Of a stretch of DNA of 64,000 nt, positions 1 through 64,000 are shown one piece after another. The number at the start of each line of letters is the position of its first letter. Within the stretch, counting starts at the first letter, position 1. Origin of the DNA: an uncultured delta proteobacterium (GTDB lineage Bacteria > Desulfobacterota > Binatia > UBA9968); NCBI GenBank assembly GCA_963804165.1, contig CAWDPO010000017.1:1-64000 (forward strand), in the 5' to 3' direction. A program made the translations under genes and the position numbers. The notes beneath the pieces were generated by a model that was given only the letters and a program-made list of their open reading frames with translations, was not told where the DNA came from and did no database searches.

Positions 1-2
1 GC

Positions 3-86
3 AACAAAAAAAGGAAACTCACAGTTGAGATGATGCGATCTTTGCGCAAACGCCTCGCTATCCCCGCCGAATCGTTGCTGGCATAA
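3..86 (+). CDS. 3' end of a HigA-like HTH antitoxin/transcriptional regulator (partial, runs off window)
   Basis: Frame reads NKKRKLTVEMMRSLRKRLAIPAESLLA*, resembling the HigA C-terminus (KRxLTxxMIRxLxxxLxIPAExL). Confidence 0.6.
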   Translation, partial: NKKRKLTVEMMRSLRKRLAIPAESLLA

Positions 87-130
87 GTGGTAGAATCTTT
101 CGACAGTCACTACTTAACAGCTAAAAGCGG

Positions 131-175
131 ATTTGACCCCTTTTCTATGACCCCTTTTCTAACATGACCCCGAAA
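131..175. repeat. Tandem TGACCCC units (RAYT/REP-like element end)
   Basis: tttgacccc-ttttcta-tgacccc-ttttcta-aca-tgacccc-gaaaa. Confidence 0.6.
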
Positions 176-399
176 ATTTCTCGGGCTTGGATCAGCTACG
201 ATGATTGAGCAAGGTTGTTTTCCTGCCCACTCAAGCCGATTATAGTTGTATGAGACCGCCTTTATCGGATACGGTACGCCCAAATCGCCTAATAGAGGCT
301 GCTTCTTTTGGTCCGACTCGCTGTCGAGCTGTTGACAGCCGACTCGCAAGCGGCTGATGGAGCCGGGTCTCACTCGCGTCGAGTTCCGAAAAGCAAATT

Positions 400-601
400 C
401 CCATCATTTCATGTTTCACCGTGGGTCGGGTCGATCTACGTCTACGTTGAAGACGTAGATGCGGTGTACGGCCGAGCCATTCGACTTGGAGCCAAGAGCA
501 TCGTCCCGCCAGAAGAAATACAATACGACGAGCGCCAAGCGAGCATCATCGATCCAGAAGGTAACACGTGGTGGGTGTCGACTTACAAGCAGATGCAATA
601 A
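400..601 (+). pseudogene. VOC/glyoxalase (PhnB-like) protein, C-terminal part only
   Basis: SIYVYVEDVDAVYGRAIRLGAKSIVPPEEIQYDERQASIIDPEGNTWWVST; upstream part of ORF 308..601 does not look homologous; 5' boundary approximate. Confidence 0.65.
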
Positions 602-675
602 TTGTGTGACTTGAAACAAAGCGCTCTGAGCGTTCGGCGGCAACACGAAGTGAAGCAAGAGATAGAGGGAACGAG

Positions 676-1082
676 ATGGATAGGGATCGCATAGCACAAA
701 ATCTGGCGGCTGTGGAGAGCCACTTCCACAGCGAAGCGCTGAATGAGATCGAAACGGCGCTCGAGACTTTCACTGACGACATCGTTTGGGAAGCACCTGC
801 CCCGAATGGCCTTAATCGATCTTTTTCCGGGAAGGAAGCTGTCCCAGTTTCCCGGGAACTCTTAGCGTCCATGCGTGATGTAAAGTTCCAGTTTCTTCAG
901 CGCTTCGCTACCGAAGAGCGTGTGGTGGATGACAGCATCGTCACGTTCGAGGTGGCGAAAGAAGTGGATACTGGCATTTTCCAATCGGCAGCAAGATTGA
1001 AATGCGGCTGGTTCACATCTTTGAGATGCGAGACGGGAAGATCTCACGGGAGATTGTCTTCGACATGGGTCGCACTGTGTAA
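676..1082 (+). CDS. SnoaL/NTF2-like protein, frameshifted near 965
   Basis: N-part ETFTDDIVWEAP...DDSIVTF; continues in another frame as GYWHFPIGSKIEMRLVHIFEMRDGKISREIVFDMGRTV* (stop 1080-1082). Confidence 0.75.
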
Positions 1083-1225
1083 TCTATGCAGATGTACCGC
1101 CGCCGAGCGTCCCAAAGGCAAATTCCTATCACCTGAAGGGCGCCGAGACGAGGTGACGGTGTCGGTGCTGATTACCGTCGGCACCGGCGATTTGAAGTGC
1201 TCTTTCATTCGACAGGAGACAGGCC

Positions 1226-2451
1226 ATGAGCAGCACACCCAAGGTTCTGATGATCGTGACGCTCGACACCAAGGCGGTGGAAGCGCAATTCGTCCGGCAG
1301 ACACTGGAGGCCGAAGGGGTGGACGTAATTCACCTCGACGCCAGCATCCGCGACTCGACCGATCCCAACGTCGAGATCGCGCCGGAGGCCATCGCCGCGG
1401 CGGCCGGCAAGACGATCCAGGAGGTTCGTGACCTGCGTCATGAAGGCAAGTGCCAGGCGGTAATGATCGAAGGCGCCGTCAAGTGCGCGCTGGAAGCCCA
1501 GGCAAAGCATGGCTTTGCCGGCATCATCGGTGTGGGCGGATCGATGGGCACCACGCTCGGCAGCGTCGTGATGCAGGCGTTCCCGTACGGCCTGCCGAAG
1601 GTGATGGTGTCGACGATGGCATCGGGCTTCACCCGGCCGTTCGTCGGCGCGAAGGACATCATCATGGTGAATCCGGTATGCGACATCGCCGGGCTCAACA
1701 GCATCACCCGCGACGCGTTCCGCAACGCGGCGATCGCCACCGCCGCGATGGCGAAGAGCTACTCGCCGGTGCGCGCCGAATCGAAGCCGCTGGTCGCGAT
1801 GACGACTCTTGGGACCACCGATCGCTGCACCGTGCGCGTGCGCAAGTCGCTGGAGAGCAAAGGCTACGAGGTGATGGTGTTCCACACGCTCGGTACCGGC
1901 GGCATGGCGATGGACCAGATCGTACGCAGCCAGACGTCACTGCGGTCGTTGACGTGTCGCTGGTCGAGATTAACGATTATCTGAACAACGGAATGTTCGA
2001 GCACCGGGCCGGACCGCGCCAAAGCGGCATCGAGAAGGGCGTGCCGGTGATCTTCGCGCCGGGCAACGCGGACTTCATGCTGTCCGGACCCATCGACATG
2101 GCGAAGACGCAATTCCCGAACAAGCGTTATCACATCCACAACCAGGCAATCACTGCGGTACGCACCGAGGCTGGCGAACTGCAGAAGTTGGCGAAGCACA
2201 TGGGTGGCCTGATCGCCAGCGCCAAGGGGCCGGTCTCGTTCTTCGTGCCGCTGAAGGGCTTCTCGCACCACGACAGCCCCGAAGGGCATTTGCACGATCC
2301 GTCGCTGTGCCCGGTGTTCTCGGAAGCGCTGAAGAAGGCCCTGCCGTCGTCCGTGCCGGTGACCGAGTTCGACTGCCACATCAACGATCCGCGGTTCGCC
2401 GAGGCGATCGTCGAGCAGGTCTTGGCCTTGACCCAGAATAATGCCGGTTAG
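1226..2451 (+). CDS. Tm-1-like ATP-binding protein (UPF0261), frameshifted near 1925
   Basis: TLDTK, GGSMGT, LPKVMVST, DIAGLNSI, VFHTLGTGG in ORF 1226..1984; C-part PGNADF..HIHN..RT..PLKGFS..HINDPRF in ORF 1450..2451. Confidence 0.85.
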
Positions 2452-2578
2452 TTTGAGAGTTCCGATGCTCTTTGGAAAATATCGCAACACCTTGAATGGA
2501 CCTCCGCGCGGTCCCGCGTTGGTCAGCAACGAAATCAACGACCCGCAATCGCTGGAATTTCAACCCGCGGGAATTAAT

Positions 2579-2628
2579 GGGGTCGCGTCTTGCCTTGCGA
2601 CAAATGTGTGATTGCAAGACCTGGCCCC
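2579..2628. repeat. REPIN-like imperfect palindrome with GGGG(T/C)C ends
   Basis: ggggtcgcgtcttgc...gcaagacctggcccc; the two 15-nt arms match 12/15. Confidence 0.6.
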
Positions 2629-2762
2629 AGCGGCTATCGCGATAACTGCAAACGCCGCGTATGGAGCATGGCGGCGCGTGACAGCGTAAGATTCTTGCGG
2701 TCTTTCCCTCAACGGTTTGAGTCGGGGATTCGAGCTAGAATCCAGATTCAGGCCTGACCCCC

Positions 2763-3060
2763 TCAACTCCTTGATTCATTTGAAAAACAAAGAACCGTTC
2801 GCATTTGCCGGATTGTGGGACTCTTGGCGTAGCGTGGAATTAGGTGATGTGGTCCACACCTTTACGATCATTACGACTGAGGCGAACTCGTTGCTGCGCC
2901 CGATTCACAACCGAATGCCGCTGATCTACGACAGGGAGACGGGTAAGCAATGGCTTGAGCAGAGCTTTGACAGTCGGGCGATGAATCTGGCGGCCGTGCT
3001 TCGTCCATGGCCGGCAGAGCTAATGGAAGTGCAGGATGTTTCTGATTTAGTAAATTGGCC
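2763..3060 (+). pseudogene. SOS response-associated peptidase (SRAP/YedK) fragment
   Basis: EPFAFAGLWDSW...TFTIITTEANSLLRPIHNRMPLI; N-terminus missing; begins right after a cctgacccc end (2753-2761). Confidence 0.8.
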
Positions 3061-3221
3061 TAGTCTTCTCGCTAGTCTTCCTCACGAGAGCAACGAGGGG
3101 CTTCTCGTCCAGGACCATCGTTGCTCTCGACCGCGAGGTACCGAAGAGTTTCGACTATTTCCGCCGGATCTGTATATTGCCTCCTTCGAGCTTGTGCTCA
3201 CCAGAGTTGGAACACAGCATA

Positions 3222-4228
3222 GTGTCAGGCTTTCATATTGCATTATTGTAATTGGCTAACCAATAATTTTTCTCTCTCGCGATCGCGATTTGCCGCATAA
3301 GCAGAATACAATCGGCTGATGATCGATGAATCACGATGCAAACGCTTGCCGATTTCCTTAACAGTGACTCTACCCCACTCCCGCGCTAGATAAACCAACA
3401 TGGACCTCGCCCGTATCCACTTCCGTTGACGCCCGGCTTGGACTAAATCCCGTTCGGTCGCGCCATAGACTTCGGCCGTCAACCGCAGCAATTCTGTAAA
3501 TCGCGCTCTTGGACCAGGGACATCGATTTCCCTTTCCGCGCGAATCCGCTTGTCGATCTGTTCGACAAACTTTCCATCGCCTAAGAATCTCTGATCCCGC
3601 AGATCATAATAGTCCGCTCGATGTCCCGCTCCTTTGCCCTCCGCCATGAATTTCAAATAAGCTCGCCTGGCTTGGCCCATCGAAGTAGCCAACGCTCCTA
3701 AAACCATCTCGAACTCCACCTTAACCGCACTCCTCTTGCCCAAATACGCCCCATGGCTGCTCCACCGGTACATCCAGGGATCTATCGGTACGCGCATCCG
3801 TCCCGGGTTAAGGTGTAAATAGCGGACCAACTCCAATAAATACGCCTGGCGGTCGCACAAAATAGCTTTGTAGCGTCCTTGAAAAAGATGGCCGACTTTT
3901 TTGTATCGCCGGTTGTAGTATCCCGTATACCTGAACTGTAATCCCTGCATGATCTTGGATAATCCGACCTCGCCGGTTTCGATCAGCAAATGAACGTGGT
4001 TGCTCATCAGCACATAGGCATAAATCCTAAAACCGTAGCGTTGCCGGTACTCCTCGAGTCGCTCCAAATAACATTCCCGGTCTGCAGCGCTGCGAAATAT
4101 CACTTGGCGCTGATTGCCCCGGCAAATCACATGGTAAAATGCTCCCGCGTATTCCACTCTTGGTTTCCGCGCCATCACCGCCTTCCTACGACAGTCTGGC
4201 CCAATAAGTCAATATGAAAGCCTGACAC
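3222..4228 (-). mobile_element. HUH (Y1/RAYT-type) element bounded by 27-bp terminal inverted repeats
   Basis: Left 3222-3248 gtgtcaggctttcatattgcattattg; right 4202-4228 revcomp gtgtcaggctttcatattgacttattg (outer 19 bp identical, 25/27 overall). Confidence 0.85.
3243..4178 (-). CDS. REP-associated tyrosine transposase-like HUH endonuclease with C-terminal DnaA-C-like HTH
   Basis: YHVICRGN, NHVHLL (HUH), GHLFQGRYKA, YLHLNP (catalytic Tyr), WSS; C-term ARSMLVYLAREW...EIGKRLHRDSSII. Confidence 0.92.
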   Translation of the reverse strand: MMARKPRVEYAGAFYHVICRGNQRQVIFRSAADRECYLERLEEYRQRYGFRIYAYVLMSNHVHLLIETGEVGLSKIMQGLQFRYTGYYNRRYKKVGHLFQGRYKAILCDRQAYLLELVRYLHLNPGRMRVPIDPWMYRWSSHGAYLGKRSAVKVEFEMVLGALATSMGQARRAYLKFMAEGKGAGHRADYYDLRDQRFLGDGKFVEQIDKRIRAEREIDVPGPRARFTELLRLTAEVYGATERDLVQAGRQRKWIRARSMLVYLAREWGRVTVKEIGKRLHRDSSIISRLYSAYAANRDREREKLLVSQLQ

Positions 4229-4254
4229 CAAGCTGCGTGTGACACCAAGCTGCG

Positions 4255-4697
4255 TCCGTTTCCAGTATCTCGAGAAGGGACGTGAGGCGTGCGACGCTCT
4301 GATAAACCGAATACCGGATCCGCTCAGACGCGAACGCCGGCGCGACGTCATTCACAACGGCGTAGAGGCCCGAGAATTCAAAACCGCCGTGCGCATGTGG
4401 GAAGTGCTGCTGACGGATATGGAAAGAACACTCGGCGGCAGCCGTTGGCTCGCGGATGACAACTACTCGCTCGCGGACGCGGCTTATACGCCTTACCTCA
4501 CTCGACTCGATCATCTGAACCTCCTCGACTGGATCGCAAAACGTCCGCGCCTTGCAAACTGGTACGAACGGATACGTGCTCGGCCCAGCTATGACAGCGC
4601 AGTAGGACGATGGGAAAACCGCGAGTATATCGATCTCATGAAGACGAAGGGCGGTGAGGTGTGGCCGAGAATCAAGCGAATGATTGACGAGCTGTAA
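4255..4697 (+). pseudogene. Glutathione S-transferase, C-terminal domain only
   Basis: MERTLGGSRWLADDNYSLADAAYTPYLTRL...RPRLANWYERIRARPSY; no N-terminal thioredoxin domain; abuts the RAYT end. Confidence 0.75.
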
Positions 4698-4859
4698 AAA
4701 TAGGCTTGGGGGAGGCGTGACAATGTGCGGAACGTCTGATATTCGATCAGCGGCGCATTCTCAATTCGATGTCTGCTCGCCCTATGTGAGTCGGGTCTCC
4801 GTCACCTCTAGTGTTTGCTCCTGCCTCTTTCTGACTACTAATCGGACTACTGACGACTA

Positions 4860-5858
4860 TCACTTGATCACCTTATCCGCCCGGTACAGCACCGACTGTG
4901 GAATCGTGAGGTTGAGCGCTTTCGCTGTCTTGAGATTGATCACCAACTCGAATTTCGTGGGCTGCTCCACCGGCAAATCGGCTGGTTTGGCGCCTTTGAG
5001 AATTTTGTCCACGTAGATAGCTACGCGCCGATAGCCGTCCGCGACGTCCCGGCCGTAGGACATGAGCCCACCAGCTTCTACAGCTTCTCTGCTGAAGTAC
5101 ACCGACGGTAGCCGGCTCTTTAACGCAAAGCCCGCGATTCGTTTTCGGTTAGGACGCATTACCGGGCCCGCGGTGAACGCGTAGAGTCCATCCGGGCGCT
5201 GCTTGTTTAGCGCAGCAAAGACCTTCTCGAAGTCGTCCACCGCTCGTATCTCCCAAGGTTGAATAGTCAGCTTTAGCGCACGCGCGTCGGCTGGGAGAAG
5301 CTCTTTTACCTGGTGTAAACTGGGCGGATCGGCCGGATCGTAGAGAACCGCGACATGGGCAAGTTTGGGAACCGCTTCTTTGAGCAGCTCCAGCCGCTTC
5401 CCGCCTAGTTCTATGTTAAGGGCTGTGAGGCCGGTGACGTTGCCGCCGGGACGAGCAAGGCTTTCAACCAGGCCTGCCCTAACAGGATCGGACCCAACGC
5501 CGACCATGACGATGGGAATCGTCTTGGTTGCATTCTTGGCCGCCCGGATCCACGGGTCCCCTGACGCTACCACGATGATATCAACCTTCAGACGCACCAG
5601 CTCCGCCGCATGCTCAGGGGCCCGATCGGGCCTCCCCTCCGCATATCGGTATTCGATGGCGATGTTCTGTCCTTCTATGTAGCCAAGCTCGCGCAGAGCT
5701 AGCCGAATTCCCTCGGCGCGGGCGGAGTCAGTAGCTGCATCGGTATTTGATAGATACCCTAACCGAGAGACTTTCTTCGGCTGCTGCGCCTCAGCGATGG
5801 TAATCGCACTGACAAGAAAGATCGTGAGCAGCCCGAGGATCATGTTGTTCATGGGCAT
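4860..5858 (-). CDS. ABC transporter substrate-binding protein (ABC_sub_bind family)
   Basis: LRELGYIEGQNIAIEYRYAEG, TIPIVM, SLARPGGNVTG, GAKPADLPVEQPTKFELVINLKTAKAL; likely start ATG 5858 after aggag RBS; signal peptide. Confidence 0.92.
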   Translation of the reverse strand: MPMNNMILGLLTIFLVSAITIAEAQQPKKVSRLGYLSNTDAATDSARAEGIRLALRELGYIEGQNIAIEYRYAEGRPDRAPEHAAELVRLKVDIIVVASGDPWIRAAKNATKTIPIVMVGVGSDPVRAGLVESLARPGGNVTGLTALNIELGGKRLELLKEAVPKLAHVAVLYDPADPPSLHQVKELLPADARALKLTIQPWEIRAVDDFEKVFAALNKQRPDGLYAFTAGPVMRPNRKRIAGFALKSRLPSVYFSREAVEAGGLMSYGRDVADGYRRVAIYVDKILKGAKPADLPVEQPTKFELVINLKTAKALNLTIPQSVLYRADKVIK

Positions 5859-6272
5859 TCCACTCCTAACGCAACGGATATGCCACAAACCGGAGCCGAT
5901 GAAAATCAATAATTTATTCAGAAAAGGAGTGGCCAGCTGCCGCAATTTGACGACGGGGGCGTATCAAGTTTGATCCAGCAACCGACAGGAAACGTGTGCT
6001 TCCAGGCTCTAGAGACATTGAGTGATGAGGGTTGACGGCTTGACTGTCGAAATTTTCGGGGTCAGGCCCGCACGTCTAAACAATTTGGTGGATACCCTCG
6101 CGATTCGGTTAATCGTGCAAAAGCTCAGAGTGACTCTGATCCGACTTACACTCTGAACTGTCAATCGGGTTATTCTCCGGGTCCGTGCTGAGTCCTGGGT
6201 CCTGCGGAACTTCAACTCCGGCGACATTTCGGTTTTTTGTCGGCACCACGCGGCTGCGAAAAATACCTTCTC

Positions 6273-7229
6273 TCAGAGGACAACGGGTTTCTCGACCAGG
6301 CTTTCGGTAACGAATGGGAAATTGTCCGCGAGCCAAGCGTCGATCCCGCCTTCGAGCGGGCGAACCCTGGTGATTCCTTTGGCTCGCAGCAGCAGCGCCA
6401 CACGGGCGCTGGTCGCTTCGTTGGGTCACGAACAGTAGAGAACGACGTCGCGATCCCGGGGAATCTCTGCGTGGCGCTCTTCGATCTCTTCCATAGCTAT
6501 ACGAAGCGCGCCCGGGATCATTTGAGGAAACGCCTCGATATCCATGGGCTGGCGCAAGTCCACGATTGAAATGTTTTCTTGGGCCGTGAGTTTGTCCATG
6601 AGTTCTTTCGGAGTGATGCGCGCAATCCGCAGCCGACGAAGGAAGCGTCGGCGCTGGATGAACTTCCACAAAACATAAGCTGCCAAACTTCCGGCCAGGA
6701 CTGCGACCAGCCAACCGCCCCAGCGCAGTGCGATCTGCTCGAGTTGATCGCTGAAAATCAAGCCCAAGCTCATGACGGTGACGACCCAGAGGAGTCCGCC
6801 CAGGGAATCGAAGATCATGAAACGTCCCACGGGCATGCGAAAGATTCCCGCTAGAGACGGTGCCGCGGTATTCAGGCCGGGTATAAATTTGGCGACGAGC
6901 AAAGAATGGACGCCATGCCGGACGAAAAGGTTCTCAGTCCGCCGAACGCATGAGTCCGGTTCGAGAGAAATGCGGCACAGTAGCTTCAGTATGCGGCCGC
7001 CGCGGTAACGGCCTAGAGAGTACCAGAACAGGTCAGCCAAAATAACCGCGATGAACGCCAAGGCGACCGCGAACGTCAAATTCATTTTGCCGGCACGGGC
7101 CAGCGCGCCGGCCGCGATCAACAGAGGAGCAGCCGGGATAGGCAGACCCAGCTGTTCGAGCAGCACCCACCCGAACAGCAGAGCGTAGCCGTGCCTGATC
7201 AGGAAGTCGGCCGCTTGTTCCAGGCTCAA
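6273..7229 (-). CDS. DedA (VTT) + rhodanese-domain membrane protein, predicted selenoprotein (TGA 6426-6428 = Sec)
   Basis: DedA motifs EQLGLPIPA, AKFIPGL; rhodanese continues through the TGA as YCS-U-PNEATSARVALLLRAKGITRVRPLEGGIDAW...VVL* (stop 6273-6275); typical family motif YCxCPNE; may be fused to upstream gene, own start uncertain (TTG 7229 or CTG 7223). Confidence 0.85.
6393..6425 (-). promoter_or_regulatory. Bacterial SECIS-like hairpin after TGA 6426-6428
   Basis: UGA-14 nt-CAGCGCC-CGUGU-GGCGCUG: perfect 7-bp stem, loop 21 nt from UGA, G at loop position 2. Confidence 0.7.
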
Positions 7230-7631
7230 ATCCTTGAAGGACCTGGCCGCCTCGGGCAATACGCTCGCAAAAAAGAAGCTCAGGACAGTTAATATCAGCG
7301 CCGCAATCGCCGATTCGACATAGATCCAACGAGCCTGGGACCGGAGTCGTTTCTCGCTGCCTTCATCTCCGACCGGCTCTTCGGTGCCGTTCATCTTGCG
7401 CGCGCCGCGCGCGGCCAAAGCGACTCAGGTCTTTTTGCGAGCCTGGGAAACAGCGAGAGTTCCTATCCAGAACGGCAGAAATAGCGCCGCATACCACCCG
7501 CGGCTTACATCTGCATGCGCGAAAATGACCGCCAGGACGACGCCCATGGCGAGCATGGCGACACCCATGATCAGGCGCTTACGGGTTTCCTTCGGCCCGA
7601 TATTGGCGAGCTCTGCTTTTCCGACGTTCAT
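7230..7631 (-). CDS. Small membrane protein, predicted selenoprotein (TGA 7425-7427), in frame with the DedA-rhodanese gene
   Basis: ANIGPKETRKRLIMG-(2 TM)-QARKKT-U-VALAARGARKMNG...RSQARWIYVESAIAALILTVLSFFF; no other stop in this frame until the second TGA at 6426. Confidence 0.7.
7398..7424 (-). promoter_or_regulatory. Bacterial SECIS-like hairpin after TGA 7425-7427
   Basis: UGA-12 nt-GCGCGC-GGC-GCGCGC; loop 18 nt from UGA, starts with G. Confidence 0.6.
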
Positions 7632-7975
7632 CGAAACCTACCGGTGCTTTTATTCATTTTTTCGATCTCCGCTCGGGTTTCACTCTTAATAGCCGACATT
7701 CGTACATCCGGCTAGAGTGGCGTGAGCAGACCAGCCATATTTGTCTTTCTCTTTAGCAAGTGAATATGTCTCCCCGGGTCGTAGCAGCGCATATGTCCCG
7801 TCTGATCCCGTCTGAACCGAATCTTTAAGATACGACCGCGTTTGGCCGGGGCACAGTCTCAAGGGGTTCGATTTCGAAAACTCGAAGAACTAGCCCGAGA
7901 AAACGGTTTGAACATTTTGAACGGAGTGAAGCTTGAACGGGCTGCGTTATTTTATGAAAGATTCTAAAGAGTCCC

Positions 7976-8004
7976 TTGACACCTAAATTCTTCTGGAATA
8001 ATTT
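7976..8004 (+). promoter_or_regulatory. Sigma70-like promoter of the molybdoenzyme operon
   Basis: TTGACA-17 nt-TAATTT, about 40 bp upstream of ATG 8044. Confidence 0.55.
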
Positions 8005-8043
8005 TCGCGTGTACTTTAACAAGGCACGCTCGGGCATGGAAGC

Positions 8044-10365
8044 ATGACGACACCAGCGGACACCCGTAACCTCATCTCTCCAACTACTGAGCCCCGCTTC
8101 GACCTAAGAGATAAAGTCACCGGTCAGACAAGATACGTAGAGGACCTGCCGGCCCCTGCGGGCACGGCCTGGGCTGCCATGCTGCTCAGTCCGTACTCGC
8201 ACGCGCGCCTCCTCTCCATCGACTCTTCCAAAGCAGAGAAACTTCCCGGGGTCGTTGCGATATTGGACCGGGAACATCTTGACGGCCTGAGTCCCATGCT
8301 TCACACGCCTAGATATGAGTACATGGTCAAAACGTTGTCCGGTCTGCTGCCCGATGATCAGCCCTTGGTGGTTCTCGATAAGGTGCGCTTTCATGGCGAG
8401 TTGGTTGCCGCCGTGGCCGCCGATGACTTGCGCACCGCGGAAAAAGCCGTGGAGTTGATCGAGGTCAACTACGAGCCGATGGAACCCGTCTTCGATGCCG
8501 CCGCGGCGCTCAGCGCGTCTGCGCCGATTCTTCATGAAAGTAAAGGAACCAATCTGTTGTTGGAAGACAAATTGGAATGGGGCAACGTGGAACGCGGTTT
8601 CGGCGAAGCGGCGCGCATTTTCGAGGAAACCTACACGTCACCCTCCATGTTCCATCATCCCATGGAAAATGTCGGCGGGTGTGTCGCCCAATTTTTGAAC
8701 GACGAGGCCGTCATTTGGGGGACAACGGACGCGCCTTTTCGCGACAGCGATGAGATGGCGGACTTTTTTCGAATTGATCGCGAGCGCATGCGTTTCAGGG
8801 TGCCGTACGTCGGCGGCCATTTCGGAGCCAAAAACGTGACCAACTACATGCTCGCCGCGCTGTTTCTTTCGCGCAAAAGCGGGCGTCCCGTGAAAACGCT
8901 GCCGACCACGGAAGCCAGCTTCCGAACCACCGCCCGTCACGGCATGATCTACACGGCCAAAGCAGGCGTGAAATCCGACGGAACGCTCACGGCGCTCGAT
9001 GTCGAGATGATTATCGATACCGGTGCCTATACCACGGGCGCGGTTTTGGCGACGCACAATATGGTCATTTCGGCCTGGGGCTGCTACCGCATCCCCAACG
9101 TGCGCATCAAGGCGCGCTGCGCCTACACCAATAAAGTCCCTGCGAGCCACACACGCGCGACCGGCAAGTTTCAAACGACTTGGGCCGTTGAGTGCCTGAT
9201 CGACAGCGTCGCCCGAAAGATGGGTATCGATCCTACGGATTTCAGAAAGAAAAACGTTCTGCGCCGGGGCGACCTCGTCGTTGAGGGAGCGCCGCCGATG
9301 GACGCCGACTACCTGGAGATGATGGACAAGGCGACGGCGGCGATCAACTGGGATGGACATTCCTCCATGGAGCCCCAGAGCCGGTCAGACTCGAACTCGC
9401 TGTCTCTGCCCGCGAAAGGAAGAGCCCTGGTCCTCACTTTGAGAAATGGCAATCAGGGAGGCGGACGGGCTTACGCCATGGCCACCGTCGATGTTCGCGG
9501 CAACGTCAAGATCCATCACAACGCCCCTGATCCGGGCCAAGGAATCTACAATTTAATCTCAATCATTGCCGCGAAAACTCTGGAGCTGCCGCGCAGCCAA
9601 ATCATCGTTGGCGAGCCGGACACGGCCGTCAGCTTGCCCTTCAGCGGCGTCAATGCCCAACGAACCACGATTCAATTGGGAAATGCCGTCAAGAACGCTT
9701 GTGAAAATTTGCAGCAGGAATTGGTCAACGTCGCCTGCGAAACCAAAGGGGGAAATCCGAGCGAGTGGCGGGTCGCAGACGGTCGATTATGGCGCGCCGA
9801 ACAGAGCTTTTCCTTCGGTGACATAGCAGCCGGCATCAAGACCCTTGGCGATAACTCCGTATTGAAAGCCATCGGCTCTTACAGCCCGCCGTCGGGCCGA
9901 AGTGCTTTTGGCGGCTTGGACCACTGGGCGGCGAGTGCGGCAGCCGTGGAGTTGGAAGTCGATCGTGAGACCGGGGAGATCAAGGTGCTGCAATATTCCG
10001 TGGTGTCGGACGCGGGGAAGGTGCTTCATTTCAATTCAGCCAAGGGACAGCTCGAGGGAGGCGCCGTGATGGGTTTCGGTCACGCGCTATTCGAAGAGAC
10101 CGTATATCAAGACGGACAGTTATTGAATGGCGACCCGTTTCAATATCGGCTGCCGACCATGGAGGATATTCCGGAGAATTTCCGCACGATCATCCTCGAG
10201 AACGAAGACGGCCCGGGGCCCTTCGGCGCCAAGGGGATGTCGCAGACCTCGATCACGGCGGTCGCGCCGGCCGTCGGCAATGCCGTTTACGACGCCCTCG
10301 GGGTCCGCATAAGATCGGTGCCGATCACCCCGGAAAAAATTCTGAAAGCTCTAGGGAAAATCTAA
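8044..10365 (+). CDS. Xanthine dehydrogenase/CoxL-family molybdopterin-binding subunit
   Basis: DKVTGQTRY, SPYSHARL, VGGHFGAK, GQLEGGAVMGFG, GPFGAKG, VPITPEKIL; no CODH AYRCSFR motif. Confidence 0.92.
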   Translation: MTTPADTRNLISPTTEPRFDLRDKVTGQTRYVEDLPAPAGTAWAAMLLSPYSHARLLSIDSSKAEKLPGVVAILDREHLDGLSPMLHTPRYEYMVKTLSGLLPDDQPLVVLDKVRFHGELVAAVAADDLRTAEKAVELIEVNYEPMEPVFDAAAALSASAPILHESKGTNLLLEDKLEWGNVERGFGEAARIFEETYTSPSMFHHPMENVGGCVAQFLNDEAVIWGTTDAPFRDSDEMADFFRIDRERMRFRVPYVGGHFGAKNVTNYMLAALFLSRKSGRPVKTLPTTEASFRTTARHGMIYTAKAGVKSDGTLTALDVEMIIDTGAYTTGAVLATHNMVISAWGCYRIPNVRIKARCAYTNKVPASHTRATGKFQTTWAVECLIDSVARKMGIDPTDFRKKNVLRRGDLVVEGAPPMDADYLEMMDKATAAINWDGHSSMEPQSRSDSNSLSLPAKGRALVLTLRNGNQGGGRAYAMATVDVRGNVKIHHNAPDPGQGIYNLISIIAAKTLELPRSQIIVGEPDTAVSLPFSGVNAQRTTIQLGNAVKNACENLQQELVNVACETKGGNPSEWRVADGRLWRAEQSFSFGDIAAGIKTLGDNSVLKAIGSYSPPSGRSAFGGLDHWAASAAAVELEVDRETGEIKVLQYSVVSDAGKVLHFNSAKGQLEGGAVMGFGHALFEETVYQDGQLLNGDPFQYRLPTMEDIPENFRTIILENEDGPGPFGAKGMSQTSITAVAPAVGNAVYDALGVRIRSVPITPEKILKALGKI

Positions 10366-11232
10366 GTGCTGCAGCCGTTCCGAGTATTGACTCCCGCCAA
10401 CGTGGAAGAAGCTTCGGCGGAGCTGGTTCGTCTGGGCGAGAGGGCGACGATCTATGCGGGGGGCGCCGAGCTGATTCTTCTCCTCCGCTACGGAATGGTC
10501 CACGCGGAGTACCTGATCAACATTAAAGGCATCGACGGATTGAGCGAAATCGGTTGGGACGGTCGCACGGTTCAAATCGGGGCAACCGTCACACACCGCC
10601 GTCTGGAAACCGATTCTCTGATTCGCGAGCGCTTGCCATTGCTCGCCGATGCCGAGTCTCGAATCGCCAATATCCGGGTGCGGAATCAGGGCACGCTGGG
10701 CGGAAATCTTTGTTTCAACGATCCCCATTCCGATCCCGGAACCGCCCTCCTGCTGCACGAAGCGGAGGTCGTGCTCGCGCGCAAAGACGGCCTCAGACAG
10801 ATCCCATTGTCCGATTTTTTATCCGGCATGTACTCGACCGGGCTCGAGCCGGGCGAGCTCCTGCAAAAAGTGTTCGTGGCGCCCTTGCCCGTCGGCTGGG
10901 GCGCCGCTTACCTTCGAGTTCATCGCTACCAGCGCCCCACGCTTAACGTCGCTGTCGCCGCGAAACTGCAAAACGGCGCCGTAGAAGACGCGCGGCTGGC
11001 CGTCGGCTGCGTCGGGCCCAAGCCACTGAGGTTATCAGAACTGGAAGCAAAAATTCGCGGTGAAAAGCTAGATGGCGCGAAACGGATTTGCGCCGATTCG
11101 AAGCAGTACCTCAAGGATAAGCTAGCGCCGATAGACGATCTTCTCGGTTCGGCCGACTATAAAATTTACATGGCGGCGGTGCTTCTGAGCAGGGCGCTCA
11201 GCCAAGCCGGCCGAAGCAATGGAAAGGGTTGA
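10366..11232 (+). CDS. XDH/CoxM-family FAD-binding subunit
   Basis: YAGGAEL, IGATVTH, IRVRNQGTLGGN, DPHSD, GSADYK. Confidence 0.92.
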   Translation: MLQPFRVLTPANVEEASAELVRLGERATIYAGGAELILLLRYGMVHAEYLINIKGIDGLSEIGWDGRTVQIGATVTHRRLETDSLIRERLPLLADAESRIANIRVRNQGTLGGNLCFNDPHSDPGTALLLHEAEVVLARKDGLRQIPLSDFLSGMYSTGLEPGELLQKVFVAPLPVGWGAAYLRVHRYQRPTLNVAVAAKLQNGAVEDARLAVGCVGPKPLRLSELEAKIRGEKLDGAKRICADSKQYLKDKLAPIDDLLGSADYKIYMAAVLLSRALSQAGRSNGKG

Positions 11233-11744
11233 TGATGGCCGATCCGGTAGCGCCGATTGCTACGCTGCAAAATTTCGCGATCGAGATCACCGTCAATGGT
11301 ACGACGTGGAAGGGAGACGTGCCTGCCGAGGAAGTGCTCCTGGACTTTTTGCGATATCGCCTGAAGCTCACCGGAACGAAACGTTCTTGCGAGTCCGAGG
11401 TCTGCGGGGCCTGTACCGTTCTCGTAGATGGCAAGCCGATAAGTTCGTGCAGCTATCTCGCCTTCGAGGCAAACGGAAAATCCGTCACGACCATCGAAGG
11501 GTTGGCCTCTGGCGGGGAGCTCGATCCATTACAGGAGGCGTTTATTAGAAACATGGGCGCCCAGTGCGGGTTCTGCACATCGGGTCAAATCATGGCCGCA
11601 AAGGCGATCCTCTTGGATAACCCGTCTCCCACCTACGAGCAAATCTCGCAATGGCTGAATGGAAACATATGCCGGTGCGGCTGCTACCCGGCCATAGCGA
11701 AGTCGATTCTGGAGGCCGCCGAGGAATACAAAAATCGCCGCTGA
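11229..11744 (+). CDS. XDH/CoxS-family [2Fe-2S] subunit
   Basis: CESEVCGACTVLVDG..SC; QCGFCTSG; NICRCGCY. Confidence 0.95.
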   Translation: MMMADPVAPIATLQNFAIEITVNGTTWKGDVPAEEVLLDFLRYRLKLTGTKRSCESEVCGACTVLVDGKPISSCSYLAFEANGKSVTTIEGLASGGELDPLQEAFIRNMGAQCGFCTSGQIMAAKAILLDNPSPTYEQISQWLNGNICRCGCYPAIAKSILEAAEEYKNRR

Positions 11745-11751
11745 GTTCTTC

Positions 11752-12696
11752 CTACCCCTGCAGATCCCCGAAAAAAAGATCCTCGAGGCGAATCGGGGAT
11801 GGAATTAGCCCCTGTTCTACCGAGAGATCGACAAACGTTTGCAAGGTCCGGCGAATCTTTTCCACGGAATAAGGAACGGGATCGCGACCCGTCAATGCCA
11901 TTTGCTGCTCTAGCGCGTCCCAGTACCAGAGCAAACCCGAGTCGCGACTGTCTTGCATCTTTTCCAGTCCAAGCTCCTTGGCCCGACAAAACGCCTGGAA
12001 GATTTCGCGCACGACATCCAACCGTTCCAGATATTCCTCGCGGCAGGCGATGATGTTCATGACCGGAATCACGCCGCTGCGGCGATAGGATTTTTTCTCC
12101 TCCTCCGCGGCGTCGGGAAATAGCCTTTGGACATTCTTTCGGGCGAGGAGCTCGGAGGGTAGAAGATCGGGGTGGACGAGCGCGTCGATTTTTCCCGTAA
12201 CTAACCACTCCTGTAGATCGGTGTCTTTAGGAATGTACTCGAGTCGCGTTCCCGATGGAAGCACGTAAGAATTATCCTCCGTTTCTGCATTGAGCCAACG
12301 AACCTCGCCCAGACGGACGCCGTATTCATGCATGAGCAAACCGCGCGCCCAGACGTTGGCGGTCATCCCGTATGCGGTTCCGATTCTTTTGCCCTCGAGA
12401 TCCTTCGGCTCTCTGATGCCGGACCCCGCATTCACAAAAATGTAAGAATGCCTGAACGCACACCGGATAAAAACCGGCAGGGCCTTTACCCTCGCGCCAC
12501 CGAAGCGGGCGCGTAAAAATCCCGCCAGCCCACATTCGGCAAAATCCAGATCTCGGTTGCGCAGCAGCCCGCCGACTCCCACGTTGGCTTGCTCCGATAT
12601 CTCGAGTTGGAGCGATGAAGGGCGAACCTTGTCGTCGAATAGAGCCGCCGTCCAGTCATGTCGACGACAGGCGATCTTGATAATCCGCTTGTCCAT
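11752..12696 (-). CDS. 4,5-dihydroxyphthalate decarboxylase-like (PBP-fold) protein
   Basis: ALPVFIRCAFRHSYIFVN..GIREPKDLEGKRIG, TANVWARGLL, RLFPD, DPVPY, EQGLI. Confidence 0.75.
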   Translation of the reverse strand: MDKRIIKIACRRHDWTAALFDDKVRPSSLQLEISEQANVGVGGLLRNRDLDFAECGLAGFLRARFGGARVKALPVFIRCAFRHSYIFVNAGSGIREPKDLEGKRIGTAYGMTANVWARGLLMHEYGVRLGEVRWLNAETEDNSYVLPSGTRLEYIPKDTDLQEWLVTGKIDALVHPDLLPSELLARKNVQRLFPDAAEEEKKSYRRSGVIPVMNIIACREEYLERLDVVREIFQAFCRAKELGLEKMQDSRDSGLLWYWDALEQQMALTGRDPVPYSVEKIRRTLQTFVDLSVEQGLIPSPIRLEDLFFGDLQG

Positions 12697-12744
12697 ATTA
12701 TTTCATGCTCGTTCGACAATCGTCAGAAAAACGCTCACACGACG

Positions 12745-13815
12745 CTAGCTCGGGCCGCAGGCCAGCGCCGAGACCGAAGCAGTAAAAATGAGATGTCGCC
12801 AGGTTGTGCCCCGATCCCTGCTCACAAATACCTGGCCCCAGCCGGCATCACCGCGGCCCGTCGCCATGAACATCGTTTCTGGGTCGGCAGGGTCGAATGT
12901 CAGATCGCCGATCGGGTCGTAGAGCAAATCAGGCAGACCCCCGGTCAAATGTTGCCATGTCTTGCCCCGGTCTGCCGTACGAAGGAGACTGCCTTCGGCC
13001 CCGGTGGGACGATTCCATTCCGTCGGCACGCCCCGCGCCACGCCGACATACACCATGGCGCCATCTGTCGGATGATGACGTATCGGCTCTCCATAATCCC
13101 AAGGCAGATGGTCGGTTAGGGAAGTCCACGTGCGGCCCCGATCAATACTTTTGTACACCGCTTTACCCCAGTGCGGTTGAGGAGACGCGGGATAGGTCCA
13201 ATGCGCTCCCCCGCCGGTGGTGGCATATATTTCCGAAGTCTGAGGGTTAAGGTCGAGCCAGTGCACGTCAGGGTCTATCCCCTCCACGGAATCAGTCCAC
13301 GTTTTACCCTCGTCTTCACTCCAAATGACCCCGCCGATTTGAATCGAGGCAAAAATAAGTTTCGGATTCGATGGATCAGGCAAGATGCTGCGAACATGAG
13401 GATCTATGACCGTAGCGGGATAAGGCCACTCTCGTGTTTCGCCGAGTTTTGTCACGCCCTCCATTTCCTGCCAGGAGTTGCCTTCATCCCGAGTGATAAA
13501 AAGGCCCACCGGCCCCGTGCCCGCATATAACACCTCGGGCCTGCGGGGATCCATCGTGAGGCATCTCAGATGGCGCCGGGTCAATCCCTTGGATCGCTCG
13601 TCCCAGGTAATACCCCCATCGGAACTCCTGAACACGCCGCCTCCGCGAGTGCCGGCATAGACGATGTTGCGATTCCCGGGATGAACGACGAGCCCACCCG
13701 ATGTGATCCTCTGATCCTTGAGGGCTTTCGTTTCAAGGCGCCAATTAACACCGTCGCGGGTGCGGACGATGACAACTCCGTGTGAGGTTCCGAGCAATAG
13801 TCGTTCTGCGGCCAT
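12745..13815 (-). CDS. BNR/Asp-box repeat beta-propeller protein, no signal peptide
   Basis: Repeated SxDGGxTW boxes (SSDGGITW, SEDEGKTW, SIDRGRTW, TADRGKTW, SRDRGTTW). Confidence 0.8.
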   Translation of the reverse strand: MAAERLLLGTSHGVVIVRTRDGVNWRLETKALKDQRITSGGLVVHPGNRNIVYAGTRGGGVFRSSDGGITWDERSKGLTRRHLRCLTMDPRRPEVLYAGTGPVGLFITRDEGNSWQEMEGVTKLGETREWPYPATVIDPHVRSILPDPSNPKLIFASIQIGGVIWSEDEGKTWTDSVEGIDPDVHWLDLNPQTSEIYATTGGGAHWTYPASPQPHWGKAVYKSIDRGRTWTSLTDHLPWDYGEPIRHHPTDGAMVYVGVARGVPTEWNRPTGAEGSLLRTADRGKTWQHLTGGLPDLLYDPIGDLTFDPADPETMFMATGRGDAGWGQVFVSRDRGTTWRHLIFTASVSALACGPS

Positions 13816-13859
13816 CCTTCGTAACCTCCTTGATTGAAGCTTTTGTAAAAAAACTCTAG

Positions 13860-14621
13860 CTAACTCAAATAGGGTATCGGGCTCAATCGCTCGCCGTCGA
13901 ATTCATAGACTCGACCGCCGACTTCCGCCGGATCGGCTGACAGGAGCCAAAGGAGATGAGGCATGAGTATTCCCGCTCCAGGATGGCGGGCGCGGATCTC
14001 CTCCGGCTCATAGTCGAGCGCAATGCGGATCGTGGGCCTTAGGCATGTTACGGCGATTCCCCTGACCTTCTCTTCTTCCCACAGCACACGCGTAAGAATC
14101 TCGACTCCCGCCTTTGCCGCCATGTAGGGCCCTCGACCTGTAACGTTGCCGTATTTCAAAAGCCATTCCGATCCCCATGGACCACCCCCGGATATGTTAA
14201 CAATTCTTCCGGTGTGCTTATCAGCTAGGTGCGGCAGAGCGGCGCGGCTGGAGACGGCGGTCGACGTCAAGTTGGCTCGCACGATGCGTTCCCAGAATTC
14301 AAGCTCCATCTCCCTCAGCGGCGGCCATCCGCGACCCTGGGGATGCATCCCGGCGTTGTTGATCAGAACATCGAGGCGACCGAAGACCTCGACGGTTTGC
14401 AAAACCGCTTCTTTCGCTGCGCTCGCGTCCGCCATGTCGGCGCGGACGCCGATTGCCTTTCCTCCGCTGGCACGAATCTGTTCTATGCATTCACTGGGGT
14501 CCAGGAGGTCGGCGACCATCACGCCCATGCCCTTGGTAGCCAAGGTCACGGCAATGCTGCGTCCGATGCCTCTCGCGCCCCCGGTTATAAGGGCCACATC
14601 AACGACTTCGGATTGCGCCAT
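13860..14621 (-). CDS. SDR family oxidoreductase
   Basis: TGGARGIG, NNAG, YMAAK. Confidence 0.9.
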   Translation of the reverse strand: MAQSEVVDVALITGGARGIGRSIAVTLATKGMGVMVADLLDPSECIEQIRASGGKAIGVRADMADASAAKEAVLQTVEVFGRLDVLINNAGMHPQGRGWPPLREMELEFWERIVRANLTSTAVSSRAALPHLADKHTGRIVNISGGGPWGSEWLLKYGNVTGRGPYMAAKAGVEILTRVLWEEEKVRGIAVTCLRPTIRIALDYEPEEIRARHPGAGILMPHLLWLLSADPAEVGGRVYEFDGERLSPIPYLS

Positions 14622-14746
14622 GAATCATCGCTTTCCAGCGCGGCTCCGCAGAACCGGCGCGCGCGATCCATTGTCACCCGGGTCTTCGTTCGCAGCGATT
14701 TTGCGCCGGTTCAGAATGTTTTTTCAAGCGCCTGAAATTTGCTACG

Positions 14747-14819
14747 AACTTATTGATCCGAAAATCCGTTGTCAAGCTTTTTGAAAACCTTGACTTGTTT
14801 TATTGATCGTTAGTATAAG
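14747..14819. promoter_or_regulatory. Divergent sigma70-like promoters (SDR / cupin)
   Basis: Plus: TTGACT(14790)-18-TATAAG; minus: TTGACA(14775)-17-TAAGTT; ttattgatc occurs twice. Confidence 0.45.
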
Positions 14820-14857
14820 CGTCCCAGTAATCCGATGGCAGTCTGGTCCGAGGAATT

Positions 14858-15904
14858 ATGGCCGATCAAACTCTTCAAGTCCGAAACTTCTATAAAGACT
14901 GGGTCCGCGCGCAGGGGATTCCGTTGATCGAGGAGTACTATATCGAGGACGCCAAAAAGATCGAGCTTGCGTGGTGGGAGCAAAAAGGGGGTAATGGGGC
15001 GATCCTGAATCTGATCGGCACCGGCGAGTCCAACGATGCTTATGTTTGTGAAATTCCTCCGGGAAAAAGTTTAAAACCGGAGCGTCATATTTACGAAGAG
15101 ATGATTTTCGTTTTGCAGGGAAGCGGAGCGACCACTGTCTGGGTAGAAGGCTCAAAAAAACAAACATTCGAATGGCAGGAGGGAAGCTTGTTCGCTCCGC
15201 CGCTGAATACCTGGCATGAATTGCACAACGGGCGGTCAGCCGAACCCGCTCGTTTCCTGGCCGTGACGTGCGCTCCCCTGGCGATGAATCTTTACCACAA
15301 TTTGGATTTTATCTTTAACAATCCTTTCGTTTTTAGTGATCGCTACCAGGCGACTTCGGACTATTTCAGCGGTAGCGGCAAGATTCATTCTGGCCGTATC
15401 TGGGAAACCAATTTTATTGCGGACGTCTATAGCTTGGAGCCGCCCGAACGCAAGGAGCGCGGCAGGGGAAACCGCGAGTTTCTCTTCGAGCTTGTCGACA
15501 ACACGATGGCAGCCCACATCTCCGAGTTTGCCGTCGGACTATACAAGAAAGCGCATCGTCATGGCCCCGGCGCCCACGTCATTATCCTCAGCGGCAAAGG
15601 TTATAGTCTTATGTGGCCTGACGGCGGCAAGAAACTAAAGTTTGAATGGAAACCAGGAACCATCATTGTTCCTCCGGAGATGTGGTGGCACCAACATTTT
15701 AACACCGGTCGGGATCCTGCGCGTTATCTCGCTCTTAGGTGGGGAAGTCAGAAATATCAATTTCAGCTTGCGCAGATCGATGAACTCCTGAAAGACCGCC
15801 GGGAAGGCGGTAATCAGATTGAATATGAAGATGAAGAGCCTGAGATAAGGCAGCGGTTCGAGGAAGCTTTGAGCGGGAGTGGTGTTGAAAGCCAAATGAC
15901 GTAA
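14858..15904 (+). CDS. Bicupin protein (gentisate-dioxygenase-like cupin domains)
   Basis: PERHIYEE..G.G.T, LNTWHELHN, KAHRHGPGAH, WWHQHFN; paralog of 60069..61184. Confidence 0.8.
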   Translation: MADQTLQVRNFYKDWVRAQGIPLIEEYYIEDAKKIELAWWEQKGGNGAILNLIGTGESNDAYVCEIPPGKSLKPERHIYEEMIFVLQGSGATTVWVEGSKKQTFEWQEGSLFAPPLNTWHELHNGRSAEPARFLAVTCAPLAMNLYHNLDFIFNNPFVFSDRYQATSDYFSGSGKIHSGRIWETNFIADVYSLEPPERKERGRGNREFLFELVDNTMAAHISEFAVGLYKKAHRHGPGAHVIILSGKGYSLMWPDGGKKLKFEWKPGTIIVPPEMWWHQHFNTGRDPARYLALRWGSQKYQFQLAQIDELLKDRREGGNQIEYEDEEPEIRQRFEEALSGSGVESQMT

Positions 15905-15926
15905 GGACAGCAGAGGCGGTCTGGCG

Positions 15927-17006
15927 ATGGTTACTGTCCGAAAATTGCCGTTGGTTTTGTTGTTGTTGACCTTGTTCGCTTTACCGCGGCCCTTTGGGCT
16001 GCCGCAGGCCGAGGGGCAGGACAAGAGAACAGCAAAGTTGATCGAGGGCGCGAAAAAAGAAAAAGAGGTCGTCGTTTGGCATATCGACGATATAGAAGAC
16101 GACATCGTAAAAGCATTCGAAACGAAATATCCCTTTCTCAAGGTCAAACTCTGGCGCGACCGAGGCGCCACGATGGCAACGAAAGCTCTGGAGGAAGCGA
16201 AAGCAGGGGTGTATTCCCCCGATCTATGCCTGTTCGACGATATCAATTTGGAATGGCTGATGGACGCAAAGCTGCTGTTAAATTATGACTGGCCGAATAC
16301 CAAAGGCTGGGTGAATCAGCCTGCTCACAATTTTTACCGCGGCATTGTGGCTTCACCAAAGGTGCCGATTTTCAACAGCAAGGTTATTCCAAAAGACCAG
16401 TGGCCCAAGGGCTGGGACGATCTCAAGGATCCCAGATGGGAGGGAAAAACGCTCGCAAGTTCTTCAGGAACGGATACCGCTTTGTACACGGCATTCACGT
16501 GGCGCAAAAATGATCAGGAGTTGGACTGGGAGAGGTCTTTTGGATACTGGCGGGACGTCCTTAAGGCGACGAAACCAAAGGTCGTCCGGGGCCTCTCGGG
16601 ACCGATAGAAATGTTGGCATCGGGCGCGGCATCGATCATGATCTGGAACACAGCCAATGGGGCCCTGAGAGCGATATGGAAAAAAGCGCCGATAAGGATG
16701 TTACCGATCAAGCATCTGATTGCCGGGAATAACTCGCTCGCGGTCATGAAAAACGCTCCGCATCCAAATGCCTCAATACTGTTTGCGGACTTTCTCACGT
16801 CTAAAGACGGCTTGATTCCGTATGCCGAGTCCAGGGGAACTGCGGTTAACGCACCCGCGCTGGAAAAGTTTGCTCGGGCCAATAAGGATCTGAAAGAGAT
16901 GGGGCTTACATTCGAGGTGTTGCCTTATCGATTCATGAAGGACGAGAATATCGAGAAGGCAACAGGCTTTTGGCTCAAGGAGTTGGGAGTCAAAGGGGGC
17001 CAGTAA
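15927..17006 (+). CDS. Extracellular solute-binding protein (AfuA/FbpA-like family)
   Basis: Signal peptide, EGAKKE, FETKYPFLKV, PKGWDDLKDPRWEGK, APHPNASILFADFL. Confidence 0.85.
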   Translation: MVTVRKLPLVLLLLTLFALPRPFGLPQAEGQDKRTAKLIEGAKKEKEVVVWHIDDIEDDIVKAFETKYPFLKVKLWRDRGATMATKALEEAKAGVYSPDLCLFDDINLEWLMDAKLLLNYDWPNTKGWVNQPAHNFYRGIVASPKVPIFNSKVIPKDQWPKGWDDLKDPRWEGKTLASSSGTDTALYTAFTWRKNDQELDWERSFGYWRDVLKATKPKVVRGLSGPIEMLASGAASIMIWNTANGALRAIWKKAPIRMLPIKHLIAGNNSLAVMKNAPHPNASILFADFLTSKDGLIPYAESRGTAVNAPALEKFARANKDLKEMGLTFEVLPYRFMKDENIEKATGFWLKELGVKGGQ

Positions 17007-17021
17007 TGCCCCACCCTTCAT

Positions 17022-18407
17022 TTAGCCCGTGAAATAGCTGTCCCAGTTTCCTCGGACTTTCGACCAAACCTCTTCCGGCGGAAGAGCGATCCCCTCGGCT
17101 CGGAATTCCTTAGATTTCGTAGCATCGACAAAGAGCTTCGCCGTAACCCCGTCGGCAGTCGCCGAAGGATCAAGCCTTAGACCGAAAGAATTGGGGATGA
17201 TAAAGGTGTCCTTGTCGGCCTGGACTCGAGTGGCAATGGCCCAGTCGACTTCCTCGGGATTCGTGATGTCGATGTCGTCATCGAATATGAATACATGCTT
17301 TACTCGGCTTCCCTTCACGCCGATGACGGATGCAAGGATATTGTTCGCCATGCCCGGCCGTTTGAGTCGCTCATCGATCTGGATGTGACAATGAAAGGTT
17401 CCCAGACCTGCGGGGGGGCAATAGACTTTTTTTATGGCTGGGTGAGCAGGCTTGAGTGCGTTGTAAAGCAGGGTCGACACGGTGAGGCATTGAATCACTC
17501 CCGATTCGTTAAGTCCCTTGCAGAGGTAAAAGCCGTGATAGAGGGGATTTTTGCGCATCGTTATACATTCGATGTTCCATAGTCGTTCACGTTCCATCTT
17601 GCCGACTGAGTAGCCGCAAAACTCGCCATACGGACCTTCATCTCCAATAGGCGGGGGAATGGACATGTGGCCCTCGAGGACAATCTCCGCTGTCGCTGGA
17701 ACTTCCAAGTCGACCGTCTCGCATCGCACCAATTCCACAGGCTGACCTCGCAACGCGCCGGCGATTGCTAACTCGTCGATGTCGATTCCAGGTACGAACT
17801 GGGAGGCCAAAAAAATGACCGGGTCGGTGCCGATAGCGACAGCAATCTCCAACTTCTTCTCGCCGCGAAACTCCGCCCTTCTGTAGTATTCATAGGCGTG
17901 ATGGCCGGGACTGAATCGCAGGAAAGTCTGATTCTTGCCGGCGAACATCATCCGATAAACCCCCAGGTTTCGACCAAATTCCGGATCTTTAACGATCACG
18001 AGACCTGCCGTCAGATAGGGAGCCTTTTCGGTTCTATTCCAAGTAATCCAAGGGAGCCTCGAGAGATCGACTTCCGTTCCTTTCAGAATGATTTCTTTGC
18101 AGGGGCCGTTCTGAACCGTGACGGGATCTACTAACCTTTTGGTCCTGTCGATGACATCAGCGAACAGTGACTTCTCATCTGTCTCCAATGCCGTTGCAAT
18201 GCGCTTGGTGGTAGAGAGAAGTTCGGTGACGACGGGCATGGAGCTGCCGCGAACGCGCTCGAAGTAAAGTGCTTTCCTGCCCTTTTCGTGAGCGGTCTTA
18301 CAGATTGCGCCCAGCTCATAGCTAGGATCGACTTCTCGGCGAATTCTTGCCAAGTCGCCGTCGGCTTCGAGCTTCTGCAAATATTGTCTCAGATCGGAAA
18401 ACGGCAT
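17022..18407 (-). CDS. UbiD-family prFMN-dependent decarboxylase
   Basis: Start MPFSDLRQYL (ATG 18407); RNLGVYR, EVPATAEIVLEG, EGPYGEF, DDDIDITNPEEVDWAIATR, LDPS. Confidence 0.92.
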   Translation of the reverse strand: MPFSDLRQYLQKLEADGDLARIRREVDPSYELGAICKTAHEKGRKALYFERVRGSSMPVVTELLSTTKRIATALETDEKSLFADVIDRTKRLVDPVTVQNGPCKEIILKGTEVDLSRLPWITWNRTEKAPYLTAGLVIVKDPEFGRNLGVYRMMFAGKNQTFLRFSPGHHAYEYYRRAEFRGEKKLEIAVAIGTDPVIFLASQFVPGIDIDELAIAGALRGQPVELVRCETVDLEVPATAEIVLEGHMSIPPPIGDEGPYGEFCGYSVGKMERERLWNIECITMRKNPLYHGFYLCKGLNESGVIQCLTVSTLLYNALKPAHPAIKKVYCPPAGLGTFHCHIQIDERLKRPGMANNILASVIGVKGSRVKHVFIFDDDIDITNPEEVDWAIATRVQADKDTFIIPNSFGLRLDPSATADGVTAKLFVDATKSKEFRAEGIALPPEEVWSKVRGNWDSYFTG

Positions 18408-18636
18408 GATCACCTCCGGGAAAATGACCTTGTTGCACGATACGCTTTCAGCCCAAAAACTCGATTCGCAAAAAACCGAGGGCGAAAAAAACAAAATATC
18501 GTACAGCGTAGCCCGTACTGTCAAGAGACCGAGCAAGAAACGGCTCGCCCATTGGCCTCCCGAAATGTCTTGCACGAGGAGGCGCAGTAACATAATTTAG
18601 CCTCTCCATGCGCTTCGCTTCTGACGACTGATCGCA

Positions 18637-20373
18637 GTGGCATTTTACCGGCGTTTGTCAGATCCCGGTCGTGACATGTTGACGCTCAGGTCCGTTCTAC
18701 TTTTAGCCTTAACAATTTTCGTCGGGGGCTCGACCCTCATTCCACTCTCTTCGTTGCTTTGGAACAGCTTCAAACCCGTCAGACTCGGGAAAATGTCTGA
18801 TTTTACGTTGCAAAACTTTACTCTACAAAATTATAGCAATGCCCTTATTGACCCCGAAACTATCTCCATCGTCGGCAACAGCTTTGTATTTGCGATCGGC
18901 TCGACCTTGGTCGCGTTGGTTTTGGGAGGGGTCGTCGCATTTCTCGTGGAGCGAACGAATATTGCCTTTAAGAAAACCGCTCATGTGCTAATGCTGATCC
19001 CCTTGATCATGCCAGGGGTGTTGAAGGCCAGCGCTTGGGTTTTGCTTTTAAACCCCAATAACGGAGTCCTGAATCAATGGTGGTTCTCCCTCGGATTTAA
19101 AAATTATCTGTTCAACGACAAATCTGTGCTTTCGATGATCTGGGTCCAGGGTCTCTCCATGATACCCGTAACATTCCTGCTGCTCGGTGCCGCTTTTAAG
19201 ATGATGGACCCTGCCCTGGAAGAAGCGTCCTATGCAGCGGGTGCCGGGAAAATAGGAACGCTGCGCAGGATTACGATCAGGCTGATGATCCCTGCGATCG
19301 CCGGCGCTGGCCTGCTCAATTTCACTCGCGCCTTGGAGTCGTTTGACGTTCCGCTGATCATGGGCCTTGGCGCGGGATACCAAATGTTCAGTACCGCGAT
19401 TTACTATGCCCTCAGAATTCTATCCCCCCCTGGCTATGGACTCGCTCTCGCATACAGTGTCGTGCTCGTAGCCTTTGCGACGTTGGGCTTACTCATTTAT
19501 CAGCGGGTTCTAAATCGGGGCTACAGGTATAGGACGGTCACTGGACGAGCTTTTAGACCTACGCTCATCGACCTGACACACTGGAAGTATGCGCTAGGCA
19601 CCGTGGTTTTGTCTTTTGGTTTCATCTCCTTTCTTCTTCCCGTGTTGGTTCTCCTCTGGGCTTCATTGCTCCCGTACTATCAGCTCCCTTCAGCCGAGGC
19701 GTTGTCATTGTTGACGATAGAAAACTATATAGCCCTGCCAAAAAAAAGAATTTTCATGTCTGCGCTCGCGAACTCCGTGAAACTAGGAGCCGTCGTCAGT
19801 ATCGGAGGCATGATCTTGGCGGTGCTGATCTCGTGGACGGTGCTTAGGCTGCGTCCGAGAGGGAGCCAGATTTTGGATTTCTTATCCTTTGTCTCCTACG
19901 GGATACCTGGAGTCGTCGCCGGATTCGGCTTCATGATCATATTCCTGTCTTTCCCTAATCCATTATATGGAACGATCTGGCTGGTGGGGTTGGCTTATTG
20001 TGTCAACCTCCTGCCTGTCGCCACTCGATTCAGTCATACCGGTATCATTCAAATGCATCAAGAGCTGGAAGAGGCGGCCTCCACGTGTGGGGCAGGATTC
20101 GTGACCACGCTTCGAACGATTACCATGCCCATCATTTTTCCCTACTTGGTTGCGGGGGGATTATTTTTGTTTTTATTGACCATGCGACTTCTTTCGCTTG
20201 TAGCGGTACTTTACACTCCCGACTCCGTTGTCTTTCCCGTTCTCATTGTCCAACTCCACGATACGGGCTTTATCCCGCAACTTTCGGCCTTAGGGATTAT
20301 GATGATTGTAGTGCTTTCCTTTCTAACCTTAGCGGTGCGAAAGCTCGTGCAGGATAAAGTGATCTCGGGATAG
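18637..20373 (+). CDS. ABC transporter permease (FbpB/ThiP-like, duplicated BPD_transp_1)
   Basis: Two EAA loops (DPALEEASYAAGA; QELEEAASTCGA), about 12 TM segments; start may be 18676. Confidence 0.9.
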   Translation: MAFYRRLSDPGRDMLTLRSVLLLALTIFVGGSTLIPLSSLLWNSFKPVRLGKMSDFTLQNFTLQNYSNALIDPETISIVGNSFVFAIGSTLVALVLGGVVAFLVERTNIAFKKTAHVLMLIPLIMPGVLKASAWVLLLNPNNGVLNQWWFSLGFKNYLFNDKSVLSMIWVQGLSMIPVTFLLLGAAFKMMDPALEEASYAAGAGKIGTLRRITIRLMIPAIAGAGLLNFTRALESFDVPLIMGLGAGYQMFSTAIYYALRILSPPGYGLALAYSVVLVAFATLGLLIYQRVLNRGYRYRTVTGRAFRPTLIDLTHWKYALGTVVLSFGFISFLLPVLVLLWASLLPYYQLPSAEALSLLTIENYIALPKKRIFMSALANSVKLGAVVSIGGMILAVLISWTVLRLRPRGSQILDFLSFVSYGIPGVVAGFGFMIIFLSFPNPLYGTIWLVGLAYCVNLLPVATRFSHTGIIQMHQELEEAASTCGAGFVTTLRTITMPIIFPYLVAGGLFLFLLTMRLLSLVAVLYTPDSVVFPVLIVQLHDTGFIPQLSALGIMMIVVLSFLTLAVRKLVQDKVISG

Positions 20374-20519
20374 CGTGTGGATTCCGCGAGCTTCGGCCAC
20401 TGCGAACTGGATAAAGGCGAACTCGGGGGAGAGGCTCCAATGGATGAATGGATTCTCTTCAGACTTTAGCTTGTTTGCTTCAGCGCGGCACCAAAGTTTG
20501 GGGTCGGGTTGAGCTATTG

Positions 20520-22558
20520 GTGTGTCCAGATGAAATGCTGTCGTGATCCATAGGGTGACTCTCATCGAAGTGAGAGGTGAGGGAAGTCCCGCGGCGGTAA
20601 AAGCCACAAGCCGCCTAGCTTAAGTAGCAGCATTAAGAGCAATCGAGATGCTGAAGCCTACCGACAAAGTCAGCGCAAGGCTGATGAGCGAGTGACCGGG
20701 TTGCAACGTGAGTGAACGCTGAGCAAGCCTCGTCAAGGCCAAGAACCGGGGGGTCGAGCCAATCAATACTTGGCGAAGACAGTATGAGCCATCTCAAAGT
20801 GGCTTATGGGATGGATCACACCGGCGGGGTATTGGCGGCGACACGGTAACAGGGACACGATGGAAACTGGAGAAGTCCTGCTTGCCTCAGGAGAAATTCC
20901 TGGAGAAGGATCGGCCCTATAACTGCGGACACAGGAAAAGGACCGAAGGCAAACAGGATGGCGGATTGGCCCGTAGTAGTGAGGAAGTCCGGTAATGCGG
21001 ATGGAGCGAAGGGGCCATGCTGAGTTTGATTCTTTCGACCGCAAGGTGAGGCAGGGAAGGGATGATAAAACCTTTCGTTGATCTGCAAGAACTGAGGCGA
21101 AGGATATACCGTAAGGCGAAAGCCGAGAAGACGTGGCGGTTTTGGGGTCTCTATGTCCAGGTCACAAGGGCAGAGACCCTAAGAGTGGCGTATCAAGAGG
21201 CCAAGGCCAATGACGGAGCACCTGGTCTCGATGGAATGAGCTTTGAAGACATCGAAGCTCAAGGAGTGGAGAAGTTTCTAGCCGCGATTCGACAGGAGCT
21301 TCTCACTGGGACCTACCAACCTAGCAAGAACCGACGGGTAGAGATTCCCAAGGGGAACGGCAAGACCCGCAAGCTTGGAATTCCCACCATCAAGGATCGC
21401 GTCATTCAGGGGGCTGTAAAGCTTATCCTGGAACCGATCTTTGAGGCCGACTTTCACATAAGTTCATTTGCCTACCGGCCTCGGCGTACGGCGCATCAGG
21501 CATTGGACCGAGTTGTACATGGGCTGGTGCAAGGACTGACTCAAGTCATCGATGTAGATCTGAAGGGTTACTTCGACAATATCCGACATCATCTTTTACT
21601 TCGGAAGCTGGCCCTGAGAATAGAGGACCCAGCGATCCTGCACTTGGTCAAGCAGATTCTGAAGGCCAACGGCAAGCGAGGAGTACCTCAAGGGGGAGTG
21701 CTCTCACCGCTACTGGCTAATCTGTATCTGAATGACTTGGACAAGGCGATGGAAGAGGAGATGGTTAAGCGCAGGAGAGAAGGGAAGTGGGAGCGGGTGA
21801 TTTACACTCGTTATGCCGACGACATGATCGTCTTGGTGGACGGGTATCCGCAGTGGCAGCCGCACGTAGCAGTTATCAAGAGGCGGCTGGAAGAAGAGCT
21901 GAAGAAGGTCGACGTTGAAGTCAACGACGAGAAGACGCGGGTCGTGGATTACGCAAGTGGCGGGAGTTTTGGGTTTTTGGGATTTGATCTCAGAGAGGGC
22001 CGCAATCGCTTCGGTAAGCAATTCGTTCTGCGTACGCCGATGAGAAAGAAGCAGAGCGACCTGGTTAAGCGTGTCGGGAGAATTTTGAAATTTTCCCGGC
22101 ATCGGAAGCTCAGGGATGTGCTGGATCAGATCCGGCCTGTGATTGTGGGCTGGATCAATTACTTTCGAGTGGGCAACGCGCGCCGAGCGTTTGGCTGGAT
22201 ACGCTTTGAAATGATGAGGAAGATACGCCGATTTGCGATGAAGCAGAAAGGCCGCCGTGGCTGTGGCTGGAAGAGATGGAGTAACGAGGCGATCTACAAA
22301 GAGTGGGGATTGGTCAACGATTATCGTGTCCAGTACTTCTACCGGTCTCCCGTGAAAGTTTCTCCGGCACACTAGGCAGATGACGCCTTAAGATGAACAG
22401 GCTCAGGAAAGCCGGATGACCGAAAGGGTCACGTCCGGTTTGATGCGGCGGGGGCTGGAAACGGATTTACGGTGGGGCTAGTGAGGCACCGTCAAACGAA
22501 AGAGACGGCGAACGGATAGGCTTCACCTTCGAGACACCGCGCCAGTCCTCGACCCTAC
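20520..22558 (+). mobile_element. Group II intron with RT/maturase ORF (no endonuclease domain)
   Basis: 5' GTGTG at 20520; candidate EBS1 hairpin gccaa-tcaatac-ttggc (20758-20774); domain V aaagccggatgaccgaaagggtcacgtccggttt (22408-22441); long DVI ending ...gaccctAC at 22558. Confidence 0.9.
21062..22375 (+). CDS. ltrA: Group II intron reverse transcriptase/maturase
   Basis: GAPGLDG, RKLGIPTIKDRVIQ, DLKGYFDNI, GVPQGGVLSPLLANLYL, RYADD, FLGF, GWINYF; 437 aa, no HNH. Confidence 0.95.
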   Translation: MIKPFVDLQELRRRIYRKAKAEKTWRFWGLYVQVTRAETLRVAYQEAKANDGAPGLDGMSFEDIEAQGVEKFLAAIRQELLTGTYQPSKNRRVEIPKGNGKTRKLGIPTIKDRVIQGAVKLILEPIFEADFHISSFAYRPRRTAHQALDRVVHGLVQGLTQVIDVDLKGYFDNIRHHLLLRKLALRIEDPAILHLVKQILKANGKRGVPQGGVLSPLLANLYLNDLDKAMEEEMVKRRREGKWERVIYTRYADDMIVLVDGYPQWQPHVAVIKRRLEEELKKVDVEVNDEKTRVVDYASGGSFGFLGFDLREGRNRFGKQFVLRTPMRKKQSDLVKRVGRILKFSRHRKLRDVLDQIRPVIVGWINYFRVGNARRAFGWIRFEMMRKIRRFAMKQKGRRGCGWKRWSNEAIYKEWGLVNDYRVQYFYRSPVKVSPAH

Positions 22559-22645
22559 ACCTATTTTTGACCGCCATTGAACCCCCGCTCTCAAGACGGC
22601 TGCGATTGGTTAAATTGAATACACGGATACAAAGATATATTAAAC

Positions 22646-23970
22646 CACAAGCGTCCGGGTATTAATGGAACAAATTTAGTTGATTAGGTGAAAGTGTTTG
22701 GATGTCCTCGGTGACGATTTTGTTAAGTAGCTGATCTAAAGGGATTCGTTCAAACATGGTTAGGCTCAAGATCTGTAATATTTCATACAAGCTGGCGGAA
22801 ATGTTGAGTCGTTTTTTGACGATGGCGACGAGCACGTAAACCGAGACGGCGATCCAGATTTGAGTTTTGACCGCGTTCTCGGAGGTGCCGAAGAAGACTT
22901 TGATACGAAGATGCTGCTTGATCCATTTGAAAAACAATTCGACTTGCCAACGGCAACGATAAAGCTCGGTGATAGTGAATGCTGGCAAGGTGAAATTGTT
23001 GGTGAGGAACACCAAGCCCTTGCCGGTTGCCGGGTCCTTGAATCGGACACGACGCAGCGGCGTGTCGAAGTCTTGTTTGGAGTAAAAGCCGGTGAGTACG
23101 ATGGTCTGATCGCAAATCAATCCGGTGCTTCGATCGACGGGATGGGAATAACGGCGCTGGGCTTTGAGGTTGGACTTGGCACGGGTCACAAAGAAGCTTT
23201 TCGCCTCGTGCAGTTGATAAAGCCGATCGAAGTCGATGTAGCCTCGGTCCATGATGTAGAAAGCACCGGGCTCGGGCAGCAGCAAGTCCAGGACGTTGAC
23301 GTCGTGCAGTTTGCCGTCGCTGATGTGGAGAAACGAAGGGATATTGCCACGCAAATCCAAGAGCGTGTGCAACTTGATGGCTGCCTTGGTCGAGCGAAAC
23401 GGCGCCCACGGAAAGACCGACAGGCACAGGTCGATCGTACTGGCATCCAAAGCATAGACCGTGTCTTTCAAATCGATACCAAACGGTTCTGTGGTATAAA
23501 GACGGCGGGCGATGGCAATGAGCGACTGGGCAAAGTCGGCGTAGATGCGCCAGTCGCGACTCTCGTTGGCATCGGCCAGAGTACTGCGGGACACCCGGCT
23601 CTTGATGCCCATGTGATAGAGCTTGCGCTGTTGCGCGCGCAGGCACGCTTCGATGTCGCGCAAGCTTTCTCGATAAGTCAGTTGAGCAAAAGCCATACAG
23701 AGGTATTGGTCGAGACAAGAAAAACTTTTGACCTTGTACGTACCGCCATAGCGCGCCACGCAACGGCCAAACGTCGTGCGCGGCAAGTGCTCGGTGACTT
23801 GCGTGAACACCAGTTTGCCCAAATTCATCCAGACCTCCTGCGAGACAGTTCCTCGCAGGGTCGCAAATCGACGGCAAGTGTTTCAAATCGAGACCAAACA
23901 TACTCAGGAGTTATTTAAATCAAATCCTACAGTTAACGCTCTGCCACTACTGAACGTCCGGACGACAATG
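22646..23970 (-). mobile_element. IS4-family insertion sequence with 9-bp target duplication
   Basis: Ends cacaagcgtccgg / revcomp cattgtcgtccgg; direct repeat atattaaac at 22637-22645 and 23971-23979. Confidence 0.88.
22662..23828 (-). CDS. IS4-family DDE transposase (DUF4372-like N-terminus)
   Basis: QLTYRESLRDIE, DASTIDL, MDRGY, YRCRWQVELFFKWIKQHL. Confidence 0.95.
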   Translation of the reverse strand: MNLGKLVFTQVTEHLPRTTFGRCVARYGGTYKVKSFSCLDQYLCMAFAQLTYRESLRDIEACLRAQQRKLYHMGIKSRVSRSTLADANESRDWRIYADFAQSLIAIARRLYTTEPFGIDLKDTVYALDASTIDLCLSVFPWAPFRSTKAAIKLHTLLDLRGNIPSFLHISDGKLHDVNVLDLLLPEPGAFYIMDRGYIDFDRLYQLHEAKSFFVTRAKSNLKAQRRYSHPVDRSTGLICDQTIVLTGFYSKQDFDTPLRRVRFKDPATGKGLVFLTNNFTLPAFTITELYRCRWQVELFFKWIKQHLRIKVFFGTSENAVKTQIWIAVSVYVLVAIVKKRLNISASLYEILQILSLTMFERIPLDQLLNKIVTEDIQTLSPNQLNLFH

Positions 23971-23984
23971 ATATTAAACCAATA

Positions 23985-24779
23985 ATGACGGCCGAAGTTA
24001 GAAGTGGACAGCTCACCGCGGATTTTGGAAAAACCGCCGGTGACTACGGAAAACATCGCGCCGGTTTTCCATCGGAGTTGTTCGATCGCCTTGCGGCGAT
24101 GGGCATCCTACATGCCGGCACGCGCACGCTTGATTTGGGGACAGGAACAGGGACAATCGCCCGCAGCCTCGCGCAGCGCGGATGCGAATCGGTCGGTCTA
24201 GATCGGTCGGCGCCGTTGATGGAGGAAGCTCGGCGCATCGATCGTGAGGCGGGCGTCACGGTTCGCTACATCGAAGCAGCAGCCGAAGACACGGGTTTTC
24301 CCGAAGCGAGCTTCGACCTTGTCATCGCCGGACAGTGTTGGCATTGGTTCGATCGACCGCGCGCGGCAAGCGAAGCGCGTCGCATCGTGAAACCTGGCGG
24401 GCATCTTGTGATCGCGCAATTTGATTGGATTCCGCTGCCTGCCAATGTCGCTGATCTGACGGAAAAGCTGATCGAGAAACATAATCCGAAGTGGAAACTC
24501 GGCGGCAGTGTCGGGATTCACCCGCGATGGCTTGCCGACATGGCATTGGCGGGATTCCGTCGCCTGGAAACATTCTCTTTCGATCTCGACGTACCCTACT
24601 CGCACGAGGCGTGGCGCGGGCGCATTCGCGCCAGTGCCGGTGTCGGTGCGAGCCTCTCGCCGGAAGGCGTCGCAGCGTTCGATCGCGAACTACAGGCGCT
24701 GCTCGCCGAGAAATTTCCTCAAGAGCCGCTTGCGGTGCTGCATCGCGTCTTCGCCGCGATCGGAAGGGCCCCAGAATGA
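23985..24779 (+). CDS. Class I SAM-dependent methyltransferase
   Basis: LDLGTGTG, FDLVIAGQCWHWF, KPGG. Confidence 0.9.
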   Translation: MTAEVRSGQLTADFGKTAGDYGKHRAGFPSELFDRLAAMGILHAGTRTLDLGTGTGTIARSLAQRGCESVGLDRSAPLMEEARRIDREAGVTVRYIEAAAEDTGFPEASFDLVIAGQCWHWFDRPRAASEARRIVKPGGHLVIAQFDWIPLPANVADLTEKLIEKHNPKWKLGGSVGIHPRWLADMALAGFRRLETFSFDLDVPYSHEAWRGRIRASAGVGASLSPEGVAAFDRELQALLAEKFPQEPLAVLHRVFAAIGRAPE

Positions 24780-24793
24780 ATCCACGGATTCCA

Positions 24794-24824
24794 AATGAAC
24801 AATGGAGAATGGATAATTGATAAC
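24794..24824. repeat. Degenerate heptamer tandem repeat
   Basis: aatgaac-aatggag-aatggat-aattgat. Confidence 0.45.
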
Positions 24825-24960
24825 GAACAAGTCAAGATGGCGCACGACGAGAATCCGGCGACGACACGAAACAGAAAATGGTAGGGAAAGCGCTGCAAAT
24901 TCACGCGGCGGAGATGATGCTCGCCGATCGCGAAAGACATCCGAGCCGAAGATCCTCGAC

Positions 24961-25489
24961 TCAAAGCATGGGTCCATAATAATATTTCCAAAATTCGGGG
25001 TCGTCCGATCGCCAGGCAGGTCCGAAACCCTTTTCGAAGAATTTTTCCAACCTGCGTGAATAGCCGCTTCCAGGTCGACTGTCCCTTCTCGACCGCGTCT
25101 AAAACATCATCGATGTGCTCGGCGAGATTGGCGAGCTCTTCTTTCGGCAGATAGGATAATGCGCCGTTGACAATCGATGCTTTCAAGGTTTGTGGATTCA
25201 TCGCATGGGCAGTGAGCATCACGGTCGGAATACGTTGGTTCACCGTTTGGGTCAGTAAAGCCATGCCGTCCACGCCCATAATATCGAGAATCGCCAGATC
25301 GTATTTCACATTGGCCGGTGTCCTCGATTCACCGGGGCTTAATCGTTCCGTAGCCTCTTCGTAGCTTCTGGCGCAGTCTACGGTGGCGCCGTCGAGCACA
25401 TCGACAATCGTCTCTAAAATGTCCGGCTCGTCATCCACGGCCAAGATCCGAAGCCCCTGGATGCGTGTACTGGGGGTATTTTCCGCCAT
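24961..25489 (-). CDS. Response regulator receiver protein, frameshifted in an A5 run near 25045
   Basis: ILAVDDE, LDIMG, MLTAH, YLPK; removing one A restores GKFFEKGFGPAWRSDDPEFWKYYYGPML* (stop 24961). Confidence 0.8.
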
Positions 25490-25652
25490 CTGTTTTTCTC
25501 CTTCCCTTACGATCAGCCGACGAATAACGAACTCAGCAGAATCGGGTCAAACAAACGAGCCCTTGTTTAAATCTTTTCATCCCGGCTTGCAACCTCGGGT
25601 GAGCTATTACGTTACTGACCGACAGCAACCGGCAACTCATGACAAGCGACCG

Positions 25653-26456
25653 TTAGCTCCATTGGATCTTGCCCCGTTCACCGGGAATTCTAAATCGAAA
25701 TGTCGCACCCTGACCTGGTACGCTCTCAAGAGAAATATCGCCACCGAGCCGGCGTGCCAGGATCAGAGCCCCCGCCAATCCCAGGCCGTGGCCTTTTCGC
25801 TCGAAACCCTCAAGGATGGGCAGCTGTTTGTAACGCTCAAAAACAGCCGCATGGTGCTCGGGTGGAATACCCGGACCGTCATCCTGCACCGAAATGATCA
25901 GGTCACCACCTTCTCGGTCCACAGCAATCTCCAGCGATCGTCGGCGAAAATGCAATGCATTCTGGATCAAATTACCGACGATCAAAGCGAATTTGACCGG
26001 ATCCTGAAAAATTCGCACCCGATTGATCGCCGGAGGTATTTTTATCGTGACTCCGGCTTGCGCAAGCACGGCCTGCTGAGCCTCGCCTGCGGTCGCTTCG
26101 CTCAGACGAGCGGCGAGTTGAGCATCGCTGCTTTCGACAGATTCGATCAACACTTTGAGCACAGCCTCGCCGACATCAAAAGAGGCGAACGAAAACTGCG
26201 CCGATTCGGCCCGTCCGATTTCCAACAGTTGATTGACCAGAGTCTTGCCGCGCAGGGTCCCACGAAGAATGCGCCTTACCGCTTTTTCTTGCCGCTCGGT
26301 GAGCGGCCCCATCCGGCCGGCTTGTTCGATCAGAGTACGGGCTGCCGCCTCGATCAATGAGAGCGGCGCTTTCAGCTCGTGTACCAAAAGTTGTGTGTCC
26401 AGCGCGCGAAAGAAATCGTCCGAATCGGCGGGCGCTGGCGCGGGTTTTTCAGCCAT
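25653..26456 (-). CDS. Histidine kinase (HisKA + HATPase only)
   Basis: LVHELKAPL, NLIQNA, QDDGPGI, GHGLGL, GATF. Confidence 0.9.
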   Translation of the reverse strand: MAEKPAPAPADSDDFFRALDTQLLVHELKAPLSLIEAAARTLIEQAGRMGPLTERQEKAVRRILRGTLRGKTLVNQLLEIGRAESAQFSFASFDVGEAVLKVLIESVESSDAQLAARLSEATAGEAQQAVLAQAGVTIKIPPAINRVRIFQDPVKFALIVGNLIQNALHFRRRSLEIAVDREGGDLIISVQDDGPGIPPEHHAAVFERYKQLPILEGFERKGHGLGLAGALILARRLGGDISLESVPGQGATFRFRIPGERGKIQWS

Positions 26457-26476
26457 AACTGCTCCGTGGTTTCGTC

Positions 26477-27886
26477 CTAACGGTCACGCGGCCTCAACAA
26501 GGCCGGTGGAAATTCGAGCGAAAATACGCTGCCGGCGCCGACCTTACTGGCGAAAGAAAGCTTGAAACCATAACGCTCCGAAAAAAGCTTGAGTCGTTGC
26601 AGGTCGAGACCCTTGCCGCCGGCGCCGAAGTCGTAGGGTCGGCCCGACGAATAACGATCGGTGGTGCCCGCATGGACGAAGCCATGGAATAGATGTTCTT
26701 GTAGTTCCGTGTCAATCCCGACGCCGGTGTCGCGAATATCGAGCTTCACGTTCCCGCTCACTTCGCGTAACGCGAGGCTGATGGTTCCACCGTCGGGCGT
26801 GGCTTCGATCGCGTTGCGCAACAAGCCGCGAAAAGATTTGAAGAGCAATGGCTCGGGAAGAACCACCGCCGGAACTGCGTCAAGTTGCTGTTCCAATACG
26901 ATTAGACGATGTTTGAAATCGGGGCGCAAGGCTTCCACTGCCTGCGGAATCCAGACATCCATCACCAACGTCTCGGGCTTCTGATTGGCATCCTGAGCAT
27001 ATATTTCAGCGATCTTCTGCGCCAGCCGTTCCTGCAACCGAGCCGGCGCGTTTTGCTCGTCGACGATGCTCTCGAGCAGGTCCTGGCAGCGCCGCAACCA
27101 ATCCGTCAGCATGATTTCGTCGGTGAATGGTCTTTGTGCGGCAATGTCACAAGCCTCCAGCTGAAGCTCCACCAGTCTGCCGATGGCTCGCTGCAGTCGT
27201 TCGGCGATAAGGTGAGTTCGCTGCGGGTCCTGTGCGGCGGCCAATTTTTGCAGTAATACGCAAGAGCCGGATATAACGGCCAGGGGTGTTTTCAACTCGT
27301 GCGAAAGGTGATCGATCATTTTGGTTTTTGCGTTGTTTTGACTTTCCAGAACTCGGTCCTTTTCGATATAGGCTTCGATAAGTTGAGCGCGCTCGAGGGC
27401 AACCGAGATATGGGCATTGAGCCCTTCGAGTAGAGATTCGTCTTCTTGATCAAATCCTGTGCGACTCTTTTTGTTAAGAACCTGAATGACGCCGATCAGT
27501 TCTTGACGACTGCCGCCTAGCGGCATGCACAGAACCGAGCGGGTCCGAAAACCCGTTTGCTGATCAAAATCCTGGTTAAACCGCGGATCGGCATAAGCAT
27601 CGGCTACGTTTGCGACAGTCCGCCTTCGAGCCACGTCGCCGGCAATACCCACGCCGGCTCGAAAACGAATCTCCCCGATCTCGAGTTGGTCGGCCGTCTT
27701 GCTCCACAACTCATCGCGGGCTTGGTCGTAGAGAAACAGCGTGGCACGTTCGGCATCGAGCACCTCGGCAGTTTTGCCGATGATCGTACTCAAGAGATCA
27801 TCAAGTCGCAGCTGGTTGGCGAGCGCCTTGGCTACGTCCAGCAGAATAGCCAATTTACGCGTCTGACTCGAAGTCTCCGGCTTCAT
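26477..27886 (-). CDS. GAF-domain histidine kinase
   Basis: GAF (GIAGDV, DPRFNQDFDQQTGFRTRSVLC, NKK); SHELKTPL; NAIEAT, DTGVGI, GKGLDL. Confidence 0.92.
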   Translation of the reverse strand: MKPETSSQTRKLAILLDVAKALANQLRLDDLLSTIIGKTAEVLDAERATLFLYDQARDELWSKTADQLEIGEIRFRAGVGIAGDVARRRTVANVADAYADPRFNQDFDQQTGFRTRSVLCMPLGGSRQELIGVIQVLNKKSRTGFDQEDESLLEGLNAHISVALERAQLIEAYIEKDRVLESQNNAKTKMIDHLSHELKTPLAVISGSCVLLQKLAAAQDPQRTHLIAERLQRAIGRLVELQLEACDIAAQRPFTDEIMLTDWLRRCQDLLESIVDEQNAPARLQERLAQKIAEIYAQDANQKPETLVMDVWIPQAVEALRPDFKHRLIVLEQQLDAVPAVVLPEPLLFKSFRGLLRNAIEATPDGGTISLALREVSGNVKLDIRDTGVGIDTELQEHLFHGFVHAGTTDRYSSGRPYDFGAGGKGLDLQRLKLFSERYGFKLSFASKVGAGSVFSLEFPPALLRPRDR

Positions 27887-28036
27887 AACTATTTGTTACA
27901 GCCTGGTCTCACTGCAAGGAGCGGGAGGCCGGACCAAGCTGCAAGCTCAGAATTTTCGTTCCAAAATCTAGTGTTTTCGGAGCTTAGCCGCTCATTTTTA
28001 CCGGCAAAATTGGACCTGTGACCTTCACTCCATCAA

Positions 28037-28098
28037 TTTTAGATTTTCGATTTTGAATTTTAGATTCCGACCGAATCCACCCTCAAATCCCCAATCCA
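28037..28098. repeat. Heptamer-based imperfect inverted repeat
   Basis: attttag-attttcg-attttga-attttag-att ... aatccac..aaatccccaatcc. Confidence 0.5.
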
Positions 28099-28488
28099 CT
28101 TCGCGATGTGCCGCCTTGAATCCGAGTTCGCGCTTCACCTTCTGGGGTAATCAATAGTATATACAACTTTCTGGCTCGCTACCCCTGCACATCGTCAACA
28201 ACCATGGCTGGAGATCCGCCTGTAAAAAAGCTTGAGACCGCCTGATCAGAGGCGCTGAGTCTAATTTACTTTTTGAAAAAAGAAAATCTGCCGGATGCCA
28301 TGAAGACACGAAATGAAAAAGTTAAAGGTTCTCGCTTCTGACCCGTTTTATCGGAAGTCCTCCTCTCCTCAATAATTTTGGACAGAAGCGTACAGCCGGC
28401 CTGAGGCCTGGCCTGTGAAAGGCGTTTCACCCTCCATGCAGCCGGATTTCTCCGGTTACTGAAGCTTAACGACCCCAGTCGGCGTAGT

Positions 28489-29226
28489 ATGGATTCATTC
28501 ATGTCCGTCGCGAATCTGATCTTACTTGCGGGCGGCGCTTTTGTGGCGTCTCTGTTGGCGGCAGTGGCGGGTTTCGGCGGCTCGGCCGTCTTGTTGCCAC
28601 TCCTCGTCGCCACCTTCGGCGTGCGTGAGGCGATTCCAATTCTCACTGTGGCACAGTTGTTGGGCAACTTAAGTCGCGCATGGTTCAATCAAAGAGAGCT
28701 CGACCTGTCCGTCGTCGGTTGGTTCGCTCTGACCGGCGTGCCCGCCGCGCTTCTCGGCGGTTTCCTTTTTGCATCGGCGCCGCTTCCGTTGCTTACGCGC
28801 CTCCTGGGAATTTTTCTAATCAGTGTGGTGGTCTACCGCCGTGCCGGCGGAGGAAGCGCGATGCGACTGCCGCTGCGCGCATTTGCAATCGTGGGGGCCG
28901 TGTTTAGTTTTCTCTCCGCCCTCTTGGGAAGTGTTGGACCGATCATGATTCCGTTCTTCCTGGCGTATGGGCTTGTCAAAGGCTCTCTCATCGGCACCGA
29001 GGCGCTCGCAACCGTCGTCATGCACGTCACCAAACTGGTCGCCTATGGAAGCACCGCGATCCTGACGAGCCATAGCGTCACCGTCGGGCTGGGGCTCGGA
29101 TTGATCATGATTTTCGGCTCTTTGATCGGAAAAAGGATTTTGGATCGGCTGCCCGAGAGAATATTCATCTTTCTTATCGAGGCGACGCTTTTAATCGCCG
29201 GATTAAGATTCCTGGTCTATGGATAG
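28489..29226 (+). CDS. Sulfite exporter TauE/SafE family membrane protein
   Basis: AGFGGSAVLLP, about 8 TM segments, LIGTEA, GKRILDRLPE. Confidence 0.85.
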   Translation: MDSFMSVANLILLAGGAFVASLLAAVAGFGGSAVLLPLLVATFGVREAIPILTVAQLLGNLSRAWFNQRELDLSVVGWFALTGVPAALLGGFLFASAPLPLLTRLLGIFLISVVVYRRAGGGSAMRLPLRAFAIVGAVFSFLSALLGSVGPIMIPFFLAYGLVKGSLIGTEALATVVMHVTKLVAYGSTAILTSHSVTVGLGLGLIMIFGSLIGKRILDRLPERIFIFLIEATLLIAGLRFLVYG

Positions 29227-29322
29227 TCGCCGGCTTTTGGGGTGAGACCTTGATTGACAAGCTTCGCACAGCGCCCCATGCGCGCCTTCATCGAGGCATG
29301 CCGCTGAAAGAACAGGACGCGG

Positions 29323-30315
29323 TCAGCGATCCAGTTGCACTCTTCGGCGCGCGACTCTAAGCGCATCGGGGTTGACGACGTGGCTGGGTTTGCCGCGAAA
29401 ATAATGCAGAATGTTCTCCACCGACATGGCCGAGGCGCGGCGAAACGTTTCCCTGGTTTGCCAAGCCATATGCGGCGTCAGAACGGTGCGCGGCGCGGCG
29501 AGCATGGGATCGGTCATCGAGACAGGCAAAGGATCGCACAAATCCATCGCGGCTCCGGCCAATCGACCTGCCTTGAGGGCGTCGGCGAGATCTTGGCGAT
29601 TGACGACGCCGGCGCGCGAAATATCGACCAGCAGAGCGGTCGGTTTCATGAGGGCCAAGCGCGCCGCGTTGACGAAATTATCCGATAGCGCGCTGTAGCG
29701 CAGGTGGACGGACAGAATATCGGAACTCTTGAAGAGCTCTTTTTCGCTGACGAATCGAGCATGCGCCGTGGCGGCGCGCTCGGCCGTCAGGGTGGGTCCC
29801 CACGCGATCAAATTCACATCGAAAGCCGCCATCCGCTCAGCCACGGCGCTGCCGATGCGGCCCAAGCCTAAAATTCCGAAGTTACTTCCGGCGAGATTGA
29901 ACGACGTAACCGGCTCCCAGCTCCGCCGACGCAACGCGCTGTCCGCGGCGAGGATATGACGCGTTAAGGCCAGCACCAGCGCGCAAACGTGATCGGCCAC
30001 CGCAGGGGTCGAGATCGAGGGAGTATTCGCCACCACGATTCCCAATCGGGTCGCCGCTTCGATGTCGATGCGATGCGGGCCCGTTGAAGCGATCAGCTCC
30101 AGATCGGGCAACTGGCTTAAAGTCTCTTCGTCCAGGGCAGCTCTGCCGCGAAATTCTAAAACCGCGCGGGTGCCGTGTAGCCGGCGGACGAGGACTTCCC
30201 GCGGCGGATCCAACTCGTTGAATATTTCGATCGAGCCGAGAGCTTCTAACTTGCTCAACGCACCGCTTTTTTCGATCTCGCCTTCGAGATCACCGCACAC
30301 GACGATATCGGCCAT
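29323..30315 (-). CDS. D-isomer-specific 2-hydroxyacid dehydrogenase family
   Basis: GLGRIG, SDILSVH, MKPTALLVDISRA, LTPHMAW. Confidence 0.88.
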   Translation of the reverse strand: MADIVVCGDLEGEIEKSGALSKLEALGSIEIFNELDPPREVLVRRLHGTRAVLEFRGRAALDEETLSQLPDLELIASTGPHRIDIEAATRLGIVVANTPSISTPAVADHVCALVLALTRHILAADSALRRRSWEPVTSFNLAGSNFGILGLGRIGSAVAERMAAFDVNLIAWGPTLTAERAATAHARFVSEKELFKSSDILSVHLRYSALSDNFVNAARLALMKPTALLVDISRAGVVNRQDLADALKAGRLAGAAMDLCDPLPVSMTDPMLAAPRTVLTPHMAWQTRETFRRASAMSVENILHYFRGKPSHVVNPDALRVARRRVQLDR

Positions 30316-30342
30316 GTCATTTCTTATATTGGTTTGGTCGAA

Positions 30343-32330
30343 CTAGCTGATGTATTTCTCAGCCAACGTTTTTTGCGCCTCGTCTTCCGACATTCTTTCT
30401 ATTTCGGCCAAGACGCGTTCTAAATCTTCGTTGCTGAACAGTTTGCCTCGGTGTTCTTCCACGACCTGGGCCATCCGAGCGACAGTCGGTAATTCAAATA
30501 AGGACCGCAGGGGAATCTCGAACTGAAAATATTTGAACACTTGAGAAATGACCCGGGTGGCAGCCAGCGAGTGGCCTCCCAAGTCAAAAAAATCATCGAG
30601 GATGCCAACCCGCTCGAGGGCTAGCACTTCTGCCCAGATACCCGACAATTCTTTTTCAACCGACGTAACCGGAGCGACATATGCAACGGCCAATTCAGGC
30701 CGGGTATTCGCCGGCTTCGGCAGCGCTCGACGATTCAACTTACCGTTCAGGGTAACCGGCAGCGCTTTGAGCATTACCATTTTTGCCGGAATCATCTCGC
30801 GCGGCAATTTTTCGGCGAGAGCAAGGCGAAGATCGCTTGCCGTCACATGGGTTTCTGCGATGGGCACGACATAGGCTACCAGCTCATTGTTGCCGAAAGC
30901 ATCGTCGTGGATCGCCACCGCCGCTTCTTTTATTCCCGCCACCGACATCAATTCACTTTCTAGCTCTGCCAGCTCGACCCGGTGTCCGCGGATCTTTGCT
31001 TGACGATCATTGCGTCCCAGATGCGTCATACAACCGTCAGCCGACTTAAAACCCAAATCCCCCGAATGAAAGCTTCGCAGGTTAGTCTCGGAGCCGTCGC
31101 GGACAAATCTCCCGGTAGATAGCTCCGGCCTCTGCCAATAACCCTGAGCGAGATAAGGGCTCTTCACCACAATCTCTTCTACCTCGCCTTCGGCTGCGAC
31201 CTTGCCGTTCTCGTCCAATACCAAAACATCGGCATCATCGACGGCATAGCCCACGGGAATAACACTGGTGCTAAAACTTCGTTTGCCGATCAATGAAAAG
31301 CATAGACGCGGAAGCAACCTCAGTCGTGCTGTACTCATTGAGAACAAGGCAAGTGTCAGAAAACTGTTTCCTGTACGCGTCCAGGTCTCTCAGCAAAAGC
31401 GCTTCACCGGAAAGCCAAATCAACCGCAGCGTCGAGCAATGCCTCCGCCCCGTTAAGCTGAAAAGAAGATCACGAAATACGGTGGGGATCGTCTCAAATA
31501 TGGTAATGTGTTGTTGCTCCAAAAAATCTGCTAACAAAGCTGCTCCCTTCGATTTAATATCCCAAGGGCAAAACGTGGCGCCATTAAGCAATGCCAAGAA
31601 CGCCGTCATAATCGCCCCGGTGCCGGCGATGCGGTCCTCGGTGCTCACATGAAGAGCATTGGTGCGGACCATGATGTCGTGGAGCATGTTTCGATGGTTT
31701 TGGAATACGCCCTTCGGATTCCCTGTCGAACCAGAGGTGTAAATAATGTAAGCGAGATTACCAGGCGATTGGGACAATTCTGTTCGATCCGTTGAAAACC
31801 CGCACGCATATTGGTCAACGTCCAGAATTCTCAGATCGCCTTTTGCCAAGTGCGAACTAAGCGCGTTGTAAATCGTCTTGCTGACCAGCAGATTCGCCTG
31901 CGTATCATTTAAAATATCGGCGAGTTGACTCCGTGGTAACGAAGGATTCATCGGGACGAAGAAATTCCCGCTTTTCAAAACGCCAAGGAAAGCAACGATT
32001 CGATCAATTCCGGGCCCCAGGAGAATCCCGATCGGTTCGTGATCAGATTTCTGGAAAGCTCCTATGGCGCGCGCGACCCGATTCGCGGCCAAATCAAGTT
32101 CTCCGTAGCTGAGCGCCTTCTCCAGGGGTGCGGATCGCAATCCGTTCTGGATATTTGCGCGCAATCTTTGCGAACCGATCGGGGATTGACGTTTCAACAT
32201 CTTCTACCGGAAACTCGACAAAGGTTCCGGACGGATGGAAGCACCGATCCTTGATCGCCTGTTGTTCGGGTGGGAGTTGTGACTTTCTATTCCAGAGATC
32301 GCTCACGTGCTTGAGCTTTTCCGCTGCCAT
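30343..32330 (-). CDS. Stand-alone NRPS-like adenylation + carrier (A-T) protein, frameshifts near 32130 and 31275
   Basis: YTSGSTGNPKG, SGDLG, GRNDRQAKIRGHRVELAELE, LNGKLNR, FFDLGGHSL; three ORF pieces join. Confidence 0.85.
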
Positions 32331-32399
32331 AGCTAGAAAATTTACAGGTCCTATCAGGTATCAGACTTGCCTGACTCTACTAACGTTTGACGGGGAAAG

Positions 32400-32543
32400 A
32401 TGATGCGGCGCCATCCGCGAGTCCATGCCGAAGGATTGCTCTTTCACGTAATGGCCGGTGGCAACGACGGGCAGAAATCCGAGTCGGTCAAATTGTCGCT
32501 TAACTCACTGTCCGTGAAACCCGGGCCAGCTCAATTCGACCCC
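32400..32543 (+). pseudogene. Internally deleted RAYT-type remnant (MITE-like)
   Basis: MMRRHPRVHAEGLLFHVMAGGNDGQK resembles the N-terminus of the 3243..4178 protein; end motif agctcaattcgacccc at 32528-32543. Confidence 0.65.
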
Positions 32544-32563
32544 GTTCTCTGCCCGAGCGAGGA

Positions 32564-33586
32564 TTACGCGGCGACCGTTTCGCGCTGCGCGACCTTTGCG
32601 ACCCGCGACATCATCGCTGCGGCATTGCTGCGCAAGATCTTCGCGCGCGCATCTTCGCCGATCTGTGCGTCCTTAAGCGCCTTGCTGGTCCACTCGCAGC
32701 CAAATTCGGTTCCGTCGGTGCCGCACACGATGCGTTCGGCGCCGTACAAGCGAACCGCGGCCTCGATCGCGCCCGGGCCGAACGAGTTGCAATCCACGTA
32801 CACCTTGGCGCGGCGGAAGCGCGACGACGGCAGTTCCTCGTTCGCTGAATCCAGCAGGGAGCGGTGATCCATGCGCTCGATCTCGTACGGAATATTGCCG
32901 CCGAGATTGTGAACCAGGACGGTCGCATCGGGATAGGGCGCGAGGTAGTCGGTGAGGCACAGCGTCACCATCACCGAGGACAGGCTCGCCTGCATGTCGA
33001 GCGTGCCGTTGCGGCGCCGCGCGTTGTCGGTGTCGCCGGCGACCTTGGGAAACGTGTCGCCAGGAAGCGGACCGTGGTGAATGAACACGATGGCGCGGCG
33101 GCGGTTCGCCACCTCCAATAGCGGGCGCATGTTCTCGGCGTCCTTCTTCGTGAGAAATCCGTTTCCGGGCACTTGCGCGCCGACCACGCCTGGCAGCGCC
33201 AGAGCGCGCTCGAACTCGGCAGCGGCGGCAGACATATCCACGAGCGGCAGCGCGGCAAACGCATTGAAGCGCTCGTATTTCTGGCAAAGCCCCGACAGTG
33301 CGTCGTTGACCATCCTGCACAGCGGCAGCGAAACCTCGACCGGCTGCGACTCGATCCAGCAAAACGCACCGAGCAGCGACAGCGCGCTGGTGCTCACGCC
33401 CTGGCGATCCATCCTTGCGAGATGGAATTCCACGTCATCAAACGCCTTGGACACCGGCTCCTCGCCGATCCGGCTCTTCACCACTTCTACGCCGTCCTGA
33501 TTGCGCACGATGCGCGGTTCCTTGGTGCGGGCGCGCAGGGCGTCGATCAGCTCGGCTGGCCTCCAATGAGCATGCATATCGATCAT
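32564..33586 (-). CDS. Amidohydrolase-2 family (ACMSD-like)
   Basis: IDMHAH, VFIHH, HNLGG, GTDG. Confidence 0.88.
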   Translation of the reverse strand: MIDMHAHWRPAELIDALRARTKEPRIVRNQDGVEVVKSRIGEEPVSKAFDDVEFHLARMDRQGVSTSALSLLGAFCWIESQPVEVSLPLCRMVNDALSGLCQKYERFNAFAALPLVDMSAAAAEFERALALPGVVGAQVPGNGFLTKKDAENMRPLLEVANRRRAIVFIHHGPLPGDTFPKVAGDTDNARRRNGTLDMQASLSSVMVTLCLTDYLAPYPDATVLVHNLGGNIPYEIERMDHRSLLDSANEELPSSRFRRAKVYVDCNSFGPGAIEAAVRLYGAERIVCGTDGTEFGCEWTSKALKDAQIGEDARAKILRSNAAAMMSRVAKVAQRETVAA

Positions 33587-33683
33587 GGCTGTCTCCTTAG
33601 TTTATCGAGGTTATTTGCCAACTATCGGGCAATCTATTCCAACGGCCACAGCGTGGCAAGCGCTTTCCCGACCCTAAAATATT

Positions 33684-33770
33684 TGTTCCAACCGTTCCAG
33701 CGGTTCCAATGGTTCCAACCGTTTAAGTAGGAAAACTCGTTTCAATGGTTCCAGACGTTTCAAGCGGTTA
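33684..33770. repeat. 9-bp periodic GTTYCA tandem repeats
   Basis: gttccaacc-gttccagcg-gttccaatg-gttccaacc-gtttaag ... gtttcaatg-gttccagac-gtttcaagc; related ttgaac units at ~7905-7940. Confidence 0.6.
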
Positions 33771-33894
33771 ATTCTACCGATTTGACCAGACCGGCTCTTG
33801 TTGCAGTCACAACGCCTGCTCGGTTATGTTCGCAAAGGTTTTACAAACCCCACCGTGGAGTTGAATTCTTCTTTACATTTTGAAGGAGGTTCAC

Positions 33895-35182
33895 ATGGCA
33901 GATTTATTTCGGTTGTCGGCGGGTGAAGCGGCGGCGCGGATTCGTGAAGGCAAACTGACGTCCGAAGCTTTGGTACGCTCCTGTCTCGAGCGGATCGATT
34001 CGCGGGAATCGCAAGTCAAAGCGTGGGTTCATTTGGATCGAGACTTTGCTCTTGCGCAGGCCCGAGAATGCGACCGGAGCGCGAGCCGCGGTCCGATTCA
34101 CGGAGTGCCATTCGCCGCCAAGGACATCATGGACACGGCCGACTTGCCCACGGAGTACGGCTCTCCGATCTACAAAGGCAATCGTCCCGCGGCGGACGCG
34201 GCGTGCGTGGCACTGAGCCGCGCGGCGGGCGGGGTGCTGTTGGGCAAGACGGTGACGACCGAGTTCGCCAGTCGATTTCCATTGGGGAAGACGACGAATC
34301 CGCACAACCCGCAGCATACGCCCGGCGGTTCCTCGAGCGGCTCCGCTGCCGCGGTCGGAGATTTCATGGTGCCGCTGGCCTTTGGCACCCAGACTGTCGG
34401 ATCGGTGATTCGTCCAGCAGCGTTCTGCGGCTGCGTCGGCTACAAACCGAGTTACGGCGAAGTGAGCACGCAGGGCGTGAAGCAAAATACCGCATCCTTC
34501 GACACCGTGGGGCTTTTCGCTCGCGCGGTCGAGGACCTCGCTCTGTTTCGCGCCGCGGTCACAGGATTCGCCGCGAAGCCTCTGGCCGCCGTTCCAGTGA
34601 ACGAGCTCAAGATCGGCTTTTGCCGCACCATGTTCTGGGACCGCGCGGAGGATTACACGAAAACCTTGCTCGAAGAGGCCGCAAGCGCGCTGGCGAAGGC
34701 CGGAGCGAAGGTCGCCGATTTCGATCTCGGAAAGCCGTTCGAACAGTTCGAGGCCATGGGCCGGCGCATCAATGATTACGAGTTCTCCCGTGGCCTCACC
34801 TGGGAACGGAGCAATCACTGGAACCTTTTGAGCGAGTTCCAGCGCGATAAACTTGCCGGCATGGCTCAATGTCTCCTACGAACAATACCGAGAGGCCGAA
34901 GCCGTGCTGGGTCAGTGCCGCGGACATCTCGCCGACTCGATGAAAGGTATAGACCTGCTGCTCACGCCCAGTGCTCTCGGAGAGGCCCCGGCGGGACTCA
35001 GCAGCACGGGCGACACCTCGTTCAATATTCTGTCGACCTGGACTTATACTCCCTGCGTCACCTTGCCCGTGTTCACCGGACCGTCCGGTCTGCCGGTCGG
35101 CATTCAGTTGATCGGTCATCGAAACCAAGATCACCGCATGTTGGAAGCGGCCCAGGCCGTGTACCAGGTGTTCTCGAAATAG
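33895..35182 (+). CDS. Amidase (amidase-signature family), +1 frameshift near 34860
   Basis: KD, GKTVTTEFA, TPGGSSSGSAAAV, GTQTVGS; C-terminus in ORF 34853..35182 (GLPVGIQLIG). Confidence 0.88.
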
Positions 35183-35228
35183 CCGTGCTCGTCTTGGTCT
35201 GAGAACCTGGTCGCTGGAGGTTGAACCC

Positions 35229-36578
35229 ATGCAGAACGGAGATCGCGATATCATCGTCATCGGCGCCGGAGGGTGCGGTCTGATGGCGGCGCTGGTGGCC
35301 GCAAAAAAGGGCGCGCGGGTGCTGTTGCTCGAGAAAACCGACAAGCCTGGCGGCGGCACGGCTTTTTCTTCCAAGGGTATTCGCGCCGCGGCGAGCCGCC
35401 GGCAGCGCGAGTTGAAGATCGCGGACAGCGCGGCTCTCTACGCAGAGGATATTTTGCGGCGGAACAACGGCGAGAGCGATGCCATTCTGACGCACCGGCT
35501 GGCGGAGAATTCGGGGAGGGTCGCCGACTTTCTCGCGGACGAAGCCGGCGTCGAATTCCAGATCGGCGAGTTCGCCTTCGGCCACAGCGCGCAGCGCTCC
35601 CACTCGTGGAAGGAAGACAAAACCATCACCGATTTTCTCTTCGCGGCGGTGGAGCAGGAAAAGAACATCGAGGTGCGCTTCTCCACCTCGGTGCGCACGC
35701 TCGAGCGGGACGCCGACGGTGCGGTGACCGGCGTAAAAACCGACGACGGCATTTTCAGCGCTCGAAAAATTATTCTAGCCTCCGGCGGATTCGGAGCGAG
35801 CGCGGAGCTGCTCTCCAGGTACATTCCCAAAGCCGTCGGCATTCCCTTCCCCGGCCATCATGGCAGCACCGGCGATGGCATCAAAATGGGCTTGGAGATC
35901 GGGGCGGCAGTGGAAAATATGGGCGGGTTCCAGCCCTATCCGGCCTACCTCGGTCCGGGAAAGCGCGCTGTGCCGCCGGAGGTGGCGCTGTCCGGCGGAA
36001 TCATGGTCGATGCCGGCGGAAAGCGTTTTGTCGATGAGACCCGATACCCGGGCGGCCTCGGCGTTAGAATGCTGGATCTACCCGGCAAGCAAGCCTACGA
36101 GATTTTCGATGAGCGGATTTTCCAATTGCATCGAGACGCGCCCGGGCTGAGAAGCTTGGGCCGTCTTTTCGATGCGGGGCTTTTGCTGCGAGCCGAAACC
36201 GCGGAGAAACTCGCGGGGAAAATCGGAATCGACGCCGATGGGCTGATGCGAACCATCCGCGAGTGCAACGCGCTCGCTGCGAGTCATGGAAAAGATGCTT
36301 TCGGCCGCGTTCTGCCGCAGCCTCTTGAGGCGCCCTATTATGGAATCAGAGTGACCGTGGCGCTGTACCATACCCAGGGCGGCTTGAAAGTGACCGCGGA
36401 CGGCCAAGTCATGCGCGCCGATGGGTCCATCATCTCTAACCTTTACGCCGGCGGCGGTGTCGCAGTAGGCGTGTCAGGCCAAGGGCTGGAAGGCTATTTG
36501 CCGGGAAACGGGTTATTGGCTTCTCTCGGTCTCGGCATGATAGCGGCGGAGCATGCAGTAACTACGTTGAGCGAGTGA
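35229..36578 (+). CDS. FAD-dependent oxidoreductase (fumarate reductase/flavocytochrome c flavoprotein family)
   Basis: IGAGGCG, LASGGF, TGDG, HTQGGL, NLYAGG, YLPGNGL. Confidence 0.85.
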   Translation: MQNGDRDIIVIGAGGCGLMAALVAAKKGARVLLLEKTDKPGGGTAFSSKGIRAAASRRQRELKIADSAALYAEDILRRNNGESDAILTHRLAENSGRVADFLADEAGVEFQIGEFAFGHSAQRSHSWKEDKTITDFLFAAVEQEKNIEVRFSTSVRTLERDADGAVTGVKTDDGIFSARKIILASGGFGASAELLSRYIPKAVGIPFPGHHGSTGDGIKMGLEIGAAVENMGGFQPYPAYLGPGKRAVPPEVALSGGIMVDAGGKRFVDETRYPGGLGVRMLDLPGKQAYEIFDERIFQLHRDAPGLRSLGRLFDAGLLLRAETAEKLAGKIGIDADGLMRTIRECNALAASHGKDAFGRVLPQPLEAPYYGIRVTVALYHTQGGLKVTADGQVMRADGSIISNLYAGGGVAVGVSGQGLEGYLPGNGLLASLGLGMIAAEHAVTTLSE

Positions 36579-36587
36579 GCGCATTGC

Positions 36588-37680
36588 ATGGACGAGACAA
36601 TCTACCGCGATCGACACGATTACGCTGCGCATTCCGTTGGACATCTGGGCTCCGGCGCCGATGGCTCAAGGCGTGCCGCGCACGCATGTTGAAAGCCTTT
36701 ATGTACGCGTGACGACCAGCGGCGGCGTGGTGGGTTGGGGTGAGTCCTTCGGCACAGGCCGTCCCATGGTTGTCGCAGCGTTCGACAACTGGATCAGGCG
36801 TCTCGCCGTTGGACAGAGCGCCACGGATGAGGAACTTGTCCCGCGCATAGAACGGATGCTGCTTTCATTGAGCCGCTCCGGTCCGCTGGCCCACGCGCTC
36901 GCGGGACTCGACATTGCGCTGTGGGACATTCGGGGAAAGCTTGCGGGTGTTCCGGTGTCGACGCTCCTTGGCGGCGCCAAGCGAACGCACGTCGAATGCT
37001 ATGCCTCGCTGCTGCAATATTACGGCAACCCGGAATACATCAAGCGCAACACCGCTCGCGCTCTCGAACGCGGCTATCGTCAGATCAAGCTGCATGAGCG
37101 CACTCCCGAGGCGGTCGCGGCCGCGCGCGAGGTGACGGGCCCGGACATTCCTCTTATGGTGGATACCAACTGCGCTTGGACAGCGGCCGAAGCTGAGACG
37201 GCCGTCGCGGCGATAGCGCCGTACAAACCGTTCTGGGTCGAGGAGCCGATCTATCCTCCGGAAGACTTCGAAGCGCTCGCCAAGCTGCGCACGATCACCG
37301 GCGTACCCATGGGGATCGGCGAGAACGCAACCAGCCTGCGTGATTTTCGCAGAATGGTCACCATCGGCAGGGCTGATTACATTCAGCCCAGCATCGTCAA
37401 ACTGGGCATCACCGCCATGGCAAAAGTAGCAGCCGAAGTCGAGCAAGCGGGCGCCCTCTGCGTACCGAACGCCTTTTATCTGGGACCGGCGTTTCTAGCG
37501 GTGTTGCATTGCCTCGCGGCAAAGGACAAAGATTCTCCGCTGGAGCGGATGTTTGCCGATTTTGGCGCTACTCCGTTCTCCAAGACCGTGCCTGTATTCA
37601 ACGGCGGAGTTGAAGTTCCGGAGGGCCCAGGTCTCGGTGTGGACCCGGAAGACGACCTGATTGCACAGTTCAGAGTGTAA
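36588..37680 (+). CDS. Mandelate racemase/muconate lactonizing enzyme family, +1 frameshift near 36602
   Basis: GWGE, DIALWDIRGK, MVDTN, WVEEP, GEN; ATG 36588 joins the frame if one base is removed. Confidence 0.88.
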
Positions 37681-37776
37681 GTCCGGATCAGTGTTAAGCG
37701 TGAGTCTGAGCTTTGCACGATCAACCGAATCGCCTCAGGCCTCATGCCTCACGGCTATTCGACAAGGAGAATTTTC

Positions 37777-37989
37777 ATGCGAAGATTTCTTGCCGCCTGC
37801 CTGCTCCTGCTGCTCACGGGCTGCGGCGATAAGGCGAAGGATTTATACGATACCGCGCAGCTCGAAGAGAAGCAGTTCAACAAGCCGCACGCTACGAAGC
37901 TTTATCGGCAGATCGTAGAAGAATATCCCGACTCGCCGTACGCGAATCAGGCAAAGACTCGTTTGGCCGAGTTGGAGAAAGCGCGTTAG
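37777..37989 (+). CDS. Small TPR-like lipoprotein
   Basis: RBS aaggag; lipobox LLTGC; YRQIVEEYPDSPYANQAKTRL. Confidence 0.75.
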   Translation: MRRFLAACLLLLLTGCGDKAKDLYDTAQLEEKQFNKPHATKLYRQIVEEYPDSPYANQAKTRLAELEKAR

Positions 37990-38200
37990 AGATTCATCAA
38001 GGACCGTGCCCCTCCTTTCCCTGCACGATTGACTCTCGGCATTCGTTTCCTTTTAAGCCGTTAAACGATGCCTTTCATGCTGCCTTACATTGCTCAATCA
38101 AGAAGTGGCCCTGGTCCGAGCCGCAGCCGTCCCGCGTTTCAGCCGGCGGCCGCAGACGGTGATCGACGGCGGGGCTCGGGCGATCGTGGTGGAGAAGTGC

Positions 38201-38668
38201 TCAGTGGCGGCGGAGTTCTTCTATAAGGGCTTCAGAACGGGCAACGGCGTCTTGAGTGGGCTCATGACCGCTCTTACAGTGTGATGCGACTTCCTGTGAA
38301 TCTTTGGACAATGCGCGGGACTTTTCCTGCAGTCTGTGGCTCTGCTTTAGTAAATGTCTAGCATTTTTTTCATCATCATCAGAGGGACGAAATTCCAGGT
38401 TGCCTATTTGTTGAATGGACTCACCGCTATGCTGTTGCAGAAGTTCAAACACCTGGCGGCAAAGCGAACCCTCTCTAAACAACAGGGTGCCCATGTATGA
38501 AGAGCCTTGAAATTCCATCATTAGGTAACATGTTGTTAGCGGCTCAAACCGAGAACGAACAACGCTTCTGAGAATCCCAATTTCACCGATCAACTTTGCG
38601 TTGCCCTCACCCTCAGTTCTGATCCAGTTGGGTGGCCAGTCTATTGATGAACAGCGGCGGAGTTGCAT
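38201..38668 (-). CDS. Hypothetical protein
   Basis: 155-aa ORF (WPPNW..GEIGIL..YMGTLLF); no recognised family. Confidence 0.5.
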   Translation of the reverse strand: MQLRRCSSIDWPPNWIRTEGEGNAKLIGEIGILRSVVRSRFEPLTTCYLMMEFQGSSYMGTLLFREGSLCRQVFELLQQHSGESIQQIGNLEFRPSDDDEKNARHLLKQSHRLQEKSRALSKDSQEVASHCKSGHEPTQDAVARSEALIEELRRH

Positions 38669-39141
38669 CGGGAGGACCTCATCTCTACATTCAAAAGCGT
38701 ACCGTCTTCTACGAAAACATAAGCAAACGTACGCCCGAATCTACGCTCATGGTTGATATGCTGGTTCGCCTCGTCGTACAGATCAGGACTGGGGTATTTA
38801 TAGGCCATGGAGCGAAGCGCGTATCGCTCTCGCGGAACGCCGCTTTCGTTCGAACGTTGATTCCGCCGATGACCCGGCCATCGATGTCACGCAGTGGCGT
38901 GGATACGGCGTGGTTGCTCTAGGGTCTTTTCCACTTGTGTCACCAATAACGTACACTTGAATAACGACAATCATCGGATCTTGGATTTTCAACTCTGCAA
39001 AAAATGTTCTTCGGCGTCGGGATCACGATCGTATTTTTTGTTTCGATTTCAAATCCGGCCGCAGACTTTTGGCGTATATTCTCGTGTAGGCTAAACGAAC
39101 GCTGCCTGCGAGGAAATAAGTTCTAGATCGGTTTCCGGCTC

Positions 39142-39801
39142 TTGACTGGCAGAATTGCGCCGGGCATGATCCTCGCCGTGGCTGCACCGGATACCAAGAC
39201 GCTCGGGGATATTCTAGATGCCGATAAGTCAAAGGTTCGCGTATCCGAGGATGAGTGGCTACAGCTCGTCCGAGCCGTCGCCGGCGGTGACCAGGGTGCA
39301 CTGCATTCCCTTTACGAGCAAACGCATCGAATCGTTTTTACATTAATTGTGCGGATAATGGCGAATCGAGAAACTGCCGAAGAAGTGACGCTCGATGTGT
39401 TCCATGAAGTATGGCGGAAAGCCTCGACCTATGATCCTGCTAACGGATCGGTCGTCGGCTGGATCATGAATCAGGCGCGCAGCAGGGCGATTGATCGCCT
39501 GCGGTTCGATCAGAGAAAAAAACGAGTGAACACGTATCCGGACAGCTTGCGGCCGACAACGGACATTGTTGATCCTCAACAAGCCTGCTTGTTTAAGGAG
39601 CAGAGCCACCTGGTGCGGAATGCGCTTGAGGTGCTGACTCCAGAAGAACGAAATGCGATCGAAACCGCATTTTTTTCTGAATTGACTTATGAAGAAACGG
39701 CAAGGAACTTGAATCAACCTCTCGGAACCGTGAAGACGCGAATCCGCTCCGGACTGGGAAAACTTCGAGAGGCGCTGGGAAGGAAATTGAAGGCCGGATG
39801 A
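39142..39801 (+). CDS. ECF sigma-70 factor (SigK/RpoE-like)
   Basis: AEEVTLDVFHEVW, ARSRAIDRLR, PLGTVKTRIRSGL. Confidence 0.92.
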   Translation: MTGRIAPGMILAVAAPDTKTLGDILDADKSKVRVSEDEWLQLVRAVAGGDQGALHSLYEQTHRIVFTLIVRIMANRETAEEVTLDVFHEVWRKASTYDPANGSVVGWIMNQARSRAIDRLRFDQRKKRVNTYPDSLRPTTDIVDPQQACLFKEQSHLVRNALEVLTPEERNAIETAFFSELTYEETARNLNQPLGTVKTRIRSGLGKLREALGRKLKAG

Positions 39802-40379
39802 ACGCAAAACCGGGCACACACAGTCAAGAGCATCTGGATCTCGTGTTTCTGTTTGCATTGCAGGCGCTTCCTCCGCGCGAGACCGCTTCGGTTGAAGCTC
39901 AAATCTCCTCATGCGAGGATTGCCGGCAGGAAATCGAGACGCTCCGGCCCATTGTTCGCTCGTTTGTCGGCTGGTCCGTCGATGTGTTGCGGCCTCCGGA
40001 ATCTCTATGGGGCCGGCTCGCGCAGCGAATCGCCAGCGAAACGGCCACGCGGCCGTTCGTACCTCCGTTGGAAGCGCCGGTTAAACCAGAGTGGGAGGAA
40101 GCGGCGCCAGGTCTCCACGTTAAAATACTCGCGACGAACGCGGAAAACGACAGCGTGAGCATGTTGGTCCGCCTCGATCCAGGAACCGATTATCCCGGAC
40201 ACAAGCATGCGGGCATCGAAGAACTGCATCTTCTCCACGGCATATTGAAGGTCGATGACCGAACACTATATCCCGGCGATTTCATCCACGCCGAAGCGGG
40301 CAGCGTCGATCATCGTGTGTGGAGTGAAACTGGCTGTACCTGCTTTCTGGTGACCTCGACGAAAGACGCCCTTTTCTGA
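39798..40379 (+). CDS. Anti-sigma factor with ChrR-like cupin domain
   Basis: ZAS-like xxxxCEDC (Q in place of H); cupin YPGHKHAGIEEL...GDF...H; ATGA overlap with the sigma gene. Confidence 0.85.
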   Translation: MNAKPGTHSQEHLDLVFLFALQALPPRETASVEAQISSCEDCRQEIETLRPIVRSFVGWSVDVLRPPESLWGRLAQRIASETATRPFVPPLEAPVKPEWEEAAPGLHVKILATNAENDSVSMLVRLDPGTDYPGHKHAGIEELHLLHGILKVDDRTLYPGDFIHAEAGSVDHRVWSETGCTCFLVTSTKDALF

Positions 40380-40458
40380 TTTCTGGTCTTCGCCGTATCT
40401 CGGTAACCGTTGCTCGATACCGCGGCAGTCTGAAACTGGATTGGGTTTCCTATCCACG

Positions 40459-41178
40459 TCACCATTCCTTTCTTTTCTGGGCGACGTTTTTCCAGATTTG
40501 CGCAAACTCGGGATGGTCTCGTAAATAGCCGGCGTAGAGTTGTCCGAATCCAGACATCATCTCCGCTCTTCTCGGCGGCTCCGCAGGATACAAGCGGATA
40601 ACGAACCGGCCGCGCTCATCCGACAGGGCGAAGCAAGGTAATACCGGCGCTCCTAAAAGTTCGACGGTCTCAATCAGCCGACCATCGAGAAAAAACCTTC
40701 CGTAGAAAAATGGGATCTCGAACTGCGGCTCGCCTTGAGAAAATCCGCGCATGGATAGATGGACGACCTCGTTGCGCCCAAGCGCGCGCTCGATCTTTGC
40801 GAGTGCCTGCAGACCTTGGTGGCGATCGTCACCGTAGTTGATATGCTCCCAACGGGCATAGCTTCCTTCGCCCCAGCGCTCCGAGATATCATCGCCGCGC
40901 CAGCCGAAACCGGTGCGGTTCATGCGGTAGCCGCGCTCGGCCAACGCCGGGGCGACAACCCGCTCGAAGCCGTAAAAGTGCCCCGATAAGAGAAATGCGC
41001 CGCGCCCTTCACGCAGCGCCGCCTCGAGGTGTTCCTCGCCGTCGACGAGCACAAGCTCGTTATGCCGCTCCGCCCAGCCGGGCCAAGCCCACACCAGGGT
41101 ACGGCCCCATTTGCGGTAGATAAGGTGCTTTCTTCCTAGCTCCTCTAGCCGCGCCGGGTCATAGGATGAAGCCAACAC
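40459..41178 (-). pseudogene. Lipid A lauroyl-type/lysophospholipid acyltransferase, probably N-terminally truncated
   Basis: GEEHLEAALREGRGAFLLSGHFYGFE (Hx4E), APVLP. Confidence 0.65.
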
Positions 41179-41741
41179 GGTCCGAAAATATTTGAGCCGC
41201 GACTTGCGAATGAGTCCCGAGCGAGCCGCGAGGCAATGTCGGGGTCCTTCCCCGGTTCAAGATTTACAACCCGCGTAGGCTTCCAGTCGTCGATGTCATA
41301 ATCGTGAGCCACGATACGGGATCCTGGTTTGAGTTTCTGTAGCTTGGATCGAATCGCGTTGTTGAACCATTTGAACATGTAGAGTGTGACTACCGTTGCC
41401 TTGGAAATATCCGTTTGGGTCCCGTCTTCCGCGCGAAATTCGAGCAGATGGCTGACCCCTTCCTCTGTCGCCTTTTGTTTAGCCTCCGCTATGCGTTGCG
41501 GGTCCAAATCAACTCCGACGCCTCGCGTGCTATATTTTTTGGCGGCATGAATGAGTATCCGTCCATCGCCGCAGCCCAGGTCGTATATTACGTCGCCTTT
41601 CCTGACTCCAGCCAGTTCAAGCATACGCTCAACAACTGGCATCGTCGTGGGCACAAACGGGATGGGCTCTTGTGACCAGACCGTGGCGTTATTCAAAACG
41701 AATAGTAAAGCTAAGAATGATGCGATTTGCTTGAGCTTCAA
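41145..41741 (-). CDS. Class I SAM methyltransferase with signal-like N-terminus, C-terminus possibly disrupted
   Basis: PFVPT..VVERMLELA, YDLGCGDGRI, ATVVTLY, LKPGSRIVAHDY. Confidence 0.85.
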   Translation of the reverse strand: MKLKQIASFLALLFVLNNATVWSQEPIPFVPTTMPVVERMLELAGVRKGDVIYDLGCGDGRILIHAAKKYSTRGVGVDLDPQRIAEAKQKATEEGVSHLLEFRAEDGTQTDISKATVVTLYMFKWFNNAIRSKLQKLKPGSRIVAHDYDIDDWKPTRVVNLEPGKDPDIASRLARDSFASRGSNIFGPCWLHPMTRRG

Positions 41742-41875
41742 GTGCCCACCTCTCAGTCGTAAAATTTGGTGTATCCGTTCAGAATCGCATGAAATGTCAA
41801 ACGACCCGTGAGTTGGATTCAGCGTGAGTTTATTTCGTTGGAGGATTCAATCGAATCTGGGGGTTAACGCAATGC

Positions 41876-41911
41876 CACTAACCCGAAATCGGGTCAAGCG
41901 GCGGGTTAGAC
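41876..41911 (-). other. Truncated attC-like site
   Basis: Minus strand gtctaac-ccgcc-gcttgacccg-atttcgg-gttagtg, 3 bp after the stop of ORF 41915..42118. Confidence 0.4.
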
Positions 41912-42120
41912 TCTCTATCGGTAAACGTCTTTTCTGTGGTCAATTTTTACGACGTCAATGTCCGCATGGGAAGTGCGGCCATGGTAGATATCACGTAAGG
42001 CGAGTTCAAAGTTGTCGAGTATTTCTGGCGTGATCACAGTGAGTTCATCGACACGCGCAGCGATATAGTCACGCACAGCGGCCCGGATTTCTGGTCGCCG
42101 CCCCTCGTTTCGCAGCATGG

Positions 42121-42753
42121 TCAGTAAAGCTCGGTCTTTAGGCGCTCGGCGTATTTCTCGTTATATTCCCTGGCGTAGGCAGCATCCTTGCCGTCGCGGG
42201 CGGCGGCGAAGTCGCCGTGGCTTGGCGCGCCGCTCGGCCGCGCCGCCGCGTCCCACAGCTTCGCCCGCACGAAGGCTTTGGGACAGTGATTGAAGGCTTC
42301 CTCGACAGCGACGACCATGACCACGCGCGGCCCCTTGCCACCAACCTCGAATCGCTTCAGCAACTCCGGGTCGGTGCTGATCGTCGCGCTGCCAGTCACG
42401 CGATAGGTTTCGTTCGATCCCGGGATCATGAAAATGATACCGACCTTCGGGTTGACGAGCAGGTTCTTCATCCCGTCGATGCGGTTGTTGCCTGGCCGGT
42501 CGGGGATCAGCAGGGTGCGGTCGTCGAGCGGCTGCACGAAGCCCGGCGCATCGCCCTTGGGCGAACAGTCGATGCTGGTCCCGTTCGAGGTCGCGAGCAC
42601 CAGGAACGGCGATGCCGCGATGAAGGCGCGCCCGACCTCGGTGATGTGGTCGGTTTCCTTGGCGGCGACATGGGGCAACGGCTCGGCATAAATCTTCGCG
42701 AGATCGTCCAGCGAAGTAACGGTGTAGGCATCGTTCCGGTCTATCGTATCCAT
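42121..42753 (-). CDS. Pyridoxamine 5'-phosphate oxidase-like FMN-binding protein (MSMEG_1061-like)
   Basis: ASPFLVLAT, DCSPKGD, PDRPGNNR, HCPKAFVRAKLW; RBS aggagga before ATG 42753. Confidence 0.88.
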   Translation of the reverse strand: MDTIDRNDAYTVTSLDDLAKIYAEPLPHVAAKETDHITEVGRAFIAASPFLVLATSNGTSIDCSPKGDAPGFVQPLDDRTLLIPDRPGNNRIDGMKNLLVNPKVGIIFMIPGSNETYRVTGSATISTDPELLKRFEVGGKGPRVVMVVAVEEAFNHCPKAFVRAKLWDAAARPSGAPSHGDFAAARDGKDAAYAREYNEKYAERLKTELY

Positions 42754-42846
42754 GTCGTATTCCTCCTGTGCTGCCCGTTCAGGCATAACTCCGTCTGCTT
42801 CCCGTGTATGACCACTCACGATGTGCACGCACGCCGCCGCATGTCA

Positions 42847-43278
42847 TCACAATGGGTAGACACGCCGGTATTCCTGCACGGCGATTTTATCGACGTCGAG
42901 GTCCAAGGTCTCCAACGCGTTGAGCGGAATCCACACCACGGATTCTGCCTCCTGGGGGATGATCTCTCCCTCCCAGCGCGTCACGGCAAAATAGTGGAGC
43001 TTGCGGAATTCTTGCGACCGATGCAGGAGGGTACAGACGTAGGTGATCTCGATGGGGACGATCCCGACTTCCTCCTGCACTTCACGGTACAGCGCCTCTT
43101 CAGGACTCTCGCGTGACTCGATATGTCCTCCTGGAAAGGCGACTGCCCCAGGGACCACCCGTTTGGTGCGCTTACGCTTCTCCGCGAGGACCTGATCGTC
43201 TTGCATGAGCATAAAGGCAATACACTCAACCAGACAGATAGCATTCACCATCCGAAAGACTCCGTATAGACGTGGCAC
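42847..43278 (-). CDS. NUDIX hydrolase
   Basis: PGGHIESRESPEEALYREVQEEVG Nudix box. Confidence 0.88.
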   Translation of the reverse strand: MPRLYGVFRMVNAICLVECIAFMLMQDDQVLAEKRKRTKRVVPGAVAFPGGHIESRESPEEALYREVQEEVGIVPIEITYVCTLLHRSQEFRKLHYFAVTRWEGEIIPQEAESVVWIPLNALETLDLDVDKIAVQEYRRVYPL

Positions 43279-43360
43279 CTAACGCTATGCCGCTGAGCCG
43301 TCGTTAAGAAAGTGAATCCAAAATATCATACCTGATATCGGCTCCAGCGGCGAGTTAGCC
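43277..43360 (-). other. attC-like integron recombination site
   Basis: Minus strand R'' ggctaac, L'' gctggagcc ... L' ggctcagc, R' gttaggt; imperfect hairpin with one extra base; NUDIX ORF begins at R'. Confidence 0.6.
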
Positions 43361-43476
43361 GGTAAAAACCGCCCATCTAATCCTTTCTCTTTCTTATTTT
43401 TAGTTTCACTAAACTCACGAAAACCAAAAGGTCCAAAAGGCCTGACCAATTTTCTGCGCAATTTTCTGCCTGTGCC

Positions 43477-44301
43477 TCAGTCGCAGTTCTTAAGCTTAGA
43501 CTCCTGACAGCGCCGTGCCATCTCCTGCGCGGTTTCAATCTGCTCGGCTGTCATTTTTGCTGCAATTCTATCTCGCTTCTTTGTCGCCGTATCTCCGGAA
43601 TCGCGGCTCAATGCTGCAGCAGCGAGGTTAAACCACATAGACGCACGCACGAAGTCCTGCCGCACACCTCTCCCTTTGGTATACATCGCACCCAGATTGA
43701 CCTGGGCAAATTCGTTTCCCTGCGCTGCCGCCAGGCGATACCACTTCACGGCTTCCTGAAAATCCTGCGCCACCCCTTGCCCTTTTTCATACGCCACACC
43801 CAGACTGTACTCCCCCGGTGCGTATCCCTGCGCCGCCGCGAGGCGATACCACTTCACAGCCTGCTGATAATCCTGCCGCACGCCTTTTCCCTCAGCATAC
43901 ATCGACCCCAGCCTCGTCTGCGCCCATTCGTCGTCCTGCGCCGCTGCGAGGCCATACCACACAGTGGCTTCCTGAAAATCCTGCGGCACCCCTTGCCCTT
44001 TTTCATACGCCAGACCCAGACTATACTGCGCCGGGGTATTTCCCTGCGCTGCGGCGAGGCGATACCACTTTACAGCCTCCTGAAAATCCTGCGCCACGCC
44101 TTTCCCCTCTGCGTACATCAAACCCACCCTTCTCTGCGCCCAAGGGTGTCCCCGCTCGGCAAGCTGGCGAAAAAGTTTCATCGCCTGAACATAGTCGCCG
44201 CGCTCGTACACAGCGAGTGCGTCATCAAAAGGGTTTGATGCGGCAAAACTACTCGCACCGAGAAAATAAAGGATGGCGAGCAGAAGCAGGTTGGTTCTCA
44301 T
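43477..44301 (-). CDS. Sel1-repeat secreted protein
   Basis: Start MRTNLLLL (44301); 36-aa repeats AQYSLGxxYEKGQGVxQDFQEAVKWYRLAAAQG. Confidence 0.92.
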   Translation of the reverse strand: MRTNLLLLAILYFLGASSFAASNPFDDALAVYERGDYVQAMKLFRQLAERGHPWAQRRVGLMYAEGKGVAQDFQEAVKWYRLAAAQGNTPAQYSLGLAYEKGQGVPQDFQEATVWYGLAAAQDDEWAQTRLGSMYAEGKGVRQDYQQAVKWYRLAAAQGYAPGEYSLGVAYEKGQGVAQDFQEAVKWYRLAAAQGNEFAQVNLGAMYTKGRGVRQDFVRASMWFNLAAAALSRDSGDTATKKRDRIAAKMTAEQIETAQEMARRCQESKLKNCD

Positions 44302-44325
44302 GGTGATTCCGATGCCGCTACGGGG

Positions 44326-44469
44326 GGCTGTTGAAAAAGGCCCATCTGCTTGTTGCGCTCGATCGCCTCGCTCCACCAACGTGTCAGTAAATACGCCTCG
44401 AGCCTGTCCTGAGCGAAGTCGAAGGATCGATTTCTCGCGCGCCTCGCATCGGGACGTTTTTGAACAGCC
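44326..44469. repeat. MITE/REP-like palindromic element with nested short repeat
   Basis: Ends ggctgttgaaaaa / tttttgaacagcc (12/13); internal gcctgtcctgagcgaagtcgaagg (44402-44425). Confidence 0.65.
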
Positions 44470-44548
44470 TGGAATCAAATTTTTTACAGCCTGATGAATC
44501 GTGATATTCCTGATTTTCTGATCCAACCGCGAGTGATGTTGCATCACC

Positions 44549-45461
44549 CTACGGGTCCAATTGGAAGCGCCGCGAGGGAGGATATCCCGCCTCGAACTCC
44601 CATAGTTTCAGGCGCGGGACCGAAACGCCGCTGCAAACCTTCCGAATATTGATCAGCTCGGTGGGCCTTTTCCAGTCGCTCTTCGACTCGCAGGTGACTT
44701 GCGCGCAGGCGGTCTGCTTCAGCCAGGAGCACACTCTCAGTGGGCGGCCGGCGGCATCCTCCAGCTCGGTCACATACAAAATGCCGAGTTTGTCCTTGGC
44801 ATGCTCTAAATGCACGCCCGGCACCAGCGTGTAGAAGACGCCGCCAATCTCCAGCAACCTGAACACCCGCTCCACAAACCCGGACAAGTCTTCGGTATAG
44901 GAGAAACCGCCGAACACGTCGGTGATGATCTGGAATTTTCCAAGCTCTTCGGGCGAATACTGGCGCAGGCGCTTGCCGGAGAGATATCGCATACTGTCAT
45001 CGCCGAGCCTCGCAGCCTGCTCTCGCCACTTGTCCGTACGACGGTCCTCTATAGACATCGCGACCGCGCGCGCCTTGGCGCCAGACCGGCGGCATCTTTC
45101 AGCCGGCGGCGCGGCGTCTTCGGGTGCGTGGTAGTCCAGTATGGCCTGCCCGGCGCCCGCGCCGATATCCAGCCATCGGTCCGAGCTACCGAGCTTGCCG
45201 AGCACGTCGCAGAACCCGGAGGGAAGAAGCTCCGCGTAGTCCGAGAGCCCTCGGCCGGTGACGTAGCCGCGGGGAACATCGGCGCCCCGGCTCCGGTATA
45301 TTTTTTCCTGCCTGGTGAATTCCTCTTCGAGTCGCGGTTGAGCAGGTTCCTGTGACCAGCCAACTGCCAGCCCAAGCGCCTGCAGAACGATGACGATCAA
45401 GACGGCCAGGCCCGTTGCTGCGGATCTTCCTCGACGATTTGACTGAACCCATGACAATCAC
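44549..45461 (-). CDS. Secreted SAM-methyltransferase-like protein, copy 3 (+1 insertion at 45424)
   Basis: WLDIGAGAG motif I-like; paralog of 45718..46614 and 46890..47801. Confidence 0.75.
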
Positions 45462-45640
45462 TTCCTCCTCGCGTTGAAGAAAATCCCGTTGTCAATACCG
45501 TTTTCAAAGCTGTTCCAGGCATAATCTAGGCTGCCGGTCGCCGCAAGGCCGAAGGCCGAGGCGGTCAGTGCGCTGACGAAAGTGATTTGCGCGTCCCCCG
45601 TTGTCGTCCGGGTTGTCTTCGAACGCGCGCAGCGTCGTTC
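45458..45640 (-). pseudogene. 3' fragment of the alpha/beta hydrolase gene (duplicated)
   Basis: AQITFVSALTASAFGLAATGSLDYAWNSFENGIDNGIFFNARRK*, nearly identical to the 3' end of 47798..48844. Confidence 0.85.
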
Positions 45641-45717
45641 GTCTTTTAATACGCAAACGTGGCGGCTGCGTCCACCCACAAATCGTCTTGGCCAAGCTAT
45701 GCGGCAGGTTTCATCGC

Positions 45718-46614
45718 CTAGGGCTCCAATTGGAATCGCCTGCCGGGAGGAGCCCCCGCCATGTACTCCACAAGGTTCGTGCGCGGAACCGCGACGTCGC
45801 TGCAAGCTTTGTGAATTTTTATCAACTGCGTGGGCTCGTCCCAGTCGCTCTTCGACTCGCAGGTGACTTTTGTGCACGTGGTCTGCTTCAGCCAGGAGCA
45901 CACGGTTATGGGACGGCTGGCTGCATTCACAAGCTCGGTCTTATACCAGGTACCGAGTTTATCCGTGCCATCCTCCAAGTGCACGGCTGGCAACACTGTG
46001 TAGAAGGCGCCGCCGATCTCCAGCAAGCCCAGTACCTTCTCGAGGAATCGGGATAAATTTTCCGTGTAAGTGAAGCCGCCGTACACGTCGGTGATAATCT
46101 GGAATTTTCCAAGCTCATCGCGTGAATGTTGGCTCAGACGTTTGCCGGCGAGATATCGCGTACGGTCGCCGAGGCTCCCGGCCTGCTGTTTCCACCTCTC
46201 TGTCCTGCGGTCCTCGATGGAGATCGCGACCACGCGCGCCTTGGGGCCGGATCCGCCGCACTTTTCAGGAGCCCCATCGCCTTGCGGTGCGTAGTAGTCG
46301 AGTATGGCCTGCCCCTCGCCCGCGCCGATATCCAGCCATCGGTCCGAGCTGCCGAGGCTTCCGAGCGCGTCGCAGAAGCCGGTGGGAAGAACCTCCGCGT
46401 AGTTCGACAGCCCTCGGTTCGCGGTGTAGCTCCCGGCACCCCGTCTGCGGTAGATTTTTTCCTGCTTGGTGAATTCCTCGTCGAGTCGCGGTTGAGCGGG
46501 TTCCTGTGACCAGCCAGCCCGCGTTTGTAGAAGGATGACGAATAGAACGGCCAAACGCATTCCACCGGTCTTCCAGCTTCTCACCGGCGATTTGACTGAA
46601 CGCAAGACAATCAC
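45718..46614 (-). CDS. Secreted SAM-methyltransferase-like protein, copy 2
   Basis: Hydrophobic signal + GWSQEPAQPRL; WLDIGAGEG; conserved Cys residues. Confidence 0.75.
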   Translation of the reverse strand: MIVLRSVKSPVRSWKTGGMRLAVLFVILLQTRAGWSQEPAQPRLDEEFTKQEKIYRRRGAGSYTANRGLSNYAEVLPTGFCDALGSLGSSDRWLDIGAGEGQAILDYYAPQGDGAPEKCGGSGPKARVVAISIEDRRTERWKQQAGSLGDRTRYLAGKRLSQHSRDELGKFQIITDVYGGFTYTENLSRFLEKVLGLLEIGGAFYTVLPAVHLEDGTDKLGTWYKTELVNAASRPITVCSWLKQTTCTKVTCESKSDWDEPTQLIKIHKACSDVAVPRTNLVEYMAGAPPGRRFQLEP

Positions 46615-46805
46615 TTTCTCCTCGGGTTGAAAAAATTGCCGTTTTTGAAAGCGTTTTCGAAGCTGTTCAAAGCATAGTCTAGGCTGCCGGTGGCCACAAG
46701 CACAAAGGCGGAGGCGGTCAGTGCGCTGACGAGAGTGATTTGCGCGTCCTCGGCGTCGTCCGGGTTGTCTTCGAACGCGCGCAGCGTGCGCTCGTTCGGA
46801 TACTG
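46611..46805 (-). pseudogene. 3' fragment of the alpha/beta hydrolase gene (duplicated, diverged)
   Basis: QYPNERTLRAFEDNPDDAEDAQITLVSALTASAFVLVATGSLDYALNSFEN...FFNPRRK*. Confidence 0.8.
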
Positions 46806-46889
46806 ATAAAGGTCAGACTTTTAGTTCCAGACTCTAGCTTTTTGTTTTGTTCATTCCGCACTGGCGCTTTGAATTCAACTCGACCACCC

Positions 46890-47801
46890 CTACTGCTCCA
46901 ATTGGAATCGCCGCCCGGGAGGATTTCCCGCCTCGTACTTCAATAGTTTCAAGCGCGGCAAAGAGACGTCGCTGCAAACCTTCCGAATATTGATGAGCTC
47001 GGTGGGCTCGCCCCAGTCGCTCTTCGACTCGCAAGTGATTTTCACGCAGGAAGCCTTCTTCAGCCAAGAGCACACTTTCACGTCGCGGCCGGCTGTATCC
47101 ATCAACTCGGTGAGATACCAGGTGGTGGGTTTGTCCTTGCCATCCTCTAAATGCACGCTTTGCACCACGGTGTAGAAGACGCCGCCGGTCTCCAGCAAGC
47201 TCAGCACCTTCTCCAGGAACTGGGACAAGTCTTCGGTGTAGGAAAAGCCGCCGTACACGTCAGTAATGATCTGGAATTTCCCAATCTCCCCGCCCGAGTA
47301 TTGCCGCAGGCGCTTGCCGGAGAGATATCGTATACGATCATTGCCGAGGCGCGCGGCCCGCTGTTGCCACTTGTCCGTCCGGCGGTCCTCGATGGACATC
47401 GCGACTGCCCACGCTCTGCCCCCCAACCCGGCGCACTTTTCAGCCGGGGTCGCGTCGTCTGCGGGTGTATAGTAGTCCAGTATCGCCTGCCCGTCGCCCG
47501 CTCCAACATCCAGCCATCGGTCCGAGCTGCCCAGGCTGCCGAGCGCGTCGCAGAAGCCGGAGGGAAGAAGTGCCGCGTAGTCCGAAAGCCCTCGGCCGGT
47601 GACGTAGCCACGGGGAACATCGGCGCCCCGGCTCCGGTATATTTTTTCCTGCCTGGTGAATTCCTCTTCGAGTCGCGGTTGAGCAGGTTCCTGTGACCAG
47701 CCAACTGCCAGCCCAAGCGCCTGCAGAACGATGACGATCAAGACGGCCAGGCCCGTTGCTGCGGTCTTCCTCGACGATTTGACTGAACCCATGACAATCA
47801 C
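46890..47801 (-). CDS. Secreted SAM-methyltransferase-like protein, copy 1
   Basis: Signal-like helix, WLDVGAGDG, GKFQIITDVYGG, GGVFY; GTGA overlap with the hydrolase stop. Confidence 0.75.
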   Translation of the reverse strand: MIVMGSVKSSRKTAATGLAVLIVIVLQALGLAVGWSQEPAQPRLEEEFTRQEKIYRSRGADVPRGYVTGRGLSDYAALLPSGFCDALGSLGSSDRWLDVGAGDGQAILDYYTPADDATPAEKCAGLGGRAWAVAMSIEDRRTDKWQQRAARLGNDRIRYLSGKRLRQYSGGEIGKFQIITDVYGGFSYTEDLSQFLEKVLSLLETGGVFYTVVQSVHLEDGKDKPTTWYLTELMDTAGRDVKVCSWLKKASCVKITCESKSDWGEPTELINIRKVCSDVSLPRLKLLKYEAGNPPGRRFQLEQ

Positions 47802-48844
47802 TTCCTCCTCGCGTTGAAGAAAATCCCGTTGTCAATACCGTTTTCAAAGCTGTTCCAGGCATAATCTAGGCTGCCGGTCGCCGCAAGGCCGAAGGCCGAG
47901 GCGGTCAGCGCGCTGACGAACGCAATTTGCGCTTCCTCTGTGTCATCGGGGTTGTCTTCGAATGCGCGCAGCGTGTGCTCGTTCGGATACTGTGCATCCT
48001 GGTGGACGGTGTCCCGTATCGATATCTCTCCGACCGCGCCCGGAATAAACCGGTAAAATTGCCCGCGGTTGCGGGTGGGCCAGATGTCCTCGTCCGCACC
48101 GATCACCATTACCGGAACTGTGATTCGCTTCAGCAACTGCGGCAATTGCCGGCCGATCCCGGCGGGATCGAGTAGGACACCGCCCACCGCGGGGGCGCTT
48201 TCCCCCAACGCAACGGCGACGGCAGTCGCGCCGAATGAGTGGCCCGCGAGAATGATCCTGTCCGCGTCTATGCGATCGTCGACGAGCTGCGGCGTCCGAT
48301 GAATGGCGTCGACGAGTTTGGCGAGGGTTCTGCCGTTGGCAATCCACGGGCCGCGGTTGGGCAAGTCGATGGCAAGGCTATGCATGCCCCAGGAGGCCAA
48401 GTGCATCGCTTGAAAGGCATGGTCCTCCTTGGAATTGTCTTGACCGTGCAACACGACCACCAGCGGCGCCTTGCGGGCCGCCGGGCACAGATATAAGTTC
48501 GCTTCCACCGTGAGACCGGAAGGCAGGGGAATCTCCAGATCTCTGCGCTCGATGGTGGCAAAGGGCCCGCGCAACCTGAATTGCGCTACGTCGGGCTTGC
48601 CGGACAATAGATAGCGCTGGAGCTCGGCCGGGCTTGCGGCCTTTATCGGCGTGGCTTCGGTCGCCGGAAACCGGCGAGCACAGCCGGCCGAATACGCCGT
48701 GAGGGCGATCAGCAGAAGGGCTGGAATGCGAAAACCTGATCGGCTGATCGCGGATTCATTTCGTTCGTCCCGCACAGGCACTCCTGAATTCAACTCCACA
48801 ACTTCTTGCTCGCGATCGCCGCGCCGTCGCGCAGGGCGCGGCAC
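47798..48844 (-). CDS. Alpha/beta hydrolase, possible lipoprotein
   Basis: LHG, AGHSFG nucleophile elbow, LLDP; lipobox-like AYSAGC; start uncertain. Confidence 0.8.
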   Translation of the reverse strand: MPRPARRRGDREQEVVELNSGVPVRDERNESAISRSGFRIPALLLIALTAYSAGCARRFPATEATPIKAASPAELQRYLLSGKPDVAQFRLRGPFATIERRDLEIPLPSGLTVEANLYLCPAARKAPLVVVLHGQDNSKEDHAFQAMHLASWGMHSLAIDLPNRGPWIANGRTLAKLVDAIHRTPQLVDDRIDADRIILAGHSFGATAVAVALGESAPAVGGVLLDPAGIGRQLPQLLKRITVPVMVIGADEDIWPTRNRGQFYRFIPGAVGEISIRDTVHQDAQYPNEHTLRAFEDNPDDTEEAQIAFVSALTASAFGLAATGSLDYAWNSFENGIDNGIFFNARRK

Positions 48845-49110
48845 TTGGCTTAGGCGATTTGTGGATGGACGCCGCCGCCCAGACTACCGTCGGTGCTGAT
48901 CATCAGCGTGTTTTCGCCCGTGGAGCTCTGGATGAGATATGGCACGTCGGTGGTGCTGGTCGGTAGGCGGGTGGCGGGCTACGGCTCTTTCGTCAGAACA
49001 CCTAGGCCGAAATTCAGCACACGTTAGAGAATTTCCACGCTGGTCGGTATTCCTATTAGCACGCTGAAGGGCGATTGCTACCGTCGGAACAACCGCCCCT
49101 CCCGTATCAT

Positions 49111-50796
49111 CTATGTAGTAACTACATCGATGATCGCCGGCTTGCCGCTTCGATTGGCTTCGAGGCCGCGCTTCAGCGCATCCTGGACCTTCTCCGGATC
49201 CGTCACCGTCTCGCCGTAACCGCCGACGGATTCGGCGACCTTCACGAAGTCGGGGGCGTTGATGTGGGTGCCGTGGTAGAGATCGATTTCCGCGGCGATC
49301 CCGTCCGGATACATTTTCTGGTGCATGCCCTGCATCGCGGCGTATTTCTTGTTGTTGAAGATTACCGCCATGATCGGCAGCTTGTAATCGCGCGCCGCGC
49401 CGAGGCTGCCGAGCGCCGGGTTGTACAGGAACGCGCCGTCACCGATCAAGGTCACGACCTGCCGTTCCGGCTTCCCCAGCTTGATCCCGAGCGAAAGACC
49501 TAATCCCTGTCCGAGACCGCCCTGGCGGGTGAACAGGCACTGCGGGTCGTTCCATACGAGGTGTTGCCGCAGGGTGGCCGTGTGCGTGGTGACCTCGTCG
49601 ATGTAGATCGTATCTTTGGGCATCACGGCGTTCAGTGACGCGCACAGCCACACCGGATCGATCGGTGTTTTCTTGCGCGCCGCCGCCTGCGCCGCATTCC
49701 TTTTCTCGACGAGCGCGTCGTGCGCCGCGGCGAGCTCCTTGCGTCGTGCTTCCACCGCTGCCTTATCGACCGTCGCCGCATTCGCCAGGTCGCGCAGCGT
49801 CTGCGCGGCATTGCCTTCCAGGTACATGTCGGCCTGATGGCTTTGGTAAACCATCGCCGAGTTGTGCGGCGCTTCGTCCACCATGGCGACCACGGCCTTG
49901 GGCGGGCGGTTGCTCGGCGGATACCAGGGCGCGCGTGCGCGGACGACGATCGCGAGGTCCATGTCGTTCCAGAACGGTTTGATGTCGGTTCCCTGGTAGA
50001 GCGGATGGTCCTTGGGGAAGTTGGCGAACAGAGCGCCGGGCTTCTCGACCAGCGGCAGAGCGAACTTCTCGCACAGCGCCACCAGGGCCTCGTAGGTCTC
50101 GACCTCCTGGCCGGCGCCCTCGGTGAGCACGACCGGGCGCTTCGCCTTGGAGAGCTGGGCGGCGAGTTTTTCGATATCTTCCGGCGCTGTCAGCACGCGC
50201 GGCGCCGGCGGAACCGTGCGCGGATTAGTGGGAGGCGTCCAGCCAGCCATCAGCGTTTCCGTCGAGACGGAGAGATAGGTCGGTCCGGTCGGTTGCCGCT
50301 GCGCCAGTTCGCCGGCGCGGATAATGCTTTCATAGAGCGTGTAGACGCTGCCCGCGACCGAGGAGTACTTGACGATCGAATCGACCAGGTTGGTCGTGCC
50401 GCTGACGATGCTCAAGTTGTTCATCCACTGGGCCCCCGGATCGAACTCCGGCTGCTCGCCGTAGGTCATCGACTCGCCGGAGATCACCACCATTGGGACC
50501 CCGGCGACAAAAGCGCCGTGCATCCCCATGGCACCCTGCAGCAGGCCGGCGCCCGCGTGCAGCAACACGGCCTGCATCCGCCCCGTGGCCAGCGTGTAGC
50601 CCGCCGCGATGTCGACGGCGAGTGTTTCGTGCCACACATCCAGGAGCTTGGGACCGTCCTTTTTCCAGTGGATCTGGTCGGCCATGGCTTCCCACACGGG
50701 CGCCCATTCGGTGCCTGGCGAGGACAAGATGTATTCGACTCCGAGCTTACGAAACGCTTCGACTAAGGCGCTGCCGCCGTCGAACTGATTTTTCAT
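49111..50796 (-). CDS. Thiamine diphosphate-binding enzyme (ALS/benzoylformate decarboxylase-like)
   Basis: SPGTE, WHE, GGLGQGLG, IGDGAFLY...FNNKKY. Confidence 0.92.
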   Translation of the reverse strand: MKNQFDGGSALVEAFRKLGVEYILSSPGTEWAPVWEAMADQIHWKKDGPKLLDVWHETLAVDIAAGYTLATGRMQAVLLHAGAGLLQGAMGMHGAFVAGVPMVVISGESMTYGEQPEFDPGAQWMNNLSIVSGTTNLVDSIVKYSSVAGSVYTLYESIIRAGELAQRQPTGPTYLSVSTETLMAGWTPPTNPRTVPPAPRVLTAPEDIEKLAAQLSKAKRPVVLTEGAGQEVETYEALVALCEKFALPLVEKPGALFANFPKDHPLYQGTDIKPFWNDMDLAIVVRARAPWYPPSNRPPKAVVAMVDEAPHNSAMVYQSHQADMYLEGNAAQTLRDLANAATVDKAAVEARRKELAAAHDALVEKRNAAQAAARKKTPIDPVWLCASLNAVMPKDTIYIDEVTTHTATLRQHLVWNDPQCLFTRQGGLGQGLGLSLGIKLGKPERQVVTLIGDGAFLYNPALGSLGAARDYKLPIMAVIFNNKKYAAMQGMHQKMYPDGIAAEIDLYHGTHINAPDFVKVAESVGGYGETVTDPEKVQDALKRGLEANRSGKPAIIDVVTT

Positions 50797-51127
50797 GGTT
50801 GGTCTCCTCGAATGGTTTCTTGTCGGTGTATTATCTCATGCCTGAACGTGCAAGACCCCTGATAGCAATTCTGGAGCAGCGCGGTCGCGCAATCCTCGAT
50901 GGTCGAATCTTTACCTAGACATTGCTGCAAGCGCTGGAGCTAGGCCCGGAGCTCAGACTTTTGCTTCTCGGCAACGGAGTGTGTCTGTGCCGCTCGCCCT
51001 AGGCCGTCCGTCCGCGGCTTTTTTGTAGAAGCTGATGCATCTGAAGTTATGGCACCATTAAAGAAGGCCGATTAGAGAAATCGTGTTGCGACTCGGGCCA
51101 ACTCGGAGTAAAGCTCGGTCGTGATCT

Positions 51128-52537
51128 ATGGCCAGCTCTGATTTACCAGCTACCCTGGTGCAACAGATCGCCGGCAACGTGCTCAGCGTTGCTGCTACAG
51201 CAATTCCATGGTCGGTCGTTGAGCATACCAAGGCGCTGATCCTCGACTCCATCGGCTGCGCTTTGGCCGCGGCCGAGGAGCCCGCATTTGCACGCGCGGC
51301 GCGCGTGCTTGCACAACTCGGCGGAAACCCGGACTGCACCGTGATCGGTTCATCGCGGCGCGTTAATTTACCGCAGGCCGTGTTGCTGAATGGAATTTTG
51401 ATTCGCTCGCTGGACTTGAACGATGCCTACATCGGTCCCGGACAGATGGGACATCCGAGCGACAATATCGCGGTGGCGCTTTCCGTCGGCGAAAAGTTTC
51501 GCGTCTCTGGACCGAGCGTGATCGCCAGCGTAGCGCTCGGCTACGAGATTTACTGCCGCATGCAGGACATCATTCCAGTTCGCGGCACCTGGGATCACAC
51601 GACCGCATCGGCATTGGCGGCGCCTTTGATCGCCGGCCGGTTGATGGGATTGAACGCGGAGCAGCTTGCCCACGCGGCCGCGTTGTCGGCCACGCATGGC
51701 AACACGCTCGCCGTCGTGCGCACCGGGCAGCTGGCTAATTCCAAAGCGAACGCCAACGCAATGGTGGCATCCCAAGCGGTACTGTGTTCGTTGTTCGCCG
51801 CCGAGGGCATGACCGGTCCGCTAGGAGCGATCGAACACCCGCGCGGGCTGAGCACCGGTATGCTCGCCGGGGCAAAATTAGATCTTCTCGCTCAACCGAT
51901 CGGCGAACGCTATCGAATCCTGACCTCCGCTATCAAAGCCTATCCCTGTATCGGCACGGCCCAGACCATGGTCGCCGGCGTACTTCAAGCGCGCGCCGGC
52001 ATCGCCGATCCGGCGCGAGAAGTTCAGCGCATCGAAGTAGTGATGGCCGATATCCCGATCGTCAGCGCTCAAGTGGCGGACCAACAACGGCGCTACCCGG
52101 CAAGCCGCGAAAGCGCGGATCATAGCTTCACCTATCTTGCGGCGGCGGCTCTTTCGGACGGCGAAATTTCTGAAGCGCAATTTGCCCCCGGGCGCTGGCT
52201 GCAACCCGAAATGAGAGAAGCGATGGCGCGAGTCTCGGTCCGCACCGACGCGAGTTTGAACAAGCACACGCCGGGCAGCTACCCGGCCGTGGTGAAACTG
52301 ATTTTGCAAAGCGGCGAGAGCCGAGAAGTCGAGGTCATTTTTCCCAAAGGCCATCCCAACAATCCCATGTCGCCGGCCGAGGTCGAGGCAAAATTCCGCG
52401 CCTGTGCGCGTGGGAGAATGTCATCAGCGCGCCAGGAGAAAGTCATCGGGAAAGCGCGCGAGTTAGAAAAGCTCGCGTCCATAACCGAGCTGATGAACGA
52501 GTTGGCGGAAGGCGAGAGCGGCTCGAACCAGACTTAG
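51128..52537 (+). CDS. MmgE/PrpD family protein
   Basis: LDSIGCALA, LDLND, GHPSDN, KAYPC, SADHSF, KGHPNNPM. Confidence 0.92.
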   Translation: MASSDLPATLVQQIAGNVLSVAATAIPWSVVEHTKALILDSIGCALAAAEEPAFARAARVLAQLGGNPDCTVIGSSRRVNLPQAVLLNGILIRSLDLNDAYIGPGQMGHPSDNIAVALSVGEKFRVSGPSVIASVALGYEIYCRMQDIIPVRGTWDHTTASALAAPLIAGRLMGLNAEQLAHAAALSATHGNTLAVVRTGQLANSKANANAMVASQAVLCSLFAAEGMTGPLGAIEHPRGLSTGMLAGAKLDLLAQPIGERYRILTSAIKAYPCIGTAQTMVAGVLQARAGIADPAREVQRIEVVMADIPIVSAQVADQQRRYPASRESADHSFTYLAAAALSDGEISEAQFAPGRWLQPEMREAMARVSVRTDASLNKHTPGSYPAVVKLILQSGESREVEVIFPKGHPNNPMSPAEVEAKFRACARGRMSSARQEKVIGKARELEKLASITELMNELAEGESGSNQT

Positions 52538-52539
52538 AA

Positions 52540-52783
52540 CGGCGCAATCCGCGCCGTAAAGCAACGGAAGTCTGAAATGACGACTTTCCTGAAAAGCTAT
52601 CTCGAAATGCCGGAAGACGTAGCGGCGAAGAGCTACGAATTTCTAGTCAATCACATGCCGGATAACATGATTGTCGACGACGCGGTGATCCGGCAGGCGA
52701 GGGAATTCGCCGCCTCTTCACTAAAACTGAAGCCCGATGCTGTACCCGACATTTCTAAAGTTCGCGACTGGACATCGGAGTGA
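52540..52783 (+). pseudogene. C-terminal fragment, probably of an ABC (NMT1/SsuA-like) substrate-binding protein
   Basis: AIRAVKQRKSEMTTFLKSYL..VAAKSYE..ISKVRDW; no N-terminus. Confidence 0.45.
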
Positions 52784-53081
52784 ATTGAAGTTCAATGAAC
52801 GTCATAAGTAAAGGATTTGATACTATCGCTCTGCATTTACCGGCGGAAAAAGGGGGGGGGCGTGCAAGCTAAAGGCAGACTTGAGCCCGTTTTTGGTTCG
52901 TGCCGCAAAAATCTCCAAGAAATGATCAACGGACTTGCAACCAAGGGTACCCTTAGTCTATGAAAAAAAACTCCAGCGTCGCTTCGCTCCGATCCCCGGC
53001 CGCTTTGCCGGGTAACGCTGGCCGGTTTGCTTTACAGCGATGGGCGATTTCAGCGGATTACACTGGACAAGAGGAACTGCC

Positions 53082-53837
53082 ATGTCGTTCTACGAAAAAG
53101 GTCCCGTTCGCATTCGATATGAGGAGGCCGGCTCCGGCTTCCCGTTGTTGGTTATCCCCGGCGGGGGATTGAACTCGACAATCTCCGGCTTGATGCGCGG
53201 CAGGCCGTTTAGTACGATCGAAGAGTTCGGGGGAGAATACCGCTGCATCTTCTCGGACTTGCGCAACGCCAATGGCGGTCAGTCCTCCGGTCCGCTTGAG
53301 ATCGATCGGCCGTGGGAGGGCTATACCGATGACCATATCGGCCTGATGGATCACTTGGGGATCGACAAGTTCGTGGTGATGGGCTTCTGCATCGGTGGTC
53401 CTTTGGTTTGGAACCTTCTGAAGCGGGCACCTGATCGTATCGTCGCTGCCGTGCTGGCGCAGCCGAGCGGATTCCGCCCGGAGCTGCCCAACCAAGCGTA
53501 CGAACACAACATGAAGGAGTGGGGCCCCGAGTTGGTCAAGCGCCGACCCGACCTTACGATGGAGATGGTCGACAAATTTCTAACCAAGATGTACCGCGCC
53601 AACCCAGACTTCGTCTGGTGTGTGACACGCGATTTCGTGCGCAATTGCCAGACGCCCGTGCTGATCCTGCCGGATGATATCCCGCCTCATCCCTATGCTG
53701 TAGCCATGGAGGCCGCGCTGCTCGCACCGAAGGGGGAAGTGAGCATGTTCCCGTGGAAAGAGCCGAAGGAACGGATTCCCCTAGCGGTGCGCCAGATACG
53801 TTCCTTCCTCCGGGCGCACTGGCTCGCTTCTGTTTAG
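53082..53837 (+). CDS. Alpha/beta hydrolase with Cys at the nucleophile elbow
   Basis: Start MSFYEKG; GFPLLVIPGGGLNS; GFCIGG. Confidence 0.85.
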   Translation: MSFYEKGPVRIRYEEAGSGFPLLVIPGGGLNSTISGLMRGRPFSTIEEFGGEYRCIFSDLRNANGGQSSGPLEIDRPWEGYTDDHIGLMDHLGIDKFVVMGFCIGGPLVWNLLKRAPDRIVAAVLAQPSGFRPELPNQAYEHNMKEWGPELVKRRPDLTMEMVDKFLTKMYRANPDFVWCVTRDFVRNCQTPVLILPDDIPPHPYAVAMEAALLAPKGEVSMFPWKEPKERIPLAVRQIRSFLRAHWLASV

Positions 53838-53894
53838 ACGGCGATAGCAAGCGGGAAGTCGGTCAAAGCAAATAGAATTGCTCGGGGAGGAAAA

Positions 53895-55019
53895 ATGCCA
53901 ATGTCGAGAGTTGTGTTGGCGGCTTGTGCCGTATTGCTGTTGCTGGCGGATGCGCACGCTCAATCGGACTGGAAGAAGGAATGGGAAAAAACCCTCGAAG
54001 CGGCGAAGAAGGAAGGCCAAGTGAACGTCTACATCGGCGGCTGGGAAGCCGTCGTCGAATCGGGCGCGTTTCAAAAAGCCTATCCCGAAATCAAGGTGAC
54101 CTGGGTCGGCGGCCGCGCTGGCGAGATCGCCAAGCGCATTCTCGCCGAGCGCCGCGCGGGAAAGTTCCTCGCCGACGTGAGCAGCGAAGGCATCGGCTCG
54201 AACTACCGGGCGCTGCACTTGGCCAAGAGCTTCGATCCGATCAAACCCGCACTCTTGCTGCCGGAGGTGACGGACGAATCGCTCTGGTATCAGGGCAAGC
54301 ACCGCTACATCGACCCCGAAGGGCAGTTCGTCTTCCGTTACGTCGCCACGCAGCAGCAAGGAAACATCGCTTACAACAGCAAACTCGTAAACCCGAAGGA
54401 GATTCGTTCGATCTGGGACCTCGTCGACGCCAGATGGAAAGGCAAAATCATCGCCCGCGACGTGCGCGTCCCCGGGCCGGGGAGCGCGCCGATGCGTTTT
54501 TTCTACCTTCACCCGGCGATCGGTCCGGCTTTCATCAAGAAGCTGTTCGGTGAGATGGACGTGACGCTCTTCCGTGACTTCCGCCAGAGTATCGACTGGC
54601 TCGCGAGCGGCAAAGCGAGCCTGTGCTTCTTCTGCGCGGACACCGACAAGGCGAAACTCCAGGGACTGCCGGTCGACGAGTTCGTGAATCTCAAGGAAGG
54701 CGCGCCGCTCGTCACGCAATACGGCACGCTCGCGCTCTTGAACCGCGCGCCCCATGCGAATGCGGCGAAGGTTTTCATCAATTGGTTTCTCTCGCGCGAC
54801 GGCCAGATCGCGCTGCAAAAATCTTTAGCTAGGAGCGCCGCCGAGACGGCCGATTCACTGCGCATCGATATTCCAAAAGACGACGTACAGCCGCAGAACC
54901 GCCGCGCCCCGGGAGTCAACTATCTCGACCTCGACAGCCAGGTCGAATGGACGGAGATGAAGCCGGTGCTGGCAATTTTCGAAGAGGCGCTCGCGAATGC
55001 GGAAAAACAAAAAAAGTAA
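53895..55019 (+). CDS. Extracellular solute-binding protein
   Basis: Signal peptide, WEKTLEAAKKEG, WKGKI, APHANAAKVFINWFLSRDGQ. Confidence 0.88.
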   Translation: MPMSRVVLAACAVLLLLADAHAQSDWKKEWEKTLEAAKKEGQVNVYIGGWEAVVESGAFQKAYPEIKVTWVGGRAGEIAKRILAERRAGKFLADVSSEGIGSNYRALHLAKSFDPIKPALLLPEVTDESLWYQGKHRYIDPEGQFVFRYVATQQQGNIAYNSKLVNPKEIRSIWDLVDARWKGKIIARDVRVPGPGSAPMRFFYLHPAIGPAFIKKLFGEMDVTLFRDFRQSIDWLASGKASLCFFCADTDKAKLQGLPVDEFVNLKEGAPLVTQYGTLALLNRAPHANAAKVFINWFLSRDGQIALQKSLARSAAETADSLRIDIPKDDVQPQNRRAPGVNYLDLDSQVEWTEMKPVLAIFEEALANAEKQKK

Positions 55020-55101
55020 TTGAACCGATCATGGAATCTGCGTGTCCTTCGTTTTGCTTTGCCATGATTGAAGGCTTACATGGCTTGCGCAAATTCTAGA
55101 A

Positions 55102-55196
55102 TCACCACGAAGACACGAAGAGCACGAAGGGAAGATCAGAAAAAGTTTCGGCAACTTCTTTGTCCGAACTTCGTATCCTTCGTGCCTTCGTGGTGA
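55102..55196. repeat. Inverted repeat built from 9-bp CACGAAG units, between convergent genes
   Basis: tcaccacgaagacacgaagagcacgaag ... cttcgtatccttcgtgccttcgtggtga. Confidence 0.7.
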
Positions 55197-55347
55197 GAAT
55201 CTCGATCCGACACATCAGGTAGGGCGAAAAACGCACACGCATTTGCTCGAGTTGAAGATGTGACACTCTGCCCAAGCCAGGATTAAAGATTTTTAAGGCT
55301 GTAAAGCTCGACGGATTAGTTTTTAAAATTACTGCGTGACCGGAAAA

Positions 55348-56499
55348 CTATAGGATGTCCCCATCGCGCGCCCTAGGAGGAAATAACGCTACGCACTTGC
55401 TGGAGTTGAAAATGTAGCTCTCAGCGTAGGTCAAAATTTGCGCTTCCCGCCCTTCCATAGCACCTGCCAGGCAGATCCAATTTCGCATCTCGTGTTGTCC
55501 CGATGAACGAAGTTTATCGGGATCCAGATTTCTCCACTGGTCGAATCGGCCGGCCTTCAGTTGGTCATAGTGCTCGCGATCGGACTCCACATCGCCCCAC
55601 AGAAAGCCATGCAGGTCGGTGAGCGAGGCATGGGACCAACTGGACGATCCGATGATGCACGCGCGGTAAGGGCTCGCTGCAATAATCTCTGCCACCGCCT
55701 TCCCCAAATCGTAGCAACGCCATACCGGGGGAGCCTGTGGAGGCAAGACGCCTCCTTTAGACAATATTTTGTCCACTTCCGAGCGATCGGGCAAGCGCCC
55801 AACCCATTCGTTCGCTCCCAGAGCGGGCATGCGCATGTCTTCCCCATAACAGTTGACCTGGAACGGAATTAGAGGATAAGGAAATCCCTTCCTGTCCCAG
55901 TCGAGGTAATCCAAAGTGAAAGTGAAGGCGTGGCCCAGCCCGGTCGAGTGATGGAACTGCGACGACCAACCTACATCGAACCCCTTATTGACCAGTTCGC
56001 CGGCCAGTAGGGTTCCAATCTTTTTGCTGCCTGCGATTCTCGACTGCTGGGGGGGACGTTCCATCGGAATGCCGAGGTTTGACACACCCGTGTTCAGAAT
56101 TCCATTGGGCCCGATTTCATTGCGACGTCCGCCTTTCGCGCCACCGATCGCGAATTCATCGAACGCGTAGACACAAAAGGGCGGCAGAATATCCTCTTTG
56201 AAATTCTCGTACTGATCGTCTCCGAACATCAAAACAAAATCCGGATTGAAATGGTCCAGAGCCTGCCGCGCCGCGCGAAACCCGTTGATCACTTCTTCAC
56301 GGTGTCGCCGCGCAGCAGACACTCCTTCGTCGTTCCCCCATTCCGCTCTCATCTTCGCCGGCCAGTTCTTCGGATCCCTGAGGACCGCGGGAGTCTTCGC
56401 GTTCCTCAGGTTAATGCGAAAATAAACGTTGGCCATAGTCTCATCGGTAAACCGCATATGTGGGCCGTGGGGGCACCCGATACCAAGAATCTCGCCCAT
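55348..56499 (-). CDS. LigB-type (class III) extradiol ring-cleavage dioxygenase-like protein
   Basis: PHGPH, GDDQYENF, LGHAF, SSSWSH, GQHEMRNW. Confidence 0.8.
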   Translation of the reverse strand: MGEILGIGCPHGPHMRFTDETMANVYFRINLRNAKTPAVLRDPKNWPAKMRAEWGNDEGVSAARRHREEVINGFRAARQALDHFNPDFVLMFGDDQYENFKEDILPPFCVYAFDEFAIGGAKGGRRNEIGPNGILNTGVSNLGIPMERPPQQSRIAGSKKIGTLLAGELVNKGFDVGWSSQFHHSTGLGHAFTFTLDYLDWDRKGFPYPLIPFQVNCYGEDMRMPALGANEWVGRLPDRSEVDKILSKGGVLPPQAPPVWRCYDLGKAVAEIIAASPYRACIIGSSSWSHASLTDLHGFLWGDVESDREHYDQLKAGRFDQWRNLDPDKLRSSGQHEMRNWICLAGAMEGREAQILTYAESYIFNSSKCVALFPPRARDGDIL

Positions 56500-56529
56500 G
56501 ATGAGGAAATCCCCCTCTAATGCTCCGCT

Positions 56530-57654
56530 TTAATTTGGTAAGAGGCTAAGCGCGCTTTTCGTCGCCGCTTTCGCCGCTGCCTCGGTATCTGCCGAGATCT
56601 GCTCCACCTTGTTCCACTGTTCCAGAGATAGATTGTCTTTTGCCGCTATAGCCCCGAAGTTGGCCGTCCAGCGGGCGTCCACGTCCCACCGACGAGTGGG
56701 CTGGCTCAGTTCTTTTGTCCAGACTTCCTGTCCTTCTTTGCTGAGCAGCCAGTTGACGAACACCTTGGTGGCATTGGGGTGGGGGCGATTCTTAATGATC
56801 GCCAAAATCCCCGACCCGGCCGTGCCATAAGTTCCTTCTTTGAAGATCGGAAGCGCCTTTAGGGGCATACCGGCTTCGACAAAGGAGCGGAACCCATAGT
56901 AATTCATGCCAATGGTCACGGCCACTTTCTCCCTGGCAAGCGACTCTGCCAATACTCGCGCATTTCGAGAGAGCTGGAGGTCTTGGGTTACAAGGCGCTT
57001 CAAGTAGTCCTCGCCTTTGTGTTTCCACATGTATTCCCAAGCTTGCGCCCCTGCGCCGGGCTGGTGCGGATCGTACCAACCAATCTTGCCTTTCCATTTT
57101 GGATTGAGGAGATCGTCATAAGAGCGAAGCTCCTCAGCGCTCGCAGATTTTGTGTTGTGCCAAAAGTTAGAGACCAAAAAGGCTGAAAAGATATAAGTGA
57201 ACCGCTTCTCCTTATCGATAGCCATATGTCCGCCCCACCAGTTTTTAGGCTCCTTAACCTCAGGAAGAATGAGATTGGGCTCAATCGGATCGACAATGTG
57301 TCCGCCAACGAAGCCGGATATCATGGACCCGGCACCCCCGATGTGGATGTCAAAGTAACGCACACCGGCTTGAAACTCGTCACTGATCCTTCTCAGCATG
57401 GCTGTAGCAGTGCCTGCGACAAGTTCCAGATCGATGCCTGGAAACCGCTGCTCGAACGCCGCCTCTAGATGCTTCCTCAAATCAGAACTAGCAGGAATGG
57501 AAACCACGACATTGCCCTCTTTCTTGCCCGCCTCCACAACCTCCTTCCAACTCTCCTGCGAAGCCCCCCAACTCTTCTGGCAGAAGCCTAAAAATAGGAT
57601 CGCCAAAGCGGTAACACAAACAACCATCTTGGGTCGTTTAGATGAACGGACCAT
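56530..57654 (-). CDS. Extracellular solute-binding protein
   Basis: Signal peptide, EAGKKEG, DLLNPKWKGKI, PHPNATKVFVNWLLSKEGQ. Confidence 0.88.
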   Translation of the reverse strand: MVRSSKRPKMVVCVTALAILFLGFCQKSWGASQESWKEVVEAGKKEGNVVVSIPASSDLRKHLEAAFEQRFPGIDLELVAGTATAMLRRISDEFQAGVRYFDIHIGGAGSMISGFVGGHIVDPIEPNLILPEVKEPKNWWGGHMAIDKEKRFTYIFSAFLVSNFWHNTKSASAEELRSYDDLLNPKWKGKIGWYDPHQPGAGAQAWEYMWKHKGEDYLKRLVTQDLQLSRNARVLAESLAREKVAVTIGMNYYGFRSFVEAGMPLKALPIFKEGTYGTAGSGILAIIKNRPHPNATKVFVNWLLSKEGQEVWTKELSQPTRRWDVDARWTANFGAIAAKDNLSLEQWNKVEQISADTEAAAKAATKSALSLLPN

Positions 57655-57706
57655 AGAAAGTCCTCTTTCTTTAGAATGGATTTACATTAACTCGACGAAT
57701 TTGTTT

Positions 57707-58885
57707 TTATGCTTTCATTCCGTCGACTGGATCGCTCGTCCGCGCAGTATTCTCAAAATATTTACGTAACTGGACGAGGGAGGCATCGGGTCTGAAGAAC
57801 ATCTCCGGCGCCGAATAGTCCAAGTGTTCCACGATCCACTTATCCTGTCCCTCGTTAAACCACTTGTGAAACACCCAACGATGCCATAGCCAGTATTGCA
57901 GTCTAAAGGCGAGCGCTTTTAAACCATGATACTTACCGGCCAACATCTGAAAGTTGCGGGTGTGGTTCGCATCGATCGGGATCGAATAGCGAATATGGGA
58001 GTAGTAGGTGTAGTGGTTGACGATAATGCATGGAAGGCGGACACCGGCAATCATGGGTTTCCCCTTGGGGCCGAATTTTTGGCGAACTTTTGCCAGGGCT
58101 TTGCGCAGCCAAGCGTGACGTGGCCAGAGGCCAAAGCCCGGATAATTTGCCTCAAAGCCAAAAGGGCCCCGGCGCCGTTGAATCAGGTATTTGCCTTGTA
58201 CTTCACTTTCCACCTTCCCAGCCCATGCCGGCGGAAGGTTAAACTGAGTTCGCCACCGCAGGCTGTACCGATGAACATATGTAGCATGGGAAGCGTCGTA
58301 GCCGTTTTCAACTGCAGGCCGCCAGTTGCTGTTCCAGACTGACGTGACCGCCTCAAAAACATATTCCGGTTTCAACAGCTCTTCCGGAACGTCTTCCTCA
58401 AGTGGCGGCGGCTTGTCATCTCCCATGTAAACGTAGATGACCCCGTTTCTCTCCTCGACCGGATAGCTGCGAACGCCTTTTCCCTTCTTACCCACAACTG
58501 CCGACTCAGGCCCGTCCGTTAGAGCTGCCATCAACTCTCCGTCGCCCAACCTGTACGTCCAACCATGATACGCACAAGTGAGCGTGCCTTCCGTCCAGCA
58601 CTTGCCTTCGGATAGTGGCATACCGCGGTGTGCACAACGATCAAAAAGCGCATAGGGCCGACCGTTGCCTCGGATAAATACGAGTTTCTCGCCAAGCAAC
58701 GTTACCGATTTAGGTTTCTCTCCAAGCTGCCTGGAAAGGAGAGCGGGGTACCAGTAGTGACGAAACCCCAATTCTGCGGCGCCATAACGAGTCCCTGTCT
58801 TTGCTTCCATCTGTTCGTCGGGATCTGTCACATTTTCCAGCTCCCCGACAGTTCCATCATGCGTTTGACGGAGTGTCTTAGCCAT
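57707..58885 (-). CDS. Rieske non-heme iron oxygenase alpha subunit (CarAa/OxoO-like)
   Basis: GFRHYWYP, CAHRG...CAYHGW, NWRPAVENGYDASHATYVH, GQDKW. Confidence 0.88.
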   Translation of the reverse strand: MAKTLRQTHDGTVGELENVTDPDEQMEAKTGTRYGAAELGFRHYWYPALLSRQLGEKPKSVTLLGEKLVFIRGNGRPYALFDRCAHRGMPLSEGKCWTEGTLTCAYHGWTYRLGDGELMAALTDGPESAVVGKKGKGVRSYPVEERNGVIYVYMGDDKPPPLEEDVPEELLKPEYVFEAVTSVWNSNWRPAVENGYDASHATYVHRYSLRWRTQFNLPPAWAGKVESEVQGKYLIQRRRGPFGFEANYPGFGLWPRHAWLRKALAKVRQKFGPKGKPMIAGVRLPCIIVNHYTYYSHIRYSIPIDANHTRNFQMLAGKYHGLKALAFRLQYWLWHRWVFHKWFNEGQDKWIVEHLDYSAPEMFFRPDASLVQLRKYFENTARTSDPVDGMKA

Positions 58886-58980
58886 TTTTACAACCCCCGT
58901 ACTTTAAGTACTTTCCCCTTTTTATCCCGCTGATAACTACGATCGCTATATAGCAAATTCACGTGGCTGAACTAGTGACC

Positions 58981-59943
58981 TCAGGGTAGATAACCGCAGT
59001 CGCGCCAAAAGCGTTCGGCGGCGGGATGAAGCGGTATAACCAGCGGGGTATCAGGTGTATTGCGGCACATGCTTTCGAGGGGAAGGGGGCCTTCGCCTTG
59101 CCAGGCGATCCGATCCTTGCGGGCCTCGAGAGCTCGGCAGAAAGCCGTGATGAAATCGTCGGGTGCGTCCGCACGAGTGAAAACCGCCCACCCGCTGAAG
59201 TCCAGGCTCACAACATCGGCCGATAATTTTGGGTAATCCGCCTTGGGGATGACGCCACGCCGGAAGCCCATCTCTTCCAGCCTGGCCAGGAGCGGCCCTT
59301 CGAGCGACAACGGACGTATGCCATGATCAAGCGCCTTATAGATCCAGCGATTGATGGCCTCGTCAAAGACGGCGTCGACTTCCCCTCGCTCGATGGCGCC
59401 GAGGCGCTCAGAGGCCTGAGGAATTGCGGCGTCGTAGCGGACCTCGCCACCCCAGGATTTAATATCGTCCAGCGAAAAGCCCGCGGCGTCCAGGATGTGC
59501 TTGATATAGAAGTGTGTGGAATGGCCCGGCTGTTTTCTAAGCGACACGCGCAGCGGGACTCGCCGCTCGCGGATTTCTTCGAGAGACGTGACGCCCGTGC
59601 GCTCGGAGACCGCGAAGGCCATCTGATCCTCAGAGGGGATCACCGTGACGACACTGAGAGGTAAGGGCTTGGTATACGGTCCTGTACCACGATAGGCCAG
59701 CGCCAGGGGATCGACCGGGTTCATGATTGCGACCTGGACCTTTCCGGACACCACGTCGTCTATCACACCGGGGTCGTCGCTGGCAAAGAAGGTCAGTTGC
59801 CAATTCCCCTGTCCCTGAGGTCGGAGGCTTATCGTGGCCTGCCGTTGCACCCAATCTTTCCCGCCCACTAGTTCAGATGCCACCTCAAGCATCAGCCTTG
59901 ATCGCGTTGTCGCAGGCACCACGAATTTTCCATGATCGATCAT
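58981..59943 (-). CDS. TAXI-family TRAP solute receptor-like protein
   Basis: GVTSLEEI, GEVDAVF, IPLHPAAERFWRDCGYL; no clear signal peptide. Confidence 0.7.
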   Translation of the reverse strand: MIDHGKFVVPATTRSRLMLEVASELVGGKDWVQRQATISLRPQGQGNWQLTFFASDDPGVIDDVVSGKVQVAIMNPVDPLALAYRGTGPYTKPLPLSVVTVIPSEDQMAFAVSERTGVTSLEEIRERRVPLRVSLRKQPGHSTHFYIKHILDAAGFSLDDIKSWGGEVRYDAAIPQASERLGAIERGEVDAVFDEAINRWIYKALDHGIRPLSLEGPLLARLEEMGFRRGVIPKADYPKLSADVVSLDFSGWAVFTRADAPDDFITAFCRALEARKDRIAWQGEGPLPLESMCRNTPDTPLVIPLHPAAERFWRDCGYLP

Positions 59944-60068
59944 CCGAGCTCCACCAATTAAGCAAGCACTGTCAAGTCAACCCGGCTACCAAATATCAGG
60001 TTGACATGAATAGGGGTATCAAATCTGCACGCACAAAGCCCGTTAAGGCTAGATCGACGGCAAGGCGC

Positions 60069-61184
60069 TCACGCCCCACCCTGGTCAACAGGGTCTAACC
60101 TGAGGGAAATTCCGTTCTTCTCCAACTCCTGGTAATACTCCTCGCGGATCTTGGGGTCCTCTTCGTCGTAGCGGATTTTGGACGAATAGCCGAGTGCACT
60201 ATCACTCCGAGCCGCCCCGACAGGGTCGTACTCTCCCTTCGCGTTCATACTGGGCGGCTTTCGCACCCATCCCCTGAATGCAAGCTGGCGGAAGGGGCCT
60301 TTGCCGGTATTAAAATGCTGGTGGTACTCGTTGGTATGGGGAGCGACAACGCCATATGGTTTTATATAAACCTTCTGCCGTTTCTCCGGATTGAGTTCGT
60401 CGCCTTGCTTGAACAAAAGCTCATATCCGCCTCCCTCAATAACCACGACGTGCGCGCCGGCCCCGTGCCTATGGGCGGTTACATAGGTCCCTTCGCTAAC
60501 CTCCAGTAGGTGTAACTGAGAAAGGGAATTGCCCATGTACAGGCGCGTAATGGATGTCCGAATTCCCCTCTCCTGCCAGGGGTCTAACTTAAATTTCCTT
60601 ACGTCAGGAATAAAATTGGTCGCAAATAGGCGCAGGTTCCAGCGCATTCCCTCATCCATGTAGAAATTCTCCATGGAGTAGGAGTACCGGTCCGTGAATT
60701 GGAACGGATTGTTAAAGACGAACTCAGTGTTGTGGTAGAGGTTGATGACTTGGGCCATATTGGTGCCGAATAGGAGCCGACAAGGCTCGTCGCCGGAGCT
60801 ATTGAACTCCTGATGCCATGCGTTCAACGGGATCGCGAGAAGCGCTCCCTCCTCCCATTCAACGGTTTTCCTGGGTTCTCCTTCTTGCCAGATGGTGCTG
60901 GCGCCTTTACCTTTCATGACGTACATGATCGACTCGTACATGTGGTGTTCCGGCTTCAGTTCACCCTTGGCGGGGATTTCCACGATCTGAAGGTTCACAT
61001 CCTCCTGATTGCCGAGGCGGGTATAGGCGGCCTTCCCGCCCCTTCTCTCCCAGTCTTTGAGTGGCAAGGTGGACAGGTCTTCAAGAATGCTCCCCTCGTA
61101 TAGAGGCACACCCTCTCTCTCGACGAAGCGCCTATAGTAACTCCCTACCCACCACTCCTCGAAAGTCGTCGGTGCTTGAGACAT
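60069..61184 (-). CDS. Bicupin protein (paralog of 14858..15904)
   Basis: PEHHMYES, LNAWHQEFN, AHRHGAGAH, YHQHFNTG. Confidence 0.8.
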   Translation of the reverse strand: MSQAPTTFEEWWVGSYYRRFVEREGVPLYEGSILEDLSTLPLKDWERRGGKAAYTRLGNQEDVNLQIVEIPAKGELKPEHHMYESIMYVMKGKGASTIWQEGEPRKTVEWEEGALLAIPLNAWHQEFNSSGDEPCRLLFGTNMAQVINLYHNTEFVFNNPFQFTDRYSYSMENFYMDEGMRWNLRLFATNFIPDVRKFKLDPWQERGIRTSITRLYMGNSLSQLHLLEVSEGTYVTAHRHGAGAHVVVIEGGGYELLFKQGDELNPEKRQKVYIKPYGVVAPHTNEYHQHFNTGKGPFRQLAFRGWVRKPPSMNAKGEYDPVGAARSDSALGYSSKIRYDEEDPKIREEYYQELEKNGISLRLDPVDQGGA

Positions 61185-61257
61185 GTTTCTCGATGATCCT
61201 TTTTAATAAGGTTTTAGATCAATGAACGAGCTCGCAAAGCGTCCACCGTCGAACCGC

Positions 61258-62127
61258 TCACGGTGCTAAGAGAAAATCCAAAACGACCTGGTTGAACTTC
61301 TCCACCTCGTCATTTTGTACCTGGTGTCCCGAATGTTCGAAGACATGGAACGCACGCAAATTCGGCAGCATGTCGCGCAACGGATAGCCCAGCTCGTCGA
61401 TGGGGGCGAATCTATCTTCCTTGCCCCAGATCATAATGGTGGGAATCGTGAGTTCCGGCAATCGGTGCAGCATACTGTACTGCTGGCGCAGATTCGGATC
61501 GTTCTGAAGCCGCTGGCGGTAGTTTTGCTGCAGTTTCTGTGACCTCATGGCTCCCGGTTGGGTTGCCAGCTTGAACCGTCCCTCAATGAGCTCGTCCGTA
61601 ATGCCCGCCTTGTTGGACACCAGCCCTTCGAGGACTGCGCGCATGTTCTCTCGTGTCGGTTCCGAGTCGAAGCGCCGCATTGCCCGCATCCCCTCGGATG
61701 GCTTATGTTCGAGTCCCATGGCGGCTCCGATGGACCCCGAGGCCACGAGCACCATCTTCTTAACGCGATCCGGAAAATCGAGGGCGTACCTCGCGACTCC
61801 ATAGGCGCCCATGGAGTTGCCGATCATGTACACCTCCTTCAGGCAGACAGCATCGATGAAGTCCGCAAGGTGCCTGGCGAGCACCGGATCGCCGAGTTCG
61901 TCCTCGGGTGTGTCCGTGAGGCCGAAACCGATGCGGTCGAGAGCGAAGACTTGAAAATGTTGCGCCAGGACCGGAATGTTTCGCCACCAGCCATATTCCC
62001 CGCTTGAGCCGGGACCGCCTCCGTGGACGAGGACTACCGGCCGACCCTGACCTGCTACAATGAAACGTGTCTTGACTCCATTTGCGTTGACGAAAAGTGA
62101 TTGGAAAGTATTGGTCGGCGTTGCCAT
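61258..62127 (-). CDS. Meta-cleavage-product hydrolase-like alpha/beta hydrolase (BphD/MhpC/CarC-like)
   Basis: HGGGPG, GNSMG, WGKEDRF, SGHQVQ. Confidence 0.82.
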   Translation of the reverse strand: MATPTNTFQSLFVNANGVKTRFIVAGQGRPVVLVHGGGPGSSGEYGWWRNIPVLAQHFQVFALDRIGFGLTDTPEDELGDPVLARHLADFIDAVCLKEVYMIGNSMGAYGVARYALDFPDRVKKMVLVASGSIGAAMGLEHKPSEGMRAMRRFDSEPTRENMRAVLEGLVSNKAGITDELIEGRFKLATQPGAMRSQKLQQNYRQRLQNDPNLRQQYSMLHRLPELTIPTIMIWGKEDRFAPIDELGYPLRDMLPNLRAFHVFEHSGHQVQNDEVEKFNQVVLDFLLAP

Positions 62128-62504
62128 CTATTTCTTACCCCCTCGTTGTTTTTGGTCCCACGTTCTCAGGTCTTCTGTGCCCATGCATACTAAATTTAAG
62201 CCGCTCTTTTATTCTATCACCGAAGCCTTACCGCTTAACCAGCAGGGTTGTCAACTTCGTTACTGATTTGATGAAAATCTCACTGTTGTACGGCTTGGCT
62301 CGGCGGAGGAGCGGTCGGGGTGCGCGCGCGAAAGGTTGCTTAGGCGGTGACTTTTTGAGTTTGGAAGTTTAGGACGATCAGCGGGCACGCATCGCTAGTA
62401 TCAATCGCTGGATCAGCAAGCATCGGGACATAACGTTCTTCTAGACTTGTTCTCACGGATGGAGTAATGAAAAATTGAGTTAACATCGGGAGAGGAATTG
62501 CAGT

Positions 62505-63638
62505 ATGGCCAAGGCTGGATTCAAAGTGTTCGACAGCGACATGCATGTTATGGAGCCACCTGATCTATGGCAGCGCTACATTGAACCCGAGTTCAAAGAG
62601 TTCGCCCCCATAGGACTTACCAGTGATAACTTGCGGGAACTTAGAATGGTCCACCCCGATGGGAGACCATGGGGACACAACCCATCTAGAGACAACACTC
62701 GTCGTCCCCCCGATGGAGGGAAAAATTTCGAACGCACTCAATCGGTTTATCGGCACTACGCCGATCATGGATGGTCTGCCAAAATGCAGCTCGATGCCAT
62801 GGATGTGGAAGGAGTTGATGTCGCCGTGCTGTACCCTACACGGGGACTCATTGCCCTGGCAGAACCTAACATGGAGCCGCGTCTCGCGGCGGCCATTGCC
62901 CGAGCTTACAACAATTGGCTCTACGAATTCTGCAGTGAGGATCCGCAGCGACTCTTCGGTGCCGCCATGATCTCGCCATTCGATATCAACGAAGCGGTAA
63001 AAGAAGCCCGCCGCTGCTCCAAGGAACTGGGCTTCAAGGCGGCTTTCATCCGCGCCAACCTCTTCAACGGAAAGAATTGGTACGACGAGTACTACGATCC
63101 CCTGTGGTCCACATTTGAAGAGTTGGACCTTCCCCTTGGTTTCCATGAGGCCACGCGGAGCGGTGTAAACAATCCCGGCGAGCGTTTCGAACCGAACTTC
63201 ATGCTCCGAAGGGTGTACTCCCAGCCCCTGGAACAGATGATGGCCTTAGGAAGTTTTTGCGCAGGGGGCGTTTTGGCCCGCCACCCGAAGCTCAGAGTCG
63301 CGTTCCTGGAAGGCAACTGCAGCTGGTTACCCTGGGTTCTGTGGCGGCTAGACGAAGCCGTTGAACTCGACGGCGACGTCTGGGCCAAGGGTTTGACCAT
63401 GGCACCCAGCGAGTACTTCAAAAAAAATTGTATCGTATCCGTCGAGCCCGATGAACATATCGCCCGGGGCGTGATCGATCAGTTAGGATGCGATCACATA
63501 GTCGTTTCTACCGACTATCCCCATGTAGACTCCCGTTTTCCCGATGCCATCGAAAATTTCTTAAAGTTGCCATGGACTGACGATGAAAAGCGAAAGATAC
63601 TTTGGGATAATTGTGCTTCCTACTATGGATTTCTTTAG
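62505..63638 (+). CDS. Amidohydrolase-2 family protein
   Basis: DSDMHVMEP, YNNWL, GFHE, STDYPH, ILWDN. Confidence 0.9.
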   Translation: MAKAGFKVFDSDMHVMEPPDLWQRYIEPEFKEFAPIGLTSDNLRELRMVHPDGRPWGHNPSRDNTRRPPDGGKNFERTQSVYRHYADHGWSAKMQLDAMDVEGVDVAVLYPTRGLIALAEPNMEPRLAAAIARAYNNWLYEFCSEDPQRLFGAAMISPFDINEAVKEARRCSKELGFKAAFIRANLFNGKNWYDEYYDPLWSTFEELDLPLGFHEATRSGVNNPGERFEPNFMLRRVYSQPLEQMMALGSFCAGGVLARHPKLRVAFLEGNCSWLPWVLWRLDEAVELDGDVWAKGLTMAPSEYFKKNCIVSVEPDEHIARGVIDQLGCDHIVVSTDYPHVDSRFPDAIENFLKLPWTDDEKRKILWDNCASYYGFL

Positions 63639-64000
63639 GGGATGCAGGCCGGATCTGAAATAAGATGAGTTCTCCTCCAGGGAAGCTATGTAAATTCTTT
63701 GAGGACATCCTATAATCTTTCTGTCAAGTAGTAGTTTTGAAAAACTTATCCGTCAACTTCATCAGCCATAGAAAAGCGTCCTTGCTAACGTCGCGAACGG
63801 CGAGTCTCCCACTTTAATCGAACTCTGCATCTAAGCGTTACAAGTATCCGGCATACATTGTTCAGTTGCCCAACATCCCTTATCCAGGTTGCAGCCGTTC
63901 AGTGAGAGAGGCCCCTGAAATTGTCCCGTACGAGGTCCATTAGGCTGTCAACGTAGTTGATCGGGGTCCTCTCTCGCCCGCAGAACCGATTCCGTTACGG

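Follow-up and report, generated by a model that had tools for sequence, protein, structure and literature searches.

The minus strand of the 64,000-nucleotide stretch analyzed here (the window) probably encodes one fused gene in which two in-frame UGA codons are predicted to be decoded as selenocysteine (Sec) by SelA, SelB, SelD and tRNA-Sec. This estimate refers to the gene reading (a single fused gene with two Sec) and excludes the mechanism, which is graded separately below. The product is most likely a polytopic inner-membrane protein of 452 residues and ~49 kDa, a predicted double selenoprotein that combines an N-terminal three-helix membrane module, a DedA core and a C-terminal rhodanese domain. 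The source is an uncultured soil bacterium represented by a metagenome-assembled genome (MAG; 80.9% complete, 5.0% contamination).

A single reading frame with two internal UGA codons

The frame extends from an ATG at 7631-7629 to a terminal TGA at 6275-6273, and readthrough gives 452 residues. Within 7631..6276 (minus strand), the only internal stops are TGA 7427-7425 (codon 69, “TGA1”) and TGA 6428-6426 (codon 402, “TGA2”). This translation agrees with an earlier reading of the sequence without database searches (the sequence-only reading), which had proposed one frame with two TGA interruptions and a 452-aa product. Under translation table 11 the frame yields ORFs at 7425..7631 (68 aa) and 6426..7418 (330 aa, TTG start). 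The gene had been described as invisible to standard gene callers and so it proved, as they cut it into pieces of 68 aa and 319-333 aa. The features of the locus are listed in Table 1.

Table 1. Positions of the gene and its features in the window
Feature	Position	Strand	Basis or detail
Conserved 5′ leader upstream of ATG	7632..7718	-	Aligns across most genus orthologue loci
Whole gene	6273..7631	-	452 sense codons (2 UGA as predicted Sec) and terminal TGA 6273-6275
Three-helix membrane module, codons 1-125	7257..7631	-	Unnamed family, motifs NIGPxERRxR and QAxxxT-C/U-VxLAARG
TGA1, predicted Sec69	7425..7427	-	Cys column in homologues, constraint downstream
Candidate SECIS 1 hairpin, GCGCGC / GGC / GCGCGC	7398..7412	-	6-bp all-GC stem
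T6 run (Phe-Phe-Phe codons)	7269..7274	-	Run at which a one-base deletion had been considered
Junction/linker, codons 126-137	7221..7256	-	Contains TTG 7227-7229 (codon 135), possible internal start
DedA / VTT core, codons 138-330	6642..7220	-	PF09335 covers 165-290, 56.8 bits vs 33.9
C219-X8-C228 loop within DedA core	6948..6977	-	Family alignment
Last transmembrane helix, then Arg-rich linker to rhodanese	6657..6722	-	Hydropathy; model helix 294-336
Rhodanese domain, codons 340-435	6327..6614	-	PF00581, 50.9 bits vs cut-off 22.2
C400-S401-U402 active-site motif (TGC, TCG, TGA2)	6426..6434	-	C-x-U/C alignment
Candidate SECIS 2 hairpin	6385..6420	-	Upper stem-loop 6393-6411

Both TGAs and the whole frame are retained in five same-genus genomes at 83-90% identity, and a sixth locus ends at a contig edge. 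The genome also has the machinery for Sec insertion. All of the sel components that the earlier reading had suggested looking for were found: selA, selB and selD each score above their curated cut-offs, and a tRNA-SeC is encoded on C24 of the genome. The selD gene itself carries an in-frame TGA. Decoding two UGAs as Sec on one mRNA should reduce the yield, so truncated by-products of 68 aa and 401 aa are likely.

Most of the orthologue loci align over the 5′ leader and no longer do so further upstream or downstream of the gene, and we detected no synteny among the neighbors of the fusion gene. The leader is without an Rfam match and without a sigma-70-like site, and an Rfam scan of 5900-8100 gave no match. 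A promoter scan likewise returned no sigma-70-like site, and its four terminator-like matches did not exceed those in shuffled sequences. The gene is covered by contigs from three libraries labeled metatranscriptomic; such libraries may contain DNA, so this coverage is not proof of transcription.

TGA2 lies in the active-site loop of a rhodanese domain

The C-terminal domain has 13 PDB fold matches at E ≤ 1e-3, every one a rhodanese domain. The top NCBIfam match is NF041203, “rhodanese-related (seleno)protein,” at 82 bits (78.3 in a six-frame search) against a cut-off of 115, and the active-site loop reads L-Y-C-S-U, in line with the C-x-U motif of that family. In an ungapped alignment to PDB 6mxv, U402 falls at the catalytic Cys; in alignments to 5ve3 and 3tp9, which contain a 2-residue gap, it is C400 that occupies this position.

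We compared 25 DedA-rhodanese sequences from the one GTDB phylum searched. All 25 have C-x-[TGA or Cys]-P at the active site, with TGA in 20 and Cys in 5. TGA2 is thus at a position where homologues have either Cys or TGA, as had been proposed. The accompanying statement that DedA-rhodanese fusions typically read YCxCPNE is not borne out, given that C-x-C occurs in only 5/25 and C-x-TGA in 20/25. Downstream of TGA2 there are 50 conserved residues, and codons 403-452 evolve with a dN/dS of 0.17.

A bacterial SECIS element is a stem-loop located shortly 3′ of the UGA with a G in its apical loop; the consensus distances are used here as general background. The hairpin after TGA2 has a 7-bp upper stem, a lower stem and the loop CGUGU, which begins 21 nt after the UGA and has G in loop position 2. 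Its fold energy in a 60-nt stretch has a z-score of -0.81, and 40 of 200 shuffled sequences fold at least as well. Across the 20 Sec forms (19 distinct sequences), 91.2% of cells are paired, and two Sec sequences share a compensatory change at one pair, from C-G to U-A on both sides. The five Cys forms have 66.7% of cells paired, and the central pair is broken in four of them. The hairpin is thus maintained in Sec forms and degraded in Cys forms, a pattern that supports the Sec reading. A second gene of this genome, described below, has a closely similar C-x-U motif together with the same hairpin and adds to the case for Sec at TGA2. The sequence-only reading had described hairpins with a G in the loop 18 or 21 nt downstream of both TGAs. 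Both are present, and they differ in value: the one at TGA2 supports a SECIS assignment, and the one at TGA1 is weak when taken alone (see below). The fold energies of the two hairpins are no better than chance, and the case for Sec is therefore carried by the comparative evidence.

The N-terminal module belongs to an unnamed three-helix family

A profile-free search with the N-terminal module returned 561 matches at E ≤ 1e-3, which define a three-helix family without a name. The module itself has no Pfam or NCBIfam match. A 43-row profile of the family matches the 452-aa protein at 1.3e-45. Full-length relatives (117-130 aa) align across residue 69 and end at query positions 121-134 (median 122), i.e., after helix 3. 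The alignment includes all of the invariant residues of the family (N10, I11, G12, R19, C69, A73 and G76), and column 69, which lies just behind helix 2 and is the only invariant Cys position of the family, is occupied by Cys in 41/42 homologues and by Asp in one. The agreement continues ~55 residues beyond TGA1, where the motif V-x-L-A-A-R-G is conserved. In an AF2 model of the complete chain, the module has helices at 13-40, 44-66 and 90-132. The “small TM protein” of the earlier reading is therefore a membrane protein as stated, but it comes from a family of ~122-aa proteins and is not a 68-aa peptide plus tail. The claim that TGA1 is found where homologues carry Cys was upheld.

Two low-quality singleton proteins have other residues at position 69, Leu in P0002 and Arg in P0401. 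Among the 120 listed of 492 longer matches, none is a fused form with Cys at both positions; two of those listed span residue 69, namely P0401, whose sequence is noisy, and P0402, which has an internal deletion. Among the distant three-helix homologues we found no 68-aa Cys-less form beyond those cut at column 69. The family was not found in 400 other genomes of the source organism's phylum, and a lateral origin of the module is therefore possible. An ESM Atlas search with a natural Cys homologue (P0248) matched unnamed clusters only. We also considered the YgaP-like transmembrane domain PF11127 as an identity for the module and rejected it as unsupported (E 2.7; hhalign probability 0.5, E 0.11); 3 of 43 family members match PF11127 at E ≤ 0.01, the best at 0.0014.

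The DedA core, topology and a possible chalcogen relay

Compared with E. coli YqjA, the DedA core keeps E39 (E159 here) and has replaced D51 with A, R130 with K249 and R136 with N255. The three replacements occur throughout the seven family rows, one of which (L037) also carries D at the position of E39. Scores against the equivalogs are far below their cut-offs (62.8 vs 250 for UptA, 59.9 vs 236 for PRK10847), and a PDB sequence search with the core returned nothing relevant. Of the four charges described as essential for YqjA, two are missing here, so the core may not transport at all. A further distinguishing feature is the C-X8-C loop, which is conserved in all 24 other DedA-rhodanese sequences and which the genome's two further DedA paralogues lack. 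The loop sits between the equivalents of YqjA V99 and L117, and the last transmembrane helix aligns with the C-terminal helix of YqjA.

The Cys and Sec residues of the whole protein occur only at 69, 219, 228, 400 and 402, and all are conserved in their families. Positive-inside counts across the three-helix family give mean K+R values of 4.7 (N-terminal segment), 0.8 (loop 1), 7.4 (loop 2) and 0.2 (tail). For YqjA, SCAM results in the part of a preprint consulted place V99, L117 and the end of the C-terminal helix (G217) in the cytoplasm. On this basis the N terminus would be cytoplasmic, and helices 1 and 2 would bring the chain back to the cytoplasm, where U69 would sit. Helix 3 would cross to the periplasmic side, on which the DedA core would begin, and both the C219-X8-C228 loop and the rhodanese domain, which follows the last helix, would lie on the cytoplasmic side. 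With U69, the loop and the rhodanese domain so placed, we infer that all five Cys/Sec residues face the cytoplasm.

This arrangement suggests a relay. U402, with C400 as its resolving partner, would take up a sulfane sulfur, a selenium atom or an oxidizing equivalent. The rhodanese Sec would then exchange its load with the C-X8-C loop and the membrane-proximal Sec69, and this chalcogen transfer or redox relay would be coupled to the cargo or signal of the divergent DedA core. In this specific form the relay, the likeliest mechanism in our view, is a tentative proposal, to which we give somewhat less than even weight. A stronger version, which we rate as unlikely, is a self-contained, membrane-embedded machine for chalcogen hand-over, in which the DedA core would supply the cytoplasmic face with a selenium or sulfane-sulfur species that Sec69, C-X8-C and C-x-Sec would pass on in that order as Se-S/Se-Se adducts. 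If true, this would be a DedA protein with a chalcogen substrate instead of a lipid, and a new membrane selenoprotein family with 561 relatives at E ≤ 1e-3 in which the Cys/Sec is the working residue.

The C-x-U rhodanese could instead act in the cytoplasm as a sensor of redox state or sulfane sulfur, gating membrane transporters without serving as a catalytic station for a transported chalcogen, a reading that concerns function only, fits the same gene reading and seems to us somewhat unlikely. In its favor is a second gene of the same genome, in which a near-identical C-x-U rhodanese (F-C-A-U-P-D-E-A-T-S) with the same hairpin is joined to a Na+/H+ exchanger family protein. The loss of two YqjA-essential charges from the DedA core points the same way, as does the gene neighborhood, where no sulfur or selenium genes are conserved beside DedA-rhodanese genes (no family is common to more than two of the 52 ORFs adjacent to 19 stand-alone genes). 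However, the closest solved folds are rhodanese domains from persulfide dioxygenase fusions and from CoA-persulfide reductases, both of them catalytic sulfane-sulfur handlers, and a relay accounts more readily than a sensor for the additional conserved C-X8-C and Sec69. Among 17 genomic loci of three-helix Cys homologues, some from Vicinamibacterales have FtsX and HlyD efflux genes upstream, and the others have unrelated neighbors. Prediction of function from gene neighborhood was rejected.

The two modules were probably joined by an in-frame gene fusion

The three-helix relatives stop after helix 3, which argues that the single frame is lineage-specific and arose when two genes found separately elsewhere were fused in frame. 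The junction is the least constrained segment of the gene (dN/dS 0.46), and it has undergone a 9-nt in-frame deletion in one orthologue (L016), a 9-nt insertion elsewhere and an 8-nt frame-breaking deletion in locus L019 of the same-genus genome G018. The frame is kept in 5/6 complete genus orthologues. The G018 pattern recurs in the metagenome protein P0241, and the fusion is therefore not universal within the clade; another genome of the genus (G005) has DedA-rhodanese alone. Stand-alone DedA-rhodanese homologues start six codons before an F-L-x-x-H-G-Y motif, and their ATG corresponds to CTG in the fusion. In the best 120 metagenome calls for the DedA part, 116 start in frame upstream of this ancestral start, directly behind TGA1. 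Contigs of four further sequencing runs bridge TGA1, the junction and TGA2 without indels, and an AF2 model of the whole chain has a mean pLDDT of 89.8 and a pTM of 0.73.

The sequence-only reading had cautioned that loss of one base from the T6 run would give two coupled, overlapping genes. The geometry is as described, in that TTGA is present at 7226-7229 and its TGA would terminate the upstream frame if the run lost one base. The deletion itself is not seen: the run has the same length in 8/8 orthologue loci and in the contigs of the four runs. Programmed frameshifting at the run was also considered and rejected, as the run is interrupted by a substitution in one orthologue (L015) and its length is invariant.

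Even without a deletion, two selenoproteins might be made mainly as separate chains, through an internal start at or near the TTG of codon 135 or through proteolysis of the linker, with the in-frame state an accident of a lost stop codon. Both parts do occur as stand-alone genes elsewhere, the linker is the segment under least constraint, and in G018 and P0241 the DedA-rhodanese part is still open from the TTG after the frame break. There is also a purine-rich AAGGA just upstream of the TTG, but it is only 1-2 nt away, and the ancestral ATG has been lost. Moreover, there is no stop codon between the modules, so ribosomes that pass TGA1 must enter the DedA part, and the fused chain would be made whenever Sec69 is inserted. 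The linker indels of frame-preserving orthologues are multiples of three, in keeping with the retained frame in most genus orthologues and in the metagenome calls, and the topology suits a fusion, as the three helices reach the side of the membrane where the DedA core starts. We consider mainly separate chains distinctly unlikely and favor the fused gene.

Probable readthrough of TGA1

Under a further alternative, TGA1 is an ordinary stop that ends a 68-aa, two-helix peptide, and the DedA-rhodanese selenoprotein starts from the ATG at 7397-7395 (codon 79) or the TTG of codon 72. Gene callers report just such pieces: 117 of the 120 best matches to the first part are 68 aa, and calls for the DedA part have 322 or 330 aa. 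The ATG is 30 nt downstream of TGA1. The hairpin after TGA1 also does little to set this TGA apart. Its GGC loop, in which the first position is G, begins 18 nt downstream of the UGA, and the hairpin is identical in 8/8 genus loci. However, the fold energy in a 60-nt stretch has a z-score of +1.41, and 190 of 200 shuffled sequences fold at least as well. The element is minimal (6 bp, 3-nt loop), and as lone evidence it is weak and non-discriminating, since GC hairpins of this kind arise by chance in Cys homologues.

The comparative evidence is against an ordinary stop. Full-length homologues align without gaps across TGA1, with Cys at that column in nearly all of them. The nine codons from TGA1 to the next ATG vary mostly synonymously among the genus orthologues and are under purifying selection: dN/dS is 0.17 for codons 70-78 and 0.22 for codons 70-120, as against 1.64 and 1.48 in shifted frames. 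Coding constraint is thus present behind both TGAs (dN/dS 0.17-0.22). Codon 72 (Leu) is TTG, CTC or CTG depending on the orthologue, and so cannot be a conserved start. Finally, a stand-alone three-helix homologue on a metagenome contig (L087) has TGA at column 69 and reaches helix 3 and its own stop only by readthrough. A hairpin in the same register, with the loop GGUCA, was read by eye in L087, and the RNAfold MFE structure there differs. In combination, these results make an ordinary stop at TGA1 very unlikely.

That the TGAs are assembly or sequencing errors or inactivating mutations is barely credible: the genome is a MAG with some contamination, but each TGA is found again at its column in independent genomes, metagenome gene calls by the hundred stop exactly at these codons, contigs of four further runs bridge them, and the coding sequence on either flank of each TGA has a dN/dS well under 1.

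Taken as a whole, the sequence-only reading is upheld in part, by the Sec/Cys homology, the coding constraint and the Sec machinery, and has to be revised for the identity of the small membrane protein, the YCxCPNE motif and the deletion caveat.

Relation to known selenoproteins and DedA proteins

CxU rhodanese selenoproteins and DedA-rhodanese fusions are already known. The former appear as rhodanese-like selenoprotein “form 3” (NF041203 rhodanese_LYCAU, C-x-U) in Table 1 of PMC13188914 and as “COG0607 form 2” in PMC9312934. Both NF041203 and the protein described here combine the rhodanese fold with an active-site loop in which a conserved Cys is followed two residues later by a (predicted) Sec. 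In contrast, NF041203 is a stand-alone protein of ~126 aa, whereas the domain studied here, which scores below the family cut-off, is the C-terminal part of a 452-aa membrane protein.

Fusions of DedA (COG0586 subfamily) and rhodanese were noted in PMC10127716, in the sections available to us, where the link between the domains is called unclear and the COG0586 subfamily is proposed to flip undecaprenyl phosphate. These fusions have the same PF09335 + PF00581 architecture. Those sections make no mention of selenocysteine, and the present protein differs from YqjA in D51→A and R136→N and in its unique C-X8-C loop.

Three other systems invite comparison. As described in its table entry in PMC13188914, TsoB (NF045694) is a rhodanese/DsbD fusion-like double selenoprotein (UxxxxU, 2 Sec). 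On that table description, it similarly combines a rhodanese with a membrane redox module and two Sec in one chain, but the partner domain and the Sec motif are different, and the two Sec of TsoB share one motif. The YeeE/YedE thiosulfate transporter family selenoprotein (PF04143, GUxSG), also known to us from its entry in PMC13188914, shows that Sec can occur within a polytopic membrane protein acting on a chalcogen compound; going by that entry, its fold is unrelated, it contains a single Sec, and its chain lacks a rhodanese domain. E. coli YgaP, whose structures 5hbo and 5hbl are among the fold matches, has a rhodanese tethered at the cytoplasmic face of the inner membrane and a transmembrane module that opens with an N-x-G...R motif and has a Cys after the second helix. 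However, its domain order is reversed, it has no Sec, and homology of PF11127 to the N-terminal module is unsupported.

The Sec-containing three-helix family and the double-Sec fusion are both absent from Table 1 of PMC13188914, a 119-family inventory of May 2026. The fusion and the stand-alone L087 would make Sec-containing members of a large three-helix family without a Pfam model, and so a candidate selenoprotein family.

Proteins with two Sec in separate domains are rare. Standard annotation of such a gene yields a “hypothetical protein” of 68 aa plus a shortened “DedA” whose rhodanese domain is cut off, and hundreds of soil metagenome records are affected.

In the phylum sampled here, most DedA-rhodanese proteins seem to be selenoproteins (20/25 with TGA), which bears on the role of the rhodanese on DedA, called unclear in the consulted part of PMC10127716. 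A connection between DedA proteins and chalcogens was suggested long ago for selenite in Cupriavidus; the link, which the sequence-only reading had mentioned, is in print (Ledgham 2005, as cited in the portion of PMC8679861 consulted). The conserved set of five chalcogen residues provides mutational handles on whether some DedA proteins handle sulfur or selenium compounds.

Two In-Frame TGA Codons in One Reading Frame

The window gene proved to be a single minus-strand reading frame, as the sequence-only reading had claimed, open from ATG to stop except for two in-frame TGA codons. We refer to these as TGA1 (codon 69) and TGA2 (codon 402). When both are read through, the gene encodes 452 residues comprising an N-terminal three-helix module, a DedA/VTT core and a rhodanese domain, and the Pfam rhodanese match crosses codon 402 unbroken. 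Translation table 11 gives a 68-aa ORF and a 330-aa ORF instead. The read-through protein has only five Cys/Sec residues: U69, C219, C228, C400 and U402. GC-rich hairpins with loops 18 or 21 nt downstream had been reported for the two TGAs, and both were found at these distances, which are those of the bacterial SECIS consensus. Their folding energies are no better than those of shuffled sequences (z +1.41 for TGA1 and -0.81 for TGA2), so the case rests on comparison and not on stability.

The window covers the initial 64 kb of contig C17 in G000, a metagenome-assembled genome of 7.5 Mb (46 contigs, completeness 80.9%, contamination 5.0%). Near-identical proteins have the database source names "Candidatus Binatia bacterium" or "Deltaproteobacteria bacterium." The genome was checked for the Sec machinery, and tRNA-SeC, selA, selB and selD are all present. 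Both selA and selB score above curated cut-offs, and selD carries its own in-frame TGA. These three genes adjoin in an apparent operon, and tRNA-SeC lies apart from them. ARAGORN also called a tRNA of undetermined identity with the two-base anticodon call "(ga)."

Upstream of the ATG, a leader of ~90 nt is conserved among the genus orthologues despite different flanking genes. Of its two inverted repeats, one is TAGCCG ... CGGCTA and the other, ATCGAAA ... TTTCGAT, brackets the start codon; the leader has no Rfam match and no sigma-70-like promoter. Further upstream are three consecutive divergent ORFs (773, 288 and 171 aa), which have no synteny with the window gene in orthologue loci. Judged by eye, the first resembles a subunit of a molybdopterin-binding aldehyde oxidase/xanthine dehydrogenase.

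Locations of features and coding constraint (NG86 dN/dS; six complete genus orthologues, 15 pairs)
Feature	Location	Strand	dN/dS
Window gene	C17:6273-7631 (ATG 7631-7629, stop TGA 6275-6273)	-	
TGA1	C17:7427-7425	-	
TGA2	C17:6428-6426	-	
Codons before TGA1	codons 1-68	-	0.33
TGA1 to next ATG	codons 70-78	-	0.17
After TGA1	codons 70-120	-	0.22
After TGA1, two shifted frames	codons 70-120	-	1.64, 1.48
Linker	codons 121-137	-	0.46
DedA core	codons 138-330	-	0.23
Rhodanese before TGA2	codons 331-401	-	0.09
Rhodanese after TGA2	codons 403-452	-	0.17
VTT/DedA domain (Pfam)	residues 165-290		
Rhodanese domain (Pfam)	residues 340-435		
Helices of N-terminal module (AF2)	residues 13-40, 44-66, 90-132		
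Conserved leader	C17:7632-7718	-	
Three divergent ORFs	C17:8044-11744	+	
T6 run	C17:7269-7274		
tRNA-SeC	G000 C24:201780-201874		
selD, selB, selA	G000 C16:139949-144339	-	
tRNA with call "(ga)"	G000 C10:175199-175283	-	
554-aa fusion	G000 C40:202538-204202 (L089:1486-3147)	-	
Small rhodanese ORF	G000 C13:93672-94166	+	
Small rhodanese ORF	G000 C46:282561-283004	-	
YgaP-like ORF, L083	G025:C1:142086-142226	-	

TGA2 and the Probable C-x-U Rhodanese Site

TGA2 is almost certainly a selenocysteine codon. We searched 400 further genomes from the same GTDB phylum for the DedA-rhodanese part, and 24 matched at E <= 1e-30. The comparison set comprised 25 sequences of full or almost full length, namely that of the window gene, 23 found in this search and L020, which also enters the hairpin counts (its genome, G005, is flagged as unpublished, and publication needs the depositors' permission). 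Rows with two frames (L056, L058), the DedA part only (L057, L061) or a contig-end fragment (L060) were dropped. Homologues were checked for Cys or TGA at the TGA2 column, which holds TGA in 20 of the 25 and Cys in five (L037, L039, L040, L041 and L043). The motif [L/F/T]-[Y/F]-C-x-[TGA or Cys]-P and ~50 conserved residues downstream of the column are present in all 25. All Sec forms (20 sequences, 19 distinct) have a hairpin after TGA2 in the same register. They have 91.2% of cells paired, with one C-G pair replaced by U-A through changes on both sides in two sequences, against 66.7% in the five Cys forms, four of which have lost the central pair. With little covariation among related sequences, we consider this hairpin supporting but not decisive evidence.

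The top NCBIfam model for the window protein is NF041203, "rhodanese-related (seleno)protein" (82 bits, under the cut-off of 115). This C-x-U family, rhodanese form 3, is included in a 2026 inventory of 119 prokaryotic selenoprotein families and subfamilies, as are the rhodanese/DsbD-like double selenoprotein TsoB and a YeeE/YedE selenoprotein (PMC13188914). The same C-x-U rhodanese also appears in PMC9312934. The window domain shares C-x-U with NF041203 but is fused to a membrane protein, and its site represents a known kind of selenoprotein in a new, fused form. Depending on the alignment, the nucleophile would be either C400 or U402: the ungapped alignment with PDB 6mxv places the catalytic Cys at U402, followed by the standard six-residue loop, and those with 5ve3 and 3tp9 place it at C400, with a two-residue gap.

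Contigs of four soil runs pile up at window positions 6394-6438, which have the highest summed depth in all four, and loose contig ends are frequent at 6394/6395 and 6428-6439. A block of ~40 nt with the Cys-x-TGA codons and the hairpin is common to other soil-metagenome genes at >=85% identity, presumably other C-x-U rhodanese selenoprotein genes.

TGA1 and a Three-Helix Membrane Family

TGA1 is very probably a Sec codon as well. With residues 1-120 as query, a word-indexed search returned 677 close relatives, and 117 of the 120 listed are exactly 68 aa long, that is, cut at TGA1. An exhaustive search of representatives at 50% identity matched the N-terminal module to 561 proteins at E <= 1e-3; among the 150 listed, most have 117-130 aa and align in one stretch to query residues ~6-120, across residue 69. 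The Cys sought at the TGA1 column is present in 41 of 42 aligned homologues (Asp in the other). The alignment continues through the motif V-x-L-A-A-R-G-x-R-N-x-D-x-G-x-E-P and a third hydrophobic helix, and the homologues end at query positions 121-134 (median 122). Neither Pfam nor NCBIfam has a model for this family (the 3-TM family), and profile-profile comparison did not place it with YgaP-like TM domains (probability 0.5, E 0.11). Distant representatives of 67-73 aa (49-62% identity) likewise end exactly at the codon-69 column. In one of these lineages, the metagenome contig L087 has TGA at the homologous codon, and the frame continues through the motif and third helix and, after 122 codons, reaches a stop of its own, beyond which lies an unrelated gene. 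As this gene stands alone and the window gene is fused, Sec forms of the 3-TM family exist in both states.

The hairpin after TGA1 does not vary within the genus, and a hairpin with a loop of 5 nt occupies the same register in L087, as read from the sequence (the MFE fold differs). GC hairpins also arise over the A-A-R-G codons in Cys homologues whose genomes are GC-rich, in most cases 11-14 nt from the Cys codon, so we give the TGA1 hairpin little weight. Leu codon 72, taken as the start in the ORF listing, is TTG, CTC or CTG across the orthologues.

L083, with one in-frame TGA in its first helix region, matches YgaP-like TM (PF11127) above cut-off and may be a small membrane selenoprotein or a pseudogene. 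P0402, a fused-gene protein (280 aa, 17 member sequences), lacks residues ~35-70, including helix 2 and the Sec codon. Its deletion joins at a repeated V-V-L-A peptide and is either a natural loss of Sec69 or an assembly artefact.

The Fusion

Stand-alone DedA-rhodanese genes start about six codons before F-L-x-x-H-G-Y, usually with ATG and a stop codon ahead. The window clade has CTG in place of that ATG, and the frame runs on from the 3-TM module. A search for the 3-TM family in the other 400 phylum genomes found no member; the family's Cys members, in a biased sample from one exact peptide pattern, are from Acidobacteriota, Gemmatimonadota, Trueperaceae and others. Among 24 other genomes of the genus, the frame is complete with both TGAs in five (G006, G011, G015, G017 and G024; 83-90% identity), G020 is cut by its contig end after residue 218, and G013 has a contig-start fragment. 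Contigs from four further soil runs bridge TGA1, the junction and TGA2.

It is quite likely that both TGAs are Sec codons, and with moderate confidence we regard the fused 452-residue double selenoprotein as the main product. Separate or truncated products may arise from the gene. In G018 an 8-nt linker deletion puts the two parts in different frames, and G005 (the unpublished genome of L020) has DedA-rhodanese alone. Among the best 120 metagenome calls for the DedA part, 116 have 319-333 aa, with an in-frame start just behind TGA1 and an end at TGA2; the other four are shorter, one (P0241) with the G018-type frame break. An earlier caveat, that a one-base error in the T6 run might hide two genes, found no support: the soil contigs have no indel there. 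Both TGA codons are unaltered among the contig differences listed (213 further rows exist), and the sole multiply seen indel is a 9-nt in-frame insertion at 6729.

DedA (COG0586)-rhodanese fusions are known, and the connection between the domains has been called unclear (PMC10127716). Table 1 of the inventory (PMC13188914) has no DedA/VTT protein or 3-TM-like family; the surveys' supplementary tables may list them. Full-text literature searches returned nothing joining DedA, selenoprotein and rhodanese, or selenoprotein and Binatia, and nothing relevant by title or abstract among the matches listed for DedA with selenocysteine. The 3-TM family is a candidate new selenoprotein family and the double-Sec fusion a new architecture.

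Topology and Possible Function

The AF2 model of the whole chain (69-row alignment) has a mean pLDDT of 89.8 and a pTM of 0.73, with residue 69 in a short break past helix 2. Mean K+R in the 3-TM family is high in the N-terminal segment (4.7) and loop 2 (7.4) and low in loop 1 (0.8) and the tail (0.2), which favours an N-in arrangement in which the Sec loop is inside and the C terminus is outside. We aligned the DedA part with E. coli YqjA and compared it with the YqjA cysteine-accessibility map (preprint 10.1101/2021.10.18.464800), which places the stretch just before the first re-entrant hairpin (A20) in the periplasm, and the V99-L117 loop and C-terminal end (G217) in the cytoplasm. Given this periplasmic start of the DedA core, a chain with three preceding helices would arrive on the correct side. 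C219 and C228 sit between the equivalents of V99 and L117, and U69, C219-X8-C228 and C400-x-U402 would all be cytoplasmic. The C-X8-C loop is kept in all 24 other DedA-rhodanese family members and is absent from the two other DedA paralogues of G000. Among seven aligned members, YqjA E39 is kept (D in L037), and D51, R130 and R136 are replaced by A, K and N in all; with these charged positions altered, the core may work unlike YqjA or UptA.

The nearest PDB folds are rhodanese domains of persulfide dioxygenase fusions, CoA-persulfide reductases and YgaP; the membrane part has no PDB match, and gene neighbourhoods were uninformative on function. We infer, and favour, a role in which the chalcogen sites would form a cytoplasmic-face thiol/selenol relay, because three separately conserved sites are united in one chain. 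The link between DedA and selenite mentioned in the sequence-only reading is in print (Ledgham et al., 2005, as cited in PMC8679861).

G000 encodes a second C-x-U fusion, a 554-aa frame with Pfam Na_H_Exchanger (35-401) and C-terminal Rhodanese (445-542) domains. Its in-frame TGA lies in F-C-A-U-P-D-E-A-T-S, with the same GCGCC/GGCGC hairpin as the window gene, and orthologue-like matches with one TGA occur in G011, G017 and G018. Thus, the C-x-U rhodanese module occurs on at least two transporter cores. Two readings fit the module: a station that acts catalytically on chalcogen species being transported, or a sensor, of redox state or sulfane, that gates transport. In total, G000 has at least four rhodanese-domain selenoprotein candidates. 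Two small rhodanese ORFs have hydrophobic, signal-like N termini and an in-frame TGA: one reads L-Y-U-A-C, with the Sec/Cys order swapped relative to C-S-U of the window gene, and in the other the TGA falls on the canonical catalytic position (T-U-G-T-G-A-S).

Follow-up and report, generated by a model that had tools for sequence, protein, structure and literature searches.

The window, by which we mean the whole 64,000-nucleotide stretch of DNA that was analysed, contains a group II intron with its own reverse transcriptase (RT), an intact transposon bounded by terminal inverted repeats (TIRs), the remnant of a Y1 transposase and an IS4-family element (Table 1). The termini of the intron fit the GUGYG / AY rule for bacterial group II introns (GTGTG; ...CTAC), many relatives in the clade starting with GCGTG instead of GTGTG. 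Both boundaries are common to the window copy and to a second copy on contig C12 of the same genome, and contigs of run X2 diverge directly past 22558. The predicted fold has a domain V hairpin and a domain VI stem from which one A bulges out, 7 nt before the intron's 3' terminus, and the domain V alignment contains AAGCCGG. The whole-model score for RF00029 (37.6 bits) lies under the gathering score of 40 because domain VI is long. The reading frame is placed in domain IV, as in ORF-containing bacterial group II introns; its product scores 356.5 bits against TIGR04416 (cutoff 300) and its Pfam domains are RVT_1 and GIIM only. Judged from its sequence, the group II intron at 20520-22558 is complete, and the protein that it encodes has no endonuclease domain.

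Table 1. Features of the intron locus, of the second intron copy and of the related transposon ends
Feature	Position	Strand	Remarks
Intact TIRtron	3224-4226	-	TIRYT gene 3243-4178 (-); TIRs GTGTCAGGCTTTCATATTG at 3224-3240 (+) and 4210-4226 (-)
5' exon, solo TIR-like target	20498-20519	+	GGGGTCGGGTTGAGCTATTG at 20500-20519
Group II intron	20520-22558	+	2039 nt, GTGTG...CCCTAC; start GTGTG at 20520, 3' end CGACCCTAC at 22558; RF02003 108.8 bits vs gathering score 49
EBS2	20735-20740	+	AAGGCC, pairs with exon -8 to -13
EBS1 hairpin	20758-20774	+	GCCAA-TCAATAC-TTGGC; EBS1 CAATAC at 20764-20769
EBS3	20832	+	U, pairs with first 3' exon base
Intron-encoded reverse transcriptase/maturase	21062-22375	+	437 aa, YADD present, endonuclease domain absent
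Domains V and VI	22407-22558	+	DV 22409-22441; long DVI with bulged A at 22552
3' exon, inner part of TIR-like site	22559-22645	+	begins ACCTATT; truncated by IS4-family element
IS4-family element	22646-23974		cuts off the 3' exon of the window intron
Y1 transposase remnant and TIR-like end	32400-32543		N-terminus 32400-32470 (+); end 32528-32543 (-)
Second intron copy	G000:C12:16189-18227	-	2039/2039 bases aligned, identity printed as 100%

The product of the gene at 3243-4178 combines a Y1_Tnp domain (5.2e-16) with Bac_DnaA_C (3.5e-09), the Y1/HUH and C-terminal HTH arrangement that characterises TIRYT proteins, and one of the related loci found elsewhere (L006) has the same domains. The gene is flanked by a TIR pair that is identical across 19 nt and begins GGTGTCAG, one mismatch from GGGGWSAS; other such elements in the genome start with GGGGTCAG or GGGGTCAA, and TIR pairs are also present in L006 and in a further related locus, L014. 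The TIR-like end at 32528-32543 is of the same subtype as the site of the window intron. By domain content and repeats, the host elements are TIRtrons (TIRYT: Y1/HUH with DnaA-like HTH, repeat consensus GGGGWSAS). TIRYT and TIRtron elements and this consensus are described in the main texts of PMC3733652 and PMC6006769. A classical RAYT identity was rejected, the score against NF047646 (62.5 bits) being below the cutoff of 80, and so was a REP-like abundance of the motif: its 8-mers have 90-202 copies in the genome, within the same-composition range and at or below the same-composition median except for GGGGTCGG (202 vs a median of 183). A loose regular expression for the motif gave 559 matches, mostly spurious, and was dropped. 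As a side observation, several elements show by eye a TTGAC, 17 nt and a TA-rich hexamer, which might be a promoter within the repeat that the intron splits; a scan of 4100-4300 found no sigma-70-like site.

Exon junctions and guide pairing

An earlier note on this DNA had reported that the joined exons resemble transposon ends. The strings it quoted are all present where it placed them, and its matches were reproduced: the 29-nt exon junction agrees with the reverse complement of 4203-4231 at 21/29 positions (6/7 in the 3' exon; counted by hand), and 20500-20515 agrees with the reverse complement of 32528-32543 at 14/16. The 5' exon of the C12 copy, which ends in GGGATCAGGCTTTCGTATTG, matches the TIR of the intact tyrosine-transposase element at 15/17 bases. 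When both strands of the 7.5-Mb genome are searched with at most 2 mismatches, the TIR 17-mer is found at only 4 sites: both ends of the intact element, a C8 site and the 5' exon of the C12 intron. Taking the final TATTG as fixed, we calculate that the chance of 10/12 further matches at one given position is about 4e-5.

The flanks of the C12 copy differ from those of the window copy, and the 20-nt 5' flanks of the two agree at just 13/20 positions (hand count). Since the flanks differ while the introns align fully, the 5' flank is the target of the intron and not its cargo. With the two 5' flanks as queries, no empty orthologous site was found in a further 89 genomes from the same family; the flank matches there are short, or end at least 115 nt short of the junction, and these relatives are diverged (identity at most 79%). 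Likewise, none of the assembled contigs of public runs joins 20519 to 22559. We infer the insertion of the window intron rather than see it directly.

The pairing between the intron and its exons was assessed by covariation. In the window intron, IBS1 is exon -6 to -1 and IBS2 is exon -13 to -8. The earlier note had named the loop that carries EBS1, and the covariation of this sequence with the last 5-7 exon bases bears it out; the stem pairs of the hairpin are kept in 51/51, 50/51 and 47/51 of the distinct sequences, and more than one type of pair is seen. In permutation tests, which ignore relatedness among the introns, the junction-anchored run of EBS1 pairs has a mean of 5.38 vs 3.56 permuted (0/2000 permutations), and EBS2 in a fixed register forms 4.13/6 pairs over 79 junctions vs 3.22 permuted, a score that 0/2000 permutations attain. 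No shifted register exceeds 3.18 EBS2 pairs, and only the fixed register is informative, as free, unanchored scoring barely beats the control (4.77 vs 4.48). For the first base of the 3' exon, the note had proposed the U adjoining EBS1; the best column is instead that of U20832 (intron position 313), in a separate loop, which is Watson-Crick with +1 in 84% of 61 sequences, compared with 56% for the next-best column. A delta-type pairing of the U adjoining EBS1 was rejected in favour of this column; the base 5' of EBS1 is T in the window intron, L005 and L015, although +1 is A, T and C in them. All three EBS are located and covary with the exons, and EBS3 in a separate loop is an IIB-like organisation. 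The window intron appears to be IIB-like and recently active, the activity being read from two identically aligning copies at different sites.

Target sites across the intron lineage

The survey covered 123 loci, made up of the 2 copies in this genome and 121 related loci taken from metagenomes and from other genomes. They yielded 95 junctions, 83 of them distinct and with a 5' exon of at least 34 nt. The strict consensus GGGGWSAS misses many real ends, GGGGTCAA for example, and we used a looser core besides. This core, [GT]G[TC]C[AG], is present at -23 to -16 in 56/71 distinct junctions with RT identity of at least 55%, compared with 734/10262 (7.2%) random positions of the same loci; it is found in 1/12 junctions of more distant relatives (RT below 55%). 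With one mismatch allowed, GGGGWSAS itself is found in 40/71, against a background of 3.3%. The 15/71 junctions without the strict core mostly carry degenerate variants, and about 4 (L050, L044, L118, L061) show no likeness. The exon logo that the earlier note predicted holds only for the GGGGTCA core; the central part of the repeat and the final bases of the exon differ by element family, and EBS2 and EBS1 differ along with them. The note's proposal that the lineage is specialised on REP/RAYT ends stands as far as the ends belong to HUH tyrosine transposases, as seen in the C12 copy and in the 56/71 junctions, but the elements are TIRtrons.

In L006 and L014, one TIR pair encloses both the intron and the Y1 gene. 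The 3' end was located for 57 junctions. Of these, 9 have the start of a Y1 gene at +27 to +43 in the same orientation and 3 have a convergent one downstream; in 25, the window and C12 copies among them, the 3' flank is at least 400 nt long and no Y1 gene is detectable in it. An inverted repeat partner in the 3' flank is clear only in L014 (15/16) and L070/L071 (13/16, 12/16). As far as these flanks tell, the majority of the intron targets are solo repeats or remnants. In a quick RT tree, in which the root is arbitrary, the TIR-associated introns all lie on one side of a branch (61 vs 8 rows, SH-aLRT 83). The lineage is found in metagenome-assembled genomes that carry five phylum labels, and many metagenomes from soil and sediment contain it too; the hosts of the TIR-associated introns are labelled Binatia, Nitrospirota, Thermodesulfobacteriota, Planctomycetota and Myxococcota.

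Explanations for the association and comparison with known systems

We consider it very probable that the lineage of the window intron has the TIRtron terminal inverted repeat as its natural homing site. The intron RNA would reverse-splice into the repeat some 19-21 nt from its outer end, always reading inward, at a site held by three contacts (EBS1 with -1 to -6, EBS2 with -8 to -13 and U20832 with +1). Where the central part of the repeat differs between TIRtron families, EBS1 and EBS2 change along with it, and the outermost part of the repeat is left intact. The transposase gene, if present, begins 27-43 nt past the intron, and this position would allow the intron to ride inside the element and to be spliced out of read-through transcripts. 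Retrohoming of this kind may offer the intron the safe haven that the earlier note had suggested. Two observations at the level of single sites count against this reading. The window's own site has 4/6 pairs with EBS2, 2 wobble, and no intron occupies the intact TIR at 4210|4209 (-), which pairs better, with 5 EBS1 and 6 EBS2 pairs and EBS3; this vacant and well-paired element end is the one that the earlier note had predicted as a target.

Chance or a compositional likeness deserves practically no credence as an explanation. The window site taken alone would allow it, matching at just 21/29 positions and differing in the middle part, but the TIR match of the C12 copy and the frequency of the core in the related junctions over its background (binomial p about 2e-50) argue against it, and the resemblance of exon to repeat by these counts exceeds chance. 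It is possible, though we doubt it, that ordinary homing accounts for the whole pattern, about 13 nt of EBS-IBS pairing explaining all, as for RmInt1 in ISRm2011-2, with GGGGTCA a mere neighbour. The strong covariation of EBS1, EBS2 and EBS3 with the exons favours such a reading, as does L118, which has perfect pairing of 7+7 bp with a non-TIR site outside the repeats and indicates that retargeting by EBS change occurs. The absence of a predicted fold points the same way: the top strands of four repeats are no more foldable than shuffled sequences (z -0.20 to 0.45), and the structured target that the earlier note had suggested by analogy with terminators and attC is not supported, because the repeats are not predicted to fold as hairpins. 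A terminator-like match at 4234-4219 depends on flank sequence and is seen nowhere else, and we do not regard it as a general feature. Against ordinary homing, pairing that equals or exceeds that of the occupied window site is available at 655 sites in the genome, with the loose core in only 66, and yet the occupied one matches the TIR. Predicted pairing alone leaves site choice unexplained, because so many sites pair as well. Moreover, 8/11 clade members with at most 3 EBS1 pairs stand at the standard distance from the core all the same, and the association has outlasted many EBS1 and EBS2 changes over five labelled phyla. A determinant beyond pairing may contribute.

That the intron and the TIRYT transposase cooperate is unlikely. 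The RNP would then read the GGGGTCA end or a bound or nicked single-stranded repeat, and an HUH 3'-OH or exposed single-stranded DNA would prime the RT in place of an endonuclease; the two would form a composite retro and DNA element like the IStrons, in which the intron would control transposase expression from 27-43 nt upstream of the start codon. We think it very unlikely that the association was inherited from one ancestral insertion, after which intron-bearing TIRtrons spread as DNA transposons with the intron as a passive passenger. The intron does lie within the TIR pair in L006 and L014, where it could be moved by the transposase; in addition, the repeat keeps its outer 19-21 nt, and the association covers an entire RT clade. 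However, the two identical copies in this genome sit in unlike TIR-like sequences with no Y1 gene for 1.4-1.5 kb downstream, identical RT proteins are found in unlike repeat variants (L009/L110, L120/L122, and L065-L068 with differing outer flanks), and covariation of all three EBS with the exons is expected of RNA-guided insertion and needless for DNA transposition.

The intron lineage is tied to a family of transposon ends and not to one sequence, its guides being retuned as the ends diverge. TIRYT elements and TIRtrons are poorly understood, and their mobility has never been shown, according to the main texts of PMC3733652 and PMC6006769. The intron sites would be a natural marker of the functional ends of TIRtrons, because the outer ~20 nt are always spared. 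They also raise the question of what besides base pairing directs an endonuclease-less intron to its site. Contig breaks are frequent at these introns, a point of use in annotation, where the junction of repeat and intron can serve to locate both partners.

RmInt1 and its relatives in Sinorhizobium home into insertion sequences of the ISRm2011-2 type. RmInt1 recognises its target through EBS1, EBS2 and EBS3, and ISRm2011-2 encodes a DDE transposase, whereas the host here is a Y1/HUH TIRtron. Unlike in RmInt1, the site lies within the terminal inverted repeat at a fixed distance from the outer end, and the tie to the repeats persists in several phyla and through the divergence of many repeat families, with the EBS covarying. 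We know of no EBS2 in class C (IIC) introns, whereas the window intron has one that covaries. IIC introns recognise stem-loops (terminator, attC), in contrast to the present targets, which have no predicted hairpin and fold like shuffles; on both counts we rejected membership in this class. The likeness to IIC introns, as passages of a 2015 review describe them (PMC4424553), consists in the lack of an endonuclease domain and in the attachment of a whole lineage to a type of DNA motif instead of a single gene.

IStrons, which join a group I intron to an IS200/IS605-type element, are similar in that a self-splicing intron is combined with an HUH element and makes insertions less harmful, in the account given in the abstract of PMC4227781. 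Here, by contrast, the intron belongs to group II, encodes a reverse transcriptase of its own and is guided to its target by RNA. Its insertion sites are repeats of TIRYT elements and also solo repeats without a transposase. The host elements resemble the published TIRtrons (Di Nocera 2013; subclass 2.1, Quentin 2018) in the Y1 and Bac_DnaA_C HTH domains and in the GGGGWSAS inverted repeats, and some repeat copies are solo or dimeric in the published elements and here alike. In the literature searched, we did not find an association of group II introns with TIRtron ends described: the word intron is absent from the main text of PMC3733652 and occurs twice in that of PMC6006769, on intron homing and on the group I IStron. 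The 2015 review names, in the passages concerned, three target specificities, which are homing sites, terminators and attC (PMC4424553). To these the present introns would add homing into the ends of mobile elements: nearly all members of this widespread lineage are located about 20 bases inside the TIRs of one family of tyrosine-transposase elements.

Anatomy of the intron and identity of its host element

The complete group II intron and the features around it are listed in the table. RF02003, the Rfam D1-D4 model, matches 20574-20711 with 108.8 bits (gathering score 49), and the combined DV/DVI model reaches 37.6 bits, under its gathering score of 40, because domain VI is unusually long. 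In the predicted fold of 22400-22558, domain V forms its hairpin and domain VI a long stem from which a single A bulges out at 22552, 7 nt before the end. From domain V to the 3' end (22442-22558) there are about 117 nt, far more than in the usual domain VI, and they are predicted to form a single long stem that has an inner extension. The ORF carries the RVT_1 and GIIM domains and a YADD motif in translation, and the Pfam search found no endonuclease domain in it. The strings quoted in the earlier note were all correct, as were the identities of the joined exons to the HUH element end (21/29) and of the 5' exon to the remnant end at 32528-32543 (14/16), and the hairpin at 20758-20774. One contig (depth 2) of soil metagenome run X3 links 21126 to 22401 through 23 other letters, which suggests an ORF-less derivative of this intron's family. 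The neighbouring IS4-family element has a 99.2% identical copy on another contig (C43:12796-14129), and three kinds of mobile DNA cluster in the intron region.

Features of the intron, its host element and its neighbour (window positions unless a contig of the source genome is named)
Feature	Position	Strand	Sequence or evidence
Terminal inverted repeats (TIRs) of intact element	3224-3240; 4210-4226	+; -	GTGTCAGGCTTTCATATTG; genome scan
Transposase gene of intact element	3243-4178	-	Y1_Tnp and Bac_DnaA_C domains
Group II intron, complete	20520-22558	+	start GTGTG, end CGACCCTAC
EBS2	20735-20740	+	AAGGCC; fixed-register pairing with exon -8..-13
EBS1 loop	20763-20769		
EBS3	U20832 (intron position 313)	+	context GGGGTA-T-TGGCGG; pairs with +1
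Group II RT/maturase ORF, 437 aa	21062-22375	+	TIGR04416, 356.5 bits (cutoff 300)
Domain V with AGC triad	22409-22441	+	Rfam DV/DVI model
IS4-family element	22646-23974		87 nt past intron; DUF4372 and DDE_Tnp_1; NF033592, 272.7 bits
Second intron copy	C12:16189-18227	-	aligned over 2039/2039 bases, identity printed as 100%

The ends that host the intron had been taken for REP/RAYT-type, an identity that we reject. The transposase scores 62.5 bits against the NCBIfam RAYT model, under the cutoff of 80, and the motif 8-mers are not over-abundant: each occurs 90-202 times in the genome, within the range of 8-mers of the same composition and at or under their median, except GGGGTCGG (202 vs median 183). 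The intact element instead fits the TIRtrons, which encode TIRYT transposases and have the repeat consensus GGGGWSAS (Di Nocera et al. 2013, PMC3733652), and subclass 2.1, whose members carry Bac_DnaA_C or a related HTH (Quentin et al. 2018, PMC6006769). With this transposase as the tblastn query, the source genome yields 19 matches on 12 contigs, and in many of 18 upstream regions GGGGTCAG or GGGGTCAA lies ~50-60 nt before the start codon. The intact TIRtron is flanked by two genes (2717-3259 and 4239-4697) that both look truncated: in one, the SRAP match is confined to profile positions 120-212 (of 214), and its counterpart retains only a C-terminal GST domain.

The intron occurs a second time in the source genome (46 contigs, 7.5 Mb); in intron sense, this copy is preceded by GGGATCAGGCTTTCGTATTG and followed by CCCTTAC. 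The 17-mer core of the repeat, allowing up to 2 mismatches on both strands, occurs at four places only: the two repeats of the intact element, one site on contig C8, and the 5' exon of this second intron, where the match is in register with the junction. Compared over 20 nt, the 5' flanks of both copies are identical at only 13/20 positions; the two sites are therefore independent targets and not sequence carried with the intron. On this sequence evidence, the second copy decides the question of TIR targeting for the source genome. Another group II intron RT of the same genome, at C9:86217-87299, is only distantly related (35% identical).

Insertion sites of related introns

We collected relatives from 41 loci of species-representative genomes and from 80 loci on metagenome contigs, the best of 354 confirmed. 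Intron starts were located by a pattern of the first 10 bases, restricted to 420-720 nt upstream of the RT start, and ends by a profile from the last 183 nt of the window intron. With the two source-genome copies added, the 123 sequences gave 95 junctions, of which 83 are distinct and have a 5' exon of 34 nt or more, the other 12 being duplicates or having too little flank. Where the RT is at least 55% identical to that of the window, a core [GT]G[TC]C[AG] starts between -23 and -16, mostly at -18 to -20, in 56 of 71 junctions, against 7.2% of random positions from these loci (734 of 10262); in junctions with a less similar RT it occurs in 1 of 12 (binomial P ~ 2 × 10-50; Fisher's P = 5 × 10-6). 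The published GGGGWSAS, with at most one mismatch, is present in 40/71 junctions vs 232/6982 in the background. The 15 junctions lacking the core are mostly visibly degenerate ends, e.g., GGGATCAGG or ATTATCAGGTC, and about four have no resemblance. Anchored at the junction, the exons show G at -20 (76%) and -19 (82%), CTT at -11 to -9, TTG at -3 to -1 and A at +1 (55%). The observation is genuine, and the main inference drawn from it, that this intron lineage is specialised on HUH element ends, is right, as borne out by the second source-genome copy and by the core at these junctions.

In a quick maximum-likelihood tree of 69 RT proteins, which has two deep subclades, one branch separates 61 rows, among them every repeat-associated intron, from the other 8 (SH-aLRT 83, root arbitrary). 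Many clade members (L009-L021, L033, L036, L108-L125 and others) replace the canonical start GTGYG with GCGTG, GCGCG or GCATG, and these starts align base for base with GTGTGTCCAG of the window intron. Loci L066 and L035 contain head-to-tail arrays, in which one intron is followed immediately by the 5' end of a further copy (GTGTGTCCAG... or GTGCGTCCAG...) as the start of its 3' exon.

The position inside the element is clearest in locus L006, where the intron (413-2447) lies between repeat arms at 394-412 and 3420-3438 that are 89% complementary. Also between these arms, starting 35 nt past the intron, is a gene for a 311-aa Y1 plus DnaA_C protein 75% identical to that of the window; L014 has the same build. 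Among 57 clade junctions with a located 3' end, a Y1 gene in the same orientation starts at +27 to +43 in nine and a convergent one, with the intron in the distal repeat, is found in three; no Y1 gene lies within flanks of at least 400 nt in 25, or in the shorter flanks of the other 20. The intron sits in a solo repeat or remnant in roughly two thirds of informative cases, and both source-genome copies are of the solo-repeat kind. In all 57 junctions the GGGGTCA end of the repeat is 5' of the intron, which therefore reads inward at every site.

Many TIRtron repeats have a 7-14-nt tandem copy ahead of their outer boundary, made of a few flank bases and the first repeat bases (in the window, TGACACCAAGCTGC twice at 4223-4253). 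It is seen at 11 of 68 intron-bearing ends (including L009, L012, L015, L054, L083, L120 and L124) and at several intron-free elements of the source genome, and may be a footprint of the Y1 transposase cutting or inserting.

Guide pairing and a probable further determinant of the site

The earlier note had named the loop that contains EBS1, and stem conservation and exon covariation agree. The closing pairs, which are of several types, are kept in 51/51, 50/51 and 47/51 distinct sequences, and the run of EBS1 pairs anchored at -1 averages 5.38 with the introns' own exons vs 3.56 with permuted exons (maximum 4.09; the observed value reached in 0/2000 permutations), in a test that ignores relatedness among the introns. 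EBS2, under the same simplification, makes 4.13 of 6 pairs vs 3.22 permuted (0/2000), and at most 3.18 in shifted registers; examples are AAAGCC-GGCTTT (L006), AAGAC-GTCTT (L005, L012), TGCC-GGCA (L015, L021) and AGAGTC-GACTCT (L092, L093). The first 3' exon base had been assigned tentatively to a U beside EBS1, a pairing that gives way to U20832: its column (T30/G20/A11) is Watson-Crick to +1 (A30/C19/T10/G2) in 84% of 61 sequences, and the next best column in 56%. This layout of EBS1, EBS2 and EBS3 is a IIB-like arrangement. Locus L118 belongs to the clade and lies outside any repeat; its EBS1 and EBS2 each pair perfectly over 7 bp with a C-rich site, an apparent escape from the TIR niche through changed guide sequences.

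In the source genome, at least five EBS1 pairs are possible at 22433 positions, 655 of which match or beat the occupied window site in EBS2 and EBS3 pairing (4/6 plus EBS3), and only 66 of the 655 have the loose core. Nine sites have full EBS2 and EBS3 pairing, all unoccupied; among them is the vacant repeat at 4210|4209, the end of the intact element that had been predicted as a target. Of 11 clade junctions, 8 of those with three or fewer EBS1 pairs, 8 still lie at the standard distance from the core, and different repeat variants harbour identical RT proteins. Together, the 655 sites, the weakly paired junctions and the identical RTs argue for a determinant beyond pairing. An analogy with structured targets such as terminators and attC had been drawn, but the top strands of four repeats are predicted to fold no better than shuffles (z from -0.20 to 0.45), and we reject a hairpin in this role. 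We infer that an additional determinant probably exists, and that the protein would read either the GGGGTCA end or positions +2..+8.

Comparison with known systems

Among the literature titles and abstract openings listed by our searches, none reports an association of group II introns with TIRtron repeats. The word "intron" is absent from the main text of PMC3733652 and in that of PMC6006769 refers to nothing but intron homing and the group I IStron. Single insertions of this kind may already be recorded in supplements, subscription journals or the group II intron database. A 2015 review lists three target specificities in bacteria, and IIC introns target terminators and attC sites (PMC4424553); IStrons combine a group I intron with IS200/IS605 elements (PMC4227781). 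RmInt1 is the closest precedent: it homes into ISRm2011-2, an insertion sequence, and its protein, like that of the window intron, is described as lacking the endonuclease domain. Intron homing into mobile DNA is known behaviour, and what is new here is the TIRtron repeat as the recognised host.
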